This document shows positions 1-64,000 of a DNA stretch of 64,000 nucleotides, piece by piece. The translations under genes and the position numbers were made by a program. Numbering within the stretch: the stretch's first letter is position 1; each line of letters starts with the position of its first letter. Below the pieces are notes generated by a model that saw only the letters and a list, made by a program, of their open reading frames with translations, did no database searches and was not told the DNA's origin. The DNA is from Selenomonas ruminantium (GTDB lineage Bacteria; Bacillota; Negativicutes; Selenomonadales; Selenomonadaceae), in assembly GCA_002373045.1 (NCBI GenBank), contig DFHU01000022.1, forward strand, positions 8,077 through 72,076. Reading direction: 5' to 3'.

Positions 1-1
1 G

Positions 2-763
2 AAGAAACGTCATCCGAAAATCAACATTCCCTGGTATTGGGCAATGGTGCCGTTACTTATGGTTATTGTGATTAACGTGATTCTGTCTAATCCCTTTGGT
101 TGGGAATGGGGCTTTCACTGGAATGAGGAGAGTTTAGCGGCGTTTGTGCCGTTGAAACTGACGCTTTTAGCTTCGCATGTCGGCAAGGTATCGGCAATCT
201 GGTCCATCAGCGTGGCACTTATTCTCAGCAGTATTGCAGCAGCTTATATTGGTCGCAAGCGTTTGAAGGTTACGGAAGGCTTTCTGCCGACGGTCAACTA
301 TGCGGCGATTTCCTCTGGTTCTGCGGCGCTGAACGTTGCTTCCGGCTATGCTTTCGGCTGCGTAATCACGGCTATGCCGGGGTTTGCTCCGGTGACGGAA
401 TGGCTGGTTGGCATTGCCGCATCTTTCGGGCCGCTGCTCTCGGCGGTTATCACCACCAACATCATGTGCGGCATTACGGGATCGGCATCTGGCGGTCTGA
501 CCATTGCCCTGTCGGCATTGGGCGACCAGTGGGCGGCGATGGCGATTACCGCGGGGATTCCTCTGGAAGTCCTGCACCGTATTGTAGCGGTGGCTTCGGT
601 TGGTATCGACCCGGTTCCGCATTGCGGCGCTTTGGTAACGCTGTTGGCCATCTGCGGACTTACGCATAATGAATCTTACTTCGATATTGCCGTGATTATG
701 GGCATGAAGTTTTTGGTGCCGTTCCTGTGCATTATCTTCTATATGTTGACGGGCATCTGTTAA
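2..763 (+). CDS. GntP-family permease, 5' truncated by window edge
   Basis: Frame open from base 2; hydrophobic; motifs GITGSASGGL and LHRIVAVAS..DPVPH typical of GntP family. Confidence 0.8.
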   Translation, partial: KKRHPKINIPWYWAMVPLLMVIVINVILSNPFGWEWGFHWNEESLAAFVPLKLTLLASHVGKVSAIWSISVALILSSIAAAYIGRKRLKVTEGFLPTVNYAAISSGSAALNVASGYAFGCVITAMPGFAPVTEWLVGIAASFGPLLSAVITTNIMCGITGSASGGLTIALSALGDQWAAMAITAGIPLEVLHRIVAVASVGIDPVPHCGALVTLLAICGLTHNESYFDIAVIMGMKFLVPFLCIIFYMLTGIC

Positions 764-771
764 AGCATAAT

Positions 772-816
772 AAAAAATCCGGTATATCCTTTGACGGGAT
801 ATATCGGATTTTTTTT
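772..816. terminator. Bidirectional intrinsic terminator
   Basis: aaaaaatccggtatatcc-tttgac-gggatatatcggatttttttt between convergent genes. Confidence 0.8.
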
Positions 817-820
817 ATCA

Positions 821-2071
821 TCAAGTGTTTTTCAACGGTTCGTAAGCATCGGTGTGGAGAAATTCCCGCTCGATAACCTGACCGTTTTGCTTCCAGAGGC
901 GGTAAAGTGAAGGCCGCATGGAACTTCCTTCCGTGACAAGAGCGATGCTCTTGCCAGCTAAATCTGCCTTGGTGCCCAGTACATAAACCGTTAAGGCGCT
1001 GCCGCTGTTGGCCACGGTGAGATAGACCGGATGGGGCAGAGGATTGCGGAAGACAAAATCGATAAGGCCGTCGGCCACGGTGGCATCCCGTCCGGCAGGC
1101 ACATAGGAGGACGAAGCAAAATGTCCCGTGCGTTCCACCGGGGTCAGGCCCGCCAGCAAAATGGCATTGTAGAGGGTGGAACTGACCTGACAGACACCGC
1201 CGCCGACATCAATGGAATGTTTGCCGTAGACGATAACGCCGGCATCCTTATACCCGGCTTCATGTGTACGGGGACCAACCGTGTCATTGAAGGATAAGGT
1301 CGCACCGCTGCGGATTAACGCCCCCTGTAAATGGCTGGCGGCAATACCGATATTATCGCCGCGGTCGCCTGGATAGAAGCGGGTCGTATAAGAACCCAAA
1401 ATGCCATCCATGGTAGCAAGGTCACTGTCCTGTACAAAGGGGAGCTGCTCCGTGGGCGTCAGTTCTTTTTTTACCGTCAGGTTGAAGGTTTGAAAATCCG
1501 GCGCCAGTTCTGCGGCAATCGGTTCAATATCGAGACTTAAGCCCGTGACGGCAGGCGTTTTGCGGATACTTCCGTCAGCCAGCAGGGTAACACTGCCGTT
1601 TTTAGGCTGCGTATCAATGGCAGTTTTTATCTGCTGCAGCTTGTCATGGAGAAGCTGTTCATCAAAGCTGGCATCCATGGTGACGGTGGTGCCAAAGATG
1701 GCACAGCGCATCTGCGTAATCATGTTTTCGATGGGACTCCCATCCCGTCCGATATTATAAGCAGTTTCCACGGCTTTATCCACATTGCCATGGAGGTTGA
1801 TATCAGCCGGATCGATTTGGAAGTTTCGTTCCTTATAGGTAAGGACAGCAGCCTTGCGCTGTAACTTTTTTGCCGCCGTATCTGTGAAAAACTTGCGGGC
1901 TTCATTTTTGCTCAGACCGGCAATGGTGGTGCCATTCGCCTGTACGCCCATAATGACGCGGTCCTTGTTGCTGACCGTGACCGATATGCAGCCGGCAGCG
2001 GCTACAGCGGTTATTGTAGCGGCTGTGGTAATAGCAACGATTTTACCCAGAGCCGCATTGGAAAGATTCAT
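821..2071 (-). CDS. VanW/YoaR family protein with peptidoglycan-binding region
   Basis: Motifs FSFNDTVGPRT-like, GGGVCQVSSTLYNA, YVPAGRDATV; N-terminal membrane anchor; RBS AGGGAG before ATG 2071. Confidence 0.85.
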   Translation of the reverse strand: MNLSNAALGKIVAITTAATITAVAAAGCISVTVSNKDRVIMGVQANGTTIAGLSKNEARKFFTDTAAKKLQRKAAVLTYKERNFQIDPADINLHGNVDKAVETAYNIGRDGSPIENMITQMRCAIFGTTVTMDASFDEQLLHDKLQQIKTAIDTQPKNGSVTLLADGSIRKTPAVTGLSLDIEPIAAELAPDFQTFNLTVKKELTPTEQLPFVQDSDLATMDGILGSYTTRFYPGDRGDNIGIAASHLQGALIRSGATLSFNDTVGPRTHEAGYKDAGVIVYGKHSIDVGGGVCQVSSTLYNAILLAGLTPVERTGHFASSSYVPAGRDATVADGLIDFVFRNPLPHPVYLTVANSGSALTVYVLGTKADLAGKSIALVTEGSSMRPSLYRLWKQNGQVIEREFLHTDAYEPLKNT

Positions 2072-2226
2072 AATTGCAAGACACTCCCTATAAAATATTT
2101 GAAGTACCATGTTCATTATACTTTTTTTGTCTGCATGGTGCAATGTAAGGTTGACTTTGTTTTTTTGACTTTTTTACTATAACAGCTTGACATTTTGACT
2201 AAAAAAAGGTAGTATAAGAACTGTGC

Positions 2227-2253
2227 TTAGCACTCGACCTCAATGAGTGCTAA
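2227..2253 (+). promoter_or_regulatory. CIRCE element (HrcA operator)
   Basis: TTAGCACTC-N9-GAGTGCTAA exact consensus upstream of groES; TTGACA-17-TAGTAT promoter just upstream. Confidence 0.97.
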
Positions 2254-2294
2254 CAAACTAACGACGTATTTCATAATATAGGAGGAAGATACCT

Positions 2295-2576
2295 ATGATT
2301 AAGCCATTGGGCGAAAGAGTTGTCATCGAAGTTGCTGAAGGCGATGTAAAGACCGCCAGCGGGATTGTACTGCCGGATACGGCTAAAGAAAAGCCCCAGA
2401 AGGGCACGGTTGTAGCTGTAGGTACGGGCAAACTTCTGGAAAACGGTGAGCGCGCTGCTATGGAAGTAAAAGCTGGCGACACGGTTGTTTTCTCCAAGTA
2501 CTCCGGTTCCGAAGTTAAAGTTGACGATAAGGAATACCTGATTGTCCGCGAAAGCGATATTCTGGCAATTCTCTAA
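2295..2576 (+). CDS. groES: Co-chaperonin GroES
   Basis: [28 protein letters not shown]. Confidence 0.99.
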
Positions 2577-2604
2577 TTAAACGTATTTTCTGGAGGTAAT
2601 ATAA

Positions 2605-4234
<1,630 letters not shown>

Positions 4235-4284
4235 AAGTGGCGAAAGTCCTTATATATCAAGGCTTTGTGGAAAATAAAATAGCA

Positions 4285-4304
4285 TTTGGCCACTTTTTGG
4301 CCAC
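4285..4304 (+). promoter_or_regulatory. Integrase arm-type sites (TTTGGCCAC x2)
   Basis: Tandem TTTGGCCAC at 4285 and 4296; the same tandem pair occurs at 47743 and 47755 inside attR. Confidence 0.7.
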
Positions 4305-4306
4305 AT

Positions 4307-4346
4307 AAAAAAGGGGATATCTTTCTTAGGAAGGGTATCCCTTTTT
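4307..4346 (+). terminator. Phage-supplied terminator for groESL
   Basis: aaaaggggatatctttc-ttag-gaagggtatcccttttt. Confidence 0.75.
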
Positions 4347-4457
4347 GCTAGTATTTGATATTGCCAATGAAATTATTCGCGAAAAAGGAAGGAATGGAGA
4401 ATATTTTGACGAAATTATATTATAATATATGATATAGCTGGTGTTTTCATAGCGAGG

Positions 4458-5315
4458 GTGAAATCTGTGAGAATCAACTATGACAGAAAGTTTTCAAATG
4501 GAAGATCGGCGTTTGAAAATATTGCTGACTTACAAAATAAAATATTAAATGCAGTGGATGATGACATAGATGTATATTTAATTGGTTCTGTTAGATATGG
4601 AAAAGCGTTCATATTTTTGTTAGGCTGTTTAATAGTTTTAGGAATGCAATATGGTAAACGAATTCGATTGTATCTGCCAGATAAGCACGTTATGGAACAT
4701 TTTCGCGCAATGGGAATATTAGATTATTATAGACAACAGAAACGCAACTCAAAAAATTTTTTCAGGCTTGACAAAACATCTAATGCAATGAGGCTGGTTG
4801 AGAAAAATATATACGAACTTCCTATTCATATGACAAAAAAATCTCAAGAAATATTACTTTCTCTTATAGGTGAGGTTTATAATAATGCGATAGAGCATTC
4901 TGAGGCAAAATATGTTATGGGTGGTTGTTATAAAAAACAAGGGAAAAAGAAATTATATTTTTCATGTTATGATACAGGAATTGGAATTGTAGGATGTGTA
5001 AGAAAAGCTTTAGGGAATATTGCATTGTCCATTGAAGATTACGATTTTAACAAGAGGATTATTAAATGGGCATTGCGACGAGGTACTTCAACAAAGCCAC
5101 CTCCAAGAGGATTAGGATTAGATTGGCTTTTAGATTTTGCTAGATTGAACCATGGCAGAATTACAATTTGTTGTTCGAATGTCGTTTTTGTACAAAATCC
5201 ATCAGGAGAACATAACTTTTCAAGATTGCAAAATAAATTTCAAGGGACTTTCTTTGAGATGGAAATTATTGAAGATAAAAATGTATTGTATCGATTAAGA
5301 GGTGAAGAGATATGA
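4458..5315 (+). CDS. Degenerate STAS + GHKL/HATPase (RsbW-like kinase) protein
   Basis: N-box EVYNNAIEHS, G1 YDTGIGI, G2 RGLGL, G3 QGTFFEM; N-terminal STAS-like pattern. Confidence 0.8.
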   Translation: MKSVRINYDRKFSNGRSAFENIADLQNKILNAVDDDIDVYLIGSVRYGKAFIFLLGCLIVLGMQYGKRIRLYLPDKHVMEHFRAMGILDYYRQQKRNSKNFFRLDKTSNAMRLVEKNIYELPIHMTKKSQEILLSLIGEVYNNAIEHSEAKYVMGGCYKKQGKKKLYFSCYDTGIGIVGCVRKALGNIALSIEDYDFNKRIIKWALRRGTSTKPPPRGLGLDWLLDFARLNHGRITICCSNVVFVQNPSGEHNFSRLQNKFQGTFFEMEIIEDKNVLYRLRGEEI

Positions 5316-5671
5316 CAAGTACAATAATGGTATCGGAATATATAAAAAGTGGCTTTTCGCCGGAAGATGCTAATAAGATGGTACCTATTATTGATAATGC
5401 ACTTAAAGAACTGGCAGATGGCGAAATGATAATGCTTGATTTTACAGATGTGAAATTTTTTACAACACTGTTTTTTAATCTTACCTTGGGAAGACTTTTG
5501 AATCAAATGTCTATAGACGAATATGATAAAAAAATAAAATTAATAAATTTATCTGATGTTGGTAATGTTGCATATCAGCATTCTTTGGACAATGCGAAAA
5601 GAAAGATTGCGATTGGTAGTGAAGAGAAAGATGCTCGCACTCGCATTTTAGAGGAACTTATGCAAGAATAA
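5312..5671 (+). CDS. STAS-like DUF4325 protein
   Basis: IMLDFTDVKFFTTLFFNLTLGRLL pattern; ATGA overlap with upstream gene. Confidence 0.8.
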   Translation: MTSTIMVSEYIKSGFSPEDANKMVPIIDNALKELADGEMIMLDFTDVKFFTTLFFNLTLGRLLNQMSIDEYDKKIKLINLSDVGNVAYQHSLDNAKRKIAIGSEEKDARTRILEELMQE

Positions 5672-5684
5672 TGAGGTAAGTTTT

Positions 5685-6221
5685 ATGGTTAAATTACTTT
5701 CGTCAGTAGATTGTAATGAAATAGATGAGAATGAAACTTTTTTTGTAGACACAAATGTGTTATGTGCAGTACATTTTCATACATCTTCATGGAGCAATAA
5801 CAAAGTTAATGCATATTCGTCTTTTTTAAGCTCGTTATTATTAAAGAATATAACATTATATGTATCGTCTTTAAGCCTCCAAGAGTTTTATCATTTAATA
5901 GAAAAAACTGAGCGTAAAATCTATGAGGCGAATAATGGTTCGATAAGTAAAAAAGATTTTAGGAGAAATAAAGTGGAGCGTGCAAGGATAGCTAATGAGT
6001 TACAATTAATTCATAAACAGATAGCTGGTCAGTATACTTTAATAGATGATGTTATAGATGTGGATGATGTTTGTAATTTTGTCAATCAGTATACTTCTCA
6101 TGCCTATGACCCTGTTGATTTCGCAATTGTAAATCATCACGCGTCCAATTGTTCAAATTTCATTACGGATGATAGTGACTTTAAATTAGATTCGAATATC
6201 ACGGTATATTCATATACATAA
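5685..6221 (+). CDS. PIN-domain ribonuclease
   Basis: FFVDTNVL, SLQEF, DPVDFAI, FITDDSDF acidic catalytic set. Confidence 0.85.
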   Translation: MVKLLSSVDCNEIDENETFFVDTNVLCAVHFHTSSWSNNKVNAYSSFLSSLLLKNITLYVSSLSLQEFYHLIEKTERKIYEANNGSISKKDFRRNKVERARIANELQLIHKQIAGQYTLIDDVIDVDDVCNFVNQYTSHAYDPVDFAIVNHHASNCSNFITDDSDFKLDSNITVYSYT

Positions 6222-6279
6222 CTTATGAGAAGTGAAATTCAATAGAACTGCAAATACGGGGATGTGAGATAATACTTCT

Positions 6280-6337
6280 GTAATAACAAAGGCGGTCCGC
6301 TTACTCGAAAGAGTTGGCGGACCGCTTTTGTTATTAC
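6280..6337. terminator. Long bidirectional hairpin terminator between PIN operon and int
   Basis: gtaataacaaaggcggtccgc / gcggaccgcttttgttattac 21-bp stem capped by actc-GAAA-gagt. Confidence 0.75.
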
Positions 6338-6395
6338 GAATATCGGATGGTTTATCGTTTATTATCTATATGAGAAATCCGCAACCGGGTGCGGT

Positions 6396-7577
6396 TTAGT
6401 TTTGTGAGGGAATGGACTGCATGAGGTTGGTGAATAGGCGGCAAGCCTCTTTCTTGCGGTGCTGGGTAACATGGAGATACACCTTTTTAGTCGTTTCGTC
6501 GTCTGTTTGGCCAACACGGTCCATGATTTCGTGGAGTTGTACGCCTGCCTCAGCCAGTAAGGAAATATGGGTGTGGCGGAAAACGTGGGGCGTTATCCGC
6601 GTATTGATGGGGAGCTGGGCCAAGGCCATCAACCTATCAATGCGGAGCTGCACGGCTTTTTGTGTGCGCGGGTAGCCGTGACGGGTGACGGCAGGAAAAA
6701 TAAAATCATAATCAGAGTGCCAGTTATCAGCCCAGCGCATTTTTTCAAGGACATATTCATGCCGCCAACTCTTTAAGGCGGCGATAACCTCAGCGGGAAT
6801 ATCAATCACCCGGTAGCCGGCTGTGGTTTTTGGTGGGAGTAGGGTGTAATGTTCGGCCCTGTTATCCGGCGTATAAAGCGTTTTGGAAATGCTTACCGTG
6901 TGTTCTTCCATATCGATATCCTGCCAGGTGAGGGCCAGCAGTTCGCCTATCCTCATTCCTGTATAGGCCAGCAGCATAAACATGGCATAATCACCGGATA
7001 GGCCCTCTTTGCGGGCAAAGGTAAGGAAAGTATACAAGTGTTCCTTTTCAAGGTATGGCGGCACCTTCTCAATTTGCTGTATGCTGCGGGACTGCCGGCG
7101 GGGTGGTTTGGCATATATAGACGGATCCTCTTTAATAACCCGGTACTGGCAAGCGCGCTTGAATACCATACGGGCGGCGGTGTGCGCCCCGCTTATCGTG
7201 TTGGCGGCAAAACCGCTTTTGGTAAGTGTGTCCAAAGCGGCCTGATAAATTTTAGGCGTAATAGATTGTATGGGCGCATTGCCAATACATTCACACATAA
7301 GGGCCAGTTGGTGCTTGCGGATGCGTACAGAGCTGATTTTGACATTGAGCGCATAGCTTTCTAACCATTCGGCGGAAAAATCACGGAAGGAAATATCATT
7401 GATGGGGACAAATGCGTGTCGATCCAGCGCGGTTTGTTCTTCAGCGGCAGCAAGTTGGGCGGCACGTTTCGTCTTAAATCCACCCCGCTGTATTTCAATC
7501 GGTTTACCAGTTTGCGGATTGGTGCCCGCCTTTATGCGGAAATACCATTTATCCCCGCGTTTGCGGAACGATGCCAT
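6396..7577 (-). CDS. int: Tyrosine integrase with N-terminal arm-binding domain
   Basis: MASFRKRGDKWYFRI start; TGMRIGE, PPKT, HVFRHT, VYLH; second catalytic His position reads GQ. Confidence 0.93.
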   Translation of the reverse strand: MASFRKRGDKWYFRIKAGTNPQTGKPIEIQRGGFKTKRAAQLAAAEEQTALDRHAFVPINDISFRDFSAEWLESYALNVKISSVRIRKHQLALMCECIGNAPIQSITPKIYQAALDTLTKSGFAANTISGAHTAARMVFKRACQYRVIKEDPSIYAKPPRRQSRSIQQIEKVPPYLEKEHLYTFLTFARKEGLSGDYAMFMLLAYTGMRIGELLALTWQDIDMEEHTVSISKTLYTPDNRAEHYTLLPPKTTAGYRVIDIPAEVIAALKSWRHEYVLEKMRWADNWHSDYDFIFPAVTRHGYPRTQKAVQLRIDRLMALAQLPINTRITPHVFRHTHISLLAEAGVQLHEIMDRVGQTDDETTKKVYLHVTQHRKKEACRLFTNLMQSIPSQN

Positions 7578-7674
7578 AAAATCACAACCTTTCAGCAGGG
7601 ACGGCCTTTTTATATAACAAATATGAAGGCGTATAAAGTTTGACAATACACGCAAAACATGATAACATTGCAGT

Positions 7675-7805
7675 ATAAAGAAATCACAGAGGGCGGAACT
7701 GGCAGCCGCCGCCGGATGGCCGCAAGGCTTGATTAGGAGATGCAGGATAGTCACCCTGCCTTGATTTCATCGTGGGAGGCGTAACCTTATGGTTGCGCCT
7801 TTTTC
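7675..7805 (+). ncRNA. Putative structured ncRNA convergent with PBECR nuclease gene
   Basis: TTGACA(7640)-17-TAACAT(7663) with extended TG; closing stem 7680-7686/7762-7768 enclosing three hairpins; terminator 7777-7805. Confidence 0.55.
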
Positions 7806-8161
7806 GTATGCGCTTTTAAGTAACCGCCGTCTGCATACTGCTTAAACTTCCATTCTTCAAAGGTAAAGATTGTCCGGGCAAAGGCATTGCCCTTAGTGGA
7901 AACCCGGACACCTATTACAACATGCTTATCAATGGTCTTGATATACTTGATAGAGTTGTCCCTGGGATTCAGATTTACATAATCTGGAGCGGCCAAAATA
8001 TCTTCCAAATGGTCAAAATAATTTTGGTAATCCTCCGGATGACTTTCCTGCATGTGTTTGATATTGGATTCACCGAGCAATATGGGCGTACCTGCAGGCA
8101 GGGAAAGCCCCAATAATTCAATGGCCTTTTCGTCGATGATGCCGACTTGTCTTGCTTTCAT
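7787..8161 (-). CDS. PBECR (Barnase/EndoU/ColE5-D/RelE-like) nuclease-fold protein
   Basis: NIKHMQESHPEDY...EDILAAPDYV..NP..NSIKYIK pattern. Confidence 0.65.
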   Translation of the reverse strand: MKARQVGIIDEKAIELLGLSLPAGTPILLGESNIKHMQESHPEDYQNYFDHLEDILAAPDYVNLNPRDNSIKYIKTIDKHVVIGVRVSTKGNAFARTIFTFEEWKFKQYADGGYLKAHTKKAQP

Positions 8162-8173
8162 GATAATCCTTTC

Positions 8174-8230
8174 TCACAATTCCCGCCTGACCTCAATAAC
8201 CCGGCCTATAATCTTTACGAGCAAGTCCTT
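8174..8230 (-). pseudogene. C-terminal remnant of an S24/LexA-type repressor
   Basis: Translates KDLLVKIIGRVIEVRREL*, resembling the terminal strand of S24 repressors. Confidence 0.55.
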
Positions 8231-9101
8231 ATTTTTTGATTGGTGTGGAATTGTGGGGGAGTGGTTTGATTTGTTCCTTCTCAACCTGTTTTATGCTTTT
8301 TGTCGGTGTAGGAAGGTTTTCCGGCATTGTACCGCCTAGCTCTGCAATGGTTTGGCGCACTTTGCGGCCTACATCAAAGTGAGCCTGGTTCGCGGCCTGC
8401 CTGCCGTGGATATTCTCTCGGCGTAATTTCTCCTCTGTCTGGGTGGCACGGAAAAGATTTGCCGCAAGTTCGGTGCCGCTCATATAGTCAAGGATTTGCT
8501 GGTCTTTCTGTAGCCCCTTGCGGGCATGAATACCCTTAGCAGTAAGTCCGCCATATAATCCCTTATAGCCTTCATCCTGAAAAACAGCATACTCAAAGCC
8601 TTGCTCAATTCCGGCAGCTTTTGCGGCATTGGCAAGCATTTTATTACGTTCTTTCATCTGTTGCCGTATAGCCAACCGTTTAGCATCTTCACTAAGCTCG
8701 CCGCATTGCTCAAAGATTTCCTGTTGGCGTGTTTTGACCGCAAAATAGGTTTGTGCCATAGCAATGGCCTTCTTGCGCGGATCACCATTCATGGCGATAA
8801 GGTAGCAGGCATAGCGGGAAAGATGGTAATCTGGAATTTCTTTTACGCCACCATTGGGCATTGGCGATGTTTTGCCGACGTCGGCAAAATGTTCGGAAAC
8901 CTTGTTACCGCTGGCTTCACAGGATATCATTGCGCGCTCGATGGTTTCGGAAAAACGACGCCATTGTTTATACCCCAGCACCGGCATAAGTTCCCGTGCT
9001 GTCCAGTATTCGCATCCTGTTTCGTCTGTATGCTTAATAGATTCAAAAGCAGATTCACCCTGCGCTATTGCATTATCATCAAAGAAAAAGAAAAAGAACA
9101 T
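8229..9101 (-). CDS. dinD: DNA damage-inducible protein D (Bro-N containing)
   Basis: EYWTARELMPVLGY, LSRYACYLIAMNGDPRK, ELAANLFRATQTEEKL, GGTMPENLPTP. Confidence 0.9.
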   Translation of the reverse strand: MFFFFFFDDNAIAQGESAFESIKHTDETGCEYWTARELMPVLGYKQWRRFSETIERAMISCEASGNKVSEHFADVGKTSPMPNGGVKEIPDYHLSRYACYLIAMNGDPRKKAIAMAQTYFAVKTRQQEIFEQCGELSEDAKRLAIRQQMKERNKMLANAAKAAGIEQGFEYAVFQDEGYKGLYGGLTAKGIHARKGLQKDQQILDYMSGTELAANLFRATQTEEKLRRENIHGRQAANQAHFDVGRKVRQTIAELGGTMPENLPTPTKSIKQVEKEQIKPLPHNSTPIKK

Positions 9102-9140
9102 AAGTTTTCCTCCGGTTTATTTTCTTCTTTCTGGGCATAC

Positions 9141-9225
9141 AAAAAGGCCCCTGCCTAAGCAGGAGCCTCTTCATGGCGCATCCACGCCATACCTTGTATT
9201 ATTTGGGAGTCAAAGCCCAATCTGT
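9141..9225 (-). ncRNA. Putative sRNA directly downstream of PemK-like gene
   Basis: TTGACG(9260-9255)-17-TACAAT(9237-9232); hairpins at 9203-9220 and 9173-9190; U-tailed terminator 9141-9168. Confidence 0.6.
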
Positions 9226-9249
9226 ACATTCATTGTACATTTTTTGTGG

Positions 9250-10029
9250 CTAATCGTCAAGGCTTCCTGCTTGAAAATATTTTTCTTTTATCAAGGTACA
9301 TATTTCGGTCAATATAAACTCTGGCACGCATACGCCATACAGTTCATCAGACTGTTTTACTGGTGTGATGATTCTTTGCTTGCTAACAGTGGTTATTTGG
9401 CGTGTGTCAACAATAGAGCCTTTATTCATCTTTTGCGATAAGGATATTAAAGGCATAATTCGCTGTTGCAGCTTACGCTCAAACTCCTGCAAGTATATGG
9501 GGAGTTGCGCCATTTGCTCATCTTTATCGAGCTTTCGCAATTCATCAATGGAGTCCATAGCATCTTGATATGGTGCTTTGGCCAGTTGGACAGAGGCTTT
9601 TTCGATAATAAGCTGGGAAATAGGGATAGGCAACTCATATTCCCCAGGGCGCAGGCCTCGCTCAGCGTGTTTAGGCTTTTTGGAAACCATCGGGATGATG
9701 GTTATAAGCCCATCTTTTTTGCGGTTGTCGTTGTCCAATACTATGCCATAGTGCGGGCCACCGAGTTCGTGCCCTATACGGAAACCGAGATTTACAAAGA
9801 CAATCTGCCCACGCTTGTAATTAGGCAAGTATGAGGGGTGGAAGGTTTTCTCATTCTTCACATAGCGGATATACTGCCGCAACCACATAACAAACTTTAC
9901 TGACCAATCATAATTCTGCCTTACTTTTTCTTTTATGAAACTGGCGTATTCGCGGAATACAGACCGACGAAAGTGCCTAAAATCTGCGCTATTTGCTTTG
10001 TCGCGCAAATGGTTCTTACTAAAATCCAT
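9250..10029 (-). CDS. PemK/MazF-family toxin (long form)
   Basis: YKRGQIVFVNLGFRIGHELGGPHYGIVL...IIPMVS...QITTVSKQRI. Confidence 0.8.
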   Translation of the reverse strand: MDFSKNHLRDKANSADFRHFRRSVFREYASFIKEKVRQNYDWSVKFVMWLRQYIRYVKNEKTFHPSYLPNYKRGQIVFVNLGFRIGHELGGPHYGIVLDNDNRKKDGLITIIPMVSKKPKHAERGLRPGEYELPIPISQLIIEKASVQLAKAPYQDAMDSIDELRKLDKDEQMAQLPIYLQEFERKLQQRIMPLISLSQKMNKGSIVDTRQITTVSKQRIITPVKQSDELYGVCVPEFILTEICTLIKEKYFQAGSLDD

Positions 10030-10135
10030 CTTATCATTCCTTTCTCATTGCCCTTCGGGGGTGGCTTATTTGTGCTGTTTTTGCAATAAAATGGTATAAT
10101 ATACCTAGATATATTGCAGAAAGTGAGGGGCGGTT

Positions 10136-10306
10136 ATGAGTAAACTTTTAGCGACAATCAAAATTCGATGCGAATATGAGCCCGAGGAAAAGGATATCCG
10201 AATAGAGTCGACATCAAAAGGCAGAACGCAGATGGAGATTGTCTTAAAATCCAAGTCGTTTCGAAATGTAAGCTGCTCCAGCGGCCTCCTGCATGCCGAG
10301 CCATGA
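10136..10306 (+). CDS. Small hypothetical protein (56 aa)
   Basis: TGGTATAAT promoter and GAGGGG RBS upstream; not in ORF track. Confidence 0.4.
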   Translation: MSKLLATIKIRCEYEPEEKDIRIESTSKGRTQMEIVLKSKSFRNVSCSSGLLHAEP

Positions 10307-10552
10307 TTCGAAGTCAGTGGTGTTTCTGACATACTCATCAAACTCGTCATCGGGGATGGCTTCAAATTCTTCTTTGGTGGTACCATAACCGCCCTGAATG
10401 AGAAATTCATCAAAAGAAGATGCTTTGGTGTGCTGACGCATAAAATCGGCATTATAGAGTTCGGAGAATGGAACCTGATGTTCTCCTTCTAATGCCTCTG
10501 CGCGCTGCTGTAGGTCTTTTAACTTATCCAAACCTGTGATTTTACATGACAT
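10244..10552 (-). CDS. Hypothetical prophage protein (acidic, 102 aa)
   Basis: RBS GAAAGGAA; protein-like composition. Confidence 0.7.
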   Translation of the reverse strand: MSCKITGLDKLKDLQQRAEALEGEHQVPFSELYNADFMRQHTKASSFDEFLIQGGYGTTKEEFEAIPDDEFDEYVRNTTDFESWLGMQEAAGAAYISKRLGF

Positions 10553-10669
10553 AGTTTTTCATTTCCTTTCGTACAGCCGTCCTTCGGGGCGGCTCTTTTT
10601 ATGCATGAATTACAACAAAGTGGTATAATATAGGGAAGATATTGCAAAAAATGAACGGAGGTGGTTGCT

Positions 10670-10840
10670 ATGAAGAAAAAGTTATTATGCATATATTGTG
10701 CCCTCTTCTGCCTTTATGTAAGTGAGCATATAGTAAGAAACAGCACGGATGTCATTAACACGACATTCAATCTGGTTCTATTCGCCGCTGGCGTGTTTAC
10801 TTTTACGGGCTTCCTTTGCTGTGATGAGCATGATGATTAG
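10670..10840 (+). CDS. Small two-TM membrane protein (56 aa)
   Basis: TGGTATAAT promoter, GGAGGTG RBS; MKKKLLCIYCALFCLY...NLVLFAAGVFTFTGFL. Confidence 0.5.
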   Translation: MKKKLLCIYCALFCLYVSEHIVRNSTDVINTTFNLVLFAAGVFTFTGFLCCDEHDD

Positions 10841-10908
10841 CACCCAAAGATAAAGATGGTATTCATCATCTATCTGGTATAATGGGGAGTAAAGGGGGGC
10901 GGCGGAAA

Positions 10909-11295
10909 ATGAAATGGATGTCTGCTTTTGGTGGTGTCATAGTCTGCGCAACACTGGCTACTATGATAGTGGAGAAAGGTTACACTGGCTTAACTCTGAC
11001 AGCTTCGCTTTTCATGCTGGGATTGTTTTGCATAAAAACGGCAGAATGCTATCTGCTGGAGCAAAAGGTGATTGCCAGGGCACTTTTCCCGGAGCCGGTA
11101 TATAACTTGACTGTGACAGTGGTCATTAATTTCTTTTGGCTGGAGTGGTATACAGTAGGAACAATCCTCACCGTCTGGCAGTTACTTCTGTGGTTTAGGC
11201 CAGGCTTTTTCTACAGTCTGCTTGAGCGCCTCCACACCTGCAAAGAGTGGTGCAAACTGAGGGCAGCATACTTCGACAAAAAACTTAATCCATAG
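10909..11295 (+). CDS. Hypothetical multi-TM membrane protein
   Basis: Several hydrophobic segments; own TGGTATAAT near 10874. Confidence 0.55.
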   Translation: MKWMSAFGGVIVCATLATMIVEKGYTGLTLTASLFMLGLFCIKTAECYLLEQKVIARALFPEPVYNLTVTVVINFFWLEWYTVGTILTVWQLLLWFRPGFFYSLLERLHTCKEWCKLRAAYFDKKLNP

Positions 11296-11721
11296 GATCA
11301 GGAGCTTTATCCGCTCATTGTTTATGATCTGCATCATCTTCTCAGCGTGTCTTATGGCACGCTTTCTTTGTTTCTTTGCCACGGCAGGGCGGGGCCTGTT
11401 CGATGTATCCATGGGGACTGGCGGCGGTGGCAGGATTTCTTTCAGCCTCGAGTCTGATTCATACAATGGCTTTATGGTTTGGTATATTTCCCTGGCAGTG
11501 CGCAAAACATCAAAAGCACTCGAATTGAACTGCTTAGCACCAGAGATTGCGGAACGTGCGGTAATGATCTGGGCACGTTCTAGCTGCGCTATAGCCGGCT
11601 CAACCATTCGGCGCATTTCCTCGATGCGTTCTCTCTCCTGCAGGATGCCGCTTTTCTCAATAGCTTGCATGAGTGGGGTATATTGTGCCTTCACTCCTTT
11701 TAGATATTCGTAGTTGTTCAT
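11182..11721 (-). CDS. Hypothetical protein
   Basis: Long ORF with AAAGGA RBS; start uncertain. Confidence 0.6.
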   Translation of the reverse strand: MNNYEYLKGVKAQYTPLMQAIEKSGILQERERIEEMRRMVEPAIAQLERAQIITARSAISGAKQFNSSAFDVLRTAREIYQTIKPLYESDSRLKEILPPPPVPMDTSNRPRPAVAKKQRKRAIRHAEKMMQIINNERIKLLILWIKFFVEVCCPQFAPLFAGVEALKQTVEKAWPKPQK

Positions 11722-11844
11722 TTCATCAAAATCCTTTATCATATAGGTGTTATTACTTTCATGTGTTTGGGGCCGCCCTTCGGGGTGGCTCTTTTTTATT
11801 GCGAGGTTCGGGCGGGGATGTGCGAGGTTCATATTTATGCATAA

Positions 11845-12651
11845 TTATCGAAAGCGATTCCTTATTCTCTTGATGAGCTTTTCCACTCCGGCCCCTCCGA
11901 AAGCTACATAGCGCTCCATGAAATCATCACCCATAACCTCTTCGGCAATAATGGTATAGGCCCGGGATTCATCAAAAGGGCCATAACGAGCTTCGATTGT
12001 GTCCATGGTATCACTGATAAATGTTGCTACTTTCTTATCCAGTAAAGTTTCGCGATAGGTTTCCAGCGCCTTTTTGATATCCTCATCTTCATAGGCCTCG
12101 GACTGTATGCTGCCAAATACTGCCTTGCAATGGTATGACATGGTGGGGGTGAGCCTTAAATGTTGCCCTGCATGTGTTACCTTGACACCATCGGGCACCT
12201 TGGCAGGCTTATTGTTTATCTTCGCGGGGATTACGACGGTCTTACCTTCGGCCAGGGCTTTGGATGCGGCCTTTTTCGTTGCTTTGGCTAAGCCTTTGCC
12301 TGGAACATATTCAAGGGCTTCATCATCACTTGGCCAGGAGTCGCGCAAAGCAAAGTGGACCATCCTTTTTGCTTCATCGGATGCATCATGATAGGCCACC
12401 AGTAAATCATGGTCTGCTTTTGGTATTGCCCGGGGTGGGGGATCCGGCTCTATACCCATAATGGTAAGAGGGGATACACGAAGCGCTTTGGCTAATGCCG
12501 CAATTCTATCCCGGCGCATATTGTCGATTTCACCAGACTCCCATCTTGAAACCGTGGCTTTACTAACGCCGACACTCTTTGCCACTTCATCTAATGTTAA
12601 ACCTAGCTCTTTTCTACGTTCGGCTAGTGATTGATTATTATGCATAGACAT
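11845..12651 (-). CDS. CI-like XRE HTH repressor, no S24 peptidase domain evident
   Basis: RRKELGLTLDEVAKSVGVSKATVSRWESG; divergent from cro. Confidence 0.88.
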   Translation of the reverse strand: MSMHNNQSLAERRKELGLTLDEVAKSVGVSKATVSRWESGEIDNMRRDRIAALAKALRVSPLTIMGIEPDPPPRAIPKADHDLLVAYHDASDEAKRMVHFALRDSWPSDDEALEYVPGKGLAKATKKAASKALAEGKTVVIPAKINNKPAKVPDGVKVTHAGQHLRLTPTMSYHCKAVFGSIQSEAYEDEDIKKALETYRETLLDKKVATFISDTMDTIEARYGPFDESRAYTIIAEEVMGDDFMERYVAFGGAGVEKLIKRIRNRFR

Positions 12652-12684
12652 AGTTACACCTCCTAATTCTATTATAATTGCCGT

Positions 12685-12787
12685 GTTGCATTATCGCAAT
12701 TACGAAAACGCAAAAAGTAAATAAAAATATAAAAAAAGTGTTGACAAAACGCAACTAAGGGTATATTGTAAGTTACGTAAACGGAAC
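12685..12787. promoter_or_regulatory. Lysis-lysogeny switch: four 16-bp operators and PR
   Basis: GTTGCATTATCGCAAT (12685), ATTACGAAAACGCAAA (12699), GTTGACAAAACGCAAC (12740, overlaps -35), GTTACGTAAACGGAAC (12772). Confidence 0.75.
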
Positions 12788-12814
12788 AGAGCAGAACACG
12801 AAGGAGGCGATAAT

Positions 12815-13030
12815 GTGTTCCAGAAAAATGAGTTTATGGCCGAGTTGGTACGACGTGAGCTAACTGTAAAAACGGTTGCTCAAAAGGCCGGGATGAACGC
12901 CGCAACCCTTCATCGAAAAATGAATGGGGAAAGCGATTTCTACAGGGGCGAGATTGAAAAGATTATCCAGTTCCTGGGATTGAGCGGTGCGGATGTTCTA
13001 AGAATTTTTTTTGCCGAAAAGGTTGCGTAA
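12815..13030 (+). CDS. Cro-like HTH protein
   Basis: VAQKAGMNAATLHRKMNGESDF..EI..I. Confidence 0.85.
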   Translation: MFQKNEFMAELVRRELTVKTVAQKAGMNAATLHRKMNGESDFYRGEIEKIIQFLGLSGADVLRIFFAEKVA

Positions 13031-13037
13031 ACGTAAC
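13022..13037. promoter_or_regulatory. Fifth operator at cro stop
   Basis: GTTGCGTAAACGTAAC, best match to the operator palindrome. Confidence 0.7.
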
Positions 13038-13065
13038 CAGAAATCAACAAAAGGAGGAATAACCA

Positions 13066-13260
13066 ATGAAGTACACAGAGCACGGCTTACAAATCAGCAT
13101 TGACGAATTACGGCGGCTGTTAACTGATGCAGAAAACGAAGCCAAGTATCACGACAAAGAGGGGTGCATCTATATCAAAGGTGGGGAAAAACCGACCATA
13201 ACCCAGTACAGCGTTTATGCGGAGTGCAACCCCACCAATCACACCTATGGGGTTAGGTAA
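13066..13260 (+). CDS. Hypothetical early protein
   Basis: AGGAGG RBS. Confidence 0.65.
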   Translation: MKYTEHGLQISIDELRRLLTDAENEAKYHDKEGCIYIKGGEKPTITQYSVYAECNPTNHTYGVR

Positions 13261-13274
13261 GAAAGGAGTTTCGC

Positions 13275-13517
13275 ATGAAAGCACAGACAACCGTTAACAC
13301 CAATTTGGAGCAGGCAATAAACACCATTCTACCGGTAGTAGCAACGTTGACAGACATGGAATGGGCGCGAATTTCGGGGATTATCAAGCATGCGTATAGC
13401 ATGAAAGCCGCCAAGACGATGCTTGACGGCTCTGACATGGAAAACTTAAACATTTCTTTACGGCATGAACTTTTAGATGAACCGTATTCTAAGTTGGTTC
13501 AGAAACAATCTGAATAA
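13275..13517 (+). CDS. Hypothetical early protein
   Basis: AAGGAG RBS. Confidence 0.65.
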   Translation: MKAQTTVNTNLEQAINTILPVVATLTDMEWARISGIIKHAYSMKAAKTMLDGSDMENLNISLRHELLDEPYSKLVQKQSE

Positions 13518-13734
13518 ACATAGGACTGATTCGGTAATCTTTCCCCTTGTAGCTGATATTTACATAAGGGGTGCTGTAAAGAGAGTTTTCCTTATCCGGC
13601 TTAAATGGATTGTAGATTTTGGCGTCTTCTTTCCACCATTGAGCCGGTGGCAACTGGTTTTCACCAATGACGCAACCATCATCGTCATTTAGACAAACCC
13701 ATTTGCCGACAAGACATGCATAGACTTTTGTCAT
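13489..13734 (-). CDS. Hypothetical protein antisense within early operon
   Basis: GGAGGTG RBS supplied by 70-bp repeat. Confidence 0.7.
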   Translation of the reverse strand: MTKVYACLVGKWVCLNDDDGCVIGENQLPPAQWWKEDAKIYNPFKPDKENSLYSTPYVNISYKGKDYRISPMFIQIVSEPT

Positions 13735-13736
13735 CT

Positions 13737-13806
13737 TTATCACCTCCACGATGGAGGTTCGACATCAGCAGGATAACTCCTGCCGAGAAAGGAGACATAA
13801 ACCATG
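13737..13806. repeat. 70-bp bidirectional expression repeat, copy 1
   Basis: 66/70 identical to 14578-14647. Confidence 0.92.
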
Positions 13807-14025
13807 GATTTTTACGGATTAGTACGAGAACATAATGAAACCATGACACCATATACCAACCCCAAAATAGAAAAAGCCGTCAAGGATATAGGCGTTATCC
13901 TCAACGGCTTCACGGTTCAAGATGCGGCTATCACTTTAGGACTCGCACAGAACCATCTTTGGGCGGCACAGGTTGCCATGAAAGGAGACATAAACCGTGG
14001 GGCAGACAAAAGAAAAAAACCCTGA
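13804..14025 (+). CDS. Hypothetical protein
   Basis: AAGGAGACATAAACC-ATG. Confidence 0.6.
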   Translation: MDFYGLVREHNETMTPYTNPKIEKAVKDIGVILNGFTVQDAAITLGLAQNHLWAAQVAMKGDINRGADKRKKP

Positions 14026-14440
14026 TATGAGCGTATCAGAGCTTTTGAGGGAGCAAATACAGCTGCTTGCTGAATGGAATAAAACGGCTTTCAACAATAG
14101 CAGCGATGTCGAATTTGCTGAACAGGCAAGAAGAAATGTCGAGACGATTTACAAGGTTTCTACCTACTTAGAGCAGTCAGGGAGCGTAGAGCCCGACATC
14201 GAAAGGATTGCCTTGAAGATATACGAGCTTCTTGCAGGGGCACAGAGTAATTACAATCCGATTAAAGATGTAAAACCTGCTAGTCTCCCCAAAATCCTAG
14301 TGGACGGCGTGGCTTGTCCTTTGCCTGCCGTGGTAACCCTATCATTATCAGAAGCTGAAGAGATGGTTCACGAAAACAAAGACGAATTGCTTGCCCGTCA
14401 GCGCAATGACCGGAAAGGGATAGAATACCACCTCTCGTGA
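13997..14440 (+). CDS. Hypothetical protein
   Basis: Same AAGGAGACATAAACC RBS before GTG. Confidence 0.55.
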   Translation: MGQTKEKNPDMSVSELLREQIQLLAEWNKTAFNNSSDVEFAEQARRNVETIYKVSTYLEQSGSVEPDIERIALKIYELLAGAQSNYNPIKDVKPASLPKILVDGVACPLPAVVTLSLSEAEEMVHENKDELLARQRNDRKGIEYHLS

Positions 14441-14576
14441 TAGAAATCATATCAAGGGAAAAAGTAAATCCGCTATAGACCAAGCCGACCTCTTGATCTT
14501 GTGGCAGGGATTTTTCAAATGATTTGATTTCATCAACAAAAGCATGGAATACAGGATGTTCATATTCAGTATCCAT
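14280..14576 (-). CDS. DUF6173-like protein
   Basis: IKSFEKSLPQDQEVG...PRRPLGF pattern; GGAGGTG RBS. Confidence 0.6.
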   Translation of the reverse strand: MDTEYEHPVFHAFVDEIKSFEKSLPQDQEVGLVYSGFTFSLDMISITRGGILSLSGHCADGQAIRLCFREPSLQLLIMIGLPRQAKDKPRRPLGFWGD

Positions 14577-14577
14577 A

Positions 14578-14647
14578 TTATCACCTCCACAATGGAGGTT
14601 CGACACCGGCAGGATAACTCCTGCCGAGGAAGGAGACATAAACCATG
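14578..14647. repeat. 70-bp bidirectional expression repeat, copy 2
   Basis: 66/70 identical to 13737-13806. Confidence 0.92.
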
Positions 14648-15049
14648 AGCGGTACATATAAGGATTTAGCCCTGCTATTGGAGCAGGCGGCGGAGTTGGT
14701 GCGGCGGCAGGCTGAGGAAAACGAGGCTTTACGGCGCAAAGAGCAGGCACACGAGCAGGCCCGCCGTAAATATGGTATGCTGGCAGATTTGCCGGACGTT
14801 ATCACGGCCAAAGAAATAGCGGCTTTTCTACGGATAAACCAAAACACCGTATACGAAATGTTCAAAGCTGGGAAAATCAAGAGCTTTGGCGGCGGTGCAA
14901 ATGGCAAATCCATACGCTGCATGAAAGCTGATTTTATTGAATGGCTGGATAGAGAGCGCAACCAGTCGCAACAGGAAGAAAGTACCCCGGATACCTACGA
15001 AATGCCCATACAGATAACCAAAGGGGCAAGACGGCTGCAAGTTGTATAA
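14645..15049 (+). CDS. Excisionase-like HTH_17 protein
   Basis: LPDVITAKEIAAFLRINQNTVYEM...IRCMKADFIEWL. Confidence 0.8.
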   Translation: MSGTYKDLALLLEQAAELVRRQAEENEALRRKEQAHEQARRKYGMLADLPDVITAKEIAAFLRINQNTVYEMFKAGKIKSFGGGANGKSIRCMKADFIEWLDRERNQSQQEESTPDTYEMPIQITKGARRLQVV

Positions 15050-15063
15050 GGGAAGTTACGATT

Positions 15064-15315
15064 ATGGCTATGGAAACTTTACACAAAGCATATTTCTTCA
15101 AGGAGTGGGAAGATAAAGCAAGGCGACACGCCTATATTCTTTACTACGTGGTGGGAGAAGATACAGGCCGCCGATACTTCAAGATATTTACCCCGGATGG
15201 GGAGGCCAGCGGCACAACGATAGCACTATCACTTTATTGTAACCCGGATGATTTTAATAACATGGTGGCCGTTATGAAAGCTATGATTCAGCCCGTGGAG
15301 GTGGTTGTGGAATGA
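15064..15315 (+). CDS. Hypothetical protein
   Basis: ORF in operon, overlaps next start. Confidence 0.55.
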   Translation: MAMETLHKAYFFKEWEDKARRHAYILYYVVGEDTGRRYFKIFTPDGEASGTTIALSLYCNPDDFNNMVAVMKAMIQPVEVVVE

Positions 15316-15620
15316 AAAAAGAGAAATTTAACGTAAGGCGCGGCGCCGCTTGCTTACTGCTGGCGGCAACAGCCTTCTTTTTTTGCGGCGCTTACAATGG
15401 CGACCAGATATTAGTGGAAGATACCCACATCGTACAGCCGGGAGATACCCTTTGGAGCATCAGCGAAGAATATATGCACCGTAATACCGGCGGGCGGCGC
15501 TACATCATGGAATTCATGGAGGGCGTAAAGGAGCTTAATCCGTGGATTAAGGAGAACGGCTATACCATCCACCCCGGCGACCGGGTAAGGGTCAATTATT
15601 GGGTGAAAAAACAAGAGTGA
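15312..15620 (+). CDS. TM + LysM protein (YneA-like)
   Basis: HIVQPGDTLWSIS...ELNP..IHPGD. Confidence 0.8.
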   Translation: MKKEKFNVRRGAACLLLAATAFFFCGAYNGDQILVEDTHIVQPGDTLWSISEEYMHRNTGGRRYIMEFMEGVKELNPWIKENGYTIHPGDRVRVNYWVKKQE

Positions 15621-15633
15621 GGATGTTTGCAAG

Positions 15634-16087
15634 ATGAATTATAACGACTTTTTGAAGTCCAAGATGGTCATTGCTCCTAAAAGCGGCCTGACCATAAGCC
15701 GCGATGAAATCAGCGACACCTTAAAGCCCCATCAGAGGGACGCGGTATATTGGGCTGTGACAGGCGGGCGGCGGGCAATATTTGCCGCTTTCGGCTTGGG
15801 CAAGACCATTATTTGGACATGGCTGAAAAGCTGGATAAGGACGGGAAACTGCCTGCTTCTTTCATGGTCGTGGCTCCCGGCTCATGGAATCAGACGAGCT
15901 TATCTTTGACCCATTCGGCGGGCTGATGACCGTGCCGGTGAGAGCGTTGAAATTAGGCCGTCGGGGAATTGCCACCGAATTAAACAGCGATTATTTCCGC
16001 GATGGTGTCGGCTATCTCAAACTGGAAGAAAGCAAGATGAGCGAACCTACCTTGTTCGATTTAGCCAATATTCCCATGAAAGCATAA
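15634..16087 (+). pseudogene. Internally deleted helicase/DNA-methylase fusion
   Basis: LKPHQRDAV..AFGLGKT (helicase motif I), middle fragment EKLDKDGKLPASFMVVAPGSW in another frame, then FDPFGG..GIATELN..YF (MTase motif I). Confidence 0.75.
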
Positions 16088-16223
16088 AAAAAGAACCCGG
16101 CACAGGATAAAACCGCCGCCGGGTTCGGATTTCAAAAAATGCAAGGCAGGCTGCCTTTTCGGCCTGCTAAACTATGACCATTTACCGACCCCGTAGGGGT
16201 GTTCAACCTACAAGGACACGGCT

Positions 16224-16964
16224 ATGAAAAAATATATTAAAAGAATTGTTAAAGCTGGAAATACAGTAGAAATTACCAAATATGCAGTAAGTGGCAAGAG
16301 AGATTTAACTGGAGAGTCAGATTCAGATTATGGAGCAGCTCAAAAAGAATGGAAATGGAAACGGGCAGAAGATAGTTGCAGATGGTATCTAAATGAGAAT
16401 TTCCATCCGGGGGATTTATGGATGAGGTTTAGTTATCCCCGGGGAGTGAGGAAACCACCGGCAGAAATCAAAGCGGATATTGAGAAGTTTTTCAAAAAGC
16501 TCAGGAGACTCTATCGAAAAGCAGGAAAAATCCTGAAATACATTTACACCGTAGGAATAGGCAGCCGGGGCGGAATGCATTTTCATGCAGTATTTTCAGA
16601 GTTTGATTCAGCAAAAATAGAAGAGCTATGGCAAGATGTGGCCGGAACAGAGGAAAACCCATACCCAAGTGTGAATACCCGGCATTTGGACCGGCAGGGT
16701 CATTATGGTGACATAGCCGCATACCTCATAAAAAATGCGAAAGAGACCTACGGGACAGAAAATCAGATTTTTGGCAAGCGCTATTGTTCCAGCCGGAATT
16801 TAGCCCCACCGAAAATCAAGCGGGTGGAAGTAAAAGCCGGGAGTTGGGTAAAAACGCCAAAACCGAAAAAAGGCTATTACATTCTGAAGGATTCCATACG
16901 GGAAGGGAAATTTGAAAGCGGCTTCCCGTATCAGTCCTATATCATGGTGCGGTTGCGGATTTAA
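16224..16964 (+). CDS. HUH-type rolling-circle-like replication initiator
   Basis: GGMHFHAVF (HUH), DIAAYLIK (catalytic Tyr), YCSSRNL. Confidence 0.7.
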   Translation: MKKYIKRIVKAGNTVEITKYAVSGKRDLTGESDSDYGAAQKEWKWKRAEDSCRWYLNENFHPGDLWMRFSYPRGVRKPPAEIKADIEKFFKKLRRLYRKAGKILKYIYTVGIGSRGGMHFHAVFSEFDSAKIEELWQDVAGTEENPYPSVNTRHLDRQGHYGDIAAYLIKNAKETYGTENQIFGKRYCSSRNLAPPKIKRVEVKAGSWVKTPKPKKGYYILKDSIREGKFESGFPYQSYIMVRLRI

Positions 16965-16985
16965 GCCGCTAAGCAATAAACAGAG

Positions 16986-17003
16986 TTGTTCACATTATCC
17001 ACA
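16986..17003 (+). promoter_or_regulatory. Tandem DnaA boxes
   Basis: TTGTTCACA + perfect TTATCCACA. Confidence 0.5.
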
Positions 17004-17016
17004 GGAGGAGATTGAT

Positions 17017-17562
17017 TTGCGAATAAGGAGCAGTTGGGGTGGTACTCCAAAATTGAAATCCGTTCAGGGGGCAGTAAGCAATGCTCGCGGGCGGGAGTTT
17101 GAGTCTTGGATTGATGAAGCCTGCCAGCTTTACAAAGACAGGGGCATTGCCTATATCGAGAAAACGCCGGAACCTTTTCACTGTCTAAAAAAAGATAAGC
17201 GTGGACGGGCAGTAGTCCAATTTATCCACCATGCGCAACCGGATTATAAGGGCGTACTGCTAAATGGCCAGGCGATAATCTTTGAGGCAAAATGTACCGG
17301 CAAAGACAGGATATTACAAGATGTGCTGACTGATAACCAGTCGGAAATGCTGGGAGCCTATCAGCGATTAGGAGCTTATACCGCTGTATGCGTAGGGATA
17401 CGGGACAATTATTTTTTTGTGCCTTTTCATATATTTGAACACATGAAAGAGTTTTTCGGCCGCAAATATGCCACAGTGGAAGATTTGAAACCATGGGCGG
17501 TGCGGTTCAATGGGGCGGCAGTTTATTTTCTGGATAATGCTGCCGTGGTTCCAAAAGAATAG
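17017..17562 (+). CDS. recU: RecU-family Holliday junction resolvase
   Basis: RGREFE..IEKTPEP..PDYKG..FEAK; AGGAGG RBS, TTG start. Confidence 0.85.
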   Translation: MRIRSSWGGTPKLKSVQGAVSNARGREFESWIDEACQLYKDRGIAYIEKTPEPFHCLKKDKRGRAVVQFIHHAQPDYKGVLLNGQAIIFEAKCTGKDRILQDVLTDNQSEMLGAYQRLGAYTAVCVGIRDNYFFVPFHIFEHMKEFFGRKYATVEDLKPWAVRFNGAAVYFLDNAAVVPKE

Positions 17563-17573
17563 GAGGGTGTGTA

Positions 17574-18029
17574 ATGGCAAATTTAGAGGATTTGAAAGAA
17601 CAGGCCAAACGGAAGGTTGAAGCGGAGATGACGGAGCCGGATTCTCCCATCGGGCAGATTGGTATGATATGCCTGACATGGATTGATTATGCAGATAATG
17701 CGGCAGAGATGATTTTGGGAGAAGGGAAAACGCTGGCCGGCGCTTATGAAGAAATCCGCAAATATGCGCAAAAAAATCAGAAAAGCGGTCAGACGTGCGT
17801 AGAACCGACAAAGACATTCGAGCTGGTATTGGAATATTTCGGGCAGGATGATCCCAAAGGCATCATTGAGGGCGGCCTTATGTATAGGTGTATGATGGCG
17901 GCGGCAGCCAGCTTCAAGCCCTATAACATGAATGGACCCGAACCGCCTGCCCCTGTACCTGTACCGCAAAAAACGCAACCGGGCGCGGATTTGATGGCAG
18001 CCCTCAACGCATTGAGCCTGGAGGATTAA
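17574..18029 (+). CDS. PcfK-like protein
   Basis: GKTLAGAYEEIRKYA...FELVLEYFG pattern; adjacent to PcfJ. Confidence 0.5.
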   Translation: MANLEDLKEQAKRKVEAEMTEPDSPIGQIGMICLTWIDYADNAAEMILGEGKTLAGAYEEIRKYAQKNQKSGQTCVEPTKTFELVLEYFGQDDPKGIIEGGLMYRCMMAAAASFKPYNMNGPEPPAPVPVPQKTQPGADLMAALNALSLED

Positions 18030-18033
18030 AGCT

Positions 18034-19718
18034 ATGGCAGGAAAGAATGTGCCCAAAACGGTTTCTGAGGTGCTGGAACATTTCCGGCCATTGGAGCAGG
18101 AGCCGGATGTGGTGGAAATGGTCCGGGAGGAAATGAACGTACATTTCTTTGTAGATGATGAGGCCTACAGGCATAAAGCATGGTGTAGCCATTGCAGGGA
18201 ATGGGTGGATTTAAAAAAATCCAAGCATAGGGCTGTGACAACCTGCCCTAATTGCGGGGAACAGGGGGACGTAATCCATACCTGGCGCGGCTATAAAAAC
18301 TTAGTCGACAGAACCCTGACATATATCTATAGCAAATCCGCCAAATCTTCGGAGGACACCATCACGGCGCGGGCGGTTTATATGGAGTGCCGCTGGTATC
18401 AGGAAAACGCACAGCATACCACCTATACGCTACCATGGGATATAGTCACTTACATGGCAGTGGACAGCTATTATGTATTTGTCTACGGGCAGGGAGCGGT
18501 ACAGACAAGACCAGTCAATAATTCCCGCCATAGCGCGCGATTCGGTGGAGCTCAACAAACGATAAGCAAATCCATAAATGACAGATTAAGTGTATACGCT
18601 AACGGTTGCTTTGGTCAGCCCAGACATATAACACTTGCCGTTGACGAGGACAGCATAGACGAGGCAGTGAAAGACACGCCGTTCCGTTATGTCTGGGATG
18701 AAATCAGCGGCAGCTTCACTGACCGGGGAACCATGAGGGCATACATACAGGTTTTCAGCAAAATTGCAAAGTACCCTTCGCGGTGGAGGCGTTGGCAAAA
18801 ATGGGAAGCCCTACCCGTGATTGGTTATACCAGTTGACAGAGGGCGGGCGTACAGCGGGCGGCTTAATTAACTGGCGGGGCAAGACTCTTGGCAAGGTTT
18901 TTCGTTACAATCTGTCCAAAGAGGAAAAAGCATGGCTAAGAACAGCAGGAGCCACACAGATATATGTCGGTAGCCTGTTCGAGGCGTGGGCATGGTTGCG
19001 AAAACAGGGCAATATGAGTATCACCATGATGGATATAGATAAGTATTGTATGTGGGATATTGCAGCCATGAAAAAAGCGCAGGAAGTAATCAGCCTGCCG
19101 CGCCTGATGCGCTACCTTGACCGCCAACAGAAAGAACATTCGCACCATGTCAGGATTACTTTAGGTATCTATCTTGACTATCTGAACGATTGCCGGGAAC
19201 TGGGGGCGGACATGACCAAGAAATCCGTTTTTATGCCTCGTGACCTGGTAGAGGCCCATGATGCCCTGAACCGGGAAATCCGGCAGATAAGGGAATTGCA
19301 GCGCGAAGAAGAAGAACTCAAAAAATCCCGAGGCAGAAAGCGGCAGGCTGGGCAGAAAAACAAGCTCTATAAGAAACTCAGGAAGAAAATTCTGCAACAG
19401 TATGCTTTTGAAGCAGACGGCATGATGATTTATGTCCCCAAGAAGCTAGAAGAACTCATAGACGAAGGTATAGCCATGCACAGCTGCGTGGGCGGCTATG
19501 TTGACCGGGTAGCAGAAGGAAGAACTATTGTTGTATTTATCCGTTCGGTGGCAGACCATAGGGAGCGTATTGGTACTATGGAAATCAGTCGGGACGGAAC
19601 CAGCATTATACAGGCACGAGCAAAATATAATCAGGATTTGCCGCCGGAGGCAGCAGATTTTGTCCGGAAGTTCAAAGAAATCAAAATAGATAAGATTATT
19701 AGGAGGAAATCCGCATGA
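18034..19718 (+). pseudogene. PcfJ-domain protein split by 1-bp frameshift near 18775
   Basis: ORFs 18034-18837 and 18783-19718 join as KYP(FA)VEALAKMG; C-terminal YLDYL..PRDLVEAHD, EGIAMHSCVGGY. Confidence 0.75.
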
Positions 19719-20770
19719 TGGAAAATATGGAAAATATGCCGGCAGCGGCAGCAGAAAACAACGTTATGGAAACCAATGAGCAGAAACTGGCCCGTCTGGC
19801 TACTGAAATTAACACGATAAAAGCACAGGTGCAGGCGGTGGTACAGAATGCCACACTGGAAATCGGCCAGCGACTGGTTCAGGCGAAAGCGGCTGTACCA
19901 CATGGATTGTGGGGAAAATGGCTTAGTGAGTCTGTGGATTATTCGGAACGTACAGCGCAAATGCTCATAAGCACATTTGAGCGATTCGGCAATGGACAGC
20001 AAAAACTTTTTGGGGCAAGTGTTGACCCGGAGCTGGTAGCGCAGCTCAACCGTTCCCAGCTGTTCACGCTCATGTCCATTAAGAATGAAGATGAGTGTAT
20101 CGCTTTTATGGAGGAACACCGGGAAGACCTGCCGGACATGTCCAAACGAGATTTGGAAAAGGCCATTCGGGAACGTGATCAGGCGCGGCAGGATTTAGAT
20201 GCGTGGCGGACACAATGCGCCGACCTGACCGATAAGGCTGACAAGGCGGCACAAAAGGCAGAAAAGCTCAAGGCAGAACTGGCCAAACTTAAGGCCGACA
20301 CGGCGGCGGGCGGCGAGGAAGTCGAAAAGCTCAAAGCTGAAAACGAAAAATTGCAGAAATCGCTTGACCTGGAAAAAAGCCACGCTGTCGGTTCATATAA
20401 TGATGCCATTGAAGCTCAGCGGCAGCTTTGTGAGGAACGGGCTAAATATGAAGAACAAATCAAGATACTCAAAGAAGCTCAGGAAAATGCTGATAGTGAG
20501 GAATTACATCGGGTGCAGGTAGAGTCAGCAGCTAGGGCCGGGCGGATTAAAGACCTCGAAAAAGAATTGGAGAACCTGAAAAAAGCACAGCCTGCCTCAA
20601 CGGTGGAGATTAGTCAAGGGGAAAAAGACTTTGGCAGGCACTTTGAGAACTGCAAGGCCGAATTTACTGCCCTTATGAATGCCATGGGAACCATACCGGC
20701 AGAAAATCAGGATAAGTGCCGGGGAAAGATGCGTAAAATGCTGGACCTTATGAACCAGCTGATAGGCTAG
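19715..20770 (+). CDS. DUF3102-domain coiled-coil protein
   Basis: EIGQRLVQAKAAVPHGLWGKWL..SERTAQ. Confidence 0.8.
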   Translation: MMENMENMPAAAAENNVMETNEQKLARLATEINTIKAQVQAVVQNATLEIGQRLVQAKAAVPHGLWGKWLSESVDYSERTAQMLISTFERFGNGQQKLFGASVDPELVAQLNRSQLFTLMSIKNEDECIAFMEEHREDLPDMSKRDLEKAIRERDQARQDLDAWRTQCADLTDKADKAAQKAEKLKAELAKLKADTAAGGEEVEKLKAENEKLQKSLDLEKSHAVGSYNDAIEAQRQLCEERAKYEEQIKILKEAQENADSEELHRVQVESAARAGRIKDLEKELENLKKAQPASTVEISQGEKDFGRHFENCKAEFTALMNAMGTIPAENQDKCRGKMRKMLDLMNQLIG

Positions 20771-20789
20771 AAAATGGAGGCGTTTTCAA

Positions 20790-21368
20790 ATGGGAAATTT
20801 TGCAAAGCAGATGAAGCGCAAGCAGCTGCAGAAATCCAATAAGGGAGCAGCTCAGGTCATGAGACAAGCCGGCAGGGCAGATAAGCAGGTAATGACCGCC
20901 TATGAACGGCAGAATGTTACTGATATGCTCACTGAAATAAATACGGCTCGAGATTTAACGATTATTTTCTTTGTGGCAGCACATCGAATCTTTGGATTCG
21001 CTGGAAAACGGCTCAAGCGGCTAGTAGAAAAGATGGGGTCACATATCGAGTGTATCCGGCAGGGCTATGTCACGGTGAGAGATATTGAGAAAATCCTTGA
21101 GGAAGAGGCCCACATGGTCATTGACCATAAGGACATAAAGAAGGTTTCCCGTACCCGTTCCATAAAATGGAGGGTACAGGGAGAAATGACAGCAGCCTTC
21201 CTGATTTCATTATTGGATGGTTGGGGATATAAGAAGGTACGGTTGGAGCGAGTGTATGAAGAAGCTGCCCGGATTGCAGACGGGCTTGCCACAAAAGAAT
21301 TTACCATGGAAGATTTGAAAGAACTACTGACAGGTGAAGCTCACTATACAAACGAGGCAGTGGCATGA
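20790..21368 (+). CDS. Hypothetical phage protein with internal duplication
   Basis: HRIFGFAGKRLKRL / DGWGYKKVRLERV repeats. Confidence 0.7.
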   Translation: MGNFAKQMKRKQLQKSNKGAAQVMRQAGRADKQVMTAYERQNVTDMLTEINTARDLTIIFFVAAHRIFGFAGKRLKRLVEKMGSHIECIRQGYVTVRDIEKILEEEAHMVIDHKDIKKVSRTRSIKWRVQGEMTAAFLISLLDGWGYKKVRLERVYEEAARIADGLATKEFTMEDLKELLTGEAHYTNEAVA

Positions 21369-21391
21369 TGGTTAAATAATCAGGAGGAAAT

Positions 21392-21919
21392 ATGATGGAT
21401 AAGAAAACACTGATAGACAAGGTAAAAGAATGTGAAGCCTTTGAGACAGAAAATAGAATGGGGAAAATTTACGAAGCCAGAGCAAAGGCCAAAGCAATAC
21501 AGGAAGCAGAAAGAAAGTCTTTTGAAGAATATAACAGAGGATTCATAGATGGCTTTCAGGATGGCTACGGCAGCGCTGTTGATGCGTTGGAAGATACGCT
21601 TAGAAACTGTGATGGTGAGGTGGAGGCTGAAAAAAGCGAAGCGCCCAGCAATGACCTGCCTTTGCCGGTAGTGAGAGTTGGGAATAGAGAAATGAAACGC
21701 TGCAGTACAGTTGATTGGCTGGCCAAGGTAATAGAAGAAGTAAGCGAAGTAGGAACGGCAAAAAATGAGCCATGTATGGTTGAAGAGATAGCTGATTTTA
21801 TAACCGTAGGCATATCATGGCTGAACGCTCTGGGCTATAACGAGCAAGCCAGAGCAAAGATTTTTCGGGCGGTTAATGCCAAGAACCGGGCCAGAGGCTA
21901 TTTAGGTGATAAATCATGA
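21392..21919 (+). CDS. Protein with C-terminal MazG-like domain
   Basis: KVIEEVSEV..EEIAD..KNRARGY. Confidence 0.55.
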   Translation: MMDKKTLIDKVKECEAFETENRMGKIYEARAKAKAIQEAERKSFEEYNRGFIDGFQDGYGSAVDALEDTLRNCDGEVEAEKSEAPSNDLPLPVVRVGNREMKRCSTVDWLAKVIEEVSEVGTAKNEPCMVEEIADFITVGISWLNALGYNEQARAKIFRAVNAKNRARGYLGDKS

Positions 21920-22083
21920 GCAAAATGCGAAGGCGAATTTTAGGGCACACGGAAACGATGGGCTATACAAAGTTGGAGAGCCTTGACTGGTGTCTGCGGA
22001 CAATCAACCGCAAACGGCGTGTTATAGGTAAGGCGGAACTCAGAAAGAGGCTGGCCAAGGATTTAGCAAAGGTAAAGGAATGA
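21916..22083 (+). CDS. Small basic hypothetical protein
   Basis: AGGTG RBS, ATGA overlap. Confidence 0.45.
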   Translation: MSKMRRRILGHTETMGYTKLESLDWCLRTINRKRRVIGKAELRKRLAKDLAKVKE

Positions 22084-22102
22084 CGGATGAAGAGTTGGGG
22101 AC

Positions 22103-22519
22103 GTGAAGAAGATGAAGAAAATTAAGACTAATATGTGTGATTGCTGCAAAGAAATTTGGAATCAATGCAATATCAGTGAAGTAAGTTTGGGAGAACGCAG
22201 CCTCTATTTATGCCCAGATTGTTTTAAGGAATTTAAAGCTCTAACGAATCTACCAGAATCCTATCTGATGATTTCAGAGTTTGAAAAAGACAATGATGAA
22301 AGAAGAGTTGACGTCAAAATTAAAAATTTGACCGTAGAAGATATTTGCTTTTCGGTTGGTGCGTTATTGAGGGAAATAACTGAAGAAAATTTCGATAATA
22401 AATTAGAGAGGCTGTTTTTCAAATTGCAAGCCGTACAAGATATTTGTACAATGCTCGATTTGAAACCAATAGCAAAAAGTATTGAAAATGCAATAAATCA
22501 AGCAAAGAAACTGCAATAA
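22103..22519 (+). CDS. Hypothetical Cys-motif protein (AT-rich)
   Basis: CDCC..LCPDC; followed by terminator near 22532-22558. Confidence 0.6.
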   Translation: MKKMKKIKTNMCDCCKEIWNQCNISEVSLGERSLYLCPDCFKEFKALTNLPESYLMISEFEKDNDERRVDVKIKNLTVEDICFSVGALLREITEENFDNKLERLFFKLQAVQDICTMLDLKPIAKSIENAINQAKKLQ

Positions 22520-22616
22520 AATATTTTTGTAGCGGGCGGCGCATAACCGCCCGTTTTTGCTGTGTTCTTCAAGATAATGTGGTAAAATAATAACAGAGGT
22601 TTAGGGAGGGCACATC

Positions 22617-23132
22617 ATGGAGAGTAAAAAGAAATACAAGAATTTTATTCAGACCACAAGAAGCTATCTGAAGCATTTACGACAGTTTCGGATAGCGACG
22701 GAGAACATGCGAGAACAGCTGGCCCTTTGGCGTAAGGAATTGCAGGACATCGATGCTTTTATAGCGGCGCCCATTGCGCAGTATGGGGGCGGCACGGGAC
22801 ATGGGACGGCAGAATTAAACAGCGTGGAAGCTGCTGCTGCCCGTCGTGAAAAGTTGCTTCCCTGCATTGAACGCACTGAAAAAGAACTGGATAAGGTGGA
22901 GCATATCATCAATACTATAGGCAGATCCATGACGGTGCTAGATACAGAAGAATTGCTGCTGCTGGAAGGCCATTACATAAAGGGTCAAAGCTGGCGTGAG
23001 ATATCGGATAACCTGTATATTTCCGAGAAGTGGGCGGCTGAAAAAGGCGGCAGGGCCATCAAGAAACTGGCAGAAGCAATGTTTGCGGATATGGTCAGCA
23101 GACACCAGCTTTCCTTCATATTTGCAAGCTGA
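22617..23132 (+). CDS. RinA/ArpU-like late transcriptional activator
   Basis: C-terminal LLEGHYIKGQSWREIS..LYISE HTH; position just before terS. Confidence 0.75.
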   Translation: MESKKKYKNFIQTTRSYLKHLRQFRIATENMREQLALWRKELQDIDAFIAAPIAQYGGGTGHGTAELNSVEAAAARREKLLPCIERTEKELDKVEHIINTIGRSMTVLDTEELLLLEGHYIKGQSWREISDNLYISEKWAAEKGGRAIKKLAEAMFADMVSRHQLSFIFAS

Positions 23133-23133
23133 C

Positions 23134-23218
23134 TGTGGATAACTTATGAAATCTGTGGATGAAACAGGAAAATCACAGGAAAACAACAGGAAAAAAGTAC
23201 GGAAAACCGATGTATAAT
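23134..23218 (+). promoter_or_regulatory. Late promoter: DnaA-box pair, 11-bp-period ACAGGAAAA repeats, TGTATAAT
   Basis: TGTGGATAA 23134; ACAGGAAAA at 23164, 23175, 23186; -10 at 23213. Confidence 0.65.
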
Positions 23219-23477
23219 AGTATCATAAAGTTTTGGGCAAAAGCCCGAGACTCCCACTTAAATCCTCTAAATTGGAAAATTCCCCTAAGAAGACGGCGAA
23301 GCTATAAGCTAGCCGCCTTTTACTTTGATATAGGCAGGACGAGCACTTTGCAGATTTGCAGAGTGCTTTTTTGATGGGCATAACCGCAACCGGGCGCGGA
23401 TTTGTGGATTGATGGCAAATTCGCCGCCTGGTGGGCGGCTGGAAAGGATGATTTTTGTATGGGCGGTGGTGGATGAT

Positions 23478-24005
23478 GTGAAGGAACAGAAACTAACGGC
23501 GCGGCAAAGCCTCTTTGTAAATTATTACATCGAGACAGGCAACGCTACAGAGGCCGCTCGCCGGGCTGGATACAGCGAGAAGTATGCCAACACCAACGCT
23601 GGAAAAATACTACAAAATACTACAATCAAAAAGGCCATCACCGCGCGGATGAAGCAGCGAGAGAAGAAAAGCATTGCCAAAGCCGATGAGGTGCTGGCAT
23701 TTCTTACAAAGGTTTTGCGTGGGCAGGTAAAAGATGAGCAGATAGTAGTGTTAGGCACTGGCGGAGGGAAAAGCCGGGCCGTCAAGGAGGAAGTGAAGGT
23801 TTCTTCCCGGGACAGGCTAAAGGCGGCAGAGCAGCTGCTCAAACGGTACCCAGCTACGCTGGATAAGGCCGAACAGAAAGCACGCATTAAGAAGCTGGAA
23901 GCCGACCTCAAAGCTATGGAGGCAGAAAAGGCGGTAGCGGCTGATGATGTGGTAATCGTAGATGATTGGATGTGTGAGAATGACAACGAAAATACATCTT
24001 CCTGA
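23478..24005 (+). CDS. terS: Terminase small subunit
   Basis: LTARQSLFVNYYIETGNATEAARRAGYS..ADEVLAFLT..DRLKAAEQL. Confidence 0.92.
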   Translation: MKEQKLTARQSLFVNYYIETGNATEAARRAGYSEKYANTNAGKILQNTTIKKAITARMKQREKKSIAKADEVLAFLTKVLRGQVKDEQIVVLGTGGGKSRAVKEEVKVSSRDRLKAAEQLLKRYPATLDKAEQKARIKKLEADLKAMEAEKAVAADDVVIVDDWMCENDNENTSS

Positions 24006-25227
24006 TATTGTGGCACCGCATTTCAAGGAGCTCCATATAGATATTCAGAAACATGGCCATACATTCTATTGGGAAGAAGGCGGCCGGGGTTCCACAAAAT
24101 CATCCCATATAAGCGTGGAAATACCCTTGCTCCTGCTCAAACACCCAAACTGTCACGCTGTTATCCTGCGCAAGGTCGGGAATACCATCAAAAACAGCGT
24201 ATATCCGCAGATGCAATGGGCAATTGATAAGCTGGGACTAACAAGCCGGTTCAAGTTCAAAACAAGCCCCCACGAAATCACCTACAAAAAGACAGGCCAA
24301 AAGATTCTTTTCATGGGCGTGGATGATCCACAAAAAATCAAGTCGATAAAACTGCCTTTTGGCTATATCGGGATTTGCTGGTGTGAGGAGCTTGACCAGT
24401 TCGATGGCATGGAGGAAATCCGAAACCTCAATCAGTCGCTTTTGCGTGGCGGCGATGCGTATTGGTGGTTTGGTTCATTCAATCCGCCCAAAAGTCAAAA
24501 CAACTGGGTCAATGAGGAGAAACTACTGGAGGACGCTGACCGGCTTATCCATCATTCAGATTATCGAGGAGTACCAGTCGAATGGTTAGGGCAGCGTTTC
24601 ATTGATGAGGCAGAAAAGCTCAAAGCCAAGAACCTGCGCAGTTATGAACATGAATATCTGGGGAAAGTCACCGGCACGGGCGGCGCTGTCTTTGAGAATG
24701 TCGAAGATATGGAAATGACCGACGAGCAGTTAAGTCAATTTGACCGGCTATATTATGGGCTTGACTACGGCTTTGCAGTTGACCCTTTGGCATTTCTTTG
24801 TATCTACTATGATTCAAAGCATGAGGATGTGTATATCTTTGATGAGATATACCAGCAGAAACTTTCAAACAGTAAGGCCGTGGAGCTGATAAAGCCGAAA
24901 GCGGCTTTTAGGCGAGTAATTGCCGATTCTGCTGAACCTAAGAGCATTGCTGAAATGCGAGGCATGGGGCTGAATATTACAGGGGCGCGAAAGGGGCCTG
25001 ATTCCGTAGACCATGGCATTAAGTGGCTGCAGGATAGGGCGCACATCTACATCGACAAGCGCCGGTGCCCGAACACCTATAAGGAATTTGTCATGTATGA
25101 GTATGAGAAAAACCGTCAGGGGCAATTTATCAGCGCCTACCCGGACGCTAATAACCATGCGATAGACGCTGCACGCTACGGGTTGAGCGAAGCTATGCGG
25201 GCGGGTGGCGTGAGAGTATTCAAGTAA
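23980..25227 (+). CDS. terL: PBSX-family terminase large subunit
   Basis: GGRGSTKSS, CEELDQF, GLDYGFAVDP, ADSAEPKSI, NHAIDAARY. Confidence 0.95.
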   Translation: MTTKIHLPDIVAPHFKELHIDIQKHGHTFYWEEGGRGSTKSSHISVEIPLLLLKHPNCHAVILRKVGNTIKNSVYPQMQWAIDKLGLTSRFKFKTSPHEITYKKTGQKILFMGVDDPQKIKSIKLPFGYIGICWCEELDQFDGMEEIRNLNQSLLRGGDAYWWFGSFNPPKSQNNWVNEEKLLEDADRLIHHSDYRGVPVEWLGQRFIDEAEKLKAKNLRSYEHEYLGKVTGTGGAVFENVEDMEMTDEQLSQFDRLYYGLDYGFAVDPLAFLCIYYDSKHEDVYIFDEIYQQKLSNSKAVELIKPKAAFRRVIADSAEPKSIAEMRGMGLNITGARKGPDSVDHGIKWLQDRAHIYIDKRRCPNTYKEFVMYEYEKNRQGQFISAYPDANNHAIDAARYGLSEAMRAGGVRVFK

Positions 25228-25239
25228 GGAGGTGAGTGA

Positions 25240-26646
25240 ATGGAAATTGAAGCAGCCAAAAAGCTGATTGATAAGTATATACAGGGCCATGCTGATTTTA
25301 TGGCGCGGGCGGCTGAAGGGGAAAGATATTATCGTGTACAAAACGACATTATATTTCGCAAGCCAAAACATAAGGATGACACCCGGCAGGCAGAAAATCC
25401 CCTGCGGAATGCGGATAACAAAATACCGTTTTCCTTCTACCAGCTATTAGTCAATCAGAAAGCCGGCTATATGTTCACAGCTCCGCCGCTGTTCGATACA
25501 GGCAGCGAAGCGTTGAACAAAGCCGTAGCGGAGGCCTTGGGCGATAGATACGCGCAGAAGGTAAAAGAACTGTGTATCAATGCCAGTAATGCGGGGGTAG
25601 CGTGGCTGCATTACTGGATAGATGAGCAGAAGGGATTTTGCTATGGCGTTGTCCCTAGTTTTCAGATTGTGCCGGTATGGAGCCGCAAGCTGGATAAAAA
25701 GCTGTTAGCCGTCTTGCGTGTATATAAAGACTTCGACGAGAACGGTGACGAGTGGGACATATACGAGTATTGGACAGATACCGCATGTGAAGCTTTCCGG
25801 AAACGTGGGGCAGACAGTTTTGATGATCTGACCTATTGCCCCATGTTTACAGATTTCTACACGGCCGGGCTGACCGATGCAGAGAACAGGATGATACACA
25901 ACTTCGGACGGGTGCCATTTATCCCCTTCTTCAACAATAACATTGCCACCCGTGACCTCGATGCGGTGAAGGGGCTTATCGACACCTACGACAAGACCTT
26001 CAGCGGCTTTGTGGACGATTTGGAGGATATACAGGAGGTTATCCTGGTACTAACCAATTACGGCGGGCAGGATATGAAGCAATTCCTGTCAGACCTCAAA
26101 TATTACAAATCCATACAGGTTGATTCTGCTGGAGATGGTGACAAGAGCGGCGTTTCCACCCTCAACATCGATATCCCGGTGGAAGCACGGGACAAACTGC
26201 TGGAGCTGACCCGCAAAGCTATCTTTGATACCGGGCAGGGCATTGATCCGCAGCAACAGGGGCTGGATTCAACCAGTGGCGAGGCCATGAAGTTTTTATA
26301 TGCTTTGCTGGAGATTAAAGCAGGGCTTATGGAGACTGAATTTAAGATAGGGCTTGCCGAACTTGTCCGGGCCATTTGTCGTGTACATGGGCAGGAGCCT
26401 GGGCAAATTGTCCAGACATGGACACGCACCAGCATCCGCAATGATGCAGAACTGGCCTCCATGTGCTCTGATTCAGTGGGGGTTATCTCCAAGAAAACCA
26501 TCATCAAGAACCATCCGTTTGTGGAGGATGCCGAAAAGGAACTCGAACAAATCGAAAAAGAAAGGCAGGCAGAAATGGAAGCGGCCAATATCTACGGCAA
26601 TGACCTGCTGGATGACGATAAGAAAGGAGGTGACGAAGATGTATGA
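25240..26646 (+). CDS. SPP1-type portal protein
   Basis: LLVNQKAGYMF, HNFGRVPFIPFFNN, SGEAMKFLY. Confidence 0.93.
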   Translation: MEIEAAKKLIDKYIQGHADFMARAAEGERYYRVQNDIIFRKPKHKDDTRQAENPLRNADNKIPFSFYQLLVNQKAGYMFTAPPLFDTGSEALNKAVAEALGDRYAQKVKELCINASNAGVAWLHYWIDEQKGFCYGVVPSFQIVPVWSRKLDKKLLAVLRVYKDFDENGDEWDIYEYWTDTACEAFRKRGADSFDDLTYCPMFTDFYTAGLTDAENRMIHNFGRVPFIPFFNNNIATRDLDAVKGLIDTYDKTFSGFVDDLEDIQEVILVLTNYGGQDMKQFLSDLKYYKSIQVDSAGDGDKSGVSTLNIDIPVEARDKLLELTRKAIFDTGQGIDPQQQGLDSTSGEAMKFLYALLEIKAGLMETEFKIGLAELVRAICRVHGQEPGQIVQTWTRTSIRNDAELASMCSDSVGVISKKTIIKNHPFVEDAEKELEQIEKERQAEMEAANIYGNDLLDDDKKGGDEDV

Positions 26647-26821
26647 GATGCTTTGTGCTTATGCCAAAAAGTTCGGGAAGGATTTCCCGATTTCGGCGGT
26701 AATGGGAAATTCCAATGAAAACGGCGTAATTCAGTTGGTGCAGAAATGCATTAACGAAGGCAAACCATTCAAGAAGCCTGCAGAGGAAAAAACGAAACCG
26801 GATGCGGATGCGGAGAAATAA
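26639..26821 (+). CDS. Small hypothetical protein (60 aa)
   Basis: AGGAGGTG RBS; MYEMLCAYAKKFGKDFP. Confidence 0.65.
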   Translation: MYEMLCAYAKKFGKDFPISAVMGNSNENGVIQLVQKCINEGKPFKKPAEEKTKPDADAEK

Positions 26822-26881
26822 TAACAAAACTCCGATTCGTGGACAGGTAACCACGTAAAAAACCGGATAGGAGAGAAAAAT

Positions 26882-27514
26882 ATGACAATCAAAGAACTGC
26901 TTAAAAATATCGGTGTGGCCGATGACAAGATGGACGCAGCTGAAAAAGCTGTGAAAGATTACCTCGATGGGGAGTTTGTAACAAAGGCTCGTTTCAACGA
27001 GGTCAACGAGTCGAAAAAGTCGCTGACTGACCAGCTGGCAGAACGTGACAAGCAGCTGACCGCCTTGAAGAAATCCGCCGGCGATAATGAGGGGCTTAAA
27101 AAGGAGATTGAAACTTTGCAGGCCGCCAACAAACAGCAGAAAGCAGATTTTGAGGCACAGGCTAAGGCACTGAAAATCGATACGGCTATCAAGCTGGCCA
27201 TTGCTGACAGTGCGCAGGATACCGATATTGTAGCAGGCCTTATCGATAAGGCAAAAGTCATCTTAGGTGAAGATGGAAAAGTCGCCGGATTGACCGAACA
27301 GGTTGAGGCTCTCAAGAAGGATAAAGCGTTCCTTTTCAAGAGCACACAGCCGGGCGGCAATCCGCAGTATAACCCGAATGGCGGAGGTAATAATCCGCCC
27401 GCCGCTAATCCGTTCAAGAAAGAGACCTTCAATCTGACGGAGCAGGGCAAGATGTTCAGAGAAAACCCCGAACAGGCGCGTGCTATGGCCGCCGAAGCTG
27501 GGGTGACGATTTAA
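26882..27514 (+). CDS. Capsid scaffolding protein (GP20-like)
   Basis: FVTKARFNEVNE..GLTEQVEALKK..FLF..NPFKKETFNLTEQ. Confidence 0.88.
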   Translation: MTIKELLKNIGVADDKMDAAEKAVKDYLDGEFVTKARFNEVNESKKSLTDQLAERDKQLTALKKSAGDNEGLKKEIETLQAANKQQKADFEAQAKALKIDTAIKLAIADSAQDTDIVAGLIDKAKVILGEDGKVAGLTEQVEALKKDKAFLFKSTQPGGNPQYNPNGGGNNPPAANPFKKETFNLTEQGKMFRENPEQARAMAAEAGVTI

Positions 27515-27529
27515 GGAGGAATTATAATT

Positions 27530-28516
27530 ATGGGTACTACTTTAGCTGATGTTATTGCTCCTGAGCTTTTTACGCCGTACACGGTGCAGAAAACCATGGA
27601 ACTGTCCGCGCTCTTCAATAGCGGCATTGTTACGCACTCTCCGGAATTTGACCGGCTGGCCAGTGAAGCGGCGCCGGTTCATAATATGCCGTTCTTTGAA
27701 GATTTGACCGGTGATTCTGAAAATGTGGTTGAAGGTGCTGACCTGACTGCTGCAAAGATTACCAGCAAGAAAGATGTTTCCGCGACTATCCGCCGCGCTA
27801 AGGCATGGAGCGCCACCGACCTTTCGGCAGCGCTGGCAGGTAAAGACCCCATGGCCGCTATTGGTTCCCTTGTGGCAGGCTTTTGGGCGCGCGATATGCA
27901 GAAAGAGCTCATCAATACCCTCAATGGCGTGTTCGGCTCCTATACGGATGGCAGCGACACTGTGACCCCGCTGGAAGATCACATTTTAGATATTTCCGGC
28001 AAAAGCGGTGATACGGGCAAGATTTCCGCGTCGGCGTTCATTGATGCCTGCCAGCTTTTGGGTGATGCTCAGGGGCAGCTCACCGCAGTTGCTATGCACT
28101 CTGCAACCAAGGCATTTTTGAAGAAACAGAACCTCATTCAGACGCAGCGAGATTCCACAAGCGTGGAATTTGACACCTATCAGGGCCGCCGCGTTATCGT
28201 CGATGATGGCTGCCCGGTAGCGAATGGTGTATACACCACATACCTTTTTGGTAACGGCGCTATTGCATACGGCAACGGCTCCCCGGAGGGCTTTGTACCG
28301 ACCGAACTTGACCGCGAGAAGCGCAAAGGTTCCGGTGTTGATTACCTCATCAACCGCAAGACCTTTATCCTGCATCCGCGTGGAATTAAATTCACCGGCG
28401 CAGTTCGTGCTAATCAGGAAACTGTAAGCCGTGCAGAACTGGCCAATGCGAAGAACTGGGAGCGTGTTTACGAGCCGAAAGCTATCCGCATGGTATGTTT
28501 CAAACATAAGATTTAA
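27530..28516 (+). CDS. Major capsid protein
   Basis: TTLADVIAPELF, NMPFFEDL, MHSAT, VIVDD, ILHPRGIKF. Confidence 0.9.
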   Translation: MGTTLADVIAPELFTPYTVQKTMELSALFNSGIVTHSPEFDRLASEAAPVHNMPFFEDLTGDSENVVEGADLTAAKITSKKDVSATIRRAKAWSATDLSAALAGKDPMAAIGSLVAGFWARDMQKELINTLNGVFGSYTDGSDTVTPLEDHILDISGKSGDTGKISASAFIDACQLLGDAQGQLTAVAMHSATKAFLKKQNLIQTQRDSTSVEFDTYQGRRVIVDDGCPVANGVYTTYLFGNGAIAYGNGSPEGFVPTELDREKRKGSGVDYLINRKTFILHPRGIKFTGAVRANQETVSRAELANAKNWERVYEPKAIRMVCFKHKI

Positions 28517-28556
28517 CCTGTGGCAGCTTGCCGTATAGAGGGGTGAACTTTGGAAG

Positions 28557-30368
28557 ATGAAAGAAGAGAAGAAAGGCGGGCGGCAGGGGAAGCCGGCAAG
28601 TGAATACTGGCAGGAAAGAGCCATAGAGCGTGAAGCCTTATGGAATAAAAAATGCCGGGCTACGATTGAGGCTGAACTAGCTGAACAATATACAAAAGCT
28701 CTTACTGCTATCCAAGAAGACATCACCGCTTTATATGGCATGTTTGCCAAAGATAACAAGCTGGAACTGCATGAGGCTATAGCCTTGCTGAAAGGCGAAG
28801 AATACAAGCAATGGCGGATGAGCCTGGAAGCCTATGCAAAACTATCTGAGACTGATAACGCCATATTGAGGGAACTGAACACGCTGGCCATGAGGTCACG
28901 TGTCAGCCGCCTTGAGAAGCTCCATAGTGAGACTTTGCAGGAGCTGTACAAGTTGGGCGTCGCCACAGAGGAGCGTATGAACAGGTTTTTGGAAGGTGCC
29001 TTCGAGGATAACTATTACAGGAGCCTGTTTGAGATAGGGCGCACCGCTGGCTTGTACAGTACGATTTCGGCGGTAGATGATAAACTGCTGGAAAAGGTGC
29101 TGAAAAATCCATGGAGTGGAAAGGCTTATTCGGCGAGGATATGGGCCAATCAGGAGAAGCTGGCCCAAACGCTGAAAGATACGGTGTTTGCCGGCATCCA
29201 TAGGGGCGTGTCTGTACCGAAACTGTCAAGACTGGTCAAAGAGCGCATGGAAGTAGGCAGGTATGAAGCTACAAGGCTGGTTCGTACTGAATTGAACTAT
29301 GTTCACAACCAAGCGAATTTGGAAAGCATCAAGGACAGCGGCATGATGTTTTATAAGTTCGTGGCAACGCTGGACAGCCGGACAAGTCAGAAATGCAGGG
29401 CGCATGATGGAAGTATCGTTCCCGTGGAAGAAGCAAGTCCCGGTGATAATCTACCGCCATTACATCCACACTGCCGGAGTACCATCATAGGCAGCTTAGG
29501 CGAGGGGAAAGGCGGGCAGAAAGGAACAAGGATAGCCCGGGACAGCGAAGGTCACAGCTTTCACGTTCCCCGGCAGATGAAGTACAGTGATTACAAAGCT
29601 GTTTACATTGACCAGTCAAAAACTATTGACCAGTGGGCGGCAGAAACAGGTTTTACTGTGGCCGTAGCGAAGTATACACCTAAAATATCTAGTCAGGACA
29701 GCGGGAAAAGTGGTATAATTGGGACAAAGGATGGTGCAAGTTCCGTGTTGGAGGCTATACACAGAGAACAGGCTGTTGTTAAAGACAATGGCCAACGTAA
29801 CAATTACACTGTAAAATTTGACCTTGTAAACAGCAAAGTTTATCATGATAAATTTGAAGGACTAACTGGACGCAAAGTCGTAGACGAGGCTATTTACAAA
29901 CAGGCAGCAGCAATGCTGGAACATAGGAGTGGTAGTCCCTACGAGGATATAGCTATGCTGGACGCTCGTACGGGCGAAATATTAGCAGAGAATGCCACGG
30001 CAAGCGGAGATATGAAATTTAGGTCTGGCTTAACTGAAAAACAATCAAAAAGTTTGCATGATAAAGGCAAAAAATTCGAGATAATCCACAACCACCCGAA
30101 TAGTTCGATTCCTTCATCAAATGATATCCGATGGTTATATAAGCGTGAGCTGGCTATGGCCTCAACGATTGTTGGCCACGATGGTATTGTTTATAGAATG
30201 GAGAAATTGAAACCGTATGCCGAAATAGACGACTTTATGGACGATTTATACAAGGGCCTTAAGGATATCCATCCTAACTGGGATAAAGAACAGTTGGAAT
30301 ATCGACTGGCAATGCAAGCCATAGAGTTGTTGGAAAAAGCTAAATTAATGAGATATAAGAAGAGGTGA
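28557..30368 (+). CDS. MuF minor head protein with C-terminal JAB/MPN-like extension
   Basis: RLVRTE, ATLDSRTS..C, PPLHPHCRST; extension with IHNHPNSSIPSSNDI. Confidence 0.85.
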   Translation: MKEEKKGGRQGKPASEYWQERAIEREALWNKKCRATIEAELAEQYTKALTAIQEDITALYGMFAKDNKLELHEAIALLKGEEYKQWRMSLEAYAKLSETDNAILRELNTLAMRSRVSRLEKLHSETLQELYKLGVATEERMNRFLEGAFEDNYYRSLFEIGRTAGLYSTISAVDDKLLEKVLKNPWSGKAYSARIWANQEKLAQTLKDTVFAGIHRGVSVPKLSRLVKERMEVGRYEATRLVRTELNYVHNQANLESIKDSGMMFYKFVATLDSRTSQKCRAHDGSIVPVEEASPGDNLPPLHPHCRSTIIGSLGEGKGGQKGTRIARDSEGHSFHVPRQMKYSDYKAVYIDQSKTIDQWAAETGFTVAVAKYTPKISSQDSGKSGIIGTKDGASSVLEAIHREQAVVKDNGQRNNYTVKFDLVNSKVYHDKFEGLTGRKVVDEAIYKQAAAMLEHRSGSPYEDIAMLDARTGEILAENATASGDMKFRSGLTEKQSKSLHDKGKKFEIIHNHPNSSIPSSNDIRWLYKRELAMASTIVGHDGIVYRMEKLKPYAEIDDFMDDLYKGLKDIHPNWDKEQLEYRLAMQAIELLEKAKLMRYKKR

Positions 30369-30562
30369 TTGCCATGGTAAAGGAATGTGCTATAACCGCT
30401 ATTTATGCAGATGATACCATTGCTATGCGGCAGCATCCAAAACTAACCAAGGAGGAAAAACGCAAAGAGTCTGCCATGGCAGTTAGGGTAGCAGCAAAGC
30501 ATTTTGGCTGTAAATGGCGTTCTGCAAGCAACGGAACCCTATATACAAAAAAGCGAAAATAA
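30365..30562 (+). CDS. Small protein coupled to MuF (possible immunity)
   Basis: GTGA overlap with MuF stop. Confidence 0.45.
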   Translation: MIAMVKECAITAIYADDTIAMRQHPKLTKEEKRKESAMAVRVAAKHFGCKWRSASNGTLYTKKRK

Positions 30563-30665
30563 ATTATGGCGGATGATTAAGGAGGATGCTCATGACCGTA
30601 ACTGTCCTTAGAACGAGTTGATAGCCGAACCTCCTGCAGGAATAAAGTTTAACTGAGGTGACACC

Positions 30666-31034
30666 ATGAAGCGCGATATGGATTTAATTCGTAATATGCT
30701 ATTGCATATTGAAGCGTGTTCAGACGTACCGCCAAAGGTGCTTTGCGTGGAAGATTTTCTAAGGTATTGTAGTGACAGGTATATCATTTCTTTGCACATC
30801 GAACTTATTCGCGATGCTGGTCTTATAGAGGTTATCAGTACATCGTGGATGGGCGATGTAAAGGATTTTGATATATCTCGATTAACATTTGTCGGCTACG
30901 AATATCTCGACGCTATACGCAATAAAGATATTTGGCATACGGTACAAGAAAAAATAAACGCCATTGGCGGTGCTACGTTTGATGTAATAAAGGCTTTGGC
31001 CATTAAGGAACTATCAAAAGAATTAGGTTTATAA
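30666..31034 (+). CDS. DUF2513-family protein
   Basis: MKRDMDLIRNMLL..RLTFVGYEYLDAIR. Confidence 0.85.
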   Translation: MKRDMDLIRNMLLHIEACSDVPPKVLCVEDFLRYCSDRYIISLHIELIRDAGLIEVISTSWMGDVKDFDISRLTFVGYEYLDAIRNKDIWHTVQEKINAIGGATFDVIKALAIKELSKELGL

Positions 31035-31099
31035 AGTGAAGCACTTTGCAGATGCAGGGTGCTTTTCTTATGCCCATTTTTAGGAAAGGAGGTGCGGTG

Positions 31100-31465
31100 A
31101 TGGCTGATTTGACACCACAGGAGGCAGCAGAACGGATTATCACCACAGCTAAAACGCTGCTGGGTGATGTCGGCACCGAAAAAGATGCTATTTATCAGAT
31201 TTACGCTGATAAGCTGGTTCTGGATGTGCTGGATTACTGCAATAGGGAGGATTTCCCACCTGCGCTGGTTTATACCTGCGCGGACCTGCTTTTCAAAAGG
31301 GAACAGGACAGCACCAGCGACACGCAGGGGCTGAAAAAAGTGAAGATGGACGATACAGAGTTTGAGTTTGCCACCGCCACAGCCTCACCTGGTACGGCGG
31401 CGGACGCTGACTTTGCCACCATCCGCAACAAGCTCAACCTTTACAGAAAGCTGAGGTGGAACTGA
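31100..31465 (+). CDS. Head-tail connector
   Basis: LDYCNREDFP..KMDDTEFEF..LNLYRKL. Confidence 0.8.
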   Translation: MADLTPQEAAERIITTAKTLLGDVGTEKDAIYQIYADKLVLDVLDYCNREDFPPALVYTCADLLFKREQDSTSDTQGLKKVKMDDTEFEFATATASPGTAADADFATIRNKLNLYRKLRWN

Positions 31466-31854
31466 TGCCGAATTATGCAAGGCTTCAAGGGATTCTGCAT
31501 AACTTGATGTATAAGGACACGGCCAACATTTACAGGCTCACACATGTGCAGGCCGATGATGGCTCTGATGATTACGATGAAGGGGAAACACCTGTCTATG
31601 AGGCGATTCCCTGCAAACTATCCCAGTATAACAAAGATTTAACTCAGGATAAAACAGATAGGGGCGTGAACCTCATTTCTGACCTGCGGCTTTGTTGCTC
31701 ACCTGAATATCAGATTCGGGAAAATGACATCGTAGAAATCACCCACAATGGCCAGCATTTTCGTATGAATGCCGGGAAAAGATTTGTGTACCCTACACAT
31801 CAAGAAATACCTGTCAAGCAGGTAAAGGAGGCAGGCAATGGGTTTGACGATTAA
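31456..31854 (+). CDS. Head closure protein
   Basis: YEAIPCKLS..YPTHQEI; position. Confidence 0.75.
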   Translation: MELMPNYARLQGILHNLMYKDTANIYRLTHVQADDGSDDYDEGETPVYEAIPCKLSQYNKDLTQDKTDRGVNLISDLRLCCSPEYQIRENDIVEITHNGQHFRMNAGKRFVYPTHQEIPVKQVKEAGNGFDD

Positions 31855-32215
31855 CGGCCTTGATGATTTACAGGAAAAGCTGGAGAGCATGGCAAAAAAA
31901 GCGCCTGCTGCCGGAGCTAAATTTCTTGCCCAAGAGGGCGAACTGCTCCGGGGGCGGGCGGCAAATAATACGCCGGTTGATACTGGCAATTTGCGTAACA
32001 GCTGGAAGACACGCATGATTAACCCCCAGCGTGTGGAAGTGTCGAACAATGCCGAATATGCCGCCCATGTTGAATATGGCCATCGCGTGAAGGTTCATGG
32101 CAAATGGACCGGCAAGGTGGTAAAAGGGAAAAAGATGCTCCACAAAGCCTTTGATGAAACGAAGGATAATTTCCTTGAGGATGGTGTGGCTATACTGGGG
32201 GCGATAATAAAGTGA
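31838..32215 (+). CDS. HK97 gp10-family protein
   Basis: TPVDTGNLRNSW..EYAAHVEYGHR. Confidence 0.9.
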   Translation: MGLTINGLDDLQEKLESMAKKAPAAGAKFLAQEGELLRGRAANNTPVDTGNLRNSWKTRMINPQRVEVSNNAEYAAHVEYGHRVKVHGKWTGKVVKGKKMLHKAFDETKDNFLEDGVAILGAIIK

Positions 32216-32667
32216 TCAAAGCAAAGGATATAAGGGCAGCCATAACTTCGCTCTTAAAGAAGAACTTCCCTCTCTATGAGGTTCATTTCGACAACGTAGA
32301 GAGGGCTTGCAAGAGTTACTTCTATGTAGAGCTGGCACCCAGACGGAAAACGATTGACCCTGTATATTATGACAGGTCAATCAGCATCGACATCCAGCTG
32401 GTTATCCTGCCGGATAACAGGGGGAGAGTGAAACGTTCTCTCCTGTATGATGCCATCGACACATTGGATGAAGTGATTAGGCCCGTACTCCAGATAGGTG
32501 ACAGGTACATCACCATCCTAAGCAACAATAGCGTTATAGTTGACGAGATTCTGCATTATGAGTTTTCACTTGATTTCACAGACTTCTTGCCTGTGGAACG
32601 TGGCGAACTTATGCAGGAACTTTATATCAATGGTTATTTTCAAGACCTGGATTATGAGGAGGTTTAA
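32212..32667 (+). CDS. Tail terminator-like protein
   Basis: Position before sheath; ILHYEFSLDF..LMQEL. Confidence 0.7.
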   Translation: MIKAKDIRAAITSLLKKNFPLYEVHFDNVERACKSYFYVELAPRRKTIDPVYYDRSISIDIQLVILPDNRGRVKRSLLYDAIDTLDEVIRPVLQIGDRYITILSNNSVIVDEILHYEFSLDFTDFLPVERGELMQELYINGYFQDLDYEEV

Positions 32668-32670
32668 TAA

Positions 32671-33867
32671 ATGTCTGATTTTGGATTGCCACAGGTCATT
32701 ATTGACTTTAAGACTAAATCCGTGAGCGCTGTACAGCGTAGCGCCCGTGGTATCGTGACTATGCTTTTGAAGAACGAAAGCACGAACACAAGCAAGTTTT
32801 ACAAGATTGTTGATTCCACCGACATCCCCGATGGATTGACGGATGCGAATATCGACCGTGTGAAAAAGTGCTTGCTGGGCACGCCTGCCAAGATTCTGCT
32901 CTATACGCTGCCTCTGGACAGTGTAACTCCGGCAGAAGTCGAGGAAGGAGAGGAGCCGGAAGTTATCATCCGGCAGGACGCTGTCCTGAAAAAACTTTAC
33001 AACATCAAGTGGAACTACATCTGCCATCCTACTGCTACCGCGCAGGAAATGGAAGATTTAGCCACGTGGGTAAAGACAAAGCGGAATAACAATCGCAAGA
33101 CTTTCAAGGCTGTTGTCTCTCATCAGCCGGCCGATGATAAAGGTGTTGTCAACCTTACCACCGACCATATCCGTGTAGTCAACCCGGATTACACAGACGC
33201 GCTCAACAGGGCAGGCGGTGACGCTGCGCAGGTGCCTGCTACGATTCCGAAGTATATCACCTATACTGCAGCCGAATATACCGCCCGTATTGCCGGGATA
33301 TTGGCAGGATTGGCACTTGACCGTTCCGCTACTTATTACGAACTGCCTGAAGTGGTGGACTGTGATGTATATGAGGACATTGACACCAATATCAGCAATG
33401 GCGAGCTCTGCCTGTTTGATGAGCTTGACGGCAACGGCGTAAAGATTGCTCGTGCCTGCAATTCGCTTCATACCTTCACTACCGATGTAGGCGAAGATTT
33501 CCGCTATATCAAGATTGTGGAGGCCGTCGATATGATTACCGACGATATCCGTGATACTTTCAAAGACCAGTATGTGGGCAAAATCATCAACGATTACAAT
33601 CACAAGATGCTCTTTATCGGTGCTATCCTGGTATATTTCCGTGGGCTCAAGGGCAATGTGCTCGATGCAAGCCCCACGGCTGTTAATACCGTGGATATCG
33701 ACGAGGCCGCCCAGGCCGACTATATCAAGCTGAAAGGCCTTGATGACCCAGCTGATTTGACGGTACAGCAGATTCGCGAATATAACACCGGTACCAAGGT
33801 AATGCTCTCCGGGCGCGTTACTCCTGTAAACGCTATGGAAGATTTGAAGATTACTTTCTTGATGTAA
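32671..33867 (+). CDS. Tail sheath protein (XkdK-like)
   Basis: GLPQVIIDFK, ARIAGILAG..SATY, KIARACNSL, IKIVEAVD. Confidence 0.9.
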   Translation: MSDFGLPQVIIDFKTKSVSAVQRSARGIVTMLLKNESTNTSKFYKIVDSTDIPDGLTDANIDRVKKCLLGTPAKILLYTLPLDSVTPAEVEEGEEPEVIIRQDAVLKKLYNIKWNYICHPTATAQEMEDLATWVKTKRNNNRKTFKAVVSHQPADDKGVVNLTTDHIRVVNPDYTDALNRAGGDAAQVPATIPKYITYTAAEYTARIAGILAGLALDRSATYYELPEVVDCDVYEDIDTNISNGELCLFDELDGNGVKIARACNSLHTFTTDVGEDFRYIKIVEAVDMITDDIRDTFKDQYVGKIINDYNHKMLFIGAILVYFRGLKGNVLDASPTAVNTVDIDEAAQADYIKLKGLDDPADLTVQQIREYNTGTKVMLSGRVTPVNAMEDLKITFLM

Positions 33868-33885
33868 GAGAGGGAGGTAGAAGTT

Positions 33886-34419
33886 ATGCCTGAAAATAAA
33901 ATCGTCACGCCGCAGATTGTGATTCCGAAACCAATGGATTTTAAAATGGATTTACAGCTTTTTGCCCGTGACCCGGAAGATGTAAAATACCGTGGCCGTA
34001 GACGTTGGAACGGTTCACATGGGCGCGTTTGGTAGGATGGCCTGCTGCCGTTTGAAATCAGCAAGTTTAACGGGAAAGTCGTTGCTGACCGTGAAGATGT
34101 GCTGATTGGTAACTCCAAGGATTCCAAGATTGTTTCCTTAACGGGTGAAGGGTCCTTCACCATCAAGAGCGTTATCAACCGCAACATCAACAAGTATCTG
34201 GAGGAATGGAAGAATGGTCATGACCCCAGAGCTAATCTTGTAGGGCTTATCGATGACCCAGACGCTGTGGATGAGCAGAAAGAACGCTGCTCCATTGACA
34301 ATGTTTGGTTCAATGAACTCACGCTTATGAACTTTGAAAAGGGGCAGGTTGTCGAGAAAGAATTCCCGTTTGGCTTTACGCCGGAGGATGCTTCCTTTAT
34401 CGAAATTGTAGATGAATAA
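33886..34419 (+). pseudogene. Tail tube (XkdM-like) with in-frame TAG at codon 50
   Basis: GGAGG-ATG 33886; ..NGSHGRVW*DG.. (TAG 34033-34035) continues in frame to EFPFGFTP. Confidence 0.85.
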
Positions 34420-34472
34420 TATTGTGTAATGAGGGGCAGGGAAACCTGCTCCTTTTGATTGGAGGAATTATA

Positions 34473-34832
34473 ATGGCTGTTTCTATTAAAGAACTTATTG
34501 AAAATAAAGAGGCTATTGAGGCTGCCAAGAAAGCCAAGTATGACCTTGAAACCAGCGTGGGCACGCTGACTGTAAAACTGCCGAGCCGTGCGCTGGTGCT
34601 TGAAGCACTCTCTTTGGATGATTCGGATTCTTATATCATCGTCAATAGCGTGGTGGCTCCTGATTTGAAGGACAGCAACCTGCTGAAAACTTTCGAATGT
34701 CTGGAACCTACCGACCTGCCGGAGAAACTTTTCCAGCCGGGCGAAGTGGCTGCGCTTTCTGTCAAGATTATGCAGCTGGCAGGCTACCGCAAGGAAATCC
34801 ATGCTGAAATCCACGAAACGGCAAAAAACTAA
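34473..34832 (+). CDS. Tail assembly chaperone (XkdN-like)
   Basis: PDLKD..L..PGEV..IMQLAGY..AKN*. Confidence 0.85.
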   Translation: MAVSIKELIENKEAIEAAKKAKYDLETSVGTLTVKLPSRALVLEALSLDDSDSYIIVNSVVAPDLKDSNLLKTFECLEPTDLPEKLFQPGEVAALSVKIMQLAGYRKEIHAEIHETAKN

Positions 34833-35023
34833 TCAAGGAGAACTGGGAGGCGGAAACTGCCGCCTTCCTGCTTCTCAGAGGTCATAAACTTGATTACTTC
34901 TTTTCTCTCTCGGAGGCAGAAAAGATTTTTTGCTATACGGCGATGGTGGAACATAACAAGCGCAAAAATGAAGAATTCAAGGCGCTGGCTCAGATTGTAG
35001 CAGGAGGGCGGTTAAGGCTATGA
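34823..35023 (+). other. -1 programmed frameshift and chaperone extension
   Basis: A AAA AAC slippery heptamer 34823-34829; -1 frame open for 64 codons to TGA overlapping tape-measure ATG. Confidence 0.85.
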
Positions 35024-38000
35024 GCGATAATAATGCACAAATGACATTATCGGCGGTGCTTGAACTGAAAGACCGCCTGACAGCGAAAATCAAGTCGGTG
35101 AATAAATCCCTTGATGGCGTAAAGCAGACCACCGGAAGGGTGGACATGGGGCTGAACGCCGTCAAGAAAGATATGGGCGGCGTTGGCCAGTCGGCAGCGT
35201 CTATGGCAAAAGACCTTGACAAAACCAAGCAGGCGCTCAATGGAGTAAAAGGTTCTTACATGGCCACGGTGGGGCTGAAAGATAACGCTACCACAAAGGC
35301 CAAGGGCATAGAAACAACCCTCAAAGGGATAGGCGGTAAAGTCTATACGGCTACGGTCAACATCCGGCAGAATGGTGCCGAAAAGCTGGCAGGGCTGAAA
35401 AATTCTATGTCCAACATGGCCAGTGGCATGATGATGGGCCTGCCCTTGCAGGTGGCTGGCATGGCCGGTTTAGGCTATGGCGTGATGGACACCATCAACA
35501 CCTACAAGAATTTTGAAAAGCAGATGGCCACAGTAAAGGCTATTGCTACCAGCGGCATGGGCGTAAATGAAGCCAATGCTGCCATGGAGCGCATGACCGC
35601 CAAGGCTAGAGAAATGGGTGCTGTGACTCAGTTCTCTGCTGAGCAGGTCGGCAAGGCGTTCGAATACATGGCAATGGCGGGCTGGAAAGAGCAGCAGATG
35701 ATGGCAGGCATAAAGCCGGTGCTTGATTTGGCTCTTGCAGCAGGTGAGGATTTGGGCACTGTATCCGATATCGTCACCGACTCCATGACCGCCCTCAAGA
35801 TTGATACCAGGGGAGCAAATGCCAACGCCAATATTAAGGGATTCACCGACATATTGGCAGCCACGGCCACCAATTCCAATACCACAGTGGGCATGATGGG
35901 CGAGGCGTTCAAATATGCTGCGGCTCCTGCAGGGCTTTTTGCCAGCGCCTACGGCAGTGATGAAGTTGGTGTGGCCAAGGACGTGGCCCTTGCTCTGGGC
36001 TTGATGGCTGATAGCGGTATTAAGGCAAGTATGGCCGGTACTGCTCTGAGGTCAACACTCACCCGAATGACCGCTGACACAATCCCCACGGCAAACGCGA
36101 TGAAGATGCTGGGCATCAACATCATGCAGATGGGGGCTGATGGTACGCAGCAGTTGAAACCCTTGCGGGCCATCTTCGATGATTTGCGCAAGAAATTCAA
36201 GGAAGGCGTTTCTGCTGAGGAATTGGTCAATTATGCCGAGACTTTGAGCGGAACCAAGACCCGAAACAAAGAGGCAATGATTACCTTCGCCAAACAGCTT
36301 GCGGCCCAGGGCGGCAAAATGAATGACAAGGATAAAGCCAAGTTTGCCAAAATGTTTGCAGGTGAAGAAGCGCTTTCCGGCTGGTTAGCTATCATCACGG
36401 CCAGCGATGAAGATTACCAAAAGAAGATTGCCGCGATTGATAATTCTCGCGGTGCTGCAGATGAAATGTCCAAAAAGCGTGCTGATACTTTAGCAGGTGA
36501 TTTGGAGATTTTGAAATCTGCATGGCAGGATTTCCAGATTGAGCTTATGAGCGGCAAGGGCGCGAGCGGCTTGCGTGATTTTGTTCAAGGCTTATCGAAA
36601 GATGTCACCCAGTTCAAAACCTCCCTGAAAGATGGCTTTGACATTGGTGATATTGGCAGCCTTGCTCTTAATATGCTCAAACAGTTAAAGGATAAATTCC
36701 TTGAGCTGGATGGTGTTGGTTCTATCCTGGCGGGCGGCGCTCTTGTCTTTGGCTTGACGAAAATCTATGGGCTTGCCAAGAAAGCCTATGATGGCGTTAA
36801 GACACTGGCGGGCAATGTCAAAGGTGGTGGTGCCCTAACTACTGCCAAAGGCCCTGTGGCTGAAACTGTGGGCACCATGACAGTCAATGCGACCACCGTA
36901 TATGTCAATGGTAAAACTGTGGCAGGCGCAGGCGCTCCTGCTGGCGGTAATACTACTGTGGCAGGCGGCGGAGGCAGTCGAGGCGGTTCAGCTGGAGGCG
37001 GTGCCGGTGGTGGTGCTCGTGCTCGTTTGGGCGGCGCTCTTGCTGGTGCCGGTATCATGGCGGCATTTAGCGCTTTTGATATCTTCTCTACGCAGAAAGA
37101 GAACGCTGAACTGCTGGCAGAGGCGGCAGGTGGATTGAATGAGGCAGCCGATAACCTCAAAGCCTTGAAAGAGGCAGGGGCAAGCGCTGACGAAATCGCG
37201 GCAGCCGAAACCAAACTGGCTGAAATGAAGGCCTATCAGACCGATGTACAAACCCAAGCAGATATCCGTATGGATGAAAGCGTTGGCGGCGCTGTGGGCG
37301 GTGTTATCGGTGCCGGGATAGGTACTGCTTTAATGGGGCCTGTGGGCGGTGCCATTGGTGCCTTTATCGGTGAAGAAATAGGCCGCAAGGCTGGCGATGC
37401 TTTCCATAACATGGCAAGCGGTGATGCCGAGCAAGTGGCCAAATGGACACAGCCGGATAAGGCCCTTGATGATATGGATCGGGCGGCTTTGGGCGAGGAT
37501 TTGGAATATCCTATCACCATCACGGCCCCCGATTCGGAGGACATTCAAAACGCTATACAGAGTGCAGTCGATGGCGTTGGTACTGTGGATTTTACTGCTT
37601 TCGATGAGAATGCAGGCATAGGGCTGAAAGCCTTGTGGACGGATGTGGCTGCCAATGCCCAGGAGGCAGGCACTACGATTCGCGAGGATTCACAGATTAC
37701 ATCGGAAAGCGTGCTGGCCGATGCGGCAGCTACAGAAAGCTATTTCGAAAGCAGTGTATATGACCCATTACAAAGTGGAGCTCTTGAAACTGCTGACGGG
37801 ATGACGGTAGACTTCACCAATTCGGCTACTGCGACACAAGGCGCGTGGGCAGGCGTACAGAGTTTCTTCTCTGGGCTGTTTGCCAGCTTGAAAACAGAAG
37901 CGGCTGAGTGTGCCAGGAACATGGCGCAGAGCATGGCAAATGCAGCAGCCAATCTTCGAGCTAATGGCCATACCACTTTGGCGGGTGCAGCCGATTGGGT

Positions 38001-38331
38001 GGGGAATAATCTTGCATGGTTAGGCGGAACTGATTACCCGCATCATGCAAGCGGCACTAGCTGGACGGAAGGCGGCTTCACCGAAATCAATGAGCATGGC
38101 GGCGAAATCGTTGACCTGCCGACCGGCTCGCGCGTTTACCCACATGCCACCACTCAAAAACTCATTAAAGAGGAGCTGGCGGGCGGCAATGATGCGGGCG
38201 GCGATAAAGTCGCCAATATATCCATCACGGGCAACACGTTCACGGTCCGGGAGGAAGCCGACATCGATAAGATTGCCTATAAACTCTATCAGCTGATAGA
38301 GGGGGCACAGGTCAACTACAATCCGATTTAG
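35020..38331 (+). CDS. Tape measure protein (TP901 core)
   Basis: AFEYMAMAGW, DLGTVSDIVTD, TNSNTTVGMMGEAFKYAA. Confidence 0.93.
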   Translation: MSDNNAQMTLSAVLELKDRLTAKIKSVNKSLDGVKQTTGRVDMGLNAVKKDMGGVGQSAASMAKDLDKTKQALNGVKGSYMATVGLKDNATTKAKGIETTLKGIGGKVYTATVNIRQNGAEKLAGLKNSMSNMASGMMMGLPLQVAGMAGLGYGVMDTINTYKNFEKQMATVKAIATSGMGVNEANAAMERMTAKAREMGAVTQFSAEQVGKAFEYMAMAGWKEQQMMAGIKPVLDLALAAGEDLGTVSDIVTDSMTALKIDTRGANANANIKGFTDILAATATNSNTTVGMMGEAFKYAAAPAGLFASAYGSDEVGVAKDVALALGLMADSGIKASMAGTALRSTLTRMTADTIPTANAMKMLGINIMQMGADGTQQLKPLRAIFDDLRKKFKEGVSAEELVNYAETLSGTKTRNKEAMITFAKQLAAQGGKMNDKDKAKFAKMFAGEEALSGWLAIITASDEDYQKKIAAIDNSRGAADEMSKKRADTLAGDLEILKSAWQDFQIELMSGKGASGLRDFVQGLSKDVTQFKTSLKDGFDIGDIGSLALNMLKQLKDKFLELDGVGSILAGGALVFGLTKIYGLAKKAYDGVKTLAGNVKGGGALTTAKGPVAETVGTMTVNATTVYVNGKTVAGAGAPAGGNTTVAGGGGSRGGSAGGGAGGGARARLGGALAGAGIMAAFSAFDIFSTQKENAELLAEAAGGLNEAADNLKALKEAGASADEIAAAETKLAEMKAYQTDVQTQADIRMDESVGGAVGGVIGAGIGTALMGPVGGAIGAFIGEEIGRKAGDAFHNMASGDAEQVAKWTQPDKALDDMDRAALGEDLEYPITITAPDSEDIQNAIQSAVDGVGTVDFTAFDENAGIGLKALWTDVAANAQEAGTTIREDSQITSESVLADAAATESYFESSVYDPLQSGALETADGMTVDFTNSATATQGAWAGVQSFFSGLFASLKTEAAECARNMAQSMANAAANLRANGHTTLAGAADWVGNNLAWLGGTDYPHHASGTSWTEGGFTEINEHGGEIVDLPTGSRVYPHATTQKLIKEELAGGNDAGGDKVANISITGNTFTVREEADIDKIAYKLYQLIEGAQVNYNPI

Positions 38332-38346
38332 AGAGGGGCTTGAGTT

Positions 38347-39057
38347 ATGAGTTTTATGAGTATGTGGAACACGCTAAATAATTTAGGCTCCTTCCTCACT
38401 GGGGGGAACGGGAACCGGCGACAAATCATTTTGTCCTGCGACGGGGATAAATTTACAATCCCCGTCACACCCTCAAAATACGATGTGACTACCGGGCAGA
38501 ATAACCGGGTGGTCGATATTATTGATTTTGGGGAGGCGCAGTTATTTGGTAATCCGCAGGTTGTCAAATTATCTTTCTCATGTTTTTTTCCTAACCCTAT
38601 TCACGATTATCCTTTTGTTGTCGGCGATTCGCTGGAGCCTAGCGAGGCAGTCGAGAAGATAATCAAGTGGAAAGAGTCAAAAAAGCCCGTCCGGGTAATC
38701 ATCACGGATTCGCCGTTTAACCTCGCTATGGCCATAAATAAATTTACCTGGCGCGAGCAGGACGGCTCCCGGGATATCTATTACACGCTGGACTTTGTTG
38801 AGTGGAAAGACCTTAATACCCCGCTTGCCAACAATGAAAAGCAGGTGGACGGAAAAACAGGGCTCAAGCAAAGGAGTACCGCGAATATTCCGCCCAAGCC
38901 CAGCGCGATAAGTCGGACGCGGGATATTCTGGAGGCAAGCAAAAAGGCCTACGGCAACGTCAATAAATGGCGTAACCTTGCGAACGCTAACGGGCTGAAG
39001 AACTTGGCACTTAGGGAAACGCGCGGCCTCATCATCAAGAAAGGCGGCATAAAATGA
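38347..39057 (+). CDS. XkdP-like tail/baseplate protein
   Basis: IPVTPS, SFSCFFP, DIYYTLDFVEW. Confidence 0.8.
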   Translation: MSFMSMWNTLNNLGSFLTGGNGNRRQIILSCDGDKFTIPVTPSKYDVTTGQNNRVVDIIDFGEAQLFGNPQVVKLSFSCFFPNPIHDYPFVVGDSLEPSEAVEKIIKWKESKKPVRVIITDSPFNLAMAINKFTWREQDGSRDIYYTLDFVEWKDLNTPLANNEKQVDGKTGLKQRSTANIPPKPSAISRTRDILEASKKAYGNVNKWRNLANANGLKNLALRETRGLIIKKGGIK

Positions 39058-40061
39058 AAGTCTTTATATCTAAAACAGATATATCGCACCTGCTGACGCG
39101 CTGCACTTGGAGCGGTTCACGATTGCAGGTCGCCCGCCGTTTAGAGTTTGAGTTTGTTCAGGATGACCGCGACCCGAATATTCCGGTTATCGAGTTTGAA
39201 TGTGGCCACACTGTCCGGGGATACAATGACAAGGCAAAAGGTTCTGATGATACCGACAATATGGTGTTTATCGGCAACATATATAAGGTAGAACGCAGCC
39301 GGAAAAACGGCCGTGTTTCGGTGGTCGCCTATGACCACCTGCACGTGCTGGGCGTGTCTAAGACCACCCGGAAGTTCACCAACGTAAAACCCGAGGATAT
39401 AGCGGGCCAGATTTGCCAAGAACTCGGCGTGAAGGCGGGCACCTTCGCCAAGACGGATACACCAGTATCTTTTATCGCCAACGCTAAAACCGGGTATCAG
39501 ATTATCCAGTCAGCTTACTTCGAGGCAGGGAAAACCACCAAGAAGAAATACCACCCGATTATGAACGGCGACAAGCTGGATGTAATCGAGAAGGGCGAGC
39601 TTATCAAGGATAAAGATACCAATGAGAATTACACGGCAGATTCTTCTAGCAATATGCTGGACAGTGTTTACCGGGAAAGCATCGAAAAACTGATTAACCA
39701 AATATTGGTGGTCGATGACAAGGGGAACACGGTCAGCATACAAAAAGATGATGAGTCTATCAAAAAGTATTCGATGTTTCAGGATATCTATAAAACGGAT
39801 CCGAACAAGGACACCCAAACCGAGATTAAAGATATTCTGGAAAAGCACAAAATTGAACGCGGCGGCTCCATCATCGTACTGGGCGACTACCGGGTAAAAT
39901 CATCTTACTCCATCATCGTCAAGGATTCACTTTTCAAGGGCCAGTTTTGGATTAAAACTGACACTCATTCCTTCATTGACGGAAAACACGAGATGCGGTT
40001 GGAATTGGAATTTGAAAATGTGATGAACGAGGAGAAGGCTGAAAAGGAAAAGTCGAAATGA
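39054..40061 (+). CDS. XkdQ-like baseplate hub
   Basis: WSGS..ARRLEF..GQFWIKTDTHSF..HEMRLELEF. Confidence 0.85.
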   Translation: MKVFISKTDISHLLTRCTWSGSRLQVARRLEFEFVQDDRDPNIPVIEFECGHTVRGYNDKAKGSDDTDNMVFIGNIYKVERSRKNGRVSVVAYDHLHVLGVSKTTRKFTNVKPEDIAGQICQELGVKAGTFAKTDTPVSFIANAKTGYQIIQSAYFEAGKTTKKKYHPIMNGDKLDVIEKGELIKDKDTNENYTADSSSNMLDSVYRESIEKLINQILVVDDKGNTVSIQKDDESIKKYSMFQDIYKTDPNKDTQTEIKDILEKHKIERGGSIIVLGDYRVKSSYSIIVKDSLFKGQFWIKTDTHSFIDGKHEMRLELEFENVMNEEKAEKEKSK

Positions 40062-40076
40062 GGAGGTGGCAGATAA

Positions 40077-40499
40077 ATGGCAATGAGTAGCGATATACCC
40101 AGCGCGGAACAATCAGCGGCTATGCTGGTCAATCTGCAGCACCAAATAGCCCAAGAACATACGCCCTTGCTCCCCACAGTGGGGCGGGTAATTACCCCGC
40201 CGCCTAACTTATCCGTTCAATGGAACGATATTGTCATCACCAAGGAGCAGATTTATCTAAATGAATACTGGCTCCCGGGGCACACCCGAACCCACCGCGG
40301 GCATATCGTTTCGGAGACGCAGCCGCGCGCGGGCGGCGGTGGTTACGCCGAATTTGCGAGCCACACCCACGATATCGACAACGATTACACGGATTCCGAA
40401 ACCCTGACGGATACCCTAAAGCCCGGCGATTTTGTTTCCGTGTACCCACAGGACGGCGGTCAGCTTTTCATTATCGAAAGTAAGTTGGTGAAATTATGA
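40077..40499 (+). CDS. XkdR/DUF2577-like protein
   Basis: GRVITPPPNL..DTLKPGDFV. Confidence 0.75.
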   Translation: MAMSSDIPSAEQSAAMLVNLQHQIAQEHTPLLPTVGRVITPPPNLSVQWNDIVITKEQIYLNEYWLPGHTRTHRGHIVSETQPRAGGGGYAEFASHTHDIDNDYTDSETLTDTLKPGDFVSVYPQDGGQLFIIESKLVKL

Positions 40500-40924
40500 G
40501 TAGCGAATTTCCATTTGTGGGTAGTACCACAGTCATTGAAAGCGACGACCTGCCAACGCTTAAGGAATACGCCTGGAACTTTGAAACCGACAAATTTATC
40601 TACGACAACAATGGTAACCATGTGATTGTCGAGAAAAACGACGCCCTGGTCGTATGGATTTACAAGGCGCTCAAAACCGAGCGGTTTGATTATCTGGCCT
40701 ATTCATGGCAGTACGGCATAGAGCTAAAACCTTTTGTAGGTAAGGTTATGAGCGTGCAGGAGCGCTATTCCGAGCTAAAGAGAGTCATTACCGAGTGTCT
40801 TATGGTCAACCCTTACATCGTGAGTATAGATTCCTTCGAGTTCGACGAAAGCAAACACGGGGAACTTGCTCACCTGTCAATCGGGCTGACGTCAGTATAC
40901 GGGGAGGTGAATTTAGTTGTATAA
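40496..40924 (+). CDS. XkdS/DUF2634-like baseplate protein
   Basis: WIYKALKTERFDYLAYSWQYGIEL. Confidence 0.85.
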   Translation: MSSEFPFVGSTTVIESDDLPTLKEYAWNFETDKFIYDNNGNHVIVEKNDALVVWIYKALKTERFDYLAYSWQYGIELKPFVGKVMSVQERYSELKRVITECLMVNPYIVSIDSFEFDESKHGELAHLSIGLTSVYGEVNLVV

Positions 40925-41954
40925 CGCCAGAGAACAAGAAGATATTTTGACCGAGCTGCAGGATGCAAGCACCACCCCGGCAAGCAAAATCGAGGGCACT
41001 TTTGAAAATGACGTGCTCGCATCGAATTCGATTGAGTTTGCAAAAGTCGAGGTCGAGCTTGAACAGGCCTACAAAGCCGCGTTCGGTTCTACCGCTTGGG
41101 GCGAATATCTGACTATGCGGGCGGCGGAAGCGGGCATTGTCAGAAAAGAGGCGGTAAAGGCCATAGGCGAGGTTACCTTCACAGGTTCGGGCACGGTTCC
41201 CGCGGGTTCGCTTGTCGCTACTCTCGACGGCACCCAGTTCGCCACCACAGAGGCGGCGGTTATCGAAAGTAGTGGTATAGTCCCTGTCGAGGCGGTAACA
41301 GCTGGCGATAAAGGGAATGTGTCGGCAGGGACTATAACGGTTATCCCGCTGTCCATAGCAGGCATAACCGCGGTAAACAACGAGGCTGCTACTTATAACG
41401 GGTACGATGAGGAAGACGATGATACCCTGCGTGACCGATATCTGACACACGTCCGGTATCCGGGCACCAGCGGAAACCCGCGCCATTATATCGAGTGGGC
41501 GACGTCAATCCCCGGCGTGGGAGCCGCCCGCTGCATACGGGCGTGGGACGGCCCGGATACAGTAAAGGTCATTATCGTGGATAGCAATTATGAGGAAGCG
41601 AGCGCCGATTTGGTGCAAACAGTCTATGACTACATCGAAAGCGTCCGCCCGATAAATGCTATTTTGACAGTCGTTTCTGCCACGCCCTTGGCGGTCAATA
41701 TCGCCGCCAATACCACCGGTAGTCTCGACACGGAAGCCTTTGAAGCGGCGGTACGGAAGTATTTCGCCGAGCTGGAGAAAAAGAGCCTGACTGCAAATAC
41801 ATCCCGGTATGTGTCCATTGCGAAAATCGGCGCCCTGCTGCTGGATAACGGGGCGGATGATTATGACAGTCTGACGCTGAACGGGGCCGCCTCCAACGTA
41901 TCGTTTACGGAAAACGAATTACCATCATTAGGGACGGTGGTATTCAATGGTTGA
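40917..41954 (+). CDS. Baseplate J (XkdT-like)
   Basis: GYDEEDDDTLRDR, SGNPRHYIEWA, GPDTVKV. Confidence 0.9.
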   Translation: MYNAREQEDILTELQDASTTPASKIEGTFENDVLASNSIEFAKVEVELEQAYKAAFGSTAWGEYLTMRAAEAGIVRKEAVKAIGEVTFTGSGTVPAGSLVATLDGTQFATTEAAVIESSGIVPVEAVTAGDKGNVSAGTITVIPLSIAGITAVNNEAATYNGYDEEDDDTLRDRYLTHVRYPGTSGNPRHYIEWATSIPGVGAARCIRAWDGPDTVKVIIVDSNYEEASADLVQTVYDYIESVRPINAILTVVSATPLAVNIAANTTGSLDTEAFEAAVRKYFAELEKKSLTANTSRYVSIAKIGALLLDNGADDYDSLTLNGAASNVSFTENELPSLGTVVFNG

Positions 41955-42672
41955 TTATCAATTCTTACGGCTGGAAAAGCCCGATGTATTGCGGTACCTG
42001 CCCGCGTTTCTTGCCAAAGATGAGCACTTCAAGAAAATACAAGATGCCTTATCTATGGAACACGAAAAACAGCGGCAGGCGCTTATCGACTTAACGAAAC
42101 AATTTTTTGTTGACGACGCCACCTGGGGGCTGACGGCGTGGGAAAACATATATCAGACTAACCCGCCAAACGGGGCGAGACTGGAACTTCGCCGCGCCCT
42201 ACTCAAGGCCAAGATGATGGGAAACCGGACGATGACCAAGGCGAACTTAGAACTGCTGATCAATCAGTTTGTAGCCAATAAAGACGCCTACATCATCGAA
42301 GAAACTTCGGTCGGGTGTTTCAAAATCGTCATCCCGTCGCCCACGCCCTACTGGGATGACCTTCTCAATATGCTTATGGAGATGGTACCGGCTCATTTGG
42401 TTCTCGAAATAAGCTACGAAAAGGACTTCGCGACAAATACGATTTATCAGGGTGGTATCCTATCCACCCACAAAAAGCACGTTGTGGGCGTCGCGGCCCC
42501 GAACGACCAAAGTGTGGTTACCCCGCTTTTCGTTGGTTCGGCGCTATCGACTCACAAAAAATATGTTGTTGGTATGCAGCCACCAACGGGAAGCACGGCG
42601 CGCGGTACATATTACGCGAGCGGCGTTCTCGGGTGGCATAAAAAGTATACAGTTACCTTGAAGGAGGAATAA
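41947..42672 (+). CDS. XkdU/DUF2313-like tail protein
   Basis: QFFVDDATWGL..WE, VPAHL; three C-terminal HKK repeats. Confidence 0.8.
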   Translation: MVDYQFLRLEKPDVLRYLPAFLAKDEHFKKIQDALSMEHEKQRQALIDLTKQFFVDDATWGLTAWENIYQTNPPNGARLELRRALLKAKMMGNRTMTKANLELLINQFVANKDAYIIEETSVGCFKIVIPSPTPYWDDLLNMLMEMVPAHLVLEISYEKDFATNTIYQGGILSTHKKHVVGVAAPNDQSVVTPLFVGSALSTHKKYVVGMQPPTGSTARGTYYASGVLGWHKKYTVTLKEE

Positions 42673-42675
42673 AAC

Positions 42676-45291
42676 ATGTCTCACTGGGCAGGCGGCGTTT
42701 TGACAGCCGCAGGTAGAGAATTACAAGTAAAAGTAGAAGGCGGCGTAACATTAAAACTTACTAAAATCAAACTTGGTGACGGCACGGAAAGTATGGCTGC
42801 AGTTGATGGCATGGTTGACCTTATCAGCCCCAAAGCCGTACTCGGTATTAGTTCCGCGGTAGCAGAAGGCGACGTCTGCACGGTGACAGGCGTTTTGTCT
42901 GCAACGCAGTTATCTTCTGGCTTTTATTGTCGCGAGTGGGGCCTTTTTGCAGAAGACCCGGATGTTGGCGAAATTCTGTTTATGATTACGATTGATTCAC
43001 AGCCGGAATGGTTACCTGCTAGTACCGAAGCAGCAGAAGTAGCAGCAACTTATGCAATGAATGTCGCCGTAGCTAATGCAGAAAATATTGAAGTTAACAT
43101 CGACCCAGCCGGGCTGGTTGACGTTGACATGTTGAACAAACGGCTTGGCGGCGCCGACCGTGAAAAAGCATATACATCTGGCACGATTGTGTCGATGAAC
43201 GGCCTGCCTGCGCTTTATTATTTAAAGTGCATTACACCGGGAACGACCGCAGCAGTAACTCCGGTTATTCCGGCAAATGTTCAAATTGGAGACACCATCA
43301 CTGACGGAAATGTAATATGGCAGGTAATTGCAGCAGTAACCGATGAAGACTTGGCAACCACAAATTTGGCTCTTGCCGAATCAACAGGCTACGGCATAGT
43401 AAGCGGCTTGCAGGTAAAAGCACAATCCACGCCGAATATGACTGTATCAATCGAAGGAGGTACAGTACATATGAAAAACGGCACAAGAATAGTAATTGCG
43501 GCGATTGCGGCACTCACTATCGCCACGGCAGATGCAACCAATCCGAGAATTGATAGTATTTATGTAGATGGTACGGGCAACGTAGCGTATGCACAGGGGA
43601 CACCTGCAGCCACGCCTGTTGCACCCACACTAAGTACAGATGCGATTAAACTTGCAGATGTTAATGTTGCGGCTAATCAGTCGAGTGTTACAGATGCGAA
43701 TATTATTAGGAATGGCGAGGTAAAAGCTCGTTATCAAAATGCTGGGGTTGTTGATGTCAAAGATTTTGGCGCTAAAGGTGATGGGGTAACGGATGATACT
43801 GCGGCGATACAAGAAGCGATACGGGCGGCAGAATCTTTGTCGGTAAGCACACAAAATATGCATCGAGTATTTATCCCTGCTGGCGATTATGTGGTCAATG
43901 GTACGTTAGATATTAACATATCTAATGCCCAAATTTTAGGTACACCCGCAACGACAATTATCTTTACGCCGAATAACGCATCATCGGTATTATTTAATGT
44001 GCATGGCGTAGATGTAACTGCAAAGCGAGTGACTTATGCGATAGAATCAATATCATACTTAAAACTATATTCTACAGTTCCGCAACAGGGTATTGCGTTC
44101 AACATGGGAACAGCAGATAGTTTTGACTCTTATGGAACAAGCCCAATAACTGACCACGTTATTATTTCACGGTTTAATATTGCGTATTGCCATCATGCGA
44201 ATGTATACATGACAACATATAAGAACGTTAATGTATTAGAATGTAATACTTTTATCAAAATAGATACGGACGCAGCAAACTCTGGTGAGAAAATTATTAT
44301 AAGTGGTGGTTTTGTAAATGCACTTAATTATGCGTTTGATATTCAGCGTAATACTCACCAACTCTATATCGAAAATGTATCTTTTGATGCAGGGGCTTAT
44401 TTATTAAAAGCTTCCGGTTATACAGTTTCAAATCTCGAAACGTATGAATTTAATCAATGCCATTTTGAACCGAACACAAATCTGAGTAAGGATAAGCCGT
44501 ACATTTCGATTGAAGCCGACGGCGGCGGGACTGTTATTATGAATAATTGCACTCTCGTACATTTAGCAGATTGGACTGCTGATTTTGCATTTTTCATCGA
44601 CAACACAACGTCTGCACCATATTACTCTAAAATAATTCTAAATAACTGCGCGTTAGCTGTCGGAAATACTGCTACTAAATTCCTCTCGAATATGCACACT
44701 CATTTTTATAACGTGTCATGCACAAATAGACTGTTGGCAATTGCGCCAGAATCTATCTTTGCAAATGACGGAACAACTAATCATGACAAAATATCAATAA
44801 TTTATGAAAATGGAAATTGGCTATCGTTTGATGAATCGCGAATGTCAACATCAAATATTACGATTACTGCCGATTCTATAAATTATCCGACAGGAGTCGG
44901 TGCTGCAAATAAAAGTTGGAAAATTAAATTCAATGCAGATACAAACGGTGCGCGAATCTTGCTAACCGTACCCACGACTTATAAAAATTCATATCGCGGA
45001 AATATGCAGCTGTACATACCGACAGCGATTTCAGCGGGAACATTCACGCTAATGCGCGTAGCCGTAGCTAATACAAAAGTCGTTAATTACGGTGCAGGCC
45101 CGTTATCCAAAACAAATTGGTCTGATTTTTCAGCGGGCTCATGGACAAAAATAGGTGTATCTGATGCGTTCAGAGCTAATACCCCCGTGGCAGACGGCGT
45201 AGCTAAAATCGGGTATGCGCTTTTGCTTGAAGGGACAATACCCGCGGGTACCGAAATCTATGTATCTTCTGTGATGATGATGGGCTCATAA
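42676..45291 (+). CDS. Tail fibre/tailspike with pectate-lyase-like beta-helix
   Basis: N-terminal LTAAGREL..REWGLFAEDPD anchor; VKDFGAKGDGVTDDTAAIQEAI. Confidence 0.85.
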   Translation: MSHWAGGVLTAAGRELQVKVEGGVTLKLTKIKLGDGTESMAAVDGMVDLISPKAVLGISSAVAEGDVCTVTGVLSATQLSSGFYCREWGLFAEDPDVGEILFMITIDSQPEWLPASTEAAEVAATYAMNVAVANAENIEVNIDPAGLVDVDMLNKRLGGADREKAYTSGTIVSMNGLPALYYLKCITPGTTAAVTPVIPANVQIGDTITDGNVIWQVIAAVTDEDLATTNLALAESTGYGIVSGLQVKAQSTPNMTVSIEGGTVHMKNGTRIVIAAIAALTIATADATNPRIDSIYVDGTGNVAYAQGTPAATPVAPTLSTDAIKLADVNVAANQSSVTDANIIRNGEVKARYQNAGVVDVKDFGAKGDGVTDDTAAIQEAIRAAESLSVSTQNMHRVFIPAGDYVVNGTLDINISNAQILGTPATTIIFTPNNASSVLFNVHGVDVTAKRVTYAIESISYLKLYSTVPQQGIAFNMGTADSFDSYGTSPITDHVIISRFNIAYCHHANVYMTTYKNVNVLECNTFIKIDTDAANSGEKIIISGGFVNALNYAFDIQRNTHQLYIENVSFDAGAYLLKASGYTVSNLETYEFNQCHFEPNTNLSKDKPYISIEADGGGTVIMNNCTLVHLADWTADFAFFIDNTTSAPYYSKIILNNCALAVGNTATKFLSNMHTHFYNVSCTNRLLAIAPESIFANDGTTNHDKISIIYENGNWLSFDESRMSTSNITITADSINYPTGVGAANKSWKIKFNADTNGARILLTVPTTYKNSYRGNMQLYIPTAISAGTFTLMRVAVANTKVVNYGAGPLSKTNWSDFSAGSWTKIGVSDAFRANTPVADGVAKIGYALLLEGTIPAGTEIYVSSVMMMGS

Positions 45292-45603
45292 TCGGGGTGA
45301 CACAAATGAAAATTCGACTTCCGACCGTGGAAGTCATACCGAATAAATCGACATAAGGAGAAAACCAAAATGGACAAATACACAATAGCCAAAATCCGAC
45401 TTCCAACTATTATCCTTACCATGATTCTGCTCACAATATCAACACAAGTAAAATACCTGTTTAATATCGAAGTCAGAATATGAGCGGCCCCGGTATGTTC
45501 TTGAAGTGACCGAAGAAGATTTGAAGCAGGAAGAATCTGTAAAGGTTAAATTAGCATTTAAGCACTCAGTAATGGGTGCTTTTTTTATGCAAAGGAGGAC
45601 AGC

Positions 45604-45912
45604 ATGAAAAAACGAATATGTGCAATGATGGCGACGTTGATAATGATGCCGTATTTTTGCTATGCATCAGGTATAGGCCCGGACAAGTACCAGCATGCAG
45701 GAGCAGGTGCGGCTCTTAATCTTGGCTTGCAGGCAGCAGGCGTAAAAAAAGAAACAGCGTGGTGCATTGCTGGTGCAGTTTTTATAGGGAAAGAAATATA
45801 TGATGCTCGGCACCGTGACAGGCATACGCCAGAACTTGCTGATATTGGAGCAGATATGATTGGGCTTATCGCAAGTGAGGGCGTTATATGGATTTTACGT
45901 AAAGAATGGTAA
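45604..45912 (+). CDS. Hypothetical membrane/secreted protein (YfiM/VanZ-like)
   Basis: Signal-like N-terminus; DKYQH..GKEIYD..DIGAD. Confidence 0.6.
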   Translation: MKKRICAMMATLIMMPYFCYASGIGPDKYQHAGAGAALNLGLQAAGVKKETAWCIAGAVFIGKEIYDARHRDRHTPELADIGADMIGLIASEGVIWILRKEW

Positions 45913-45976
45913 ATGTCAAATTGCAGGGGGGAATTCGCAGGAGTTAATGCCCTGCATTTCTAAGGTGGTGGTCAAC

Positions 45977-46240
45977 ATGGAAATCATAAATACGGTAGCG
46001 CAGTCTGTAGTAATAGCAGGATTCCTCACAGGTGCTTTTTCGTACATTGTTTTAACGCCACTCAATAAAAGCATTGAGGGCTTGCGTACAATCGTGCAGG
46101 AGCTAAAAGATGAATTGCGCTACAGCGAACAGCGCAGACACGAACTACAGGAGCGTATCGCTAAAGTTGAAGTGAGTGCAGCAAGTGCTCATCATAGGCC
46201 GAATCACATTGATGATATTTTAGGAGGTGCGCACCAGTGA
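45977..46240 (+). CDS. Single-TM coiled-coil lysis-cassette protein
   Basis: N-terminal TM, coiled coil, SAHHR. Confidence 0.65.
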   Translation: MEIINTVAQSVVIAGFLTGAFSYIVLTPLNKSIEGLRTIVQELKDELRYSEQRRHELQERIAKVEVSAASAHHRPNHIDDILGGAHQ

Positions 46241-46428
46241 AACTAACGACAGACCTGGTAGCAGTCGGCGGCCTTAGCGTTGCATTGATTGCCGGCGTGT
46301 TCATGGGCGCTCCGTCAGAACTGCTGACAGGCATTGCAGGCGGGCTTAGCGGTTATCTGTCTAAGACCGCTGTTAATCATTTTGAAAATCCGCATGAGAT
46401 TGCGCGGGAGAACAAGGGGGAGAAATGA
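46237..46428 (+). CDS. Holin-like two-TM protein
   Basis: Two hydrophobic segments, charged tail. Confidence 0.6.
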   Translation: MKLTTDLVAVGGLSVALIAGVFMGAPSELLTGIAGGLSGYLSKTAVNHFENPHEIARENKGEK

Positions 46429-46593
46429 ATGGCTTAGCCTGGACAGAACTATACAACAAATTTGCCGCCTTTGCTTATGTAGCAAGGCGGCAGGGCTTTT
46501 ATGTGGGGCAGGTGCAGGAGATGGAGTACAGTCTATTTGAGATGTGCCCATTTCCGAGAAATTACAGGCCGGATAAGAAGGGAGCAAACACAA

Positions 46594-47205
46594 ATGAAGG
46601 TAATTGATATCAGTGCATGGCAGGAAAATGTAGACTGGCAAGCAGTCAAGGAGGCTGGCATCGAGGGCGTTATCTTGAAGATTGGCGAACATGGCCACCT
46701 AGATGATATGTTTGTGGATCATGTCAATAAGGCTGTGGAAAACGGCTTACAGTTTGGCGTTTATTACTTTGCTCATGCCTGCACCTACGATGAGGCTGTG
46801 GCTGAGGCTGATCAGGTGGTTGCATGGCTGAAAGAATATCTGAGAGGCGAAACCCCGCCGCTAGGTATTTGGTATGATGCAGAGTCAAAACGGATGCTTA
46901 ACGGTGATGTGACCGAGTGCTGCCGCGCTTTCATCAACCAGCTCACGAACTACGGGCACCAGTACAATGGTGTGTATGCGTCATGGAGCTGGCTGAGTGC
47001 CGAAAGTTCGCATTATATCCGTATCGAGGATTTGCCGGATTATGTGCCGTACTGGGTGGCAAACTATGGACAGGGCAACACATTTGAAACGGCTTGCAAG
47101 GATTACCTCAAAGAGGAATACCCGGACAACATTATCCGTATGCACCAATTTACGGATAACCTGGACGGATTTGGCTATGATGCCAACATTTATTATGAGG
47201 ATTAA
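46594..47205 (+). CDS. GH25 muramidase endolysin (catalytic domain only)
   Basis: VIDISAWQENVDW, GVYYF, WYDAE, WVANY, HQFT. Confidence 0.9.
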   Translation: MKVIDISAWQENVDWQAVKEAGIEGVILKIGEHGHLDDMFVDHVNKAVENGLQFGVYYFAHACTYDEAVAEADQVVAWLKEYLRGETPPLGIWYDAESKRMLNGDVTECCRAFINQLTNYGHQYNGVYASWSWLSAESSHYIRIEDLPDYVPYWVANYGQGNTFETACKDYLKEEYPDNIIRMHQFTDNLDGFGYDANIYYED

Positions 47206-47219
47206 GGGAGGAAAACGAC

Positions 47220-47411
47220 ATGAAAAAGACGCTGATTACCAAAGAGGCCCCCACCTTTGCACTCAAAGGGCAGGTGGCTGATATTCTCAAAAATTCAAAG
47301 TGCCCCAATGAGTCATTTACCAACACCTTTGGTGATGAATATATGGGCATGGATGATGAGCATGTATATATCGGCGCGCGTGCCGGTGTAGAAACGGAAA
47401 TCGAGTATTAA
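47220..47411 (+). CDS. Hypothetical protein
   Basis: GGAGG RBS. Confidence 0.55.
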   Translation: MKKTLITKEAPTFALKGQVADILKNSKCPNESFTNTFGDEYMGMDDEHVYIGARAGVETEIEY

Positions 47412-47426
47412 GAGGAGGAAACGGCA

Positions 47427-47705
47427 ATGAGCAAGTGGACGGGTTTACGGGATACGGTTGTGGATGCGCTGAAAGCTGACGAGGTTGGTAAGAGTCTCAA
47501 AGAGAGATTTATCAACTGGCTGACCACGGAGGGCATTGCATTGTTGGAAGCTGCCGCTGCTCGCATTATTGATGAGTGCAAAAAGGATGCACCCCAGGAA
47601 ACCGGGTGGTGTAAAATCCGTGATGCCTTTGCGGTGCCGGCGGCTATCAATATCGGCCTCTATGTGCTCAAAGTGGTACTGGAAAAAGCGGCAGCGGAAA
47701 GCTAA
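47427..47705 (+). CDS. Hypothetical protein, last phage gene
   Basis: GGAGG RBS; ETGWCKIRD; C-terminal hydrophobic helix. Confidence 0.65.
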   Translation: MSKWTGLRDTVVDALKADEVGKSLKERFINWLTTEGIALLEAAAARIIDECKKDAPQETGWCKIRDAFAVPAAINIGLYVLKVVLEKAAAES

Positions 47706-47879
47706 TGATATAAGGGTAGTGGCTTTATAATGGTGGCTTTGGTTTGGCCACCATTTTGGCCACCAAATTAGCAAAAACATACCGAAAACAAGAGTTTTTG
47801 AAAATGTTTGGATATCGCATACCCTTATTCTACAAGGCTTTACGAATATGATGAAAAAAAGAAATGCCGAATAATTCAC

Positions 47880-47896
47880 GCCGGGCATGATGTAAT
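47880..47896 (+). repeat. attR core (displaced groEL 3' end)
   Basis: GCCGGGCATGATGTAAT followed by terminator 47915-47943. Confidence 0.93.
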
Positions 47897-48075
47897 CACA
47901 TCTCCATAAAGCATAAGACTTTCCCCTGCGGGGGAAGGTTTTTGGTTGCAAGAATTGCATGTAAACTGTAGAATAATAATCGGATAGTTGGTAAAAAATT
48001 CATGCACAAAATTCGATAACGTGGTATACTAATAGGGCTTTCCAAAAGGAGAGCCTTATTTTATTTTGCTTTTTT

Positions 48076-49251
48076 GTGATAAGGGAGATTGATATAGTGA
48101 AATTCTGGCATAAGATAGCGTCGCTGTTCATGGTGGCCTGCCTGCTCACGATACAGCTGCCAATTGCAGCAGGAGAAGGCGGTGAACCGGAGATTACGGC
48201 GCAGGCGGCGATTATCGTGGAGGCTTCGACGGGGCGTGTGGTTTGGGAGAAAAATGCCGATGAACGCCTGTATCCTGCCAGCATGACCAAGATGATGACC
48301 GGCATACTGGCTTTGGAACAGATGAATATGCGCTCGCAGATTCTCATGTCGCCGGAGGCTGCCTATACGGAATCCTCGCCTATAGGTGTACTGCCGGGCG
48401 AGACCATCCGTACGGATGAACTGCTGAACGGTATGCTTATGGAATCCGACAATGGTGCAGCCGTGGCGCTCGGTGAGGCTATGGCTGGCAGCGTATCTGC
48501 CTTTGCCAAGATGATGAACGGCAAGGCTGAGGAACTGGGCATGCAGGATACGCATTTTGTCAATCCCAATGGACTGACAGCAGAGGGCCATTATTCCACG
48601 GCTAGGGATATGGCAAAATTGGCCTGCTATGCCATGAAAAATCCGGATTTCCGCAAGATTGTCGGGCAGGAACAGCGGACGATTTACTGGACCTCTCCTG
48701 GAAGCAAGACCTTTAAGGCACATAATACCAATAAACTGTTGGGCAAGTATGAGGGCATGACCGGCATCAAGACCGGCTGGACCAATGCCGCTGGTGGCTG
48801 TCTGGCCGCCGGTGCCCGCCGTCATGGCGTGGAACTCATTGTCGTGCTGATGAAGACACCTACGCCGGATGACCGCTTTAAGGATGCAGAAAAGCTTTTG
48901 GATTATGGCTTCGACCATGTGAAGATGACAAAAGCGCTCTCCAAGGACAGGACCCCGCGCAAGGTATGGGTAGCGAATGGTGTACAGGCATCTGCCCAGC
49001 TTTATCCTGAACGGGATATCGAATACCCGCTGATTAACGGCGAGGATAAGAGCAAGTATTCGCTGGCCTATGATGTGCCCAAGGTTGTGTCCGCACCGTT
49101 AAAGGCGGGGGCGCAAGTGGGGAAGATTGAAATCCTGTATAACGGACAGGAAGTGGATCAGGTACCTTTGCTCACCGAGGGGGTAAACAGTGGCTTTAGT
49201 ATGGGCTCCTGGCTGGTGAATACGTTTTCTTGGTTCATCAAGTTAATATAA
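48076..49251 (+). CDS. dacA: D-alanyl-D-alanine carboxypeptidase (S11)
   Basis: PASMTK, SDN, KTG motifs. Confidence 0.9.
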   Translation: MIREIDIVKFWHKIASLFMVACLLTIQLPIAAGEGGEPEITAQAAIIVEASTGRVVWEKNADERLYPASMTKMMTGILALEQMNMRSQILMSPEAAYTESSPIGVLPGETIRTDELLNGMLMESDNGAAVALGEAMAGSVSAFAKMMNGKAEELGMQDTHFVNPNGLTAEGHYSTARDMAKLACYAMKNPDFRKIVGQEQRTIYWTSPGSKTFKAHNTNKLLGKYEGMTGIKTGWTNAAGGCLAAGARRHGVELIVVLMKTPTPDDRFKDAEKLLDYGFDHVKMTKALSKDRTPRKVWVANGVQASAQLYPERDIEYPLINGEDKSKYSLAYDVPKVVSAPLKAGAQVGKIEILYNGQEVDQVPLLTEGVNSGFSMGSWLVNTFSWFIKLI

Positions 49252-49357
49252 GATAAAAAGGATAAGCCTTTCAGGGATTTTGAACCCCCTGGGGGGCTTA
49301 AATTTTTGGAGAAAAGGGGCTAAACTATTGTATAGATATTGGAAATGGGACAGGTGA

Positions 49358-50119
49358 ATGATGATGAAACATAATGTACAACCTAAGTTGTCAGCGTATG
49401 AACAGGAACATCAGCTGAATGCACAGATAGAAGCTTATTGGGACGAGCGCAGCCGTGATTTCAGCAAGCTGCGGCAAAAGGAGCTGAGCGGCCCTTGTGC
49501 GGCTGCCTGGCAGGCATATCTGCAGGAGAAACTGTCTGCCGCTGCGCCCTTGAAGATACTGGATATTGGTACAGGTGCAGGCTTCTTTGCCATTTTGCTC
49601 GCACAGCTGGGGCATAAGGTAACGGGCATTGATATGTCCGCGGATATGCTCCATCAGGCCAAGCAAAATGTTCTGGCTGCCGGTTGCTCAGCGGAATTTC
49701 GCAAGATGAATGCGCAGGAACTGGATTTTGCCGATGAAACCTTCGATGTGGTCATCAGCCGTAACCTCACCTGGACTCTGCCGGATGTTATGCAGGCTTA
49801 TCGCGAGTGGCAGCGGGTGCTGAAAAAAGGCGGCAAGCTCTTGAATTTCGATTCCGACTATGGCCTTGTGACCTTTTCCCGCAAGGAAGACCAGGCCGAT
49901 GTTCACGCCAATATCCGGCAGGAACTGGTTACGGAATGCAACGATATAAAAGACGAACTGCGCATTAGCACCCATCGCCGTCCTCAATGGGACGCCCAGT
50001 TCTTGTGTGATTTGGGCATGCAGGTAACGGTAGAAGAAGAAATCGCACCCAAAGTTCGCACGGACAAGAATATGCAGTTTGATACCCTCCCGCTGTTTGC
50101 TATTATAGCCAGCAAATAA
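49358..50119 (+). CDS. Class I SAM-dependent methyltransferase
   Basis: ILDIGTGAG, FDVVISRNLTW. Confidence 0.9.
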   Translation: MMMKHNVQPKLSAYEQEHQLNAQIEAYWDERSRDFSKLRQKELSGPCAAAWQAYLQEKLSAAAPLKILDIGTGAGFFAILLAQLGHKVTGIDMSADMLHQAKQNVLAAGCSAEFRKMNAQELDFADETFDVVISRNLTWTLPDVMQAYREWQRVLKKGGKLLNFDSDYGLVTFSRKEDQADVHANIRQELVTECNDIKDELRISTHRRPQWDAQFLCDLGMQVTVEEEIAPKVRTDKNMQFDTLPLFAIIASK

Positions 50120-50191
50120 GCGCGAATAAAAAATCAGCAAAACAACAAAAGTAGCATAAAGCACGCAAAGATAATAAAAGGTACGCAAAAA

Positions 50192-50266
50192 GCCCGGTGG
50201 CCGGTGATACCTTTCCGCAGCGTTTGACAAGCTTGCGCGAAGGAAAGATATCACCGGCCACCGGGC
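50192..50266 (-). repeat. 25-bp-stem hairpin (terminator, sRNA or REP-like)
   Basis: Arms 50192-50216 and 50242-50266, one mismatch that is G-U on minus strand; U tract follows. Confidence 0.7.
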
Positions 50267-50298
50267 GTCTTAGCACCAAGATGTAAGCAATACTATAA

Positions 50299-51615
50299 CT
50301 ATTCAGTTGCTACAACCGTTTCTTCAGCACTCTTTTTAGTAATCATAATTTTATCAATGCGCGCCCCATCCATATCCACAACTTCAAAGGTGAAGTCCTG
50401 CCAGTCAATGCGCTCGCCGGCCTTGGGGATATAGCCAAAGTAGGAGGTCAAAAAGCCGCCCATAGTCTGGTAGTGGTCATGGTCTTCATCGGGAAGTTCC
50501 TCGATGGAGAATTTCGCCTTGAAATCGTCAATGTCGTAAAGACCGTCCACCAGCCAGCTGTTTTCGTCACGGACGGTGAGCTGCGCGGTTTCTTCCTCGT
50601 GGGCGGCAAAGGATTCGCCTGCAATTTCCTGCAGGATATCGTCCATGGTCAAAAAGCCGATAACTCCGCCGTATTCGTCGAGTACCATCGCTTCATGAAT
50701 GCCTGTAGTGCGGAACTGCTTCAACACGCGGAAGGTTTCCATGGAGCGGGGGATAAAGAGGGGCTTGCGGATATACTGGGATAAATCCAACACCTCATGG
50801 GCCAGGGTGGCATTGAGTAAATCCTTGGCATAGAGGACGCCGCAGAAATCATCGAGACTATCCCTTCCTACAGGGAAAATATCCTGCGGCGTTTCCCGGA
50901 TAAGCCGCATATTTTCCCAGAGAGAATCGGCTAAGTCGAGCCAGAGCATTTGGGTGCGGGGCGTCATCAGAGCGTAGGCCGTTTGGTCACTGAGGTGGAA
51001 AATCTTGTCCACCATGGCCTGCTCGGTCTTTTCAAAGGTGCCATCTTCCGTACCCTGCTCAATTAAGTCCTTGACTTCATCTTCCGTTACGGTATCGGCA
51101 GCATGGGGATTGATGCCAAAGATTAAGAGAATCATATTGGCTGCCCCGGAGAGCAGGGAAACAAAGGGGCGGGTAACTCTGGCCAATAGCCGCATAATGC
51201 CGTGATATTTCAGCAGCATAGCCTCCGGCTTTTGCAAGGCGGTCTTCTTGGGCAGAAATTCGCCGAGCAGCAGGGCCAGGCAGGTAATAACGAGCACGCT
51301 GATTACGAGCGATAATGTTTGCGCATGGGGAATCGGCAAAAGCTTTGCAGCCATAGGGGCGAGCAGTACGCCCGTGCAGACACCGATTAAGATGCTGCTC
51401 ATGGTAATGCCAATTTGGGACAGGGAAAGCATACGGTCATCCTGCTCCAACAGCTCAAGCACCTTTTCAGCATCGGCATTGCCGTCCTCTTGCATTTTTT
51501 CCAATTTACTGTGGTGACTTTCAGCAATGGCCGTTTCCATCAGGGAAAAGAAGCCGAGCGTCAACAGCAGAACAATCATCAATACCAATAATAAACCTGT
51601 GTCAGAACTATCCAA
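50299..51615 (-). CDS. HlyC/CorC family (DUF21-CBS-CorC) membrane protein
   Basis: GEFLPK, MTPRT, VLDEYGG, MDGARIDKI. Confidence 0.92.
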   Translation of the reverse strand: MDSSDTGLLLVLMIVLLLTLGFFSLMETAIAESHHSKLEKMQEDGNADAEKVLELLEQDDRMLSLSQIGITMSSILIGVCTGVLLAPMAAKLLPIPHAQTLSLVISVLVITCLALLLGEFLPKKTALQKPEAMLLKYHGIMRLLARVTRPFVSLLSGAANMILLIFGINPHAADTVTEDEVKDLIEQGTEDGTFEKTEQAMVDKIFHLSDQTAYALMTPRTQMLWLDLADSLWENMRLIRETPQDIFPVGRDSLDDFCGVLYAKDLLNATLAHEVLDLSQYIRKPLFIPRSMETFRVLKQFRTTGIHEAMVLDEYGGVIGFLTMDDILQEIAGESFAAHEEETAQLTVRDENSWLVDGLYDIDDFKAKFSIEELPDEDHDHYQTMGGFLTSYFGYIPKAGERIDWQDFTFEVVDMDGARIDKIMITKKSAEETVVATE

Positions 51616-51687
51616 CGAAAAATCACATCCTTAAAGTAGAAAAGTATATTAGTAATATTTTACCATAGGCAACAGGAAAAACCAATA

Positions 51688-53253
51688 TTAAGTTTGTGAT
51701 GGCGTAAGCCGGATTACCTGGGAAAAGCGGGATAGCTGCGGTAAATCATGCGTGATGATGATTACGGTCTGTCCGGTCTGGTCAGCCCGCTTTAAGATGG
51801 CGTCCAATAGCTTATTGGCTTTGGAAAGGTCAAGGCCTGCGGTGGGTTCATCAAAGAGGAGCACCGGGGCAGAACTGGCCAGGATAAGGGCGCTGGCCAA
51901 ACGATTGCGCTCACCGCCGGAAAGATGGCAGGCATTTTCACCTAAGGGGGTATCGAGCCCCTGCGGAAGTTTTTGCCAGACCGCTGTGAGCTGTGCTGCT
52001 TGCAGGGCTTGTTGTATTTCTTCTGCGGTGATGGCGGGATGGAGTCTGAGAAAGTTTTCTCTTATGGAACCGGCAAACAGGAAACTTCCCTGCGGAATTG
52101 TGCAGATAAAGGGCCGGACAGCGGAGCCATAATGGATACTTCCCTTTGTGGGTGCCCAAAGCCCGGCCAGCAGACAGGCCAGTGTAGTCTTGCCGCTGCC
52201 GCTGTCCCCGACAATCGCCGTATGACAGCCGGGCGAAAGTGAAAAATTAAGCGCGGAAAAGACGGGCAGCCCTTGGGGATAATGAAATTCCAAAGCGGAA
52301 ACCGTGAGCAGATTATGAACATCCGGGGAATTGGTGCTGGTAGAAGTGTCTGCTGAATGGGGAGACAGCCAACCAGCGGCGTGCTGTGCCTGACGGAAAT
52401 GGCGGGCGGCTGCGGGCAGGGCGGCAAATTCATTCAGGAGAGCTAAAAGCACCAGTAAATAGGTACAGAGGCGGATACCATCCAGCTGCTTTTGCTGTAG
52501 TGCTGTGAGCAGCAGAATAAAGAGCCAAAGAAACGCGAAAATACGCAGCAGGCCCAGAAGAAAATCAATCCGGTTCGTGCGTGTCTTATCGCGAGATAAA
52601 TTCTTCTGCCAATGTTTAGCAGTTTGGTCAAGTTGGGTGACTGCAATATTCAGACTGCCGGCCCGTGACAGCTCATGACTGCCCTGGGCAAAGTCCAATA
52701 GCTGACTGCGGTAGTGGTTGCTGTTCGATTGTTGCGGGCTTATCCAAAGGGGCAGGCAGTGGCTCAGGTAAAGAATGGGCAGGATAAAGATACCGTAAGA
52801 CAGATAGGGACTGAGCAAAAGTGTTACGAGCAGTACAGCCAACAGAAGCGTCAGGGGCGGCAGCAGTCCGCGCAGCAGAAAATCCCGCAGGATATCGGCA
52901 CCCGTCAACATATCGTGAAGCAGCGTGCCTTTCGTTTTGGCTGCCTGGGGAAAGCTGGTAAGGTGGCTGGCGATATCGTAAAGGCGCAGGCGCAGCGCCG
53001 CTAAGACCGCGAAGGCACTTTTATGGGTGAAATAGCGCTCGCCATAACGCAGCAATGCCCGGCCAATGCCCAAGGCACGCACAGCGGTTATGCCTAAAGT
53101 CAGCGCATATAAGGGGGGCTGCAGGGCGGCAGAACTGATTAGCCAGGCGGCTGCTCCCAGCAAGCCGAGGTTGGACAGTAAAGCCAACAGGCTGAGCAGC
53201 AGGAGCAGCAGAATATCCAGCGGGCGGAGCAGTGACCATATTTCCTTTAACAT
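51688..53253 (-). CDS. cydC: CydC-like ABC exporter subunit
   Basis: VRALGIGRALLRYGER..H; GDSGSGKT; LSGGE; FDEPT. Confidence 0.85.
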   Translation of the reverse strand: MLKEIWSLLRPLDILLLLLLSLLALLSNLGLLGAAAWLISSAALQPPLYALTLGITAVRALGIGRALLRYGERYFTHKSAFAVLAALRLRLYDIASHLTSFPQAAKTKGTLLHDMLTGADILRDFLLRGLLPPLTLLLAVLLVTLLLSPYLSYGIFILPILYLSHCLPLWISPQQSNSNHYRSQLLDFAQGSHELSRAGSLNIAVTQLDQTAKHWQKNLSRDKTRTNRIDFLLGLLRIFAFLWLFILLLTALQQKQLDGIRLCTYLLVLLALLNEFAALPAAARHFRQAQHAAGWLSPHSADTSTSTNSPDVHNLLTVSALEFHYPQGLPVFSALNFSLSPGCHTAIVGDSGSGKTTLACLLAGLWAPTKGSIHYGSAVRPFICTIPQGSFLFAGSIRENFLRLHPAITAEEIQQALQAAQLTAVWQKLPQGLDTPLGENACHLSGGERNRLASALILASSAPVLLFDEPTAGLDLSKANKLLDAILKRADQTGQTVIIITHDLPQLSRFSQVIRLTPSQT

Positions 53254-54899
53254 GGTACATCCTCCTCTCTGGGCAAGTAAGCGTGTAAATCGACAACATT
53301 ATCGGCAAGCTGCAATACCGCCGGATGGTGGCTGCTGATAATCATGGTGCGGCCTTTGGCGATGACATCCAGCGTGTGGATAATCTTGGCTTCGGTGTGC
53401 TCATCCAAACCGGTAGTCGGTTCGTCCAATAGCATAACGGGGTTATTTTGCAGGATAAGGCGGGCCAGTCCCAGCCGTTTTAACTGCCCTTGGGATAATT
53501 TTTGTCCGCCGTCGCCATAACGGGTGGATAGTCCCTCGGGAAGCTGGTGGTAAAAATCCGCCAATTGCGCTAAACGCAGAGCCTGTAGACAGCGTTCAGG
53601 AGGAGCATCTTGAAAGAGCAGCAGGTTTTCCTGCAGGGTTCCCTGGTAAAGATGTGGTTCCTGCGGAAGATAGCCGATGAGTTTTTGCTGACTGGCAGGA
53701 TGCATGGTATGGAGCAGCTGGTCTTCCAGATAAATACCGCCGTCTGTTGGTGCATAAAGTCCGGCGATAAGCATCAGCAGGGTGGTCTTGCCACAGCCGC
53801 TGCTGCCGGTAAGGACGGTGATTTTTCCCGCAGGCAGGGTCAGATTGAGATTTTGCCATGTGGGGGTATGCCGCTTTGGATAGGTAAAGGACATTTGGCG
53901 GATATGTATGGCTGGCGGAACCGCTAATTTTTCATGGTGCCCATGATGTGGGACGTGGTCGGTTTCAGTCAAGGCCTGCGCGATTTTCGCAGCGGCGGTA
54001 TTGGTATTCATGGCGGTATGAAAGGCGGTACCGCTTTGCCGCAAAGGTTGATAGAATTCCGGCAGCAGCAGGAGCAGGAAAAAGCCGGTGGCAAAGGAAA
54101 GTTCGCCATTTAGCAGGCGCAGGCCAATGGTTACGGCAATCAGGGCGATGGCTAAGGTGGTGATTAACTCCAGGACAAAGCTGGCTAAAAAGGCTTGTTC
54201 CAGTACGTTTAGCGTTGCCGTGGAGAACTGCTGGATAAGCTTTTGGGCGGTGGAACGTTGCGCCTTGTCCTGTTGGAAGATTTTGAGCATGGGCAGGGCC
54301 TGCAGGAGTTCATGAAATCCCTGCGTAAGATTGCGCATAGACTGCCAGGCGACTTCACTGCGTTTTTTGGTCAGACTGCCCAGCAGGTATAGCAGGAAGG
54401 GGGCAATGGGCAGGGTGACGAGGGTGATGGCGGCGGTGATGATATCGTTGCAGGCAAAGACAACCAATAGGAAAGGAAGTGTCGTAAGGAGGGAGATAAG
54501 CGTAGGGAGCAGGATTTGATAATCGTCATCCAGTGTTTCCGTCGTTTCACAGCTCAGGGTCAACAGCTCGGAACTGTCATCGGCGGTCAGCGGATTGGCA
54601 AGCTCCTGTCGATGGAGTTTTTGCCGCACTTGCTGGCGGAAGTCTTGAGACATATTCAGCAGCTGTTGTTTTTGGCGGTAGAGGATGAATTCCCGGCAGA
54701 TAAGCAGGAAAAGCAGCACCAGTAAAACTGGTGCTGCTTCAGCAATCGGTTTTTCCTGTAGAAAAACAGCGTTGACGATATAGGTAAGTGCGCCCATAGC
54801 ACCGGTATAGAGTGCGACATGGACGAGCTGCCCTAAGGAAAGCAGGAGCAGGTTGCGTTTATCTTTTTGTCCATAAAGTTGAAAACGTGCTGGAATCAT
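53247..54899 (-). CDS. cydD: CydD-like ABC exporter subunit
   Basis: AFLASFVLE, LLLLPEFYQPLR..FH; Walker motifs. Confidence 0.87.
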   Translation of the reverse strand: MIPARFQLYGQKDKRNLLLLSLGQLVHVALYTGAMGALTYIVNAVFLQEKPIAEAAPVLLVLLFLLICREFILYRQKQQLLNMSQDFRQQVRQKLHRQELANPLTADDSSELLTLSCETTETLDDDYQILLPTLISLLTTLPFLLVVFACNDIITAAITLVTLPIAPFLLYLLGSLTKKRSEVAWQSMRNLTQGFHELLQALPMLKIFQQDKAQRSTAQKLIQQFSTATLNVLEQAFLASFVLELITTLAIALIAVTIGLRLLNGELSFATGFFLLLLLPEFYQPLRQSGTAFHTAMNTNTAAAKIAQALTETDHVPHHGHHEKLAVPPAIHIRQMSFTYPKRHTPTWQNLNLTLPAGKITVLTGSSGCGKTTLLMLIAGLYAPTDGGIYLEDQLLHTMHPASQQKLIGYLPQEPHLYQGTLQENLLLFQDAPPERCLQALRLAQLADFYHQLPEGLSTRYGDGGQKLSQGQLKRLGLARLILQNNPVMLLDEPTTGLDEHTEAKIIHTLDVIAKGRTMIISSHHPAVLQLADNVVDLHAYLPREEDVPC

Positions 54900-54920
54900 G
54901 GCTGCCTTTCTGTGTGGGAA

Positions 54921-55934
54921 TCAATAATGGGAAACATCACCTGCGGTTACGCGCTTGCGGAAGATGTAGTAGGTCCATATCTGATAGACGAGGACAATGG
55001 GCACGAGTACAAGCGCGGCAACAGTCATAATGGATAAGGTGTACTCCGTGGAAGAGGCGTTGGTGATGGTCAGGCTCCAATCCGGATTAAGGCTCGAAAC
55101 CATAAGACGCGGGAACATACCGGTGAAAAAGCCGATGGTCACGCTGGCAACGGCCAGTGCTCCGAGGATGAAACTCCCTTTGCCCGGTGCCTTCGCAAAG
55201 CGATACAAGCTGGTCAGGAAGAATACCGCTGTGGCGATAAACAGCCCCAAAGCAGCAGGCCGGTTCAGCAAGTCCGTATTTTCCCAGGTCAGGAGCAGGT
55301 AAAATACATAGGCAATTGCGCCACATACACCTGCACATTTGCCTAAAGCTTGTACGCGGTAGAGCAGGCCCTTATCCATCAGTCGCAACTGCAGGAAGGC
55401 GGCGCCATGATAGGCAAAGACCAGTACAAAGACCAGCCCGCCCAGGATGGAATAGAGGTTCAATAAATCGAGGAAATTTCCCTGATAAACCATATTGGCA
55501 CCGATGGGGAGCCCTGCGGCCAAATCCGTCACGGCTACACCCCAGAGAAAAGCGGGGACAATGCTGCCGATAAAGATGGCGGCATCCCACGTTTTCTGCC
55601 AGCAGGGGCATTTTTCCTTGGTGCGCAGTTCAAAGGCTACGCCACGGAGAATCAGGGCGACGAGCATTAGGAACAGCGCCAGATAAAAGGTGCTGAACAT
55701 GGTAGCATACACATGAGGAAAGGCGGCAAACAGGGCACCGCCGGCGGTAATCATCCATACTTCGTTGCCGTCCCATACTGGGCCGATGGTGCGCAGGATA
55801 AGGCCGCGGTCTTCTTCGCGTTTGCTCACAAAGGGCGCAAGCATACCTACGCCGTAGTCAAATCCCTCCAAAAAGAAGAATCCCGTAAAGAGTACGGTGA
55901 TTAGGATAAACCAAATCATCTGATAATCCATCAT
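54921..55934 (-). CDS. cydB: Cytochrome bd oxidase subunit II
   Basis: LEGFDYGVG, IGPVWDGNEVW. Confidence 0.97.
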   Translation of the reverse strand: MMDYQMIWFILITVLFTGFFFLEGFDYGVGMLAPFVSKREEDRGLILRTIGPVWDGNEVWMITAGGALFAAFPHVYATMFSTFYLALFLMLVALILRGVAFELRTKEKCPCWQKTWDAAIFIGSIVPAFLWGVAVTDLAAGLPIGANMVYQGNFLDLLNLYSILGGLVFVLVFAYHGAAFLQLRLMDKGLLYRVQALGKCAGVCGAIAYVFYLLLTWENTDLLNRPAALGLFIATAVFFLTSLYRFAKAPGKGSFILGALAVASVTIGFFTGMFPRLMVSSLNPDWSLTITNASSTEYTLSIMTVAALVLVPIVLVYQIWTYYIFRKRVTAGDVSHY

Positions 55935-57307
55935 GCGTCCCTCCCTTCATGCGTGTTCTGCGGAATAGAGGTATTTTTGATATAGCGCACAGCCACATAG
56001 AGGGCAGCGATAATCAGCAGCAGGTAGAGCAGGGTAAAGCCTGCCATGGTCAGGAATACTTCCATACCCGTAAGATTCGGGGATACTGCGTCAGCGGTCT
56101 TTTGCAGGCCGACGACAATCCAGGGCTGACGGCCGCCTTCTGCGATAAACCAGCCGGCTGTATTGGCCAGGAAGGGCAGAGGCAGTGTCAGCGGCAGAAG
56201 TTTCAGCAGGCAGGGATATTTATCCAAGCGGTTCAGGTGTGAAAGTGCACCTACGGCAAAGGCAATGAGCAATATTGCACCGCCGCAGCCGACCATAATG
56301 CGGAAACTCCAGAACAGGCCAAATACATCGGGACGATAATCACCATTGCCGTATTTAGCCACCATTTCAGCATTCACGGTGTTAATGCCCTTGACTTCTC
56401 CTTCCGGCTTATTGTAGAGCATCAGGGAGAACAGGAAGGGAATCTTGATTTCGCAGGCGTTTTGGTTATGCTCCTGGTCGATAACCGCCATTACGGCAAA
56501 GGGCGCAGGATTGGCATTTTCCCAAAGTGCTTCCATCGAAGCCAATTTCATGGGATTGGCTTCTGCCATGTACTGCGTGTGCATATGGCCGCTGCCCATA
56601 ACGCCCAATACGCCAACAGCAAGATAGATGGCTCCGGCAGTTAATACCTGTTGGAAAACGGCCTTGGACTCTTTGTCATGCACGTATTTCCAGCCTGCTA
56701 CGACGAGCACCAGTACACCGGCGGTGGTGATGCCGGAGAACAGGGCGTGTGAGTATTCCCCAACTACATAGGGATTCGTGACTAACGCGAGAAAATCGTT
56801 CATTTCGGCGCGGCCATTTTGCAGCACATAACCGACCGGATGCTGCATAAAGGAGTTGGCGACGAGAATCCAGAAGGCCGACAAATTACTGCCAATGGCA
56901 ATCAGCCAGGCACAGAGACAATGGATTTTCGGGGACAGCTTGTCCCAGCCAAACATCCAGATGCCCAGGAAGGTGGATTCCAGGAAAAAGGCGGTCAAGG
57001 CCTCCAAGGCTAATGGCGCACCGAAAATATCGCCCATAAAGCGCGAGTATTCGGACCAGTTCATACCGAAGTGAAATTCCTGTACGATACCCGTGACTAC
57101 GCCCATGCTGAAATTAATCAGAAATAACGTGCCGAAGAATTTTACCAGCTGGCGGCAGGGCTCCTTCCAATGGGGGCGCTGGGTACGTACATAGCAGGTT
57201 TCCAGCAGAGCCATCCAGATGGTAAGTCCCAGAGTCAGTGGGACAAACAGAAAATGGTAAATGGTGGTAATGGCAAATTGCCATCGTGACAAAAGTAAAG
57301 CATCCAC
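55931..57307 (-). CDS. cydA: Cytochrome bd oxidase subunit I
   Basis: RWQFAITTIYHFLFVPLT, GRQPW. Confidence 0.97.
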   Translation of the reverse strand: MDALLLSRWQFAITTIYHFLFVPLTLGLTIWMALLETCYVRTQRPHWKEPCRQLVKFFGTLFLINFSMGVVTGIVQEFHFGMNWSEYSRFMGDIFGAPLALEALTAFFLESTFLGIWMFGWDKLSPKIHCLCAWLIAIGSNLSAFWILVANSFMQHPVGYVLQNGRAEMNDFLALVTNPYVVGEYSHALFSGITTAGVLVLVVAGWKYVHDKESKAVFQQVLTAGAIYLAVGVLGVMGSGHMHTQYMAEANPMKLASMEALWENANPAPFAVMAVIDQEHNQNACEIKIPFLFSLMLYNKPEGEVKGINTVNAEMVAKYGNGDYRPDVFGLFWSFRIMVGCGGAILLIAFAVGALSHLNRLDKYPCLLKLLPLTLPLPFLANTAGWFIAEGGRQPWIVVGLQKTADAVSPNLTGMEVFLTMAGFTLLYLLLIIAALYVAVRYIKNTSIPQNTHEGRDA

Positions 57308-57340
57308 ATAAATCCCTCCTTTTTCTATAGATAAATCCTT

Positions 57341-57499
57341 AGGAACTGTTCATAAATAAATTTTAGATTTGACTTGTCTAAATCTCCCTTTACGTCGTTG
57401 TCGTCAGTCGCCATAGCCACTGCTATGACTCCTTCCTTCGCCTCGTATATGAAGATTTATCCTGCGTCCCCTCTTAAAATTTATTTATTGCCAATTCCT
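57341..57499. mobile_element. MITE/REP-like element upstream of cydA
   Basis: 25-bp terminal inverted repeats (21/25), internal hairpins, non-coding. Confidence 0.55.
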
Positions 57500-57631
57500 T
57501 AGTGGGAATATTCGTTATATACAGAGAAAATCCCTTTAGCGGGTGAAAAAAGTTATGGCGGGCGGCAGGTATTCGGCAGAAAATCAAGAATATAGCAGAT
57601 TAGGAAGAAAAAATGTATGGAGGGCATGTAT

Positions 57632-57862
57632 ATGAAAGATGTAAAACGGCCAGTTCGTGAGGCTTTGCAGCAGCTGGAGCAGATGAAGATGTTGGAGAGT
57701 AGTTACGCAGAGGTCAATAAGTATCAAAGCCTGATTAACCTCTTTGCCAATCTCAGCTACGCCTGTGAGTTGATGGCCGATGACCTTGGCGAGCAGACGG
57801 GGAAAAGGACGGATGATGTTCTGGCTGAATACTATGAACGCGCTGGAATCGAGGTAGAGTGA
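57632..57862 (+). CDS. Hypothetical protein
   Basis: GGAGG RBS; SigH-like AGGT-17-GAAT upstream. Confidence 0.7.
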   Translation: MKDVKRPVREALQQLEQMKMLESSYAEVNKYQSLINLFANLSYACELMADDLGEQTGKRTDDVLAEYYERAGIEVE

Positions 57863-57988
57863 ATCGTTTTTACTTGGGAAAAAAATCTTCTTTTAGGTTC
57901 ATAGGGAGAGGACACATACCGGATAAGATAGTGGCTTGCCGTAATCTTATCCGGTTTTTGGCGTTAGTTTGCGTATGCGCGATTTCTC

Positions 57989-58019
57989 TTGACTTTAAGT
58001 GCGCTCCAAGTGCTAAAAT
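57989..58019 (+). promoter_or_regulatory. MerR-type promoter (19-bp spacer)
   Basis: TTGACT-19-TAAAAT with imperfect dyad ctttaagtgcgctccaag. Confidence 0.6.
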
Positions 58020-58055
58020 AAATACAGAATAAGAAATTATTGGCAGGAGAAAAGA

Positions 58056-59180
58056 ATGAACAGAAGAACGTTTATCATGGGAGGATTGGGAACTTTGGGG
58101 ATAGTGGCTGGTGGCGGGGCGCTCTTTACGCAACGGCCGGAGTTTGGCCGACTGCCGCAGGGGGAGCGGCTGGAACGGATGCAGGCATCGCCGCATTATG
58201 TAAATGGCAAGTTTCAAAACCTTGTGCCTGTACAGGTCATGAATGAAGCGAATGGCGAAAATCGCTTTGTGGCGATGGCGAAATTCCTGTTTGGTGATAA
58301 GTCGCATTTATCCCCGAAGCAGGCGATGCTATCTAAGAAGACGGACTTGCACAGCTTGAATCCGCAGGAAGATATCGTTGTCTGGCTGGGGCATTCCAGC
58401 TTCTTTATGCAGCTGGGGGGCTATCGTATATTAATTGACCCAGTGTTCAGTCCCTATGCTTCGCCGCTGTTTTTCATCAACAAGGCTTTTCCGGGCAGCA
58501 ATGTCTATAGCGCAGAGGATATGCCGGAGATTGATGTATTGGCCATTTCTCATGACCATTGGGACCACTTGGACTATCCTACGATAATGGCGCTAAAGCC
58601 GAAGGTGAAACATATTGTCTGTCCGTTAGGTGTGGGCGAATACTTTGAGGGCTGGGGCTTTGATAAAGAACTTTTGCATGAAGAAGATTGGGATACGGAG
58701 ATTAAACTGGCAGATGATTTGTCTGTGCATATTCTGCCGTCGCAGCATTTTTCCGGACGGTTCCTGACGTCTAATCCGACGCTTTGGTGTGGTTTTGCCT
58801 TTGTAACTCCGCAGCGCAAGGTCTATTATACCGGCGATGGCGGTTATGGTGAGCATTTTAAGGCTATCGGCCGCAAATTTGGCGGCTTTGACCTGATGCT
58901 CGGCGAAAATGGCCAGTATAACATGGCCTGGCATGCCATTCACATGTTGCCGGAGGAAACAGCACAGGCAGCGGTGGATGTGGGCGCAAAACAATTATTG
59001 CCTGCTCATGGCGGCAAGTTTGCCCTGTCCCGGCACCCCTGGCAGGAACCCTATCGGGAACTGACCAAAGCCAGTCGTGGCAAAGGTTATCAGCTGGTGA
59101 CGCCCGAGATAGGGGAATTGGCGTATATTGACAGCCATAAAAATACGCTGTTTACCCCTTGGTGGGAAAACATGGAATAA
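58056..59180 (+). CDS. Tat-exported MBL-fold hydrolase (RomA-like)
   Basis: MNRRTFI twin-Arg; WLGHSS, SHDHWDHLD. Confidence 0.88.
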   Translation: MNRRTFIMGGLGTLGIVAGGGALFTQRPEFGRLPQGERLERMQASPHYVNGKFQNLVPVQVMNEANGENRFVAMAKFLFGDKSHLSPKQAMLSKKTDLHSLNPQEDIVVWLGHSSFFMQLGGYRILIDPVFSPYASPLFFINKAFPGSNVYSAEDMPEIDVLAISHDHWDHLDYPTIMALKPKVKHIVCPLGVGEYFEGWGFDKELLHEEDWDTEIKLADDLSVHILPSQHFSGRFLTSNPTLWCGFAFVTPQRKVYYTGDGGYGEHFKAIGRKFGGFDLMLGENGQYNMAWHAIHMLPEETAQAAVDVGAKQLLPAHGGKFALSRHPWQEPYRELTKASRGKGYQLVTPEIGELAYIDSHKNTLFTPWWENME

Positions 59181-59316
59181 ATAGACCGTAAAAGGCGTGG
59201 ATTAAATTTTGATTAAATTTAATCCACGCTTATTTACAGCGGATCTTTTTTACGTTATATTGATTTTGGGATATGGAAAAGATGTAACGATATATGATGG
59301 ATAGATGATGATAATA

Positions 59317-59781
59317 TCAAGAGTTCAGTGTTTGGCATTCTAAGTTGAGTAAAGCTTTTTTCATCTCCAGCCCAAACGCATAGCCGGTCAGTTCTCCATT
59401 GCTGCCGACAACGCGGTGGCAGGGGATGAGGATAGCAAGAGGATTAGCCCCTACGGCCCGGCCTGTTGCCTGAAAGGCGCGCGGTTTATCAATAGCCTGT
59501 GCGATGTCCTTGTAGGTAACGGTCTGTCCGTAGGGGATTTTTGCGATTTGCGTCCAAACTGCCTGTTGGAAGCTGGTTCCGTTGAGGGCATAAGGCACGG
59601 TAAACACTGTGCGCTTACCGGCAAAGTATTTCTGCAGCTGGCGATAGACTTCCGCGCTAAGGGTCGTAGGCTGATTTGGCTCGTCCTGTTTGGATACAAT
59701 ACTGACAAGGATAACTTTTCCATCAGCAGCGCCGATTTTCAGCAGGCCGAAGGGGCTTTTGTAAAAGGCGTAGGTAGTCAT
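59317..59781 (-). CDS. ogt: Methylated-DNA-protein-cysteine methyltransferase
   Basis: IPYGQT, IPCHRVV. Confidence 0.95.
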   Translation of the reverse strand: MTTYAFYKSPFGLLKIGAADGKVILVSIVSKQDEPNQPTTLSAEVYRQLQKYFAGKRTVFTVPYALNGTSFQQAVWTQIAKIPYGQTVTYKDIAQAIDKPRAFQATGRAVGANPLAILIPCHRVVGSNGELTGYAFGLEMKKALLNLECQTLNS

Positions 59782-59880
59782 AAAATGGTCCTTTCAATAG
59801 AGAATTTAACAAATCAATACAAAAGTATTATAATATAGCAGGGGAAAAAGATAAATATTATGTATGTGGGAGGTTATTAA

Positions 59881-61803
59881 ATGAAAGGGTCTATGCGAAA
59901 AATGCTTTGTTTAGGGCTTACGGCGCTGTCCATGGGCGTGATGATGCCGGGGGCAATGGCTGCGGAAAAGGCGGCGATTACCCTGCCGCAAAAGATGGCC
60001 AATGGGGAAACGGTTGAAGTCTATTATCGCAAGGGATTGCCGCTTACAGCGGCGCGCGCTCGTGCTGCGGAACTGAAACAGGAAACGATGGTGCTTAAAG
60101 CGGGCTCTATTCGTCGTGAAGGTTCCAAGCCGCTTACTTGCGATATTTTGTTTGAAAAAGATGTGCCCGTAACCCTGCGTGACGGCACGGTTATCTATAC
60201 GGATATTTTTCGTCCGGTAGACGAGGAAAAACATCCGGCAATTATGGCGTGGAGTCCTTATGGCAAGGAAATCGGCGGCCAGTGGCTCGACGATGTGCCG
60301 GGAAGGGCGGGCGTTCCACAGGCGGCGACTTCCGGCTTGGAAAAATTTGAAGCACCGGACCCGGCATATTGGGTGGCACAGGGCTATGTCATCATCAATC
60401 CCGACAGCCGCGGGGCCTATCATTCGGAGGGGAACTTAAACTACTGGGGCAGTCAGAATTCTAAAGATGGCTATGATACGATTGAGTGGGCGGCTACGCA
60501 GCCCTGGTCAAATGGCAAAATCGGCATGTCAGGCAATTCCTGGCTGACGGTTTCGCAATGGTTTATTGCCGGCGAACAGCCGCCGCATTTAGCGGCCATT
60601 GCCCCGTGGGAAGGTTTTGTTGACCATTTCCGCGAAACGGCCAATCGTGGGGGAATTCCGAATCCCGTATTCCCCGAGGGGATTTTTGAAACCTTTGCCA
60701 GCAAGAATTACATTGAAGACCAGCCGCGCATGGTCGTGACGCATACGCTCTTGGACGCCTACTGGCAGGATAAGATTGCCAAGCTGCAAAACATCCACAT
60801 TCCGGCCTATGTCGTGGCCAGCTTTACCAATCCAGTGCATACGCATGGCACCTTCGCCGGTTTCCGTCAGATTCCCAGCAAGAATAAATGGCTGCGCGTC
60901 CACAACACCAATGAATGGGCCGATTACTACCAGCCCGAACATGTGGAGGACTTGCGCAAGTTCTTTGACCATTACTTAAAGGGCGTGGCCAATGACTGGG
61001 AAAAGACGCCGCGCGTGCGCCTGTCGGTTCTCGACCCCGGTCATAAAGACGTAGTGGACAGAGTTGAGCAGGAATTCCCGTTGGCGAGAACGCAGTATAA
61101 AAAGCTGTATCTGACCAGTCAAAAGACATTGGCAGGGACAAATGAGGCGCAGGAGCAAATCATCAGCTACGATACGCAGGCAGAACAGCCAGCGGTCAAC
61201 TTTGTGCTGAACTTTGACCAGGATACGGAGCTTACCGGCTATATGAACCTGCATACCTATGTGGAAGCTGACGGTGCTGATGATATGGAACTGCAGGTCA
61301 CGGTGCAAAAGCTGGATAAGGACGGCAAGGTGATCACTGACCCCATGACGCATATGCCGGTCTTTTCTGAAGGATATTTGCGCGTATCCCAGCGGGCTTT
61401 GGATGAGGAAAAATCCACGCCGGCCGAACCGGTCTTAAAACATACCCATGAGGATTTACTGAAAAAAGGCGAGATTGTGCCCGTGGATATTGGCATCTGG
61501 CCGATGGGCATGAAATACCATGCCGGCGAAAAACTGCAGCTTACCATAGCCGCCTACCAGCCGCCTAAGGCTGACAGCGTACCACCATTTGGCATAGCAA
61601 AGATTGCTGTTCCCGCCGAGGGATATACCTTTATGCCGGACGAAAAAACAGCCATGAAAACTTTAGGCGGCAACCATACCGAAGTTACCCATCCGGAACG
61701 GACTGTCAAGGCGCCGGCGACCCGCAATAAAGGAAAGCACATTATCCATGTTGGAGGCAAATATGACAGCTATTTGTTAGTGCCGGTAGTGCCGGAAAAA
61801 TAA
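59881..61803 (+). CDS. CocE/NonD (S15) family hydrolase, secreted
   Basis: LRDGTVIYTDIFRP, QPWSNGKIGMSGNSW. Confidence 0.9.
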   Translation: MKGSMRKMLCLGLTALSMGVMMPGAMAAEKAAITLPQKMANGETVEVYYRKGLPLTAARARAAELKQETMVLKAGSIRREGSKPLTCDILFEKDVPVTLRDGTVIYTDIFRPVDEEKHPAIMAWSPYGKEIGGQWLDDVPGRAGVPQAATSGLEKFEAPDPAYWVAQGYVIINPDSRGAYHSEGNLNYWGSQNSKDGYDTIEWAATQPWSNGKIGMSGNSWLTVSQWFIAGEQPPHLAAIAPWEGFVDHFRETANRGGIPNPVFPEGIFETFASKNYIEDQPRMVVTHTLLDAYWQDKIAKLQNIHIPAYVVASFTNPVHTHGTFAGFRQIPSKNKWLRVHNTNEWADYYQPEHVEDLRKFFDHYLKGVANDWEKTPRVRLSVLDPGHKDVVDRVEQEFPLARTQYKKLYLTSQKTLAGTNEAQEQIISYDTQAEQPAVNFVLNFDQDTELTGYMNLHTYVEADGADDMELQVTVQKLDKDGKVITDPMTHMPVFSEGYLRVSQRALDEEKSTPAEPVLKHTHEDLLKKGEIVPVDIGIWPMGMKYHAGEKLQLTIAAYQPPKADSVPPFGIAKIAVPAEGYTFMPDEKTAMKTLGGNHTEVTHPERTVKAPATRNKGKHIIHVGGKYDSYLLVPVVPEK

Positions 61804-62101
61804 ATAGCTCAAAGTAGATTGCGCATACGAAAAGCCGCAGGCACTCAGACCTGCGGCTTTTATCATATAATTCCTTTACCTGCAAAGCTTCCCCACTCTT
61901 GAAGGCATGTGTATGTGTCATCACTTCCCCAAGTGACAAAAGCTATTATACGATTCGATACTAGCGGGGGCAATACCACCTAAGTATGAAATTGATTACA
62001 TAATACTACTTTGGTGGTAATATCGAGGGAATTTGCTGTGAAATATTAAACATGATATAATTTTATCATAGACAATTTATGTTTTTTAGAGGAGGCCTTT
62101 T

Positions 62102-62567
62102 ATGAACTTTTTACGCATAAGTAAGGAAGCACTGTCACTGGCAATGGCTTATGTAGGCGTATTGGTCGGTGCTGCCTAATGTATGGCTGGCGGTAATTAA
62201 CTATTTTGCCCTCTGTGCGATGAACGGTGTGTCGATGGCGTTTGTGCTGGGCGGTTCGGTGGTGCTGACCGTGGCCTGGTTTGAAGAACGGGAAAACATC
62301 GTCCGGGAAAAATTCCTGCGCCGCAAGATGATGCGGCTCCTGTTCCGCAAGTACGATGATGACTATGCGTTTACGGCAAAGCACAAAAAAGATTTCCATA
62401 AGCTCGGCGAAATGTCTGTGGCCGATACGAAGGGGGGGGAACAGGATATCAAATCCTATGTAAAAGATGTGGTGGAAAACACCGACGATTTGCAGACATA
62501 TGCCAAGGAAAATCTGTCGATGGAGGGTTCGCCCTTGAAAAAGAGGAAAAAACCAACAAATAGCTAA
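62102..62567 (+). pseudogene. Internally deleted YkvI-like membrane protein
   Basis: GGAGG-ATG 62102 gives LAMAYVGVLVGA then stop; C-terminal part continues in another frame. Confidence 0.55.
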
Positions 62568-62601
62568 GTGATAATGGTGATTATATTTTGGAGGTAGGAA
62601 G

Positions 62602-63009
62602 ATGGAAGCAGTAAATGCAAGGGCCGAAAAAGCCGTGGAGTACAAGCACAATCGTTGCAATTGTGCACAGGCGGTATTGCTAGCCTATGAAGATGAACTG
62701 GGCAGACCCGCAGAGGATATCCTGGCCATGGGCTCCGGCTTTGGCTCGGGTATGGGCGGCATGGAAGGAACCTGCGGTGCGTTATGCGGGGCGGTCATGG
62801 CATTGGGCCTGCTCAATAAATCCGATACGCCCAGCAAGATGATTGCGAAAGATATGTTGCAGGAATTCAAGGAAATGTCCGGTGGGGCGACAATCTGCCG
62901 GGAGTTAAAGGGCATAGGCACCGGGAAAATGCTCTGCGCCTGTGATGACTGTGTGCGTCATGGCGTGTTGGTGTTGGAAAGCCGTTTGGCCGGTATCGGC
63001 TGCAAATAA
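62602..63009 (+). CDS. C-GCAxxG-C-C family protein
   Basis: NCAQAV, GTCGALCG, CRELKG, C..CV. Confidence 0.9.
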   Translation: MEAVNARAEKAVEYKHNRCNCAQAVLLAYEDELGRPAEDILAMGSGFGSGMGGMEGTCGALCGAVMALGLLNKSDTPSKMIAKDMLQEFKEMSGGATICRELKGIGTGKMLCACDDCVRHGVLVLESRLAGIGCK

Positions 63010-63175
63010 ATGACCGGAAAATCCACGGGAGTTTCTTCAGGGAACTTCCGTGGATTTTTTATATAGAGGGGATAAAGGATTTTATGTTGATGGGGCGAAA
63101 TAAAGTCATATACAAGTCACATAGGGAGAATAAAATTGAAGCGAATAAGTGATTTTCTATGTGAAGGGGGCGCCT

Positions 63176-63859
63176 ATGTTTTCAATATTAGTAGCGGAGG
63201 ATGACCGCAATCTCAACCGCATGATTTGTGCGAAGCTCAAACAGGAGCAGTATCATGTCTTTCCGGCTTTTGATGGGCAGGAGGCGTTGGATATTATGGA
63301 GCGGGAGCATATTGACCTCGTCATCAGCGATGTGATGATGCCCCGGATGGATGGGCTGGAACTCACGGCAGCTCTGCGCGGCGCGAAAATGGATTTGCCC
63401 ATCTTAATCATCACCGCCAAAGGGCAGATGGAGGATATGGAGCGGGGCTTCCGGGCGGGGACGGACGATTATATGGTTAAGCCGATTCAGCTTCGGGAAC
63501 TCATGCTGCGCGTGGGCGCGTTATTGCGCCGGGCGCAGCTGATGAGTGAAAAGCGGCTGACGATTCGGGGCACGATTCTTGACTATGCATCCCTTACGGT
63601 GCAGACGGGAGAGCAGACCGATACTTTGCCGCCCAAGGAGTTTTATCTGCTGTTCAAGCTGCTCAATCAGCCGGGCAAAATTTTTACCCGGCAGGAGCTG
63701 TTGGACGAGATTTGGGGCGTGGACAAGGATACGGACAGCCGCAATGTGGATGCCCATATCAAAAAACTGCGTCACCGCTTCGCCGCTAATCCCGACTTTG
63801 CCATTGAAACGGTGCGGGGCTTGGGGTATAAGGCGGTATTTAAGGATGAAACGTCATGA
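63176..63859 (+). CDS. OmpR-family response regulator
   Basis: AEDD, DVMMP, DDYMVKP, ETVRGLGY. Confidence 0.95.
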   Translation: MFSILVAEDDRNLNRMICAKLKQEQYHVFPAFDGQEALDIMEREHIDLVISDVMMPRMDGLELTAALRGAKMDLPILIITAKGQMEDMERGFRAGTDDYMVKPIQLRELMLRVGALLRRAQLMSEKRLTIRGTILDYASLTVQTGEQTDTLPPKEFYLLFKLLNQPGKIFTRQELLDEIWGVDKDTDSRNVDAHIKKLRHRFAANPDFAIETVRGLGYKAVFKDETS

Positions 63860-64000
63860 AGAAACAGCTTATTTTGCCCCTGCGGCTCTACCACAGCCTG
63901 ACCACCTTGCTCACATTGGCCTTGTGCTGTGGCGTGTCCAGTTTGTTGGTCTATCTGTTGGACAGTCTGACGGGGCTGCAATTGGAACTGCCGGTAGCAC
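63856..64000 (+). CDS. Probable sensor kinase N-terminus (truncated by window)
   Basis: ATGA overlap with regulator; TM segment. Confidence 0.6.
   Translation, partial: MKKQLILPLRLYHSLTTLLTLALCCGVSSLLVYLLDSLTGLQLELPVA

What the first reader, a model, noticed from the sequence alone, without database searches (positions are those of the whole stretch)
4386..6337. Kinase-STAS-PIN tripartite cargo between attL and integrase: candidate partner-switch-controlled RNase defence system
Seen: an AT-rich, tightly coupled operon in a moron position, bounded by terminators and preceded by a SigH-like AGGA-17-GAAA element. It encodes a STAS+GHKL protein (all four ATP boxes), a DUF4325 STAS protein (Thr-Thr at the usual phosphoacceptor position) and a PIN nuclease with intact acidic residues. 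No VapB-like antitoxin or sigma factor is present. Known: RsbW/RsbV-type GHKL-STAS pairs act as phosphorylation switches that normally hold a sigma factor, PIN domains are toxic RNases, and att-proximal cargo is often anti-phage. Inference: the switch has been rewired to hold or release an RNase (abortive infection or phospho-controlled TA). I do not recognise it as a named system.
Basis: partly seen in the sequence, partly recalled or inferred. Interest (0 to 1): 0.85.

Follow-up and report, generated by a model that had tools for sequence, protein, structure and literature searches.

The report
Prophage-carried VapKSC kinase-switched toxin
[quoted passage not shown] Here a kinase likely phosphorylates an antitoxin to free an RNase toxin, and the main difference from the published system is an arginine where that kinase has its DNA-sensing phenylalanine.

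Summary
The triad matches VapKSC (Chambers et al., EMBO J 2026, PMC13373217), a lead from an earlier scan note on other DNA (not this triad) that I then tested.

The PIN and DUF4325 proteins hit Escherichia VapC and VapS in PDB 9Z7O (E 9e-15 and 1e-8). D22 aligns to catalytic D28 and T52 to phosphoacceptor S48. The kinase model has STAS plus SpoIIAB-type GHKL folds. Kinase-STAS-PIN order holds in 50 of 51 usable loci.

It is a true moron in a 43.7-kb prophage integrated at the 3' end of groEL. None of 4 elements with related integrases carries it. The SigH promoter claim is not above chance; a sigma-70/SigA-like site fits better.

One difference: the aromatic residue that the paper links to single-stranded-DNA sensing and shows is needed for defence (VapK F54) is Arg46 here. 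This marks a clade of 50 kinases (44 Arg/Lys), paired with Thr-type VapS in the loci checked. It likely works as VapKSC; whether the trigger is the same is untested. Low interest.

The parts
4218..4234 (.). attL core (17 bp) covering the 3' end and stop codon of groEL (2605-4233)
   Evidence: Exact repeat at 47880-47896. Joined attP form in L028. Contigs of run X9 continue from 4234 into sequence like that after attR, i.e. the empty site.
4309..4346 (.). Terminator-like hairpin between groEL and the cassette
   Evidence: -22.8 kcal/mol, z -4.5; also listed
4406..4433 (+). Sigma-70/SigA-like promoter candidate TTGACG-16-TATGAT (predicted only)
   Evidence: 10 of 12 matches, tied best of 20 sites in 3000-8500
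4458..5315 (+). vapK: STAS (1-92) plus anti-sigma-type GHKL kinase (99-275); probable start at 4467; Arg46 in place of VapK Phe54
   Evidence: Model pLDDT 87. Top VIA hits SpoIIAB 1l0o_A (Z 11.6, rmsd 2.7, 128 aligned) and STAS 1sbo_A (Z 9.9, rmsd 2.3, 91 aligned). ATP boxes invariant. R46 mapping.
5312..5671 (+). vapS: DUF4325 STAS antitoxin with C-terminal helix; T52 equals VapS S48
   Evidence: Pfam PF14213 E 2.5e-10. PDB 9z7o_A E 9.9e-9, ungapped around T52. T52 and residues 105-116 in the predicted VapC interface.
5685..6221 (+). vapC: PIN-domain RNase toxin; D22 equals catalytic D28
   Evidence: PDB 9z7o_C E 9.4e-15 over residues 16-176; invariant acidic residues
6280..6337 (.). Strong hairpin between the convergent vapC and integrase, likely a bidirectional terminator
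   Evidence: -44.6 kcal/mol, z -10.6
6396..7577 (-). Tyrosine integrase of the prophage
   Evidence: PF00589 E 5.6e-24; phrog_1
47880..47896 (.). attR core; the prophage spans 4218-47896 (about 43.7 kb) with terminase, portal, capsid, tail sheath, baseplate and endolysin genes

Best explanation
The cassette is a divergent VapKSC toxin-antitoxin module carried as an accessory gene block by a temperate phage, and it likely protects the lysogen against other phages by stress-triggered growth arrest. Shown here: the three genes, their homology to the published proteins, intact catalytic residues, conserved gene order, and insertion into a slot that is empty in related phages. [quoted passage not shown] Least certain: the trigger is probably still single-stranded DNA bound between the kinase STAS and GHKL domains, with Arg46 and a lysine-rich hairpin (K159, K160, K163-K165) doing what Phe54 and K180/K181 are predicted to do in Escherichia VapK.
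For: Best PDB hits of both small proteins are Escherichia VapS and VapC of 9Z7O. T52 aligns with S48 and D22 with D28; the paper reports that S48A, D28A and F54A each abolish defence. A profile of the window's kinase clade aligns end to end with a profile of kinases bearing the Escherichia-type motif (hhalign probability 100, E 6e-46, 274 columns). L008, fetched with the window's kinase alignment (29% identity), carries the same isolate name as a row of the paper's Dataset EV3. Order kinase-STAS-PIN within 1.2 kb in 50 of 51 usable loci. VapC-VapS model: score 0.81 against best control 0.03, runs agree in at least 92% of contacts, partner pLDDT at least 84; the mark was reached by 116 of 157 solved complexes and 2 of 215 mismatched pairs. 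That pass may reflect likeness to the solved 9Z7O complex. Moron status: the slot holds one hairpin in L028 (integrase region 94% identical), and a contig of run X4 skips 4313-6372.
Against: The column of VapK F54 is Arg here and Arg/Lys in 44 of 50 clade members, against F/Y/W in 92 of 106 others. No experiment exists for this clade. In the paper, ssDNA activation of VapK was itself not tested biochemically, and protection was about 2 logs against one phage. Only 103 of 289 published loci lie near other defence genes. A DNA-damage-triggered toxin on a prophage that may itself be induced by DNA damage needs some way to avoid self-poisoning, and none was identified.
Confidence: 0.75

Rival explanations
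1. It has the same toxin-antitoxin wiring, but the Arg/Thr clade has changed its sensor: the kinase responds to another ligand (RNA, a specific phage nucleic acid or a protein) rather than generic ssDNA.
For: A clade-wide swap at the column the paper shows is needed for defence. The loop is remodelled, with R46-x-G48 and new conserved F51 (42 of 50) and F53 (47 of 50). All 33 full-length loci without an aromatic at that column have Thr in VapS, and all 9 aromatic ones have Ser.
Against: Arg binds nucleic acid well (general knowledge). The K181-equivalent K163 is kept and the clade is more basic (median net charge +3 against -1). The Arg/Thr pairing is one inherited event, not independent covariation. 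Aromatic-type copies also sit beside recombinases (9 of 9), so a sensor change is not needed for life on a prophage.
Confidence: 0.2
2. Its main role is for the element itself, not defence: a stress-gated toxin that stabilises the prophage or dampens its induction or lytic output.
For: It sits next to att and the integrase. Relatives often lie beside recombinases. A prophage toxin-antitoxin system tuned by phosphorylation controls phage output in Pf4 (PMC13048266, search listing and abstract start only).
Against: Near-identical phages lack it (L028; run X4), so it is dispensable for the phage life cycle. The family's only tested member is anti-phage. A recombinase was found near only 3 of 33 full-length Thr-clade loci, though many contigs are short.
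Confidence: 0.12
3. It is a decayed or inactive cargo.
For: It lacks the F54 aromatic. The one RNA-labelled run laid had a single 179-nt contig on the triad, which shows neither expression nor silence.
Against: All three frames are open with every catalytic residue kept. The same substitution is shared by a 50-member clade. A contig from another study spans 4210-7151 at about 96% identity.
Confidence: 0.04

Closest known systems
VapKSC (VapK-VapS-VapC), Chambers et al., EMBO J 2026, PMC13373217; PDB 9Z7O
   Same: Three-gene order; STAS+GHKL kinase with no HTH; STAS protein with a short C-terminal helix and Ser/Thr phosphoacceptor; VapC-like PIN with D28 equivalent; direct sequence homology to the crystallised VapS and VapC.
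   Different: Arg46 at the Phe54 column; Thr rather than Ser (the paper allows both); carried as a prophage moron, which the paper does not discuss for vapKSC ('prophage' occurs once in the main text, about another system); no Selenomonas row in its supplements.
CapK-CapS (same paper)
   Same: STAS+GHKL kinase phosphorylating a STAS partner.
   Different: CapK has an N-terminal HTH, CapS has a wHTH and represses transcription; there is no toxin partner.
SpoIIAB-SpoIIAA and RsbW-RsbV partner switches
   Same: Kinase fold (1l0o_A, Z 11.6) and STAS fold.
   Different: They control a sigma factor; here the kinase carries its own STAS domain and the output is a nuclease.
PIN.4 cluster of Matelska et al. 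2017 (PMC5499597)
   Same: A table row notes PIN proteins transcriptionally coupled to DUF4325 genes (one passage seen).
   Different: Function was given as unknown and no kinase was noted; I did not test membership in that cluster.

Membership tests
VapKSC | Three-gene operon in the order kinase, STAS, PIN | tested here: met
   conserved in 50 of 51 usable loci
VapKSC | VapK is STAS + GHKL with no N-terminal HTH and an intact N-box Asn | tested here: met
   Model and VIA search; N143 invariant in 156 of 156
VapKSC | VapS is STAS plus a short C-terminal region with a conserved Ser/Thr (S48) | tested here: met
   9z7o_A E 9.9e-9; T52 aligns to S48
VapKSC | VapC-like PIN with catalytic Asp (D28) | tested here: met
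   9z7o_C E 9.4e-15; D22 aligns to D28
VapKSC | Aromatic residue at the predicted ssDNA site (F54; a mechanistic feature, not the paper's search criterion) | tested here: not met
   R46 in that column by MAFFT and by hhalign, using L021/L022 as stand-ins for the Escherichia motif. Y47 is adjacent but is Tyr in only 9 of 50 clade members. This is why it is filed as a variant.
VapKSC | VapS binds VapC with the phosphoacceptor in the interface | tested here: inconclusive
   The prediction supports it (0.81 against 0.03; T52 contacts VapC residue 112) but may reflect likeness to 9Z7O
VapKSC | VapC toxicity, VapS rescue, VapK-dependent phage protection | not testable with these tools
   needs bench work
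CapKS | HTH on the kinase and wHTH on the STAS partner | tested here: not met
   The kinase model starts with the STAS fold at residue 1; the partner is 119 aa and matches VapS, not CapS
Anti-sigma partner switch (SpoIIAB/RsbW) | Cognate sigma factor in the operon | tested here: not met
   The third gene is PIN here and in 50 of 51 related loci

The most novel reading that the evidence does not exclude
The Arg/Thr clade of VapKSC (50 of 156 kinases in the tree, mostly from gut metagenomes in the loci fetched) has replaced the ssDNA-stacking aromatic with a remodelled R-x-G loop and senses a different danger signal. A temperate phage could then carry the system without being poisoned by the DNA damage that induces it.
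Probability: 0.15. Interest if true: 0.55.

Novelty: new variant of a known kind. Interest (0 to 1): 0.25.

Why it matters
The system class was named, crystallised and shown to be anti-phage in 2026, so this locus mainly extends it to a prophage moron. It adds two modest points. First, a well-supported subclade lacks the residue thought to sense single-stranded DNA, which gives a natural test of the paper's untested activation model. Second, vapKSC often sits beside phage integrases, which raises the question of how a prophage tolerates a DNA-damage-gated toxin.

Tried and rejected
PADLOC 2023 gave no hit for any of the three proteins (it predates VapKSC). NCBIfam gave only weak histidine-kinase and unrelated hits. 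tblastn of the PIN against the plasmid and phage collections found nothing, nor did the single-protein viral scan.

The SigH promoter was rejected as chance. No LexA/Cheo-type box (consensus recalled) was found in 4314-4460. Foldseek on the kinase model gave only mixed GHKL hits; VIA resolved both domains.

Distant kinase hits (L010, L023-L025, L098-L106) were dropped; L010 is a hybrid histidine kinase and L023-L025 look like HTH-GHKL-STAS fusions. RNA evidence is uninformative: contigs only, one small piece on the triad.

Paper search was swamped by unrelated uses of 'STAS'. Searches did not list the VapKSC paper. Dataset EV3 gives only gene ids, so I could not tell whether the authors' 289 loci include Arg-clade members; no VapS alignment text was found in the supplements. 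The kinase-VapS complex and ssDNA binding were not modelled. The weak integrase hit in G060 was not fetched.

Full report
Observation. The three ORFs are present and tightly coupled at 4458-5315, 5312-5671 and 5685-6221, with GC 0.31 against 0.49 for the genome. Hairpins flank them at 4309-4346 and 6280-6337. A 17-bp core at 4218-4234 repeats at 47880-47896 and defines a 43.7-kb prophage in the 3' end of groEL, with head, contractile-tail and lysis genes. The genome holds a single copy of each gene. The proposed SigH element exists but is not above chance (5 found, 3.05 expected), and a 10-of-12 sigma-70-type site overlaps it. The host is probably a Selenomonadaceae gut bacterium; this is inferred from the label of the closest named kinase homolog and the habitats of runs that hold the DNA.

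Moron status. An integrase search of 201 genomes of the family gave 6 hits, the window's own included. I fetched the 4 closest others. All carry the same att core, three directly after groEL and L028 in the joined attP form. None has the triad: three have no gene between att and integrase, and L029 has an HTH plus IrrE-type peptidase pair. In L028, whose integrase region is 94% identical, a single hairpin replaces about 2 kb; a contig of run X4 shows the same skip, and a contig of run X9 from another study carries the whole cassette in place. The PIN gene was found in 1 of 100 other related genomes, there beside a serine recombinase-like gene and an HTH gene (L032).

Identity. An earlier scan note named Chambers et al. 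2026. I read parts 1-4 of 12 of its text, sections 13, 14, 16, 28 and 33, the whole appendix and all of Dataset EV3. [quoted passage not shown] VapC was toxic, VapS rescued it, S48E or C-terminal deletion abolished rescue, and the operon gave about 2 logs of protection against phage Bas42 that was lost in D28A, S48A and F54A. ssDNA activation of VapK was predicted, not shown. The window's PIN and STAS proteins have Escherichia VapC and VapS (9Z7O) as best PDB hits, with D22 on D28 and T52 on S48. So the second Thr of the Thr-Thr pair is the likely acceptor. The kinase model (pLDDT 87) matches STAS proteins over residues 1-92 and SpoIIAB over 99-275. The VapC-VapS prediction scored 0.81 against a best control of 0.03, with T52 and the C-terminal helix in the interface; a like complex is solved, so this shows likeness only. 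A search for the name found only this paper and its preprint. DUF4325 occurs in 3 papers, one noting PIN-DUF4325 coupling in 2017.

Conservation. Of 100 loci examined, 13 had weak or no kinase hit, 22 had under 900 bp downstream and 14 were duplicates. Of the 51 left, 50 show kinase-STAS-PIN in order within 1.2 kb; L094 has an interrupted kinase and no PIN hit. L033, identical to the window, and the repeat viral loci L108-L119 were not included. The STAS and PIN profiles were built from some of these same loci, so those rows match by construction. The kinase profile hits 349 clusters at E up to 1e-30 and 1,592 at 1e-10; their neighbourhoods were not checked. The kinase also matches an unannotated phage family, phrog_3364. 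A recombinase ORF lies within about 600 bp in 9 of 9 Ser-type loci (7 of them from viral contigs, so biased) but was found near only 3 of 33 full-length Thr-type loci, using five recombinase queries on often short contigs.

The difference. Counting by eye, the appendix sequence of Escherichia VapK has its N-box Asn and KK pair five positions below the paper's N160 and K180/K181. That offset puts F54 at the Phe of the HCRF motif in the STAS loop. L021 and L022 share this motif and served as stand-ins. Both MAFFT and hhalign (ungapped there) place window R46 in that column, and the model puts R46 in the loop between strand 36-41 and helix 49-64. In a tree of 156 kinases (the query, 16 locus proteins and 139 of 161 candidates of 255-335 aa), a clade of 50 with FastTree support 1.0 has Arg/Lys in 44; the other 106 have F/Y/W in 92. 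Among 42 full-length loci, 33 pair a non-aromatic residue (28 Arg, 2 Lys, 3 other) with Thr, and 9 pair an aromatic with Ser. The second locus search used an alignment of this clade, so it is over-sampled, and the pairing is one inherited event. The K181 equivalent (K163) is kept in the window protein and the clade is more basic, so ssDNA binding remains plausible. I found no mention of this clade in the parts of the paper read, but could not check the authors' loci by sequence.

Mechanism and verdict. Most likely (0.75) VapS holds VapC inactive until VapK, activated during infection or DNA damage, phosphorylates T52 and frees the RNase, arresting the cell. Homology and context are shown here; binding is predicted; toxicity, phosphorylation, trigger and protection are inferred from the Escherichia system. 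Rivals are a changed sensor (0.2), a role in prophage control (0.12) and decay (0.04); the first overlaps the main reading in all but the trigger. It meets the paper's operon definition and fails one mechanistic residue, so I file it as a new variant of a known system, with interest 0.25.

Noticed in passing
L028:4200-5922 (G008:C19): The closely related phage that lacks vapKSC carries a diversity-generating retroelement (reverse transcriptase plus bAvd); that stretch has no nucleotide match in the window.
   Followed up: partly
L029:4351-5252 (G056:C89): A different cargo between the groEL att and the integrase: HTH plus IrrE/M78 peptidase pair.
   Followed up: partly
window 7787-8161, 8229-9101, 9250-10029 (- strand): More accessory genes between integrase and repressor: a PBECR3 nuclease-like protein, a Bro-N protein and a PemK/MazF-like protein.
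   Followed up: no
window 13737-13806 and 14578-14647: A 70-nt direct repeat at 94% identity ending in a ribosome-binding site and start codon, in the early region.
   Followed up: no
window 6377-6399, 16111, 17971, 23382, 26790: A 23-nt palindrome-like family of 5 copies spread through the prophage, one just after the integrase stop.
   Followed up: no
PMC7924643, table rows Fhv_0046-0048: Francisella phage KIRK lists a 293-aa hypothetical, a 112-aa DUF4325 and then a 125-aa membrane protein near its integrase (one passage). It could be a kinase-STAS pair with another third gene.
   Followed up: no
L094:1768-3002: A relative with an interrupted kinase frame, a STAS gene and no PIN hit.
   Followed up: no
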